A DNA stretch of 47,527 nt from Octopus sinensis (taxonomy: Eukaryota): NCBI RefSeq assembly GCF_006345805.1, contig NW_021834189.1, positions 1-47,527 on the forward strand, in the 5' to 3' direction. Shown here one piece after another: positions 1 through 47,527 of this stretch. The translations under genes were made by a program, and so were the position numbers. Within the stretch, counting starts at the first letter, position 1. Every line of letters starts with the position of its first letter. The notes under the pieces are model-generated. The model was given only the letters and a program-made list of their open reading frames with translations. It made no database searches and was not told the origin of the DNA.

Positions 1-120
1 ACCGATAGAATAAGTACTGGGCTTACAAAGAATAAGTCACGGGGTCGAGTTGCACGACTAAAGGCAGTGCTCCAGCATGGCCACAGTCAAATGACTGAAA
101 CAAGTAAAAGAGTAAAAAAA
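1..120 (+). mobile_element. 3' end of tRNA-derived SINE (same family as 1153-1582)
   Basis: Near-identical to 1467-1580 (CCGATAGAATAAGTACT...CCAGCATGGCC(A/G)CAGTCAAATGACTGAAACAAGTAAAAGAG). Confidence 0.8.
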
Positions 121-483
121 AAAAAGAGTAATACTTGTAATTATATGATTACTTGTAGTAGTCACCGTATATTACACGAAATATGTGATGACTAAACGAA
201 GCGTAACTTTTAATTTATGATGTTCGTTTAAATGGCAATTTGTAGACTGATATCTGTTCAGTTGTGTAAATAGTCACAGTGACATTTGTAATTTTTAATT
301 CTATTTTCTCTCTGATGTGCTGTATAACAGATTATTAGAGTATCTCATTAAGACACACGATGAAAGGATATATGTAGCTAAGATTTGAATATTAATTATA
401 TCAAACATTATAAGCACTAATTTGACTCATCATTGTCATTATCATCATCATCATCATCATCATAATCACATTGCTATTAATAG

Positions 484-1092
484 CAAGAAACTGCAGAAAA
501 TAGACTTCTTCAAATGTCCAGGGGTTATCCTTAGAAGTAGTAGATAGTTTCTGTTACCCAGACAATCAAGTTAGCAGTGGAAGAAGATGCTTTGTAGTTG
601 CTAGAATAAGAATGGGCTGGATAAAGTTCAGAGAGCTACTACCTTTGTAAGTAACACAGGGTCTTTTCCTCAAAGTGAAAAGCAGATTGTATGATACCTA
701 TGCATGAACAGCCATGCTACATGGCAGTGAAATATGGGCTGTGACTACAGAGGATATGCACAGGCTTGAAAGAGATGAAGCTAGTATGATGCTCTGCTGG
801 ATGAGAGTGTAAATGATTTGAAAGAAAAATTGGGTATAAGAGACATCAGATGTAATGTGCAAGAGAGAGGACTGTCTTGGTATGGTCATGCGATGCTTAT
901 GGAAGAAGACGGCTGCATAAAGAAGTGCCAGTTTTTAGCTGTGGAGGGAACCTGTGTCGGGGGAAAACCTAGGAAGATGTGGGATGAAGTAGTGAGAAAT
1001 GATCTTTGGATGTTAAACCTCACATAGGAGATGAGATCCCAAGGGGCTGAGACCTCTGGCAATTTGCTGTAATTCAGAAGACGTGTCAAGTT
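484..1092 (+). pseudogene. 3' fragment of RTE-clade LINE ORF
   Basis: Broken-frame peptides KFRELLPL, AMLHGSEIWAV, LGIRDIRCNVQERGLSWYGHAM and GKPRKMWDEVVRND are typical of the RTE C-terminus; homologous to about 6950-7415. Confidence 0.8.
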
Positions 1093-1152
1093 AAGTGAAA
1101 TCGTGGCCATCCACATGTACAAGTATGTTCTTTACAATACACATACACATAT

Positions 1153-1313
1153 AGGCGTAGGAGTGGCTGTGTGGTAAGTTGCTTGCTTACGAGCCACATG
1201 GTTCCAAGTTCAGTTCCACTGCGTGGCACCTTGGGCAAGTGCCTTCTATTATAGCCTCAAGCAGACCAAAGCCTTGTGAGTGCATTTGATAGCCGGAAAC
1301 TGAAAGAAGCCTG

Positions 1314-1359
<46 letters not shown>

Positions 1360-1582
1360 ATGTGTGTGTATGTGTTTGCGTGTCTGTGTTTGTCCCCCCA
1401 GCATCGCTTGACAACCGATGCTGATGCATTTACGTCCCTGTAACTTAGCGGTTCGGTAAAAGGAGCCGATAGAATAAGTACTAGACTTACAATGAATAAG
1501 TCCTGGGGTAGATCTTCTCGACTAAAGGCGGTGCTCCAGCATGGCCGCAGTCAAATGACTGAAACAAGTAAAAGAGTAAAGA
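1153..1582 (+). mobile_element. Full-length tRNA-derived SINE with CORE-like box and internal (TA)n/(TG)n
   Basis: A/B-box-like head (TGGCTGTGTGG...GTTCAGTTCC), CACCTTGGGCAAGT motif, internal microsatellite and conserved tail. Related copies at about 3252-3408(-), 4270-4697(+), 14235-14397(-), 14567-15580(+, split) and 22445-22610(+). Confidence 0.8.
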
Positions 1583-1596
1583 GAGATATAATCTGT

Positions 1597-1641
<45 letters not shown>

Positions 1642-2264
1642 ATCTTTCCTCTGTCAAAACGCCCCTACAACCCATCTTCCCAGAACTGATGATAGTGTCG
1701 CTAAGGGAACTCGAAGAGGGCTTTGTTTGCTGTGAAATACTAGTAAGACTGTCCGATACCCATGATCTCTGATACCCATGATAACCACCCATTGCAGGTC
1801 CCTCACCTCTCACATGCCTTTCCACACAGTCTCTATGCTCTAACATATCTACTACATCCTCTCCCCAGCCACTCCAGTTTCTCTCACCATCACTTTCTGG
1901 AATCATGTCTTCCCCATCTCTAAACATCTCTCCTCATACTCTTACAGAACATCTCTCTCTGTCTCCTCTGTACAATGTATACTCCGCTGTTCCCTGTGGG
2001 TAAGCCCCCACCATACATCTCCAACATCATCTATTTCTCTCTCTCTCTCTCTCTCTCTCTAACTTCCTCTCTAACACTCTCTTCTCTTCCTCTCCTTCCC
2101 TGTTCCTCTCGGGTAGCCAAGTCTCTCCTCTATAGTAAGACAACTATATCTGTCTCTCTGTTATACTCTAACCTCTCTCCTGGTTCATTGCCACTTCCCT
2201 TGGTTCCACTCCCCGCCTCAGCTGAGAAGTTTTTGTCTTCCAAACTACTTGCTGACCCTGCTGG

Positions 2265-2545
2265 TGTCACTTAAAAAGCACCTGTACTAGTGACACTTAA
2301 AAAGCACGTGTGCTGATACCACATAAAAAACACCTGTGCTGGCACTGTGTACAAAGCATCCAGTACACTTTGTAAAGTGGTTGGCTTAAGGAAGGGCATC
2401 CAGCTATAGAAACTGTGCCAAAACTTGTGTAGCTTTCTAGCTTGACAGCTCTAGCTGAACTGTCCCACCCCTGCCAACATGGGAAACAGATGTTGCATGG
2501 TGATGATGATAATGCTGATGATGATGATGATGATGATGATGATGC
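2265..2545 (+). mobile_element. SINE-like element with (GAT)n tail
   Basis: Repeated AAAAAGCACC modules, GGTTGGC...GGAAGGGCATCCAGCT and a (GAT)n tail. Related copies at about 10640-10830(-), 12628-12975(-), 18190-18545(+), 23400-23805(+), 23870-24070(+) and 26918-27120(-). Confidence 0.7.
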
Positions 2546-2739
2546 ATATAGGTTAGACAGAATTTATTTAGGCAAATTGTTTACAGCCTGATGCCCTCTT
2601 TATTACCAACTCTTACTTATTTCCGAGTTAGGTATGGCAGCGGAGTAAGAATCTTACTTCCCAACCATATGGTTCAGGCTTCAGTAATCTCTTACTATTT
2701 AGAAATCTCTCTCTCTATATATATACATATATATACATG

Positions 2740-2833
<94 letters not shown>

Positions 2834-3409
2834 GTATAGGAAAGAATGGAGCTGAACGAAGATTTAACAAAATTCCTTTATTTTATTTTCGACATATAAA
2901 ACTTCAAATTTCCACACTAAGGCACGGATTTTATGCCCTATGGTCGTAACTTCAACCGTGCCCTTTCTGTTGTGAGTTTGCTACCCAGGTATCGGTTATC
3001 TTTCGAATTATCCGTAACAAGATAATTCATTTGTCTACTTAAATAATATATATATATATATATATATACTATAAATAATATGTAAATATTTGCATATATA
3101 TGTATGTATATATGCATATATTTATATATTATTTATATTATTATATGATCGAACACCACACATCCTTTTCCAAGTAAGTTTTATGTATATATACACACAC
3201 ACACACATATATATATACATATATATATTTATGTGTGTGTATATATATATATATGATGGGCTTCTTTCAGTTTCCATCTGCTAAATCCACTTACAAAGTT
3301 GTGGGTCTAATATAACCTATGGCTAATGACTATAGTAGAAGACACTTGCCCTAGGTGCCACACAGTGAGTCTGAACTTCAACCCTCATGGTTGGGAAGCA
3401 AACTTCTGG

Positions 3410-3565
3410 GTTACATTCTGGGTTCAAATTCTGCCAAGGTCCACTTTGCCTTTCATCCTTTCGGGGTTGATAAATTAAGTACCAGTTATGCACTGGGGTC
3501 GATATAATCGACTTAATCTGTTTGTCCCCTCTATGTTTAGCCCCTTGTGGGTAATAAAGAAATAT
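3410..3565 (+). mobile_element. 3' half of Meta-domain SINE
   Basis: GCCTTTCATCCTTTCGGGGTTGATAAATTAAGTACCAG (Meta-domain-like); matches the reverse complement of part of 10147-10382. Confidence 0.75.
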
Positions 3566-4042
3566 ATACCGTTACTTGTAACAGACACTCTGTAGTTTAT
3601 TCCATAATGAGCTAAAACCATAGATATATGACTTCTGTCAGTGAACCCGTTTCTCTTTTCTGTCACATATTAGGTCTCACAATGTATATAATCTCATTTA
3701 CGGGAGAAGATATTCGTTTTTAAAAGTCTTGATGAATCAGAAGTGGCAATTTTAATTAACATCTCACAAATTTTTCTAACATGTCTTTCAAATTCATACT
3801 AAATTATATTTAGTTAGTGAACATCAATGATATATATATTGGCAGACTGTGGCAGACAGTTTTATATTTAATCATAGGTTGTCAGGAGTTTCTAATCAAA
3901 ATTTTACATCGCATGAGTTCGTGCATGGCTTTGTGCTTAAGAATTTTGCTTTTGAGTCATGTTGTTGCAGTTTCAATATCACTGCAGAATACCTTGTGTG
4001 TGTGCCAGGGTGGGATGAGTGTATGTGAGAGTGTGTGTGTGA

Positions 4043-4086
<44 letters not shown>

Positions 4087-4153
4087 GTGTGTGTGTGGTG
4101 TGTGTGTGGTGTGTATGTGAGAGTGTGTGTGTGAATGTGTGTGTGTGTGTGTA

Positions 4154-4235
<82 letters not shown>

Positions 4236-4269
4236 TGTAGGCAAAGAGAAAGAGAAAGAGAGAGAGAGA

Positions 4270-4432
4270 GGTGCAGGCATGATTGTGTGGTAAGAAGCTT
4301 GCTTCTCAACCACATGGTTCCAGGTTCAGTCTCATTGTATGGCACCTTGGGTAAGTGTCTTTTACTACAGCCACTGGTCAAACAAAACCCTGTCCATGGA
4401 TTTAGTTGATGAAAACTGGAAGAAGCCCATCA

Positions 4433-4477
<45 letters not shown>

Positions 4478-4697
4478 CTGTGTCTGTGTGTCTGTGTCTG
4501 TGTTTGTCCCCCACCACCCTTTCACAACCGGTATTAGTGTGTTTACATTCCTGTAACTTAACAGTTTGGCAAAAGAGGCCAATAAAATAAGAACCAGGCT
4601 TTAAAAAAAGTACTAGGGTTGATTCATTCAATTATAAATTCTTCAAGATGGTGCCCCAGCATGGCCACAATCTAATGACTGAAACAAATGAAAGAAA
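4270..4697 (+). mobile_element. Diverged copy of the 1153-1582 SINE
   Basis: Colinear head, CACCTTGGGTAAGT, internal (TG)n and tail. Confidence 0.75.
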
Positions 4698-4699
4698 TC

Positions 4700-4873
4700 A
4701 CTAGCCACTACACATTCTTTATTTTCTCTCCTTGTTTCTTTCTGTATTTCTCTGTCGAAGAGCATAGGCTCGAAACATTAAAGACTTCTTCACTTCCCGA
4801 GAGTTAAACTAATACATCTATTTGTTGTCTACACCACCTGTCTTCATCTTTTGTTTTTTTATGAAATCTCCCC
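4700..4873 (+). mobile_element. Probable Penelope-like element terminal fragment ending at (TA)n
   Basis: Homologous to 12165-12341, abuts a TA tract and contains a hammerhead-like motif at 4747-4784. Confidence 0.55.
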
Positions 4874-4889
4874 ATATATATATATGTAT

Positions 4890-7415
4890 AGCAATTGTTA
4901 TTACTGCCTATGCTCCTCAACCAGGTCTGTCAAATAAACAAAAGGTTTGATTTTATGATACTCTTTTGCAGGCTACCTCAATGGCAAATGACAGTGACTT
5001 TATCTTCATTACTGGTAACTTCAATGGACATATTAGGCAGTATCTCAGTGGCTTCCATGGCATGCATGGAGGTCATGGAGTTGATTTTTGCAACAGGAAG
5101 GGAACAAGGCTACTGGAGTTCTGTGAGGCAAATAACCTAATGATCTACATCACCAGCTTCAGGAAATCAGCCAGCCACCTGATAACCCATCGATCTGGTG
5201 GTCACACAAGTCAGATTGACTGCATTCCCACTAGAAAGTGAGATACATGATTGCTCATAAACACAGGTGAAGAATGTACTCCTAAACATAGTTTAGTTAT
5301 TAAGGACTTCAGACTTCAGGTTTGAAGGATTCTATGAAGCAGAAAAGTCTGGAAAAAATGGGTTTGGAACCTTAAGGATCTTCTGAATAGTCATAGGTTT
5401 AGAGACATCCTAACTGAAGCATTTGACCAGAAGGTGGAAGAGTTACAGATATGTGTTATAGAAGACAACAGGAAGTTCCTATGTGACAACTTAGTGAGAG
5501 CCACAAGCCAAATTTGTAGCTGGTGTAAAGTCCCAATCAGCTCTAGGATGATATAGTGGTAGAACATCATAGTAGACAGGGCCATAACTACAAAGAAACA
5601 GGCCAGAGAGGATTTGAAGAGTGAGGGTAGCAGAGAACTATACCAGGTAACTAGAAGAGGAGCTAGGCAACAGGTATATTTAGCTGGAGGAGATGTTGAA
5701 AGGAAGAAGTTTGCCAATGTTCTGTAGTGTAAGGACCAGAAGCACAAAGGTGTTCCAGATTGCAAAACTGTATCAGAGAAAACCATCATGTTGCAGGAGA
5801 GAACTGTATCCAGATGGATGGTGGCACACTTGCACTTAGGAATTCTGCAAATAAAGAGGTATAGAAAAGGTATATGAAAGGCTACTAAATGTGGAGAATG
5901 CATGGGAGCAGGAGAGTTTACCTAATGTGGACCCAATTGAGGGATCAGCTATCTGAGTTGACAGCAGCATGATAGATAAAGCAAATAAGGATATAAAAAT
6001 TGGAAAAGACCATGGCCCATCAGGCTTTGCAACCAAGATGCTTAAAACTTCTGGTGGAATAGGTTATGGTCTAGTCACCCATATAGTAAATCAGGTTGTC
6101 CAGGAAGGAGTCATACCCAACAAGTGGTGAAGCTGCATTATAATCAACTATGACAAAAGGAAAGGTGATTGCCTCAGACAGAAGTAATTATGGACCAGGA
6201 GATGAAAGTTACAGAAGGGGTCATAGTTGAGCTAATTAAGAAGATAGTTAAGCTAGGAGAGATGCAGTTCAGTTTTGCGCCAAGGAGAAGCACTACTGAT
6301 GCAATCTTCCTAGTAAGGTAGCTGCAGAAGCACTTGGCAAAAAATAAACTGCTGTACTTGGCATTTGTCAACACAGAGAAAGCTTTTGACAGGGTTCCTC
6401 ACTCATTCCTCTAGTGGTTGATGAAGAAGCTAGAGTAGATGAGTAGTTAGTGGGAGCCATCCAATCCATGTACAGGATGCTGTCAGTAAGGTGAAAATCA
6501 GCATTGAGCATAGCAAAAAATTTAGTGTGCAGGTAGTTCGCCAAGGATCAGTTCTCAGATCTCTCTTATTTATCATAGTCCTCCATGCCATACCTGAGGA
6601 ATTTAAAACATTTTGCCCTTGGGTGCTCCTCTATGCTGATAACCTTGTTCTTATAGATGAATTTCTACTAGAGATGGAGAAAAGATTTCATGTATGGATG
6701 CAAGGACTAGAATCTCAGGGCCTCAGAGTTAATATTGCAAGATCAAAGTATAAGTAAGCCAGAAACAGACAAATCATTAATCCCATCAGGGAAATAACCC
6801 TGTTCAATATGTAGAAAAGGTTTAGGTAGAAATTTCATATGGTGTACCCAGTGCAAGCTATGGATTATAAAAGGTGCAGTGGAATCACAAGCAGGTTAAC
6901 AGAGAAAGTAGTCTTTGTGTGTAGTAGATGTGTAGGTACAATGAACACTAAGAATGTGCAGGAAATGAATTTCTTCAAATATGCAGGTGTTCTTTGGAGG
7001 TAGTAGATAGTTTTTGTTACCTAGACCACCAAATAACAAGCAGTTGAAGTTGCCCTGAAAGTGTAAATGCAAGAATAAGAACCAACAGGGCAAAGTTCTG
7101 AGAGCTATTACCTTTGTTAGTCACAAAGAACCACTCCCTCAGAGTGAAGGGCATATTGTATGATGCCTGTGTAGCTGTTGAGTGCAAGAGAGAAAACTGT
7201 TCTGGTATGATTGTGTGATGCATATGGATGAAGACAGCTGCATAAACAAGTGCCAATTTCTAAATGTGGAGGAAACCTGTGGGAGATGAGGACTCGGGAA
7301 GATGTGGGATGGATGAAGTGGTGGGAAATGATTTTCAGATGTTAAGCTTCACAGAGAAGATGGCAAAGAACTGAGACAAGTGGTGATATGCTGTGCTTGA
7401 GAAGATCCACCCAGC
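4890..7415 (+). pseudogene. Decayed RTE-clade LINE: APE endonuclease, reverse transcriptase and Cys-rich (PHD-like) segment
   Basis: EN motifs AYAPQPG, TGNFNGHI and SQIDCI. RT motifs GPSG, STTDAIF, AFVNTEKAFDRVP, RQGSVLRSLLFII and LLYADNL. PCSICRKG...WCTQCKLW...RCSGI...FVCSRC at about 6800-6930. Many stops and frameshifts. Confidence 0.9.
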
Positions 7416-7890
7416 AAAGTAAAATCCATGTCCATGACCCCCCTACCTCTCCCACAACAAACTCATGTTCACCACCAATGTTTTCCTCACTCACCTCCAT
7501 TCTCCACCTACCTACCTGCATACAGTATGCCCCTGTTAAATCGCTTCCCACCACCCACCTCTAGTTTCCACTCTCCTTTTGAAATCTTGCAAACTCACCC
7601 AACTACCCATCCTCTCCAATTCCTCATCAACTCCACAATATACACCATCCTGTAACCTGGGTGTACAGGCCCTGCCTCCTCTCTGTCACATCTTCACCAT
7701 CTTTCTCTCCTCTTTCTCTTCTCCATTTGTGGAAGCTATTTCTTTTTTCTCATGTGAGAGACCTTTCTGTACATCACTACTACTCCCCACCATTGAGGTG
7801 TCTTGCGTTTCTATTAAATGATGGTCTTTATATACATATTCAGTGCTGGCTTTAAATTCTTTAGAAAGTCAGTGGAGATAAACTTTAAAG

Positions 7891-7921
<31 letters not shown>

Positions 7922-7922
<1 letters not shown>

Positions 7923-9095
7923 TACATACGTGGAAAATCGGTGTGTGTTTGTTTGTGGCGTTGTTAGCTAACTCCTCTTACATCCTTTAATCAATTTTGA
8001 TGAAACTTGACACATGAGTAGAATTCATGTCTGGAAACCTCATGACATACTAAGATTGTTGAAAAACGCGATAATGCAGCATATGGACGGGATCTTTATA
8101 TCTACCTGATATAACCAATTTAAAAAAAAAAACACCCAAGGGAAATAACCCATAGCACATACACTTATAATTGTTAGTTTTTAGGGAAGCTATCTATATT
8201 TGATTCTCACGATCAGTGGACCTAATTCTGCATTTCACTACTCACAGTTTTCAACAGCTAAACCTTAATATTGCCTTTTCTTGATGAATGTACACTTTCA
8301 AGGCCCATAACTCCGATAATTTTGCATTTTTCCAGTTAAAATTTTTTGATGACACTACATAAATTTTTGATTCCAGAACGTATTTAATAAGTGTGTCCCA
8401 ATACAATGAACTCATACTTTTAATGCCTAACATTCTTTAAAAAATGAAACCAAACTTCCACACCACATTGACTTGGGACATCCTGTATCAGTTATACTTA
8501 TTTTACAAATCATAATATTTATTGCTTATCTATAGTTCATATAACATTTTCTTGAAACTAATTGAGCCATCGAATTTAGAAATATTTTACAGGTTTCATT
8601 GTTTATGTTCAATTACTTTGATTATTGATTTTTTGTGTGTCTAATTTCTAATTTTTGCAGACAACATCACTTTTATACTTTATTTGACACGTGAGTAGAA
8701 CTCATATCTGGAAACCTCGTGAAATACTTAGATTGTTGAAAAAAAATCAATAATAGGGCCTTTCCAATGGATCCTTATATCTATTACATATTACTAATAT
8801 TTTATTTAAACAACCCAAGGGAAATAACTCATACCACCGGCAGTTTTTAGCGAAGCGATCAATATTTGATTCTCACAATCAGCCAACCTAATTCTGCATT
8901 TCACTACTCACAGCTCTGAACTGCTAAACATTATTATTGCACCTCCTTGATTTGAAACTTAAACCTTAAAGACTTCATTCATACATTTCTATACATACAT
9001 ACTTTTTTGAATGCCCATTACTCGGATAATTCTGCATTTTTCAGTTACACTTTTTTCATGACAGTAGATAAATTTTTTATTCCACAACGTATTTG
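7922..9095 (+). repeat. Two diverged direct copies (about 8005-8385 and 8683-9095) of a non-autonomous element, possibly Helitron-like
   Basis: Shared blocks TTGACAC(A/G)TGAGTAGAA...CTGGAAACCTC, ACCCAAGGGAAATAAC, CCTAATTCTGCATTTCACTACTCACAG and GATAATT(T/C)TGCATTTTTC. Confidence 0.6.
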
Positions 9096-10641
9096 TAGTG
9101 GTTTCATGCAGGCATAGTGTGGATTCAGTCCTTGATTGCCAAATTTCTCTTAACACATCAGCAGTGCTTTTCTCACAGTAAAACATTAGTTTTTCTGTGA
9201 ATGACAGCAGTTATACATTTCCCAGATGTCTTTGCTAAGCATAATAATGTCTTTGTCACTTGACCCTTCTAACCTCTTCTAGGCCACCGGAGGCTGGAAT
9301 GGAGAAAACAGACCTCCAACGAAATCATTTCTTCTCAACAATATGTCAATCCTTCTGGTTACTTTTTGTGACAGTTATAACAAAATTGGTTTCTTATATT
9401 AGAGTAATAAGACATTTCAATAGAACATCTTTATCCCCATGAATTACTGGGTACACATTTTTCACACATAATTGCTTGGTAAATTAATAACGGTGGGGAA
9501 CATGGCTTTTGTTGTCAGGTATTAGAGACATGTATCCTAATTAATTTTCAAGTGCTGATTTCAAAAATGGAACCCATTTTGCTCTATCATGTCAAAATTC
9601 TTCACAAACTCAAATGTCCATTTTCAACATATCTAGTATTGTCACCATTTCTAAAGAGCTGTGCAAAACTTTGAAAATCTAGTTTTTCAATATCATTTCA
9701 AGTAATTACTATGACAAAAGTAAAAATAAAAGTCATGATTTGAGTACCTTCAGTAAATAAAAAGCACCAAACTTAAACAACTGTTACTATTTTCAATGTA
9801 ACCAGTTTTAAATGTCATGATGATGACAGAAATACCCTTTATACAATTAGATGTTAGTAAACAACACATTTCTGTGGTCCATATTTGTGGAATTTGTCTG
9901 CAGATATGACCACGCCAAGCTTGATTTAGAACTGTATTTGCAAACCAGTTTTGCTGAACCTCTAACTATTTCTTATGAAAATTGGTATTTTGAACGTGCT
10001 CTTAATGTTTTAATTGTGGGGTCACATGGGCTAAGATCACTTTCTGTCAAGCATTGTCAAAGAACAGTAGAAATCATAGTATAATAACTGACAAGCAAGG
10101 AGGAAAATTTGACTAAGACATTGAGACCATGGAGACTAGTTATCTACATATTTCTTTACTACCCACAAGGGGCTAAACACAGAGAGGACAAACAAGGACA
10201 GACAAAGGGATTAAGTCGATTATATCGACCCCAGTGCGTAACTGGTACTCAATTTATCGACCCCAAAAGGATGAAAGGCAAAGTCGACGTCGGCGGAATT
10301 TGAACTCAGGACGTAACGGCAGACGAAATACCGCTAAGCATTTCGCCCAGCGTGCTAACGTTTCTGCCAGCTCACCGCCATAAGACTAGTTATCTAAATG
10401 TGGAACACAAACATGACAGCTGACAATTGCTAATCTCTGTAATGATGCAAGTTATTCATGCAAAGCAGCAAAGAGTAAGTTTGCACCTTGATTAGCTGAA
10501 ACTCCAGTTTGACAGAAATATCTATCCACACTATGCCTGCATGAAACCACTACAAATACGTTGTGGAATAAAAAATTTATCTACTGTCATGGAAAAAGTT
10601 TAACTGTAAACTTGCAGAATTATCGGAGTAATGGGCATTCA
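9008..10641. repeat. Inverted repeat pair of about 117 bp (9008-9124 and 10524-10641)
   Basis: TTCCACAACGTATTTGTAGTGGTTTCATGCAGGCATAGTGTGGAT and its flank recur reverse-complemented at 10524-10641. Confidence 0.85.
10147..10382 (-). mobile_element. Full-length Meta-domain tRNA-derived SINE with 14-bp TSD
   Basis: Head GGCGGTGAGCTGGCAGAAACGTTAGC, B-box GAGTTCAAATTCC and Meta domain; TSD AGACTAGTTATCTA at 10133-10146 and 10383-10396. Confidence 0.9.
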
Positions 10642-11668
10642 TCATCATCATCGTTTAACGTTCGCTCTCCATGCTAGCATGGGTTGGACGATTTTGACTA
10701 AAGGCTGGTGAACCAGATAGTTGCACCAGGCTCCAGTCTTGATTTGGCAGAGTTTCTACAGCTGGATGCCCTTCCTAACGCCAACCACTCCAAGAGTGTA
10801 GTGGGTGCCTTTTACATGCCACCGGCATGATGAACTAAATACAATTTTGCTTATTCAGAAGCTGTAGAAAAAAAAGACTTGTAGAAAAAAATGAAGAAAG
10901 CTGACTGAGTTTTGAAATCAACAAATCAATTTTAGTGTAAATCAAGTGAAAAAGCACACTCAACAGAAATTATGTTCAAAATTGTTCCCCTGTTTAATCC
11001 AAACTTTAAAAATTCAGATCTGTGTCAGAGATAGGCTAAAACACTAGTTACATTTTTATTTTCCATTTTTCCCTTTGGGTCTATCCCTAACTTCAACAAA
11101 TAGAAAATACTAAAATACATTACTAGACAGAAACAAGAATGATTGATATGACCAGCTAAAGCCTTGAAGGTGTTACCTTAGCTTGGCTGCAGTCCAATGA
11201 GTGGAATCAATAAAAGAATGAAAGAATAAAAGAATATCAATATTAATTAAAGAACAGTATTCAAAGTTCTCTATTAAAGACTGGTTGTTTTGCATCTGTT
11301 GCCGTCTCCCACCTTTCACGCAGCAAAGATTCAATAACCTTTGACATGATATCAATCTCTAATTACAGATACATTGACTAACTGTCTTATTATTTTCCAA
11401 GATGTTGGAAAGTTGAACTTTGACTGTCTGACTTCATTAGTGACTAGTGAATGTTTGCCCACCTTCCAGTCACTTCGTATTTTTTAACACTGTTTTACTA
11501 TATGCATGATTATACGAAATTAAGTGTTATTCTTTGATAGACATTACATATGTTTCTTCATAAACTCTCACACTATAAATTGTTTTAGCATTCTCTCTGT
11601 TTTTTCTTACCTCTACCCATATATGTGTGTGTGTATATATGTGTATTTATGGGTGTGTGTGTATGTGC

Positions 11669-11706
<38 letters not shown>

Positions 11707-11807
11707 TATATATATTATATATATCTAATGTCGGATAAAATTTTTTCTAAAAAAAATTTTATCAATGGCCAGCATATTAAAAAATTTCTTTAAAGGTTAA
11801 ATTATAA

Positions 11808-12013
11808 ACAACTTATAAATAAGGGCAAACGAAAACATTTCTAATGCCAAATATGCCGAAAATTGGACATATTGTCCATTTACCATATAATTTTTTTCCC
11901 AGTACGCAAGCGTGCATACTGGGAAAAAAATTATATAGTAAATGGACAATATGTCCAATTTTCGGCATATTTCGCATTAGAAATGTTTTCGTTTGCCCTT
12001 ATTTATAAGTTGT
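11808..12013. repeat. Near-perfect 206-bp palindrome within (TA)n-flanked sequence
   Basis: Arms of about 101 bp, 4-nt loop (11909-11912), 3 mismatches counted by eye. Confidence 0.95.
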
Positions 12014-12164
12014 ATATATATATATATATATAATTAATAATATCATGGTACTAAAGATTTTAGAAATTTTTACTACCAGTGGCTTAGCGTATATATATAT
12101 ATATACAGAGAGAGAGAGAGAGAGAGACAGAGAGAGAGGGACTCAGAGAGAGAGAGAGAGAGAT

Positions 12165-12341
12165 TGATCACTAAATAGACAAGTTTTTTATTCTCCCTCT
12201 GTTTATTTCCTCATATTCCTTTCTGTTGAAGAGCACAGGCTGAAAACATAAAAGACTTTCTCACTTGCCCAAGTGTCAAACAAATACACCTTCTTGTTGT
12301 TCATACACCCGTCTTCTTTTTTTTTTCTGTAAATTTCAACT
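12165..12341 (+). mobile_element. Probable Penelope-like terminal fragment (copy of 4700-4873)
   Basis: CTGTTGAAGAGCACAGGCTGAAAACATAAAAGACTTTCTCACTT..., flanked by microsatellites. Confidence 0.55.
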
Positions 12342-12419
12342 ATGTATGTATGTATGTATGTATGTATTTATATGTATGTATGTATGTATGTAGTATGTAT
12401 GTATTTATATGTATGTATG

Positions 12420-12476
<57 letters not shown>

Positions 12477-12518
12477 TATATATGGAGTGAAGTGAATTCC
12501 CATACAGGAAAAAATATA

Positions 12519-13124
12519 GAATTTGGTTTGAAGTTTGAAAATGCATATGAATCTCAAAACATGTAGTCATTGAGTTATTCAAACACCAAACCAGTTTCAA
12601 CAATTTTTTGATTATCAATGGTACAAATCATCATTGTCATCATCATCATTTAACGTCCATTGTCCATGTTGGTATGAGTTGGACAGTTTGACTGGGCAGG
12701 AACACTGGAAGGCTGCACCACACTCGAGTCTGATTTAGCATGGTTTTCTACGGCTGGAAGCCCTTCCTGACGCCAATCACTGTGAGAGTGTAATGGGTGC
12801 TTTTACATGCCACTGGCATGGGTGTCATTTGCATGACACCAGGTGTGTTTACATGCCACCAGCACGAGTGCCAATTTGTGTGACACTGGTATCTGCCATG
12901 ACTGCAATTTTGCTCAGCCTGATGGGTCTTCTTCTCAAGCATGACATAATGCCAAATGTCATGGTCATTGCTCTCGTGCAGCACAATATATAAATAAACC
13001 CTATATTTATATATTTGCACCATTGGTAAGCAAAGATCAACAAAACCAGTTTGGTATTTGAATAAATTTAAAAACGACACATTTTGAGATTCAGGTGTAT
13101 TTTCAAATCCCAGAACAAATTCTT
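12519..13124. mobile_element. Old MITE-like inverted repeat pair (about 12519-12629 and 13013-13124) interrupted by a (GAT)-tail SINE
   Basis: TTTGAAAATGCATATGAATCTCAAAA...TTATTCAAACACCAAAC...CAATGGTACAAAT is mirrored at 13013-13124; the SINE at about 12628-12975 lies between the arms. Confidence 0.55.
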
Positions 13125-13899
13125 CTATATATATATATATATATATATATAAGAAAATGGAGAAACAAATTCATCTCGTTCATCAACTTACGGATATTAC
13201 AATTTTACATTATTTATTAATTATACAAATGAGAACATCAAAATCAAACAAAACATTATATAAATCAATAGGTAATATAATAATAAAAATAATACAAATA
13301 CATATTTTAATAGTCATATTATAAATTGTTGAAATTCATATATATATATATATATATAAGCACAGACACACACATACATACGCACACCAAAACATGCGCA
13401 CACATATGCACGCACACGCGCAAAAAGAAACTCACAACCCCACGGATGCACGCATATACATCCATTTACGCTTACACACACACACATACAAGCGCACACA
13501 TACACGTACACACAACTAGACGCACATACACACAAATGAACCCACACATTCATCCCATACGGTACACAACCATACATACACGCACACACATACATACACG
13601 CACACAATTATACATACGTATATATACACACACACGCACGTACAAGCACACACGCACACCTACACTAAGTTAAGCACAGTTTCTCGCCATACACACAAAA
13701 AAACGCACACGTACGCACACACATGCCACAACAAAACACACACACGATACATATACACGCACACACACATACCTCCCTGTTTCTGACCTGCCTTTCTGAC
13801 TTGCTAGGGTACCCCCACACCACCCCTTAATTCTACTACTGCCTGCTACTAGCCATTGTCCACCATACACACACACACACACACACACGCACACATACA

Positions 13900-14178
13900 C
13901 ACTTGTCATCTCGCACATCTTTTTTACCATTCCTTCTTCGATATAGCTCTCTTGTTTTTATAAACATTTTCCTCCATTTTTACCTCGTGAATACCACCGG
14001 CGATTTTTATTTTCCCCTGTCCTCCCGTCTCGGGATCTTTCCTTCTCCCATGTTTCCGACGAAGAGCTCCGCTCGAAATGTCAAACCCTCCTTCTTCCCT
14101 TCTTTCCTGAGCGTCCAATAATACTTTATTTGTTCCACATCCTTGCGTTGTTGTCTTTTTGTTTTCTTGTTTGGATTA

Positions 14179-14182
<4 letters not shown>
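13900..14182 (+). mobile_element. Probable Penelope-like terminal repeat ending in (TA)n
   Basis: Hammerhead-like motif at 14052-14086; homologous to 14792-14995 in opposite orientation. Confidence 0.6.
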
Positions 14183-14236
<54 letters not shown>

Positions 14237-14741
14237 AGGTTACTTTCAGTTTCTGTCTACCAAATCCACTCACAAGGACTTGGTCAGCCCAAAGCTTTAG
14301 TAGAAAATGCTTGCTCGAGGTACCATGCTATGGAACTAAACCCAGAACCATGTGGTTGGGAAACAAGCTTCTTACCACATAGTCACACCTGCTCCTATGT
14401 GTGCGCAACAAAAGGATATCTACAGAAAAGTTACAGACTGTTTGCTGACATAAAAGACGCACTTTTCTTTCTGAAACATAACTCAAAATAAGGGTGCTAT
14501 GTGCAAAGTTTGGCCTATATTACATGCTTTAATGCATCAAAATTCTTCTTTTTTTTTCTGAATATAGATGCAGGCACTGCTGTGCGGTAAGAAGCTTCCT
14601 TCCCAACTACATGGTTTTGGGTTCAGTCCCACTACATGGCACCTTGGGCAAGTGTTTTCTACTATAATCTCAGGCAAACCAAAGCCTTGTAAGTGGATTT
14701 GGTAGACAGAAACTGAAAGAAGCCTATCATATATATGTATG

Positions 14742-14791
<50 letters not shown>

Positions 14792-14792
<1 letters not shown>

Positions 14793-14995
14793 GTTAATCC
14801 AAACATGAAAGCACAAAAAAACACAACAACGTGAGGACATGGAACAAATATAGTATTATTGGACGCTCAGGAAAGAAGGAGGGTTTAACGTTTCAAGCGG
14901 AGCTCTTCATCGGAAACATAGGAGAAGGAAAGATCCAGAGAAGGGAAGACAGAGGAAAAAAAGTCGCCAACGGTACAGACGCGGTCACATTTTGA
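14792..14995 (-). mobile_element. Probable Penelope-like terminal repeat inserted in the internal (TA)n of a SINE
   Basis: Reverse complement of about 14000-14182; hammerhead-like motif at 14883-14917(-). Confidence 0.6.
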
Positions 14996-15127
14996 ATCAA
15001 TATATATATATCAATATATATATAATATATATATACTGAATCAATATATATCAATATATATATACTGAATCAATATATATATATTGAATCAATATATATA
15101 TAATATATATATACATACATATATATA

Positions 15128-15339
15128 CTACCCACAAGGGCTAAACACAGAGGGGACAAACAAGGACAGACAAAGGGATTTAGTCGATTACATCGATGCG
15201 TAACTGGTACTTGATTTATCGACCCCGAAAGGATGAAAGGCAAAGTCGACCTCGGCGGAATTTGAACTCAGAACGTAACGACAGACGAAATACGGCTACG
15301 CATTTCACCCGGCGTGCTAACGTTTCTGCCAGCTCGCCA
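15128..15339 (-). mobile_element. Meta-domain SINE nested within a SINE microsatellite
   Basis: Colinear with 10147-10382. Confidence 0.85.
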
Positions 15340-15589
15340 CACATACATATATATATGTGTGTGTGTCTTTGTGTCTGTACTTGTTCCCTTCCCCGACAAC
15401 TGCTTGACAACTGGTGTTGTTATGTTTACATCTCCATAACTTAGCAGTTTGGCAAAAGAGACCAATACAATAAGTAGTAGATTTTTTTTTAAATAAGTAC
15501 TGGACTTGATATATACAACTAAAATTTCTTCCGGATGGTGCCCCAGCATGACCACAGTCTAATAACTGAAACAAGTAAAAAAAATACAG

Positions 15590-15800
15590 GGCAGATATTG
15601 GGATGCGTTTAATATGCCCTTGCATCTTTTGTGCCATCAAATAAGGTAATTGGCCAGGTGAGTTATGGATGAGTATGTTGGAGTGAATTGTTTACAGCGT
15701 AAAGAGAATTTGGTTGTTATCTTTTTTATTATCTGCACAATTTGAAGGCCAGGAGATGTTTAACACTCTCTGAAGTCTCCCTGCTAATAATGTCTATGAG
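15590..15800 (-). pseudogene. Highly decayed RTE-like LINE C-terminal fragment
   Basis: LQRVLNISW and MQGHIKRIP peptides in typical RTE spacing. Confidence 0.4.
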
Positions 15801-16650
15801 AGAGGCAAAGTGCTTTCGTTGGAATGCATAATCTGAAGCAATGATTGGTAAAGTGGGTAATGGTGGTGATGGTGGTGAAGTTAATGGTGGGTGGTGATGG
15901 TGGTGGTGGTGGTGGCAGCAGTAGTGGTGATGGTCATGTTTTCGGTGGTAGTGTTGAAGTGGGTGGTGGTGGTGGTGATGTCAGTGGTAGCAGCTTCAGT
16001 GGTGTTGGTGATAGTGGTGATATATGGGTGATTGCAGCGGTGGTGGCTGTGATGATGGCAGGAGTAGCAGTGGTGGTAGCAGATGTTGTTGTTTTGTTGT
16101 TGTTGTTCAATAACAAACTGTTACATCAAAAACAACAAATTCCATAGAGATTTCCAAAATATATTAACTAATCAGTACAATGTTATTAACACTAATCACA
16201 TTTGTTGAACTTGAAGATTAGCCAGACGAGAATGTGTAAGATTAATCTGGTGACACACTAAAATATATAAGGAAGGAATAAAAACAAAGCGACAAAGGAG
16301 ATTGTGTTCACTATATAGTACGTGTGTATGAGTGTATGTATGTATGTATGTATGTATGTATGTATGTATGTATGTATGCATGTATGTATTATGTATGTAT
16401 GTATGTATATATGTATGTATGTATGTATCTATATAAATATATATACATACATATATATACACACATACACACATATACACACACACACGCACACACACAT
16501 ATAGGGAGAGAGAGTGAATGAGACCTACATATGTATATGCATACACACAAATGCACATGCACATATATATATTATACACACACACACATATGCATATATA
16601 CAAAAATTTATATATAGACAGACAGACAGATAGATAGATGCATACACATA

Positions 16651-16683
<33 letters not shown>

Positions 16684-17278
16684 AATACATACACACGCAC
16701 ATACATTTATGTGCATGTGTGGTGGGGGTGTATATTCTCTTTTGTAGATTTCACTTATTTCTAAATGAAATAATAAATTTATAAAAATTTATAAAAACAC
16801 ACATAAGGTAAAAACAAGCTATCATTATCCTTTGAAGAATAAGTGGTTAAACTGCTAAACTTCAAGAAGCTAGTTGCTAAAACAGCTCTTTCCTTCAAGC
16901 AACCAGCTTCGTTAACCAGGTGTACTCAATGTCTTGATTTATATATTACAAGCTGTAGAAACACATAGCCTTAGATGAAATATTTTTGATTGATGAGATT
17001 CCTTGTCTCATAACATTTGTAGGAATATAAGCCTTCAAAACTTAACGTTATAAGTTTCTCTGAGTATGATATTCAAAGTGAATGATTATTTTCAACTGAA
17101 TATTTGTTAGAACAACTGTCAGAACCAAATGTACTTTCTCAGAAGCCTGGATGAGTCAGGTTTCTGCAAAGAGGCCTGCAAAACTTAAAATCACATGGAA
17201 CCAAACCAAACTGCTTTAAATAATAATATATCTAATTCCCACTAAATGTGCTGAGTGCCTTTTTTTCATTTGTCCACT

Positions 17279-17332
<54 letters not shown>

Positions 17333-17333
<1 letters not shown>

Positions 17334-17544
17334 TTTATTTAAAAGCAGAAGAAATTTTAACAAAAACTGTTACTTGGAGTTTCACGTTCCCGTTCGTCGG
17401 ACAGTTTTGTGTCACGGGAATGTGAAACTCCAAGTAACAGCTTTTGTTAAAATTTCTCCTGCTTTTAAATAAAGCATATTACTCTACCTTTGGTATTTGA
17501 GTACTCTTTTTTCCACCTTGTTTCACATTTATGTGTTTACTTCG

Positions 17545-17545
<1 letters not shown>
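17333..17545. mobile_element. Penelope-like inverted terminal structure in a (TA)n tract
   Basis: 61-bp inverted arms (17333-17393 and 17414-17474, 3 mismatches), flanked by TA repeats, containing a hammerhead-like motif on the minus strand. Confidence 0.65.
17363..17408 (-). ncRNA. Candidate type I hammerhead ribozyme with variant core
   Basis: Minus strand reads AAAACUGU-CCGACGA-ACG(GGAA)CGU-GAAA-CUCCAAG-UA-ACAGUUUU: 8-bp stem I, 3-bp stem II, GAAA, weak stem III, GUA triplet. Core is CCGA instead of CUGA. Confidence 0.5.
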
Positions 17546-17601
<56 letters not shown>

Positions 17602-18508
17602 TATGTGTATGTATGTATGTACATATGTAAGTATATGTGTGTGTATGTATGTATGTATTTATGTATGTATGGGAAAATTCCCTATGCTACAGGAGAAAGA
17701 CATTGCAGAAGATTTCATCGTAATGCCAAGTCCTGTAGTACAAAATTTTGTCATTGGTTTTCATATTATAAAGTGAGAATGCATTCCAATAGATTTAAAA
17801 AATTTTTTTCAAATATCAACAGCAGCAAAAACAAGCAACAGAATAACTTTTATAAATGAAAATACAATTTCTTAACACAAATAGTATGATATTTATTCGT
17901 AAATACATTTGAGTGGAAAACATTAGGGAATTGATAAGATTGGGAATTTTGTGATAAGGTATGTTCTAAGCATAAAAGATGTTGACTTCTGTGTGAGTGA
18001 TGGGTCATGGTGGGATGGGAGTTGCTGAGGGGATGAGGAACACTATTGTCTATCTCCTACTTCATGATCATCAATATCTGTTTGACAGGGAAAAAACTTA
18101 ACCAAAATTATGTTGTGTCTGAGTAGAGTCATATTGTCTTAATGCTTAATTATCTAACACACTTCAAAAATTCAAATGGAAATTGCAGTTAAGACACCCA
18201 TGCTGGTGATACGTAAAAAGCACCGTCCGAACGTGACAGATGCCAGCACCCCCTGACTGGCGTCCTTGTTGGTGGCACGTAAAAGCACCAACCAATTGTG
18301 GCTGTTTGCCAGCTTGCTCTGGCCCCTGTGCCGGTGGCACGTAAAAAAACACCCACTACACTCACGGAGTGGTTGGCGTTAGGAAGGGCATCCAGCTGTA
18401 GAAACACTGCGAAATCAGACTGGAGCCTGGTGCAGCCTCTGTGGCTTACCAGACCCCAGTCGAACCGTCCAACCCATGCTAGCGTGGAAAACGGACATTA
18501 AATGATGG

Positions 18509-18544
<36 letters not shown>

Positions 18545-18779
18545 CTTACCAGTACAAGTCAACATCCTTTAACAAGGCTGCAAAAGCAATGAAAATTTTG
18601 GAAGAAAAAATATAGATAATAAATGAGTGGAAATCCAACCAGTGAGTGTGTTAGATAGTAAGGCATTAAGACAATATGATTCTCCCCATATACAACATAA
18701 TTTGCTTCAACACACAAGTTCACATAAAGAATCTTGCTAACCAGATACAAAAATGTATACTTCAGTTGTAATTTTTGTT

Positions 18780-20250
18780 ACATTTATGATTAGAGCTGTT
18801 ATAAACCTGCAGACCTTTTTTCTATAAGTGCAAGCTCTTTAGCAACAATTTTTGTTGTCAATTTAAGTGGAGTTGGTAAAACTTCTATATTCTCATCTGT
18901 ATCAGCAGCTTGCACTTGTTCTAACAATGTCAGCTCCTTGTCAGAGAAACTTTCTCAATGAGACACTAGAAACTCGATAACATTGTCCTCTATAACTTCT
19001 TCAAAGCCTACTTTATTTGCAAGAGTCACAATATCTTTCCAAATTGGATATTGTTCTTCTATTTGTGCAAAAACTTCTAAAGTCAGTTTTACTGTCTGGT
19101 CATGTATCTTTCCAAGCACCATTCACAGTCGAGGGTTTCACTTCACTCCATGTCCTAGCTATGTTATCCACAACATTCATTATGCTGAACTAGAAATCTC
19201 TAACTGTCAGTTTATTCTTCCAGTCAATTACATTTGTAACTTGATAGTAAATTCTCAGATAATATGCCTTGAAGTTAGCTATCAAACCATGATCCATTGG
19301 CTGGAGCAAAGAAGTTGCATTCTTCAGGATATACTCTCACACTATCAGAAAGCTCTTCTAAGTTCAGTGGGTAACTTGGTGCATTGTCTAAAAGAAGTAA
19401 AGCTTTGTTGGAAATATTATGTCTGGCATTCTACATTACTGTAGCAGGAGAAAAAGAATGTTTGTAAACCACTCTTTCAAACGACTTTTGGTCATCCATG
19501 CTTTGTTATTTGAATTGCAAATCACCATTCTGGAGTGATCCACAAGCATGGACATTAATTTCATATCACCAGTAGAATTTCTTCCTAGAAGATTTTTGGA
19601 AGCTTTAAACTCTGGTGTTGATATTTCCTCATGAGAAATAAAAGTTCTAGCTGGCATGTGCTCTGAAGAATGTGCAGTTTCATCAACATTGTATTGCCTC
19701 TTTTAGTCATCTTTTTTTCAGTCGCTCAGGATAATTAGGTGCAGTCTCTATTGCTGTTGAGCGAACGGTCTTCGTCCCAGAGCTCACAAGATGGGAGAAG
19801 TCCGAAATGTGGTGCTTTGCTATTCGTAAGACCAGCAGAAGAGAAAGCGGGTCAACCCCCGACACCGAGAGCATCGACGGATGGATGATTGCGCATCCAG
19901 GCTTAGCGGTTGCGTAGGACGTCGGGGACAAGAAACAGGAAGAAAGAGTGAGAGAAAGTTGGAGCGAAAGAGTACAACAAGGGTTGCCACCCCCACCTGC
20001 CAGAGCCTCGTGGAGCTTTAGGTGTTTTCGCTCAATAAACACACACAACGCCCGGTCTGGGAATCGAAACCGCGATCCTCCGACCGCGACTCCGCTGCCC
20101 TAACCTTTGGGCCATTGCGCCTCCGCTGCAGTCTCTGTATTAGCACAAGCAGCTTCACCAGTAATTTTTATGTCATGCAAATTCTAGCATTTCTTAAACT
20201 TGTCAAACCCATCTTTACTAGCCAGAGAAGGTTTTTCATAAAACTTTTGG
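18780..20250 (-). pseudogene. Tigger/pogo (TIGD1-like, DDE_1) transposase pseudogene, split by a SINE
   Basis: ASKDGFDKFK..LHDIKITGEAACAN (about 20130-20225), NVDETA, MPARTFISHEE..FKASK, NNKAWMT and SLLQPMD, with multiple disablements. Confidence 0.85.
19750..20126 (-). mobile_element. Full-length tRNA-derived SINE with 10-bp TSD
   Basis: Head GGAGGCGCAATGGCCC...GGTTTCGATTCCC; TSD TGCAGTCTCT at 19740-19749 and 20127-20136; truncated relative at about 27543-27722(+). Confidence 0.9.
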
Positions 20251-20767
20251 GTATATATATGTATATGTATATGTATATATATATTTCAAAATACAAATAA
20301 ACAAACTTAAACGAACTTTCAGAAATCTTATGTAAAATACTTATAGAAATAATCAATTCGTAGTAATATAGTATCGAATAAATACTATAAATACTATAAA
20401 TATAATTATCAATGGGAATAACTAGCGAATATCAATTTAAAGAAATAACTAAGTTATGCTATTAAATTAGACATGGCCTGGACCAATCTTTAGTCGAAAC
20501 ATATCTAAGTTTATCAAAGTTTATCTAATTTAATTATAAATTTAAAACTACAATTAATACTATTAAAACATGTATATACAAAAGCCTAACTTTATACACC
20601 TCATATGCTTGCTATCAAATAACAAATCTATCGCTAAGAAGTATCTTACGAATAAACTTAAATTTAATATCTAATAATATAGAAAATTACGATAATTAGA
20701 TCATTACATAAACAACGATATTTACATAAGGAAAATATTATTACACCAAAGACTTATACAATATTAA

Positions 20768-21200
20768 AATTTACAATTTGAAGATCTTAAATATAAATAA
20801 ATACTTATCTTTAAATATGAAAAATTAATTTATTAGGTTTTTATTATATGTGCATATACAATTATTTATAGAGATTATTTTAGATCTTAATATTTATATA
20901 CATTTATATATTTTCATTGATAATTTATATATATTAGTCATTTTTAAATATTTATGTAATTAGATATAGACTAATACTGATATTAGATTATTGGTGGGTT
21001 TCCTACCTTATAAATTAAAATGAATATTTAACATTATAGTAGATTTTGATATAATCATAATTGTTAAGTTTTATGTTTCTAGTTTGATAATAGAGTTTAT
21101 TATAAGTAAAATTTTAATATTATTTATATCTTAAAAGTTCATTGCTAAACCTCGCTAAGATAAGTATTTATTTATATTTAAGATCTTCAAATTGTAAATT
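20768..21200. repeat. Perfect 44-bp inverted repeat (20768-20811 and 21157-21200) in a very AT-rich segment
   Basis: AATTTACAATTTGAAGATCTTAAATATAAATAAATACTTATCTT and its exact reverse complement. Confidence 0.85.
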
Positions 21201-22109
21201 AATAATTGTAATTTGAAGTTGTGTGATTAGTAGTAAGAAAGATGTCCAAATTTCTGTAAAAATTATTGTGCAAAATATTTTGTAAAAAAGTATTTTTTTG
21301 CACCACAGCAAAACATGCACACGCATGCAGAGAGGTGCGTCTGTGGTAACTTGAGCTACTAGAAATAGCAGCCAAATCTCTCTTAAAACACACCCTTTCA
21401 ACAATAGAATGACGTAGATTTACAATATTTGAAGAAGAAAAAAACTATGCGATGGGCTACTCTGGGCTAAACAAAGCACACCCATACTTCACATTAAAAG
21501 ATTATCTACTAAATAATACTAATAAATTTGATGGTATATTTTCAAAGTTTCATTTCCTGGTAAAACTCCATGTAATTTAAGCATTTTTATCATTGTGCTC
21601 TATGTAAGATATAAAGGCTGTTTAGGCAGAGTTGTCTCCCTTAGCTAAAGACCTCAAAATCGTGCGACTCAACCTTATTTTCGAGGTTATTTTTGTAGTA
21701 AAAAAGAGCTGTGCGAAAGACATACTTTATTTGGTAACCGAAAGATTTCTGAATCTTTTGACACCTCATATGTCGAAATCAGCATCTCAGTTTTTGAATC
21801 CATAAAGAACATACACAAACTTTGTTTTATATATTAATATATATATACAAATATACACACACACACATATATATATGTATCTTTATACACACATGTATGT
21901 TTATATATAAATATAAATGAGAGAGAGAGTGAGAGTGAGGGAATGAGAGTGGAAGCGAGGGTGTGAAGGCATTGAGTAAGGGGTGGGGCTGAGGCGGTGG
22001 CATGGGGTGTGGACGTTGTTTGCTGTTAGAGATAGATTTGGTGAACAAGGTCACATTGTGGAAAAAAAACGAAAAAAGACATGTTTAATATGTGATGAGA
22101 ATGTTGGGA

Positions 22110-22162
22110 TGGTAATTACGATGATGATGATGATGACGATGATGATGATATTAATGATGACA

Positions 22163-22195
<33 letters not shown>

Positions 22196-22440
22196 GTGAT
22201 GATGGTAATGATAATGGTGTTGATGATGACGACGATGATGATGGTGATGGTGGTGATGACGATGATGATGGTGATGGTGGTGATGAGGATGAATTATGAT
22301 GATGCTCATCGTCATCATGATCATGATGATGATAATGTTGGTGGTGGTGACAATGATGATGATGAGGATGATGACGATGATGACGACGACGACGACGACG
22401 ATGATGATGATCATGATGATCATGATGATCATGACGGTGA
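22110..22440. repeat. Degenerate (GAT/GAC/GGT)n trinucleotide tract
   Basis: Visible repeat; accounts for the poly-M/D/H ORFs. Confidence 0.9.
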
Positions 22441-22647
22441 CAGATGCAGATATGGTTGTGTGCTTAAGGAGTTTGTTTTCCAACCATGTGGTTCCAGGTT
22501 CCATCTCACTCCATGGCACCTTGGCCAAGTGTCTTCTACTACAGCTCCAGGCTGACCAAAAGGCTAGTGAGTGGATGCAGTAGATGGAAACTGAAAGAAG
22601 CCTATCATATATACATGAACATATGTATAACGTATGTATATGTATAA

Positions 22648-22729
<82 letters not shown>

Positions 22730-24411
22730 ATATATATATACTAACTGATAAGCCCAGTTTCACCCAGTAAGTTTGGATGATGTGACTGTAAAACCTGCTC
22801 TGTGTAAGCATTCAACTTGTTTGGGTACGCTTACATTAAAAAACAATTTTAGAATGACTTTTTTCTGTCAAAACACTAAAAATAACTGTCCAACAAAATA
22901 GACCAACCAAGATTCAACCAAATCAAAAAATAAACCCAAATACTAAGGGAACAAAGATAAACCATCCCACCTCCATTGTGCATGCACATGTACACACACA
23001 CACGCATGCACGCACACACACATTCACATAACCCTCCCCCCTTTTACATACACACATATATTCACACAGAGTTGAAATGCTGTTTGATTTATTTTTTTCA
23101 GCATACAATTTTCATCATCCCACTACTAAGTATGACATCACCCCTTCCTTCCTTATTCATCTATCACCCCTTCCTTTATCATTCATAAACACAAGAGTAT
23201 TATCACAGTAGAGTATCATTATCTCAGTAACCATTGGATCTATGAGAAAAATACAAAGTTCAGCATCACCACTGGATCATTCTACGCATCTGTGTAATTT
23301 TTCACGCAATTCCACCCAGCCGTTTGACCATGAATCCCAAGACAAGAAAGAATTGCCCATGTCAAATTTATATATATAGATATATGTATGTCAGCCACCC
23401 TTCAATCATTTGGCAATATGCTGTGATTGTGAAGACCTGTTGAACTGAGGGAAATCATAGTCATGGCCAATGCCAGTGCTGTCTGACTGGCACCTATGCT
23501 GGTGGCACGTAAAAGCACCATTCAAGCATTGGGCCCCAGTGACAGGTGACCAAGACCCTTCGCGATATACTGTGCTTGTGTTAACCTGTCAAGCCAAGTG
23601 AGACCGTAGTCATGGCCAATCCTGGTATCAGGTCAATGGCACCCATGGTTGGCATTTGGAAGGGCATCAAGCTGTAGAAACCTTGCCAAATCAGATCGGA
23701 ACCTGGTGCAGCCCCTTGGCTTACCAATTTTCTGTCAAACTGTCCATCTCATGCCAGCATGGAAAAATGAACATTAAACAATGATGATGATGAGGATGAT
23801 GATGTGTATATGTGTAGTGTATATGTGTGTGTACGAGTGTGTATTTGAGTCTCTTTATTGTAACATCATCTGATAGTTGTAAACGAGTATCATTGTCATA
23901 CAAGCAGTGTCATTCCTTTTCAATGCCTGGCTAAAGGGAAATATTACCTTACTTAGGAACAGATAAAAGCTAGTGACAGGAAGGGCATCCAACTATAGAA
24001 AATCTGCCCTGACAAATTCCATCTTGACCATGCAAGCATTAAAAGGTGGACATTTAATGATGATGAAGAAGATAAATAATAAGCTATAATCCATCTATTT
24101 ATACTAAAATTCAAAGTTTGTTTTCTTATTATTTGATTAAGATGACGAAGATTACAAATGAAATAGTCATTTGCCCCCATTAAGAAAAAAAATCAAGTTG
24201 AAAATGTCAACACTTCAAAGGTTTGTGTCAGCTACCACCAGCCATCCTTTTTCTTACTTTTTTTTTCCTTCCCTTAATCATTTATACAACTTTCAGAGTC
24301 CCATAAACTTGAAAGATAGAAATTCTCCCTGTATTTTAATGAGATATTTTTGAATTATGGGTACTTGATTTTTTTTTTTCTTAAAGGGGAAAATTACTAT
24401 TTTATTTAAAA

Positions 24412-25106
24412 CTAGCAGTATCGCCCGGCATTGCTCGGGTTTGTAAGGGAAATAACTATATAAGCATTTTTAGAGATGCAAAGTATAATAGCCATCTCAA
24501 TATGGCTAACCACAAAGGGGGAGGGGTGTTACTGTAGCTTTTTACGTTCTGAGATTTAATAATACATTTTTAGAGAGTTACTTCCCTTATATAATAGCAA
24601 AAAATGGATTAAAAATGGGAAAAAATTATGGTAAATTTTTTTTTAAATCGTAGACTCATCGTAGACGCGCACTAATACCCAGAAGGGCTCGATATGAATC
24701 ACGACTATAAGATACCCGCTTTTGGTTACACTGCACCGCAAAATGTGGGAGTAGTTAGGAATCTAAATCGTAGGAGACAGACACACAACTTCACTTTTAT
24801 ATATAAAGACTAGCAGTATCACCCGGCATTGCTCGGGTTTGTAAGGGAAATAACTATATAAGCATTTTTAGAGAGTTATAGCCAAAAAATAGCAAAAAAA
24901 TGCATTAAAAATGGAAAAAAAATTATGGTAAATTTTTTCTTAAATCGTAGACTCATTGTAGACGCGCGCTAATACCCAGAAGGGCTCGATATGAATGACG
25001 ACTATAAGATACCCGCTTTTGGTTAAACTGCACCGCAAAATGTGGGAGTAGTTAGGAATCTAAATCGTAGGAGACAGACACACAACTTCACTTTTATATA
25101 TATAGA
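24412..25106 (-). mobile_element. Head-to-tail dimer of a non-autonomous Helitron (24412-24809 and 24810-25106)
   Basis: Each unit on the minus strand starts TC(T)TATATATAAAAGTG and ends with hairpin CCCGAGCAATGCCGGG followed by CTAG; the units join as CTAG|TC with no spacer. Confidence 0.85.
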
Positions 25107-25107
25107 A

Positions 25108-25868
25108 GAGCTATCTCTTTATAGACGAAGTTCAGTTGCAATTGGAGGAGGTGAATCTCATAAGAATGGGGAACACAAACAACAACAAATAGATTGTACG
25201 TTATATATTTCTTTACTACCCACAAGGGGTTAAACACAGAGGGAACAAACAAGGGCAGACAAACGGATTAAGCCGATTACATCGACCCCAGTGCATAATT
25301 GGTACTTAATTTATCGACCCCGAAAGGATGAAAGGCAAAGTCGACATCGGCGGAATTTGAACTCAGAACGTAACGGCAGACGAAATACCTATTTCTTTAC
25401 TACCCACAAGGGATTAAACAAGGACAGACAAACGGATTAAGCCGATTACATCGACCCCAGTGCGTAACTGGTACTTAATTTATCGACCCCGAAAGGATGA
25501 AAGGCAAAGTCGACCTCGGTGGAATTTGAACTCAGAACGTAACGGTAGACGAAATAGAGCTACGCATTTTGCTTGGCGTGCTAATGTTTCTGCCAGCTCG
25601 CCACCTAATAGATTGTACGTGATAATGAAACTCTTTTAAAAGTAGTGAAATGCCACAGCAACATTGAAATCGTTGCCTCGATGAGGTCAGTTAAGCACAT
25701 CACAAAGTACACACTGAAAGGAAATGACTAAGCTACCATTCAAATAAACAATGATAATGAAGTTAGTCAATATCTAATGGGTAGGTGTACTGGACCATCT
25801 GAAGTGGTTGCATCCATTTTAGGATTTTCAATTCATGAAAGAGCACCTGCAATAGGGAGACTGCAACA
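25108..25868 (+). pseudogene. Helitron Rep-domain fragment interrupted by a SINE
   Basis: LYRRSS..GG, NK*IVRDNETLLKVVKCHSNIE, SVKHITKYTLKGND and EVSQYLMGR..GPSEVVASILGFSIHER match the Helitron Rep region (HINVE, KYxxKG, ExxWRI..F.IHER). Confidence 0.8.
25202..25606 (-). mobile_element. Meta-domain SINE with tandemly repeated body inside one 14-bp TSD
   Basis: Head-bearing unit at about 25391-25606 plus head-less unit at about 25207-25390; TSD AATAGATTGTACGT at 25188-25201 and 25607-25620. Confidence 0.85.
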
Positions 25869-25947
25869 TATCAGAACAATACAGTTTTATATTTAAGAGA
25901 TGAGGAATTATGTACATTATTTACATTGTTTACGCTTATACCTATGA

Positions 25948-26020
25948 GTATATGGCATAGTGGTTAAGAGTGCAGGCTACTAACCCCAAAATTCCGAGTT
26001 CGATTCCAGGCAATGACCTG
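25948..26020 (+). mobile_element. tRNA-like SINE head followed by (AAT)n
   Basis: A box TGGCATAGTGG and B box GTTCGATTCC; no convincing acceptor stem. Confidence 0.5.
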
Positions 26021-26049
26021 AATAATAATAATAATAATTTTTTTTTTTA

Positions 26050-26918
26050 CATATGTAAAAAATGCCATAGAACTGCTATTATAAGAAGGTCAGGCTTGTG
26101 TAGGATGGAAGATTGCAAAGGTAAAGCTCTATACAAGAAATTAAAAACGAATGAAACTGAAAATAGGTGGGTAAAGAAAAGAATGCACGGACAATTTCAT
26201 AGGGATGTTGAAGATAAGACAGATAGAGAAAAAGATGGCTGTGGATGACTAAAAGTGATTTAAAAATGGAAATGGAGGCTCTAATCTGTGCTGCCCAAGA
26301 GCAAGCACTAAGAACAAACTACATAAAATACAGAATAGACAACACATCAGAAAGTGATAAGTGCAGAATCTGTGGAGAAAACGGTGAAACCGTATGGCTT
26401 ATTACCAGACAATGTATGCTACTAACCGAGAAAGAATATAAGAGATGCCACGAAAATATAGCCAGGTTTGTCCATTGGACACTTTGCAACAAGTATGGAC
26501 TTGGCAGAGCAAAAAATTGGTACAACCACAAACCTGAAAGCATTGTCAAAAATAGAAATGCAAAGACCCTATGGGATTTTATGATTCAGTGCGACCATGA
26601 GATAGAGAATAGGAAGCCAGAAATAGTCTTAATTGAGAAAGAAAACAAACTACGCTGGATCATAGATATAGCATGCCCAGCTGACAACAAGGTATGCAAT
26701 AAGGAAGAAAAAAAAGTCGAAAGATATGACAGGTTAGCTTGGGAAGTTAAGCAGTTGTGGTCAATGAAAAAGGTGGTAGTAGTACCAATAATTGTCAGAG
26801 CCCTGGGAACAGTGAGTAAAAATCTCGAGAAGTACATGGAACAAATAGGGGCTGCAATAAGGGTGGAGCACTTGCAGAAAACAGCACTGCTTGGAACCGC
26901 TGGAATATTCCAGAAGGT
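26050..26918 (+). pseudogene. 3' fragment of R4/Dong-like LINE (zinc knuckle plus restriction-like endonuclease)
   Basis: LICAAQEQALRT, CRICGENGET..ITRQC, EYKRCHENIA, LWDF.IQCDHEIENRKPEIV, IIDIACP and KKVERY; begins next to an (AAT)n tract, consistent with known Dong targeting of TAA repeats. Confidence 0.85.
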
Positions 26919-27125
26919 GCCAGTCAAGGCAGTGCTGGCATCGACCACGTTCGGATGGTGCTTTTTACATGCCACCAGCTTTGGGGCCAGTCAGGCAGCA
27001 CTGGCATCAGCCACGCTTGAATGGTGCCTTTTATGTACTACTGGCATGGGTACCAATCAGGTGGCTCTGACATCGGCCATGAATACAATTTCACTTGACT
27101 CAACAGGTCTTCTCAGCACAACATC

Positions 27126-27208
<83 letters not shown>

Positions 27209-27459
27209 AATAAACAAAAGTACAAGATAGTACCAACATTACTAGAAATAAGAGTAAAAAATGACTCAAAAAGCCAAAAAAGCACCATCTGGTACTATTT
27301 TGTACCTTTGTTTATTAATTTGCCTTTAGGTTTTAATTGCTAGGTCCATCTATATGATAATATATTTATATATTGTATTATTTTATTTATACCATATATA
27401 TATAGGGAGAGAGAGAGAGAGAAAGAGGGAGAGAGATACATACATGCATAAATATATAC

Positions 27460-27490
<31 letters not shown>

Positions 27491-27493
27491 TAT

Positions 27494-27526
<33 letters not shown>

Positions 27527-27724
27527 TATATATTATATATACGTGGAGGCGCAATGGCCCAGTGGTTAGGGCAGTGGACTCACGGTCAGAGGATCACAGT
27601 TTCGTTATGAGCGTTTTATGAGTGAAACACCCTAAAGCTCCACGAGGCTTCCGGCAGGGGGTGGTGGCGATCTCTGCTGTACTCTTTTGCCACAACTTTC
27701 TCTCTCTCTTTCTTCTGTTGGCCT

Positions 27725-28580
27725 GAAGTGTAAAGGGGAAGACAGGTGAGGTTTACCCGTGGAAAGAAAAGCCTACGGAAAAGACCACGGTAACTTCGGT
27801 CAATGAAGTCACATGTTATATATATTATATTTTTTTTTGCAAATAAGCAACTCTGTATTAATTTTTACGGTTCATATAAATCATAGTCAAGGTGGCTTCG
27901 TCATTCATACGTGCCATCCTTGCTACATTCACCCATCTTTTTTTTTAAAAACATTCACTGGACAAAACTTGCCTCTCTACTCTCACTTTCCTCTTCAAGT
28001 GATACTTGAAGAAGTTGAGAGATTGACCAGAGAGGAAAGTGTTTGTCTCTAATCCTTTCAGGCGCGTCCACCAGATACATTCTTTCGCCATAGCCACAAG
28101 TATGATAAAAATAGCTCTTCCTTCCCGTTTGAAGGAAGGAGGCGTGACGATATTAACGATAGACTCGGCTGATAAACCGACACGTCCCACACGTGACAGC
28201 AGCCGTTCGACATAAGCCCACAGGTCGGAGATTGTTGGACACTGCACGATTGCGTGCAGAGCGGTTTCGTCGCTCTGCCCGCATCTCGGGCAGGTCGGCC
28301 CCGTGTTTCTCGAGCCATGCCTATAGAGCTTATCCCGAACGGGTAGCGCTTCTCGGTAGCACCGCCAGGCCAGGGATCTCTGGAAGTTGTCCATAGGTCG
28401 CGGCCCGAAAGTCGTTTCAAACAGGCGGGGTCAGGTATTCCTCGTCGACGCCCAGGTTTGCCCCAAGATCGTCGTCGTACCTCCCCTCCACTAATCCCCT
28501 ATAGAATACTTTGGTTGTATTGAAGTCACTCAAGGTCGACCGGGGACGGCAGAGTTGCTTGAGAGCAACGCGACACTCGC
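27725..28580 (-). pseudogene. 3' end of L1/Tx1-like LINE ORF2 (zf-RVT)
   Basis: FQRSLAWRCYREALPVRDKL...CPRCGQSDETALHAIVQC (CCHC knuckle) and IWWTR. Confidence 0.85.
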
Positions 28581-28585
28581 GGTAG

Positions 28586-28664
<79 letters not shown>

Positions 28665-28803
28665 CAACTTTCTGTATATTTTTCGCTTAATTATTATCGC
28701 CGAAAGATGTAAACGTTGGTGGGAAAAGCCAATGCGTAACGATGCCTTCTGTTGCAAACAAGCTCTTATACTCTGTGTCAGAAGTGCAACGACTCATCGT
28801 AAC

Positions 28804-28860
28804 CAGCGCTATTGTTCACCAACAGCGGTATTGTTCGCTAACAACGCTATTGTTCACCAT
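28804..28860 (+). repeat. 3 x 19-bp minisatellite
   Basis: CAGCGCTATTGTTCACCAA / CAGCGGTATTGTTCGCTAA / CAACGCTATTGTTCACCAT. Confidence 0.85.
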
Positions 28861-29607
28861 TTGCTACATAAAAATAAATAAATAAATAAATGAATAACTA
28901 AAACAGTAACTAACGTGTGTTTGGTGTATGTGAGCTATTAAGAAGCAGGTCACATTTACGATCTCACACTTAACAAATAGTACGAGCGAGATGGGAGGTT
29001 GAATGTGGGATGAAGGTAGGTCGATGAAGGTAGCAGCCAGCAATCGGCGTTGACGCGTGCTGGCAAGTGACTCCCCGGCACTCGCCATACGTCACTCCCG
29101 TTTGTAGCACGCATTGGTGGACGGTCTTATGTAAGTGGGGCACCTTTGATCAACAGTTTGACATATTTGCCAAAGTTAACAGCTGTTTACATACGACTTT
29201 CGAGAGTTGCTTTTTGTTTTGGCAGCATTCAGCTGTTGGTTTCGCCCTGGGTCAGCCTGATCTGGTTGATTTATGAATAGGAACGATGCAGCGATGATCT
29301 TTCTCCTGTTCGAACCACGTTAGAAGCAATGTTTGTCAACAGTTTATGTATGTATGTATGTATGTATGTATGTATGTATGCATGCATGCGTGTATGTATG
29401 TATGTATGTATGCATGTATGTATGTGTGTATGTATGCATGTATGTACGTATGTATGTACGTATGTAGGTATGTGCGTATGTATGTATGTGTATGTATGTG
29501 TGTATTGTGGTCTTGTGCTAAAGAAAAAAATATCATTTATAACTTTACTTCTAGTTCTACGTTTGAAAACGAATTATTCCACGTTCTCTCGAAGTTTCTA
29601 AATTCTT

Positions 29608-29662
<55 letters not shown>

Positions 29663-29686
29663 AGGAAAGAAGAAAGGAAGGAAGGA

Positions 29687-29720
<34 letters not shown>

Positions 29721-30146
29721 GAAGAAAGAGAAAGAGAGGAAGAAAGAGAAAGAGAGAAAGAAAGAAAGAAAGAAAGAAAGAACGAAAGAGAGAGAGAAAG
29801 AAAGGAAAGAAAGAAAGAAAGAAAGAAAGGAAGGAAGGAAAGAAAGAAAGAAAGAAAGAAAGAGAGGGGGAAACGAAAGAAAGAGAAGGAAAGAGAGAGA
29901 GAGAAAGAGAGGGGGAAAGAAAGAAAAGAAAGGAAAGAAAGAAAAGAAAGAGAAGGAAAGAGAGAGAGAAAGAGAGTGGGAAAGAAAGAAAAAAGAAAGG
30001 GAGGGAGAGAGAGAAAGAAGGGGAGACAAAGAAAGAGAGAGATAGAGAGAGAAAAGAAATAAAAAAGAAAGAAAGAAAAGAAAGAGAAACAAAGAAGAAG
30101 AAAGAAGAAAGAAAGAAAGAAAAAAGAAAGAAAGAAAGAGAAAGCG

Positions 30147-30187
<41 letters not shown>

Positions 30188-30393
30188 AAGAAAGAAAGAA
30201 GAAAAAAGAAAGAACGAAAGAAAGAGAAGGAAAGAGAGAGAGGAAAGAGTGGAGAAAGAAAGAAGAAAGAAAGAAAGAAGAAAGAAGGGAGAGAAAGAAG
30301 AAAAAGAAAGTGAAGGAAAGAGAGAGAGAAAGAGAGTGGGAAAGAAAGAAAAAAGAAAGGGAGGGAGGGAGAGAAAGAAAGGGAGAGAAAGAG

Positions 30394-30460
<67 letters not shown>

Positions 30461-30475
30461 AGAAAGAAAGAAGAT
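29608..30475 (+). repeat. Polypurine (GAAA/GA)n tract of about 870 bp
   Basis: Almost purely A/G on the + strand; accounts for the F/L/S and K/E/R ORFs. Confidence 0.95.
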
Positions 30476-30479
30476 ATGG

Positions 30480-30800
30480 TCTAACAGCCATGGACATCTT
30501 TATAAAATCAAAAAACATCATGGACGCCCATAACTTTGGGAAACATTGTTTCACGCTCAGAATTGCTGAAGCATGGAATAAGTTGTTAGCTATTTGGGGA
30601 CACTGCATCCTTCAAAACTTCCCTGCTTCCCCAAATTCGCCAACAGCACACCTGATGACCCCCACTCCATCCTTTTTTTAGCGATTCGTGCTGTTTACTT
30701 CCAACGTGTACCTATGTACCCTACACGCACCTTTTTGCTACCTTTTCCGACGAGTTGTATATTGCACCTGAGCACTGTATACAATAAATTCGTTACATTA
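30480..30800 (+). pseudogene. CR1/L2-like LINE 3' fragment
   Basis: HGHLYKIKK and KHCFTLRIAEAWNKL match the CR1/L2 ORF2 C-terminal pattern (GH..K / FF..R....WN.L). Confidence 0.7.
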
Positions 30801-30889
30801 TTTTTTACATTTTTACCTTCTCACTTGTTTTACCTGGCAGAAAAACGTGCGTCGATCAAAATGCTTAGCGGCATCTCTTGTGTCTTTGC

Positions 30890-30932
<43 letters not shown>

Positions 30933-31072
30933 GTACAGAGTTCAACTTTCACCGAAAATAAAATTTGTCTTCCATCTTTCCAGGATTCGATAAAATTGAC
31001 AGGTAACGCTAGAACCGTAGTTAAATTCTCGGTTCGATAATGATACGACTGAGGAGTCTAACGCGGGTCATA

Positions 31073-31568
31073 TCTCTATTTATAAAACTGAAATGCGTTT
31101 TTACCGCTTGGATCGCTTTCAATGCCACTACATCCCGTCCGATTCGCTCCAAAATTTACTGGGACATGTAGAATGAGGTGACGATGCTCGTGGGCTACCT
31201 TAGAAATCTCTATCTTAAAAGGTGTGGTTGCTAGGGGCCATCTTCCTCACTCACGCTATTTCCTCCATTCCCCCCTAACTCCCCTTCATTTATAACTTTG
31301 ATAAGTCCACTCCCGTTATTTAACGTATCTGTCTTCCTCAACTCACTCTCGCTATTTCCTCTCTTCCCAGAACATTTTCACTCACTCTATCTCTTAGCTT
31401 CCCATAACTTTCACTTATGTATCTGTCTGAATTCATACAGAGAAACAAATATTCCATCGCCATCGCATTCTATTGTCTACCTGTCAACGCGCCGATCGAC
31501 CAAATACAAAGACAAGGTTACCTGCTTACCAGTCGAATTCAGCGTCAACGCTCACGTATGAGAGAGAG

Positions 31569-31599
<31 letters not shown>

Positions 31600-31794
31600 A
31601 CACACACACACACAAACACACACATATATACATATATATAAATTTTATATTTTATATATTTTCTATATTATATTTTTATTTTTATGTTTTTGTTTTTCGT
31701 TTTTTACTGTTTCATTTGCCTATTAGTGGTTTTATCTCTAATTTAATTTATACATATATATATAATTTGTATATATAATGCGTGCACACACACA

Positions 31795-31840
<46 letters not shown>

Positions 31841-34677
31841 GTGTGCATTATGTGGTCGGTCGGTTCAGCTGAAAATATGCACACCTATGTTAAAAGTGCT
31901 GGCAAGTTTGCATGACAACTATTTTTTTCCTCAAATTAAAGGCGTGACCTCTACGACAAAATTCCTCAACTTATAAAATGTGACTCCAGTAGACCCGAAT
32001 GAAATCGGGTTATATTAATCAAAATGTGAAAAGGGGTCTAGAATTATCATTGCCACAACTTATGTATATGTCTTCCTCACTCACTCACTCTTTTTCCTAA
32101 TGATAATTAGCATCGCCACCACCACCACCACCAACACACAATCATGACAATCTTTCTCTTAAAACAAATCATGTTTACATTGCAAAAACGGAAACAATTA
32201 CGCGAGATGAACCAAGATTTTTGCCTGAACAAAGAGAGATTTATAATGAAATTATTGACAGTGTTAGATTGAACCAAGGAAAGCTTTTCTTTTTGAATGC
32301 TCCAGGTGGTACTGGTAAAACTTTCGTTATCAATTTGATTCTCGCAAAGCTGCGCGCTGAACGTCGAATTGCCATTGCATGTGCCTCAAGTGGTATTGCT
32401 TCAAGGCGGCCGTACGGCACATAGTGCATTCAAATTGCCCATGGACATTGGAAAAAAAGATAATCCTATATGTAATATAGATCGTAGTTCCTCAAGAGCA
32501 AGACTTCTTCGTGAATGCAGTCTTTTTATTTGGGATGAGGCTACAATGAGTAATAAGGCCATGTTTGAGGCTCTTGACAGAACTCTCCAAGATTTGCGTC
32601 ACAATACAAAAATAATGGGTGGAGCTACGTTTCTCATGGCAGGAGATTTTCGACAAACTCTTCCTGTTGTCCGAGCAGGCACTAGAGCCGATGAGGTTAA
32701 TGCATGTATAAAGCATTCTTATGTATGGCACAGTGTTATCAGTCGCCATCTTCAAACAAACATGAGAGTCCACCTACATGGTGATGTGGAGTCTGAGGCT
32801 TTCGCAAAACACCTATTAGATCTTGGTGATGGAGTTTTGCCTTTCGTTGATGATGAGCATATTCGGTTGCCTTTTGGGAATTTCGTTCCAAATGTAGAAG
32901 AACTTATAAGAGCCGTTTTACCTGACGTCGAAACCAACTTCCAGGATCTCGATTGGCTAAGAGCAAGAGCTATTCTATCGCCTCATAATACAACAGCTGA
33001 TGCTACAAATAAACAAGTGCTTGATATGATTCCTGATGAGATAGTTTCTTTCATGTCCATCGATACAAATAAAGATGAGAATGATGCAGTCAAATATCCA
33101 CCCGAGCTACTCAACAAGCTAACACCTCCGAGACTTCCACCTCATCATTTGTGTTTGAAAGTTGGTGCTCCAATCATGGTGCTCAGAAATATGGAAACGC
33201 CTGAAATATGCAATGGAACCCAAATGGTTATAAGGAGGATTCAAAGCCATGTTATAACTGCTGAAATTTTGAGTGGACCATTTGTAGGAACAATGAAGAT
33301 GATACATAAAATGAGTATTTCACCCTCTGATGTTCCCATTCAGTTTAAACGCTTTCAATTTCCGATAAAACTATGCTTCGCGATGACAATCAACAAGTCA
33401 CAGGGACAGTCACTGGACATTGTAGGCATTAACCTGTCACAACCGGTTTTCAGTCATGGTCAATTGTACGTAGCCTGTTCTCGAGTTGGAAATCCACATA
33501 AACTCTTCATTCTTGGCAATCATGAGCGCACAAGGAATGTGGTTTATCAGGAGGCTCTGACAAAAGAAAACTGATTGTAAGTCATGAAATTTTGCTTGAT
33601 TTTTTATTTTGCACCTCTTCATTATCTCTTCATTCTTGAAAATAAAGACATTCAAAAGAACATGGTTCATAAAGAACATTGGGTTCAGATGTTTGCAAAC
33701 ATTTGATCCTACTCGTTCTCTTTATTCCTCATTTTCCGATTCCTTCTACGTCTCCATTAAACGGTTTTGTCAAGTTATTGTTTCTTCGCTAACATAAAGT
33801 GAATGAGTTGTTAATTACATTTTATACACTATTCCATTGTTTAGGTGGTGTCGAAAGAACTGGCATGTGTCACCATATTAACTCTCTCAGTCAAACTCCC
33901 ACTCATGAGTTCACGTCGTGATACTCTTTCTACAAAACTGAGCTGGGTATGAATTCTAATTTCATACACTATTACAGATGTGAGTTTAAATTCTGCCTTT
34001 TTTGGTTTAAACTATCTTCCTGAAGGTTAAAAAAATTCTTTTTTTTAGAGTCCTCTACAATATTCGCCACCGAAATTCCATTTTTCACTTTTATGATTAT
34101 ACCCAGAGTGCTCTAATCGAATATGAACTGTCTTCCCATTGGCGGACGTTTGTCTTTTTTTATTTTTGAAACAAACACATTGCCTATTTCGTTTTAAAAC
34201 AATACTACTTTAATACATTGGTCCAACAAACAAAACATCACCCACTCTCATTCTTTTATGAATCTGTCTTCCTCCATCACTCACTCTCTTTTCTCCCTTC
34301 CTTTCAATTTCTATCTATAACGTCGTTTCACAGCGTCTACCTCACTTACATTCACTTTATAACGTCGTTTCACAGCGTCCGTTATCCCCCCTCCCTGCCT
34401 TCCACAGCGCTTTCACACACTCTCACTCTCTATGTCTGTCTGCATTCATAGAGAGAATTATCATCGCCACGACCAACACACAATCATGACAACAAATATT
34501 ATGAATCAGATATTTATTGGGTTAATTTATATATGTGTGTGTATCTATATATAATAATGTATATATACAAAGTGTATATATCTGTATGTATATATATATA
34601 TATAATTTGTATACATTTATATATATATATATATACCACACTCTTACCCGCGCGTGGAGCGGGTCACCTTCAGCTAG
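31073..34677 (+). mobile_element. Internally deleted Helitron carrying the helicase domain
   Basis: Probable 5' end A|TCTCTATTTATAAAACTG; 3' hairpin ACCCGC-GCGTGGA-GCGGGT (34646-34664) then CTAG|T at 34674-34678; PIF1 helicase inside. The 5' boundary is less certain. Confidence 0.7.
32221..33574 (+). pseudogene. Helitron PIF1-family SF1 helicase, frameshifted near 32400, Rep half absent
   Basis: APGGTGKT (Walker A), ASSGIA then frameshift to GGRTAHS, WDEATM, GDFRQTLPV, NMR, LKVGAPIMVLRN, RFQFP..FAMTINKSQGQS, HGQLYVACSRV and TRNVVY. Confidence 0.92.
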
Positions 34678-34790
34678 TATATATATAAAACTGAGAATGT
34701 GTGTCTATCTGTCTGTGTGTTTCCCTAAAACTTGAGAACTACACAACCAATTTCATTCAAATTTTACACATGCCTTACTCAGGGTCCAGG
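34678..34790 (+). mobile_element. 5' fragment of a second Helitron-like element abutting the CTAG end
   Basis: TATATATAAAACTGAGAATGTGTGTCTATCTGTCTG... resembles the 5' ends at 31073 and of the 24.4-25.1 kb units. Confidence 0.55.
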
Positions 34791-35149
34791 GAGAGTGTTG
34801 GGCTCGCTCTGGGCGCCATTGGGCTCACTGTCCGGGGCAACGACACAACAGTGAGCGCTATGGCGACCAGGGCTCGGCTCGGCTCGGCTCGGCTCGGCTC
34901 GGATGAAAGGCAAAGTCGACCTCAGCGGAATTTGAACTCAGAACGTAGCGGCGGACGAGCTACCACTAAGCATTTCGCCCGGCGTGCTAACGATTCTGCC
35001 AGCTCGTCATTTAGTCTCTTTCGCAGACACACACTTTATCCAGTGTCGTTTCCCTTGATGGGACCATTCCTGCATCTCCATTTTAGGAATAACAAGCGGC
35101 TGCCTCGTCGCATTTCCTTGGATTTCATCGACGTCTTGAAATCCTGTTC

Positions 35150-35287
35150 CGTTCAAGCCACAGTCGAACCACTTCTACTATATGGCTCAGAAACCTGGAC
35201 GTTATCGAAGAAGCTTGAGAGGCGGTTGGATGGAACCTACACTCGCCTCCTTATGAGAGCTCAAAATCTCTCGTGGAAGCGTCATCC
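35150..35287 (+). pseudogene. RTE-like LINE fragment
   Basis: QATVEPLLLYGSETWTLSKKLERRLDGTYTRLLMRAQNLSWKRHP. Confidence 0.8.
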
Positions 35288-35451
35288 AAGCAATGGAAAA
35301 TAATTTAAACAATTAACATACAAAATAATTCTATAATTTTTATACACACGCTTTCCGTACGTATACGGAAAGCGTGTGTTACGGAAAGCGTGTGTATAAA
35401 AATTATAGAATTATTTTGTATGTTAATTGTTTAAATTATTTTCCATTGCTT
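35288..35451. repeat. Perfect fold-back palindrome with 72-bp arms
   Basis: 35288-35359 is the exact reverse complement of 35380-35451; the 20-nt spacer contains an extra copy of TACGGAAAGCGTGTGT. Confidence 0.95.
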
Positions 35452-35760
35452 TAGTTTTTTTACACGCGTAACAATTAAATTAATTTAACAATTAAGAAAA
35501 AAAAATTAGGGTTAAGGTGAGGGTTAGGGTTAGTGACAGGATGTTGTCTCAGTTTTAGACGCAGCAAATGATTTTAGCTCAAAAGAGAGCATAGGATTGG
35601 TTAAAATTAAACTACGTTAAACAAACGAATTACAAATTTATCAAGAAAGCCAAGTGAAAATAATGTTTTCTTTTGACAAATTCTACCAGTATACGAAGTT
35701 TTAAAGTGTTTAGTTAACTAGAAATTGTGTTGAAATCTGGCCTTCAAAAGGAAAAGATCC
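35452..35760 (+). mobile_element. Orphan right end (TIR) of a Merlin-family element
   Basis: About 35560-35760 is a diverged reverse complement of 38192-38400 and ends ...GGCCTTCAAAAGGAAAAGATCC; short TTAGGG-like run at about 35506-35534. Confidence 0.75.
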
Positions 35761-36548
35761 TCAGAATGTACAAAAATGGCAAACAATACTGGGAAGAAGG
35801 AAAAATTGTAACATACATAGGAAGAATGATGTATGGGGTGAAAAGCAGAAATGGAATGGAAAGGGGACATAGAAGTCAGCTTAAGGAAAGAATCATAGAA
35901 AAGGAACCAACAAGAGTAGAAAAACTGATGGATTGGCTTTATGACACTATTCAGGTTCCAACAAGAAGTCGAAACCACACGAACAAGAAAAAGAAAGAAC
36001 ATTGAATTCTTAAAAGTAGACCCTAAGAAGAAAATATATTGAGTGTATAAAAAAAAAGAGGAGGTGGAATGAATAAAAGAAATTGATTGTTAAATAAAAT
36101 GATTAAAATGGGAGATGTATAGTGAAACTGTTTACCCCTCCTTGTAAAAAGTGGTAGGAATCAGCCATTATAAATAGACCAGTAACTAGTTGTCACGAGA
36201 GGGTCGAGAGTCAAAGAGTTGAGGGTCGATAGTTCTAGTCGGTGTCTTGTGGAGCAATCAGCGATAGTAAGACAGTGTATAAAAAAAAAGAGGAGGTGGA
36301 ATGAATAAAAGAAATTGATTGTTAAATAAAATGATTAAAATGGGAGATGTATAGTGAAACTGTTTACCCCTCCTTGTAAAAAGTGGTAGGAATCAGCCAT
36401 TATAAATAGACCAGTAACTAGTTGTCACGAGAGGGTCGAGAGTCAAAGAGTTGAGGGTCGATAGTTCTAGTCGGTGTCTTGTGGAGCAATCAGCGATAGT
36501 AAGACAGAGGAAGTTCCTGTATTACTATTCCAGTACAAACAGATACAA
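35761..36548 (+). mobile_element. Gypsy-like LTR retrotransposon 3' end: integrase C-terminus, PPT and LTR with a 232-bp tandem duplication
   Basis: WEEGKIVTYIGRMMYGV...HRSQLKER resembles a Gypsy integrase tail; AAAATGGGAGA|TGTA at 36116; TATAAATA at 36169; 36042-36275 is repeated at 36274-36507. Confidence 0.65.
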
Positions 36549-36889
36549 CGGTATCCGATGACTAGTTACTATTGTGGCTACTAGTGTAAAACAGTAACTA
36601 CCATACAATGGCAGTCACACATCACACTGGTGGGAGAAACCCACTTTACAACAGTATGTATGTATGTATGTATGTATGTATGTATGTATGTATGTATGTA
36701 TGTATGTATGTATGTATGTATGTATGTATGTATGTATGCATGTATGTGTGTGTGTATGTATGTATGTATGTATGTATGTATGTATGTATGTATGTATGTA
36801 TGTATGCATGTATGTGTGTGTGTATGTATGTATGTATGTATGTATGTATGTATATATGTATGTATGTATATATGTATGCGTGTATATGT

Positions 36890-37537
36890 CAGGTCACTTT
36901 CGAGTGCTACTGGTAACATGTAACCCAGTACAACCTGTTGCATGGTCGGGCCGTCGGCGACTAAACCGGCAACCCCACCAAGCTTGCTTGGTGAGGAGGG
37001 TGTTTACTGGACACCCTACGGGATGAAAAACAAAACCTGTCAAAGGGCGGAGGAACTCTTGAGAGTCAACGGCCATCCAATAAATGTCTCAGGGCTGTAT
37101 CATGCGCGGGGACATAGAAATAATTGGACTGAATACTCGATCGCGTGGTTAAACCATTGGGAGTGAAGGACTCCTAGCCTTTGTTAGGGCATCCTTCTAG
37201 GAGAAGGTAACTCAGGTAACTGGGATAACTCCAAAATAAAACCTGCGGCTCAGTGGTTACCGATGATGTTGACTTGTTCTTCTTTTCGGATTATGGTTGC
37301 TGTTGCTTAGTGAATGGGATTGACTCAGTGCACAGCCTTTCCTCACTTTAAAAAAAATCTTCTTGCACAGGCATGGCACGATAACAACATTGTTCATGAT
37401 TGTTGATGGTGCTGTGAGTCTCAACTGAATGGCGGGCTGTAGCCTTAAAAAGCAAATAAAAGTCACATTCGATCACAGCACCAATAACAGTTAAGCTTCG
37501 TGCAATGGCCATACTCGATAACGAGGGGGCAGCCATT
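36890..37537 (+). mobile_element. Non-coding retroposon-like insert flanked by (TATG)n
   Basis: GC-richer block of about 650 bp between TATG tracts; GGCATCCTTCTAGGAGAAGGTAACTC resembles RTE 5'UTR motifs. Confidence 0.45.
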
Positions 37538-37789
37538 ATGTATGTATGTATGGTGTGATGATAGAGAAGTTAGGCAAATAGTAACTGTCTTTCACATAAC
37601 TAACGCGAGAAGTTTTTCGTTGCATCATAATTTCTCCATATAATAGATTATTGTCTTTAATCTTGTTCCAAAGTTTGTCAACCGAATGACTAGCGAATAA
37701 TATAAACTCTTGCATGTCTAATAGATTATGTCTTGGATTTCGTTCTATAGTTCTCTAGTTTCTATAATGTTTGTTTAAATGCGTTAAAT

Positions 37790-38191
37790 ATGTAGAATAT
37801 TTCTTTATTCACCATAAGGTTGAGAAAAAGAGGGGACGATACGAGGACAGACAAAACAAACATTGGGGTCAGGGTATCGAATGAGACGAAACGTATGAAT
37901 AAACAAACAATTAAAATATATACAATTAAATGAGAATGAGTGATTAACAAAAAATGAAGCGGAGGACCCCACAAACCACATACTCACACTGAAGATTTTG
38001 CTTTCTCCTTTTTATATATTCTCGTTTAAACAGGTTCTTTCACTCGCAACATAGTTGCTATAGACTTCCATCTTTTACAAAACACACTTTGCGACAGGCA
38101 TTTCTTCTCCAGTCTTATTTTCCGTTTCATGTGGAAAACGAAAAAGTCGATTAGCTCAAGACTGGAGATGAATATGCCTGTTGCAATTCCT
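37790..38191 (-). pseudogene. 3' end of a second, divergent L1/Tx1-like LINE, cut off at the Merlin TIR
   Basis: GIATGIFISSLELIDFFVFHMKRKIRLEKKCLSQSVFCKRW aligns with GLETNTFLSGQSLNFFKYHLKRKVRVERQVLSSECF of the 27945-28394 ORF. Confidence 0.75.
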
Positions 38192-38400
38192 GGATCTTTT
38201 CATTTTGAAGGCCAGATTTTTCGGATTTTTCTAGTTAACTAAATAATTTGAAACTTCGTATACTAGTAGAATGTGTCAAAAGAAAACATTAATTTCAACT
38301 AGTTTTTTTGAGAAAAATGTATTTTATAAGTTTAAACGTAGTTTAAATCTACGAATTTTAACCAATCGTATTGTCTGTTTTCATTTGAAATCATTAACTG
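38192..38400 (+). mobile_element. Left terminal inverted repeat of Merlin DNA transposon
   Basis: Starts GGATCTTTTCATTTTGAAGGCCAG; homology to the 35560-35760 end stops exactly at GG; interrupts a LINE ORF; lies about 500 bp upstream of an IS1595-like transposase. Confidence 0.75.
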
Positions 38401-38699
38401 CATAATGTTACTGTGACGTAGACAGCTATTTTGTGAAAATTTGAAACAGCTATCGTTTGAAAATTTTAAACAGAGTCATTTAAAATTTTATACAAAACAA
38501 ATTTTTAATTTATTAGTTTAATGTGTCTTCCTTCATTTATTAAATGTGTATTGTATAAAAGTATTGCCTTGTAGACAGCTATCGTTTGAAAATTTTAAAC
38601 AGCGTGTGTAAGTAAGCAAAACAGAGGCATTTAAAATTTTATACAAAACTAATAACTTAGCTGTTTTACAAACAATAATTTTTAAATTCGTTGTTTAAA

Positions 38700-39559
38700 A
38701 TGGCGAGTCTAGGTGAATTGTTTGTTACGATAAAATCGGAGGCAGCAAAGGGTATTATACCTAGCAGTAAGAAGTGTAAAAAAGGGGGCACCAAATGATA
38801 AAGAAATTGGTAGCGAATAATGTTTGCTGGCGGTGTACCCGCAAAGGCTGCGATCAGAAGTTGTCTGTCCGGAAGGGAACATGGCTTGAAGGCTGCACGC
38901 TCCCTCTGCGGACTGTAGTCCTTCTTTTGTACTCTTGGGTCAAGGAACTGACTACAGTGCATTATTGTGTACAAGAACTGGGGATGAGCCACGCTTCAGC
39001 TGTGGATTACAACAATTATGTGCGAGAAATATGCGCGCATGGCTTGCTAATGAACCCAGTTGTAATAGGTGGTCCTGGGAAGATTGTCGAGATAGACGAG
39101 ACAGTCTTCTCTAGGAGGAAGTTTAATCGAGGAAGGGTGTTACCTCAGCAATGGGTATTCGGTGGGGTGTGTCGTGAGACCAGAGAAGTTTTCCTTTATG
39201 CAGTACCTTCTCGGAATCGCGACACACTCGAAGAATGCATCCGTCACTCGATCCTCCCAGGTACCACAATATTTAGTGACCTGTGGAGGGCTTATTCGCA
39301 TATTCCAGAGATCGAGGGATACAATTTTTGACATAGAACGGTGAACCACAGCGTCGAGTTTGTTAACTCCGTTGACAAAACACATACCCAACAAATAGAG
39401 AGCACTTGGGCGTGTTTAAAACGGGGTAACAAGCGGCGTTGTGGTACACATCGTTCTACGATTGACTCGTATCTCTGCGAATTCATGTGGCGGCGCAGAC
39501 ACGAGAAAAGTGACCTTTAGGAGAAATTGCTGGCAAACATTAGAAATTTCTCCAATTAG
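38700..39559 (+). pseudogene. Merlin / IS1595 (ISXO2-like) DDE transposase pseudogene
   Basis: N-terminal Cys/His region (KCKK, GHQM, WRC, GC..KLSVRKGTW), [57 protein letters not shown] and SYLCEFMWR. Frameshift near 38790 and stops at 39329 and 39518. Confidence 0.92.
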
Positions 39560-39655
39560 TTAATCCTTTCGGTACTATATTTCTGCCCAAAATACACTCC
39601 TCATAGGTTTCAATTGAATTGTAAATTAATCATAAATATAGACTAGTTTCCTTTG

Positions 39656-39743
39656 AACTGGGTTCATTAGCAGGTCATGTGTGCCTATTCCTCGCACATA
39701 AGTGTTATAGGCCACAGCTGCATTGTGGCTCACCCCCAGTTCT
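39656..39743 (-). repeat. Inverted, diverged copy of transposase segment 38974-39061
   Basis: Ungapped 88-bp alignment with 74/88 identities; encodes ELGVSHNAAVAYNTYVRGIGTHDLLMNPV versus ELGMSHASAVDYNNYVREICAHGLLMNPV. Confidence 0.93.
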
Positions 39744-39880
39744 ACTAAGGTTGTGGGTAACCACAAGATTTTTTTTTTTTTGTCCAGCTTCTTCACATTC
39801 TGCGTAACAGTTTGTTTCCGCAGTGATCACTTCAAATAAGCATGCTGAAAAATTGTTAATAACAAAAAATTGTTCATAAA
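39737..39880 (-). pseudogene. piggyBac-like (PGBD) transposase relic
   Basis: FYEQFF...FSACLFEVITAETNCYAE... then, after a frameshift in an A13 run, ILWLPTTLVEL; resembles the piggyBac N-terminal FF....IV.ETNRYA...W.PTT..E pattern. Confidence 0.5.
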
Positions 39881-40195
39881 AACATTTTTAAAGTTTTTAC
39901 AACATTATGGTGTAAATCGTCTTGTTGCCTCTTTCAGTTTCTTCAGAATCACTGCTTTCCCCTTTCATTCTTTTAAATATATTTGTGTAGGAATTGCCAA
40001 TTTCTTCTTCATGCCCTTACTTACAATTCTTAGTGCACGTTTTTTTCAGTGCTGCCGGGGTCGATATATTAAGTACCCGTTGCTTACTGGCCACATTGTA
40101 ATCGACTGGCGCACTTCCTCCAAAATTTCGGAACTTCTCCCAAGACTACCAAAAGAGGAAATTAAAAATTGATACAATCACTGTTTGTATCTTTC

Positions 40196-43100
40196 AATGA
40201 CACCATTGACTCTTCTTGTATACTTTGCATTTGCATCACAAGTTATGATATCCTGCATGCATCTATGTACCCTGCTTTCAAAGGTATTACACACCTGTTG
40301 CATAATTGCAGTGGTTCCATTGAATCTTCTTGTATTCTTTGCATTTGCATCACAAATTGTAATATCCTGCATGCATTTATGTACCCTGCTTCCAAATGTA
40401 GTACACACCTGTTGTACTATTGCAGTGCCTCCATTGACTCTTCTTGTATTCTTTGCATTTGCATCACAAATTGTAATATCCTGCTTGCATCTATGTACCC
40501 TGCTTCCAAATGTATTACACACCTGTTGCACAATTTCAGTGCCGCCATTGACTCTTCTTGTATTCTTTGCATTTGCATCACAAATTGTAATATCCTGCTT
40601 GCATCTATGTACCCTGCTTCCAAATGTATTAAACACCTGTGGTACAATTGCAGTGCCTCCATTGACTCTTCTTGTATTCTTTGCATTTGCATCACAAATT
40701 GTAATATCCTGCTTGCATCAATGTACCCTGCTTCCAAATGTATAACACACCTGTGGTACAATTGCAGTGCCTCCATTGACTCTTCTTGTATTCTTTGCAT
40801 TTACATCACAAATTGTAATATCCTGCATGCATCTATGTACCCTGCTTCCAAATGTATAACACACCTGTTGTACAATTGCAGTGCCTCCATTGACTCTTCT
40901 TGTATTCTTTGCATTTACATCACAAATTGTAATATCCTGCATGCATTTATGTACCCTGGTTCCAAATGTATTACACACCTGTGGTACAATTGCAGTGCCG
41001 CCATTGACTCTTCTCGTATTCTTTGCATTTGCATCACAAATTGTAATATCCTGCTTGCATCTATGTACCCTGCTTCCAAATGTATAACACACCTGTTGTA
41101 CAATTGCAGTGCCTCCATTGACTCTTCTTGTATTCTTTGCATTTACATCACAAATTGTAATATCCTGCATGCATTTATGTACCCTGGTTCCAAATGTATT
41201 ACACACCTGTTGTACAATTGCAGTGCCACCATTGACTCTTCTTCTATTCTTTGCATTTGCATCACAAATTGTAATATCCTGCTTGCATCTATGTACCCTG
41301 CTTCCTAATGTATTACACACCTGTGGTACAATTGCAGTGCCGCCATTGACTCTTCTTGTATTCTTTGCATTTGCATCTCAAATTGTAATATCCTGCATGC
41401 ATCTATGTACCCAGCTTCCTAATGTATAACACACCTGTGGTACAATTGCAGTGCCGCCATTGACTCTTCTTGTATTCTTTGCATTTGCATCTCAAATTGT
41501 AATATCCTGCATGCATCTATGTACCCTGCTTCCTAATGTATTACACACCTGTGGTACAATTGCAGTGCCGCCATTGACTCTTCTTGTATTCTTTGCATTT
41601 GCATCACAAATTGTAATATCTTGCTTGCATCTATGTACCCTGCTTCCAAATGTATTACACACCTGTGGTACAATTGCAGTGCCTCCATTGACTCTTCTTG
41701 TATTCTTTGCATTTGCATCACAAATTGTAATATCTTGCTTGCATCTATGTACCCTGCTTTCAAATGTATTACACACCTGTGGTACAATTGCAGTGCCTCC
41801 ATTGACTCTTCTTGTATTCTTTGCATTTGCATCACAAATTGTAATATCTTGCTTGCATCTATGTACCCTGCTTCCAAATGTATTACACACCTGTGGTACA
41901 ATTGCAGTGCCTCCATTGACTCTTCTTGTATTCTTTGCATTTGCATCACAAATTGTAATATCTTGCTTGCATCTATGTACCCTGCTTCCAAATGTATTAC
42001 ACACCTGTGGTACAATTGCAGTGCCTCCATTGACTCTTCTCGTATTCTTTGCATTTGCATCACAAATTGTAATATCCTGCTTGCATCTATGTACCCTGCT
42101 TCCAAATGTATTACACACCTGTGGTACAATTGCAGTGCCTCCATTGACTCTTCTTGTATTCTTTGCATTTGCATCACAAATTGTAATATCTGCTTGCATC
42201 TATGTACCCTGCTTCCAAATGTATTACACACCTGTGGTACAATTGCAGTGCCTCCATTGACTCTTCTTGTATTCTTTGCATTTGCATCACAAATTGTAAT
42301 ATCTTGCTTGCATCTATGTACCCTGCTTCCAAATGTATTACACACCTGTGGTACAATTGCAGTGCCGCCATTGACTCTTCTCGTATTCTTTGCATTTGCA
42401 TCACAAATTGTAATATCCTGCATGCATTTATGTACTCTTCTTCCTAATGTATAACACACCTGTGGTACAATTGCAGTGCCGCCATTGACTCTTCTTGTAT
42501 TCTTTGCATTTGCATCTCAAATTGTAATATCCTGCATGCATCTATGTACCCTGCTTCCTAATGTATTACACACCTGTGGTACAATTGCAGTGCCGCCATT
42601 GACTCTTCTTGTATTCTTTGCATTTGCATCACAAATTGTAATATCTTGCTTGCATCTATGTACCCTGCTTCCAAATGTATTACACACCTTTGGTACAATT
42701 GCAGTGCCTCCATTGACTCTTCTTGTATTCTTTGCATTTGCATCACAAATTGTAATATCCTGCTTGCATCTATGTACCCTGCTTTCAAATGTATTACACA
42801 CCTGTTGTACAATTGCAGTGCCGCCATTGACTCTTCTTGTATTCTTTGCATTTGCATCACAAATTGTAATATCCTGCTTGCATCTATGTACCCTGCTTCC
42901 AAATGTATTACACACCTGTGGTACAATTGCAGTGCCTCCATTGACTCTTCTTGTATTCTTTGCATTTACATCACAAATTGTAATATCCTGCTTGCATCTA
43001 TGTACCCTGCTTCCAAATGTATTACACACCTGTTGTACAATTGCAGTGCCGCCATTGACTCTTCTTGTATTCTTTGCATTTGCATCACAAATTGTAATAT

Positions 43101-46100
43101 CCTGCTTGCATCTATGTACCCTGCTTCCAAATGTATTACACACCTGTTGTACAATTTCAGTGCCTCCATTGACTCTTCTTGTATTCTTTGCATTTGCATC
43201 ACAAATTGTAATATCCTGCTTGCATCTATGTACCCTGCTTCCAAATGTATTACACACCTGTTGTACAATTTCAGTGCCTCCATTGACTCTTCTTGTATTC
43301 TTTGCATTTGCATCACAAATTGTAATATCCTACTTGCATCTATGTACCTTGCTTCCAAATGTATTACACACCTGTTGTTCAATTGCAGTGCCTCCATTGA
43401 CTCTTCTTGTATTCTTTGCATTTGCATCACAAATTGTAATATCCTGCTTGCATCTATGTACCCTGCTCCCAAATGTATTACACACCTGTTGTACAATTTC
43501 AGTGCCTCCATTGACTCTTCTTGTATTCTTTGCATTTGCATCACAAATTGTAATATCCTGCTTGCATCTATGTACCCTGCTTCCAAATGTATTACACACC
43601 TGTGGTACAATTGCAGTGCCTCCATTGACTCTTCTTGTATTCTTTGCATTTGCATCACAAATTGTAATATCCTGCTTGCATCTATGTACCCTGCTTCCAA
43701 ATGTATTACACACCTGTGGTACAATTGCAGTGCCGCCATTGACTCTTCTTGTATTCTTTGCATTTGCATCACAAATTGTAATATCCTGCATGCATTTATG
43801 TACCCTAGTTCCAAATGTATTACACACCTGTGGTACAATTGCAGTGCCGCCATTGACTCTTCTTGTATTCTTTGCATTTACATCACAAATTGTAATATCC
43901 TGCATGCATTTATGTACCCTGCTTCCAAATGTATTACACACCTGTGGTACAATTGCAGTGCCTCCATTGACTCTTCTTGTATTCTTTGCATTTGCATCAC
44001 AAATTGTAATATCCTGCTTGCATCTATGTACCCTGCTTCCAAATGTATTACACACCTGTGGTACAATTGCAGTGCCGCCATTGACTCTTCTTGTATTCTT
44101 TGCATTTGCATCACAAATTGTAATATCCTGCTTGAATCTATGTACCCTGCTTCCAAATGTATTACACACCTGTGGTACAATTGCAGTGCCGCCATTGACT
44201 CTTCTTGTATTCTTTGCATTTGCATCACAAATTGTAATATCCTGCTTGAATCTATGTACCCTGCTTCCAAATGTATTACACACCTGTGGTACAATTGCAG
44301 TGCCGCCATTGACTCTTCTTGTATTCTTTGCATTTGCATCACAAATTGTAATATCCTGCTTGAATCTATGTACACTGCTTCCAAATGTATTACACACCTG
44401 TGGTACAATTGCAGTGCCGCCATTGACTCTTCTTGTATTCTTTGCATTTGCATCACAAATTGTAATATCCTGCTTGAATCTATGTACCCTGCTTCCAAAT
44501 GTATTACACACCTGTGGTACAATTGCAGTGCCTCCATTGACTCTTCTTTATTCTTTGCATTTGCATCTCACAAATTGTAATATCCTGCTTGAATCTATGT
44601 ACCCTGCTTCCAAATGTATTACACACCTGTGTACAATTGCAGTGCGCCATTGACTCTTCTTGTATTCTTTGCATTTGCATCACAAATTGTAATATCCTGC
44701 TTGCATATATGTACCCTGCTTCCAAATGTATTACACACCTGTTGTACAATTTCAGTGCCTCCATTGACTCTTCTTGTATTCTTTGCATTTGCATCACAAA
44801 TTGTAATATCCTGCTTGCATCTATGTACCCTGCTTCCAAATGTATTACACACCTGTTGTACAATTTCAGTGCCTCCATTGACTCTTCTTGTATTCTTTGC
44901 ATTTGCATCTCAAATTGTAATATCCTGCATGCATTTATGTACTCTTCTTCCTAATGTATTACACACCTGTTGTACAATTGCAGTGCCGCCATTGACTCTT
45001 CTTGTATTCTTTGCATTTGCATCACAAATTGTAATATCCTGCATGCATTTATGTACTCTTCTTCCTAATGTATTACACACCTGTGGTACAATTTCAGTGC
45101 CTCCATTGACTCTTCTTGTATTCTTTGCATTTGCATCTCAAATTGTAATATCCTGCATGCATTTATGTACTCTTCTTCCTAATGTATTACACACCTGTGG
45201 TACAATTGCAGTGCCGCCATTGACTCTTCTTGTATTCTTTGCATTTGCATTTCAAATTGTAATATCCTGCATGCATTTATGTACTCTTCTTCCTAATGTA
45301 TTACACACCTGTGGTACAATTGCAGTGCCGCCATTGACTCTTCTTGTATTCTTTGCATTTGCATCACAAATTGTAATATCCTGCTTGCATCTATGTACCC
45401 TGCTTCCAAATGTATTACACACCTGTGGTACAATTGCAGTGCCGCCATTGACTCATCTTGTATTCTTTGCATTTGCATCACAAATTGTAATATCCTGCTT
45501 GCATCTATGTACCCTGCTTCCAAATGTATTACACACCTGTTGTACAATTGCAGTGCCTCCATTGACTCTTCTTGTATTCTTTGCATTTGCATCACAAATT
45601 GTAATATCCTGCTTGCATCTATGTACCCTGCTTCCAAATGTATTACACACCTGTTGTACAATTGCAGTGCCGCCATTGACTCTTCTTGTAATCTTTGCAT
45701 TTGCATCACAAATTGTAATATCCTGCTTGCATCTATGTACCCTGCTTCCAAATGTATTACACACCTGTTGTACAATTTCAGTGCCTCCATTGACTCTTCT
45801 TGTATTCTTTGCATTTGCATCACAAATTGTAATATCCTGCTTGCATCTATGTACCCTGCTTCCAAATGTATTACACACCTGTTGTACAATTGCAGTGCCG
45901 CCATTGACTCTTCATGTATTCTTTGCATTTGCATCACAAATTGTAATATCCTGCTTGCATTTATGTACCCTGCTTCCAAATGTATTACACACCTTGTACA
46001 ATTCAGTGCCTCCATTGACTCTTCTTGTATTCTTGCTTTGCATCACAAATTGTAATATCCTGCTTGCATTTATGTACCCTGCTTCCAAATGTATTACACA

Positions 46101-47527
46101 CCTGTTGTACAATTTCAGTGCCTCCATTGACTCTTCTTGTATACTTTGCATTTGCATCACAAATTGTAATATCCTGCTTGCATCTATGTACCCTGCTTCC
46201 AAATGTATTACACACCTGTTGTACAATTTCAGTGCCTCCATTGACTCTTCTTGTATTCTTTGCATTTGCATCACAAATTGTAATATCCTGCTTGCATCTA
46301 TGTACCCCTGCTTCCAAATGTATTACACACCTGTTGTACAATTGCAGTGCCTCCATTGACTCTTCTTGTATTCTTTGCATTTGCATCACAAATTGTAATA
46401 TATCCTGCTTGCATCTATGTACCCTGCTTCCAAATGTATTACACACCTGTTGTACAATTGCAGTGCCTCCATTGACTCTTCTTGTATTCTTTGCATTTGC
46501 ATCACAAATTGTAATATCCTGCTTGCATCTATGTACCCTGCTTCCAAATGTATTACACACCTGTTGTACAATTGCAGTGCCTCCATTGACTCTTCTTGTA
46601 TTCTTTGCATTTGCATCACAAATTGTAATATCCTGCTTGCATCTATTACCCCTGCTTCCAAATGTATTACACACCTGTTGTACAATTGCAGTGCCGCGGC
46701 CATTGACTCTTCATGTATTCTTTGCATTTGCATCACAAATTGTAATATCCTGCTTGCATCTATGTACCCTGCTTCCAAATGTATTACACACCTGTTGTAC
46801 AATTTCAGTGCCTCCATTGACTCTTCTTGTATTCTTTGCATTTGCATCACAAATTGTAATATCCTGCTTGCATCTATGTACCCTGCTTCCAAATGTATTA
46901 CACACCTGTTGTACAATTTCAGTGCCTCCATTGACTCTTCTTGTATTCTTTGCATTTGCATCACAAATTGTAATATCCTGCTTGCATCTATGTACCCTGC
47001 TTCCAAATGTATTACACACCTGTTGTACAATTTCAGTGCCTCCATTGACTCTTCTTGTATTCTTTGCATTTGCATCACATCACAAATTGTAATATCCTCT
47101 TGCAATCTATGTACCCTTCTTCCACATGTATTACACACACCTGTTGTACAATTGCAGTGCCTCCATTGACTCTTCTTGTATTCTTTGCATTTGCATCACA
47201 AATTGTAATATCCTGCTTGCATCTATGTACCCTGCTTCCAATGTATTACACACACCTGTTGTACATTGCAGTGCCTCCATTGACTCTTCTTGTATTCTTT
47301 GCATTTGCATCACAAATTGTAATATCCTGCTTGCATCTATGTACCCTGCTTCCAATGTATTACACACCTGTTGTACAATTCAGTGCCTCCATTGACTCTT
47401 CTTGTTTCTTTGCATTTGCATCACAAATTGTAATATCCTGCCTGCTTCATCTATGTACCTGCTTCCAAATGTATTCACACCTGTTGTACAATTTCAGTGC
47501 CTCCATTGACTCTTCTTGTATTCTTTT
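40196..47527. repeat. 114-bp tandem repeat array, about 64 copies, running off the window end
   Basis: Unit CCATTGACTCTTCTTGTATTCTTTGCATTTGCATCACAAATTGTAATATCCTGCTTGCATCTATGTACCCTGCTTCCAAATGTATTACACACCTGT(G/T)GTACAATTGCAGTGCC(T/G). The first units are diverged and there are no unique spacers. Confidence 0.98.

What the first reader, a model, noticed from the sequence alone, without database searches (positions are those of the whole stretch)
38192..47527. Merlin (IS1595-like) transposon that appears to carry a >7 kb 114-bp tandem array as cargo
Seen: a TIR starting GGATC at 38192 cuts a Tx1-like ORF mid-domain, followed by an ISXO2-type transposase pseudogene. I found no matching right TIR (...GAAAAGATCC) before the homogeneous 114-bp array that starts at about 40196 and fills the rest of the window. 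Known: Merlin elements have GG-starting TIRs and 8-9 bp TSDs, and some carry internal tandem repeats. Inference: the array lies inside the element, making this a satellite-seeding or satellite-carrying transposon of over 9 kb. The layout of transposase, then antisense transposase fragment, then array is unusual.
Basis: partly seen in the sequence, partly recalled or inferred. Interest (0 to 1): 0.75.

Follow-up and report, generated by a model that had tools for sequence, protein, structure and literature searches.

The report
Satellite born inside giant Merlin transposons
A 114-base repeat sits at one fixed spot inside a family of unusually large (17-31 kb) Merlin jumping genes, as a single unit or less in the intact copies but 36 to over 64 units in three damaged ones, so the transposon likely scattered the seed and the long arrays likely grew afterwards in place.

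Summary
The array lies inside the Merlin element, but 'seeding' fits better than 'carrying'. The window is a whole contig that ends in the array, so I used sibling copies. All 163 exact genome matches to a 25-base unit motif lie in six loci of this family. At all 19 array-end junctions the unit runs into one shared internal sequence. Of 12 copies with both ends found, 11 have 8-9-bp TSDs, span 17.3-30.9 kb and hold 0-1.5 units. One of them has the window's layout: transposase piece, antisense piece, unit. Old copies hold 1-3 units of 114-139 bp. Long arrays occur at three loci (64 plus likely 23, 76, 36 units), carry private variants and are rejected as one clade (p-AU 0.0005). None has a proven matching right end. 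The likely far half of the window's array (on C15) loses homology 4,076 bp on; I found no right TIR, TSD or LINE continuation. Precedent: Tetris; proposed for Merlin by Lopes 2021. The scan had not noted this DNA before.

The parts
37794..38191 (-). 3' fragment of a high-copy LINE, cut off at the Merlin end (insertion site, or a 5'-truncated LINE)
   Evidence: 1,125 first-look candidates, 40 scored at 92-100%
38184..38191 (+). candidate left TSD CAATTCCT; no right partner found
38192..38436 (+). left terminal inverted repeat (about 245 bp, GG start), shared with 1.0-1.4-kb MITEs and 17-31-kb elements
38700..39559 (+). Merlin (DDE_Tnp_IS1595) transposase pseudogene: frameshift near 38780-38800, stops at 39329 and 39518
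39656..39743 (-). inverted 88-bp copy of transposase 38974-39061 (84%), also in sibling copies
39744..40202 (.). spacer before the array, 92-94% alike in C1, C4 and C11486 copies
40203..47526 (.). 114-bp tandem array, 64 units, cut by the contig end; likely continues into 23 units at C15:14114992-14117661 (minus)

Best explanation
The window holds the left part of a broken copy of a giant Merlin DNA transposon family, and the 114-bp array is an internal site of that family that likely amplified in place after the copy had landed. Steps: (1) shown: a single segment lies at this site in three old copies, and 2-3 tandem units of 114, 118 or 139 bp in others; (2) shown: copies with 0-1.5 units transposed as 17-31-kb units with 8-9-bp TSDs, and inferred: the transposase came in trans, since no close transposase copy is intact; (3) inferred: at three loci the short seed grew to 36, 76 and at least 64 (likely 87 or more) units by unequal exchange or slippage, with local spread of new variants; (4) shown for the assembly only: these three copies lack a proven matching right end, so they are likely immobile.
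For: 163 of 163 exact motif matches lie in family loci. 19 of 19 array-end junctions lead into the shared interior. TSDs at 11 of 12 two-ended copies: nine 8/8 (one of them inside a TA run, so uninformative), one 7/8, one 9-bp. C11486 has the window's order of parts, 1.5 units and a perfect TSD over 30,878 bp. Unit series 1, 2, 3 in old copies with periods 114-139. The three long-array copies are rejected as one clade on 1.7 kb of flank (3 rows against 24, p-AU 0.00045); the closest flank to the 36-unit copy is a one-unit copy (1.2% apart). Private variants: one in 45 of 76 C1 units, another in 18 of about 36 C3 units, neither seen in the eight other loci counted. Consensus units differ by 5-9 bases between loci and 0 between the window and C15 halves.
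Against: The short copies nearest to long arrays could be contractions: C8700 lost its array end by deletion, and C11486 shares the start junction and four variant sites with C1. So one or two early expansions followed by shrinkage is not excluded. The family is mosaic (several left modules, ends that differ from interiors), so the flank tree may not track the array; deep nodes are weak (33-84). Missing right ends are not special to long arrays: TSDs were found for only 11 of 27 other copies looked at, several not fetched to full length. The link between window and C15 halves rests on identical consensus, orientation and gap position, not on a spanning read; one variant in 22 of 65 window units is in 0 of 24 C15 units. 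C3 has a possible composite right end (see rival).
Confidence: 0.72

Rival explanations
1. Satellite-carrying transposon: long arrays were moved as cargo, and short copies are later contractions.
For: The family moves 17-31-kb units, so a 4-10-kb array would fit. At C3 a MITE-type right end 8.5 kb behind the array is followed by GAGAGGGG, and the same or a 7/8 word precedes the damaged left end. C1/C11486 and C3/C8700 share unit variants.
Against: 0 of 11 TSD-bounded copies hold more than 1.5 units. The three arrays have private variants and are not one clade. The C3 right end belongs to a 1-kb MITE with its own left end, differs from the C3 left end at 5 or more outer bases (family mean 1.2), and the word is low-complexity.
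Confidence: 0.17
2. The array is an independent satellite or a coding repeat (38-residue units) next to or inserted into a Merlin.
For: 114 is a multiple of three, and four of six frames of the consensus unit have no stop.
Against: The unit is found only at one site of this family. Older periods are 118 and 139. Variants are not clearly synonymous-rich in any frame: 5-15 of 38, expected fractions 0.16-0.26. All six frames carry 37-112 stops over the region. Pfam hits to the repeat frames have no passing stretch.
Confidence: 0.04
3. Assembly artefact: the array length or the tnp-array join is a product of long-read assembly.
For: The window is an unplaced contig duplicating C15 at 99.3-99.9%; indels crowd its last units; both C15 ends stop at gaps.
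Against: The same join exists in C1, C4 and C11486. Units differ in patterned ways. Contigs of independent short-read runs cover the unit at far greater summed depth than the flank.
Confidence: 0.04

Closest known systems
Tetris and its TIR-220 satellite, Drosophila virilis (PMC4079207; read abstract, outline and first part of Discussion)
   Same: Non-autonomous TIR element with short internal repeats; arrays of up to 66 copies grew inside it; the authors suggest long arrays disrupt transposition; ends shared with a MITE.
   Different: Tetris is a foldback (suggested Mutator) element with the repeats inside its TIRs. Here the repeat is internal, 2 kb from the end, the superfamily is identified by a transposase, one-unit ancestors survive, and the elements are 17-31 kb.
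Merlin families with internal tandem repeats (Lopes et al. 2021, PMC8101967; read passages and second part of section 11)
   Same: GG-starting imperfect TIRs, 8-9-bp TSDs, DDE_Tnp_IS1595; internal repeats that vary between copies (3 vs 4 units of 163 bp). The paper proposes that Merlin spreads proto-satellites that are later amplified and homogenised.
   Different: The passages read report only a few units per copy. Here the later step is seen: 36-76 units at three loci. Its S1 Table of Repbase families was not read and may hold longer cases.
Oversized cargo-bearing DNA transposons such as Pack-MULEs and 16-20-kb En/Spm of Chondrus (review PMC6431247; passages only)
   Same: TIR-bounded elements packed with foreign DNA and moved in trans; the review treats over 20 kb as giant, counting the internal coding region.
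   Different: The word Merlin does not occur in that review's main text. The cargo identified here is decayed LINE sequence, not host genes.

Membership tests
Merlin superfamily | DDE_Tnp_IS1595 transposase with D, D, E | tested here: met
   PF12762 27.1 bits, cut-off 27, E 4.8e-6; three motifs visible in a broken frame
Merlin superfamily | TIRs starting 5'-GG, 24-462 bp | tested here: met
   GGATC ends; about 245-bp imperfect TIRs, outer 24 bp nearly perfect, in 12 sibling copies; only the left one in the window
Merlin superfamily | 8-9-bp TSD | tested here: met
   11 of 12 two-ended sibling copies
Merlin superfamily | Right TIR and TSD at the window's own copy | tested here: not met
   may be deleted or lie in an assembly gap
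Transposon-seeded satellite (Tetris type) | Unit present at low copy inside intact elements | tested here: met
Transposon-seeded satellite (Tetris type) | Long homogeneous arrays flanked by element sequence | tested here: met
   C1 76 units and C3 36 units with both flanks; window and C15 halves with one flank each
Transposon-seeded satellite (Tetris type) | Expansion after insertion | tested here: inconclusive
   favoured; contraction of short copies not excluded
Transposon-seeded satellite (Tetris type) | Heterochromatic location, cytological confirmation | not testable with these tools
   needs FISH or chromatin data
Satellite-carrying transposon | A long array between matched TIRs and TSD | tested here: not met
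   0 of 3 long arrays proven; C3 ambiguous

The most novel reading that the evidence does not exclude
This is a giant Merlin vehicle (up to 31 kb) with an internal hot spot that has turned into a satellite three times independently, to lengths well beyond the assembly and differing between individuals or species, and that can re-launch a grown array by borrowing a nearby MITE end (the C3 case). It would then both seed and ferry satellites.
Probability: 0.2. Interest if true: 0.7.

Novelty: new variant of a known kind. Interest (0 to 1): 0.5.

Why it matters
It gives the whole series from one internal segment to multi-kb arrays in one genome, with about 25 sibling insertions that did not expand as controls. 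That makes the proto-satellite idea proposed for Merlin testable: which copies expand, when, and whether expansion follows loss of mobility. It also shows a cut-and-paste Merlin moving 17-31-kb blocks of nested LINE debris, a size I found no report of for this superfamily (searches; Repbase and Feschotte 2004 were not available).

Tried and rejected
Right junction of the window's copy: two pattern searches (5 hits, none followed by the LINE; 1 hit, at the C19 copy's left end) and BLAST of a full element and of the LINE continuation over 100 kb of C15 found none. Right end of the C1 copy: none in 37 kb fetched behind the array or by pattern (45 hits, none near). Coding repeat: rejected. Expression: no RNA holder listed; no evidence either way. 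Array size from sequencing runs: summed contig depth over the unit was 210,000-695,000 against about 1,300-2,200 on the shared flank in run X1, and the letter typical of C1/C3 units made up 1.2% (X1), 0.5% (X3), 1.9% (X2) and 39% (X7) of depth at one site, against 112 of about 199 units in the assembly. A simulation gave about 11-fold inflation from overlapping contigs and the tool warns that this depth is no copy number, so it is only a hint that the window-type array is longer than assembled. Intact helper: of 150 scored candidates none at 84% or more had a full open frame; the nearest open 317-codon frame is 72% alike. Pfam on 12 cargo frames: 4 hit LINE domains (RVT_1, endonuclease), 8 nothing; hAT-like and mariner-like pieces are my reading from recall. 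One row (C4e, 390 bases covered) was dropped from the tree.

Full report
Observation. The window is the whole contig C10660 of a 2.7-Gb genome. Earlier scan notes call this genome an octopus; I did not test that.

The locus. Window bases 623-39136 match C15:14.325-14.366 Mb at 99.3-99.9%, and C15 stops at an N gap at window position 39136, inside the transposase. About 250 kb to the left, next to another gap, C15 has 23 units on the minus strand whose consensus is identical to the window's, while the C1 and C3 arrays differ by 5 and 9 bases. The simplest reading, inferred and not bridged by a read, is that the contig between the two gaps is flipped and these 23 units are the far end of the window's array. 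The variant patterns do not overlap, so the array would have at least 87 units. Behind it the family's interior runs for 4,076 bp and stops; nothing more of the element, no matching right TIR and no LINE continuation occur in the next 85 kb or by genome-wide pattern. One LINE relative is truncated at the same base, so the LINE break need not mark a Merlin insertion.

The family. Walking sibling copies beyond the array showed an interior shared at 92-98% by at least 40 loci (40 scored of 938 candidates) that ends at a right TIR. Twelve copies had both ends; 11 have TSDs of 8-9 bp and span 17.3-30.9 kb, and C2 has matched TIRs but no TSD. Four of these spans include unfetched middle stretches and are coordinate lengths. 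The interior of one 20.5-kb copy contains LINE reverse-transcriptase and endonuclease frames, so the cargo is nested transposon debris. MITEs of 1.0-1.4 kb share the ends. Most two-ended copies have lost the transposase part; C11486 keeps the window's order of parts, with 1.5 units and a perfect TSD. No close transposase is intact among 150 scored candidates, so movement was likely in trans.

The repeat. An exact 25-base motif has 163 genome matches, all in six family loci; a similarity search scored all 23 candidates, and the 19 array-end junctions all continue into the shared interior. The most divergent copy (C9718) and two others hold one segment; others hold 2 units of 139 bp, about 3 of 118 or 114 bp, or 1.5. 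Long arrays exist at C1 (76), C3 (36) and the window. Unit periods that are not multiples of three, stops in all frames and no clear synonymous bias argue against a protein.

Seeded or carried. TSD-bounded copies hold 0-1.5 units. The three long-array copies are not one clade on the flank tree (27 rows, p-AU 0.00045) and have private variants spread through 45 of 76 and 18 of about 36 units, which shows turnover in place after the copies split. None has a proven right end: C1 loses homology 10 kb behind the array, and C3 after 2.5 kb, followed by a MITE whose right flank resembles C3's left flank, which I count as unresolved. Against this reading, the nearest short copies could be contractions, the elements are mosaic, and many short copies also lack a found right end. 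I put growth in place at 0.72 and carriage of long arrays at 0.17. The expansion mechanism (unequal exchange or slippage) is inferred from general knowledge and the Tetris discussion, not tested.

Sequencing runs. Contigs identical or nearly so to a stretch specific to this copy (about 38410-38770) occur in four runs from three organism labels. Depth over the unit hints at longer arrays than assembled and at differences between samples, but the tool says it is no copy number.

Comparison. It works like Tetris and TIR-220 (PMC4079207: abstract, outline, first part of Discussion) and realises the proposal in PMC8101967 (passages and part of section 11). It is a Merlin by transposase, ends and TSD. 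I found no report of Merlin elements of this size or with arrays this long in six searches (listings only), in passages of PMC6431247 or of the octopus repeat annotation PMC13282606, where Merlin appears only as a table row. No supplements were read; the S1 Table of PMC8101967, Repbase and Feschotte 2004 could hold earlier cases.

Verdict. A real feature and a clear example of a known route to new satellite DNA, in a superfamily where it had been proposed, with an unexpected giant carrier. Interest 0.5.

Noticed in passing
12 two-ended family copies (G000 C1, C2, C4, C5, C7, C8, C16, C19, C28, C8700, C11486): The outer 24 bases of left and right TIR agree within a copy (mean 1.2 mismatches) far better than between copies (4.4; 0 of 10,000 permutations), although interiors are 95-98% alike. 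This suggests conversion between the two ends or repeated swapping of ends.
   Followed up: partly
   Followed up: partly
window 35553-35760: A lone right-TIR-like end of a related element, 2.4 kb upstream of the left TIR and facing away; no partner or TSD in the window.
   Followed up: partly
G000:C15:14117762-14365552: Probably flipped in the scaffold: its right end stops inside the transposase and its left neighbour begins in the array on the minus strand.
   Followed up: partly
window 32339-33574: 411-codon open frame with PIF1 helicase domains, likely a Helitron piece.
   Followed up: no
window 36042-36507 and 25235-25556: Perfect 232-bp tandem duplication, and a 169-bp near-duplication.
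   Followed up: no
L108 (G000:C1 about 139838883-139839611): A 656-bp left end of the family and a short end sit behind a nearly full copy instead of its right end, suggesting rearrangement at the termini.
   Followed up: no
G000:C27:10839731-10840270 (L188): Related Merlin transposase, 72% alike, in an open 317-codon frame; a possible helper or tamed gene.
   Followed up: no
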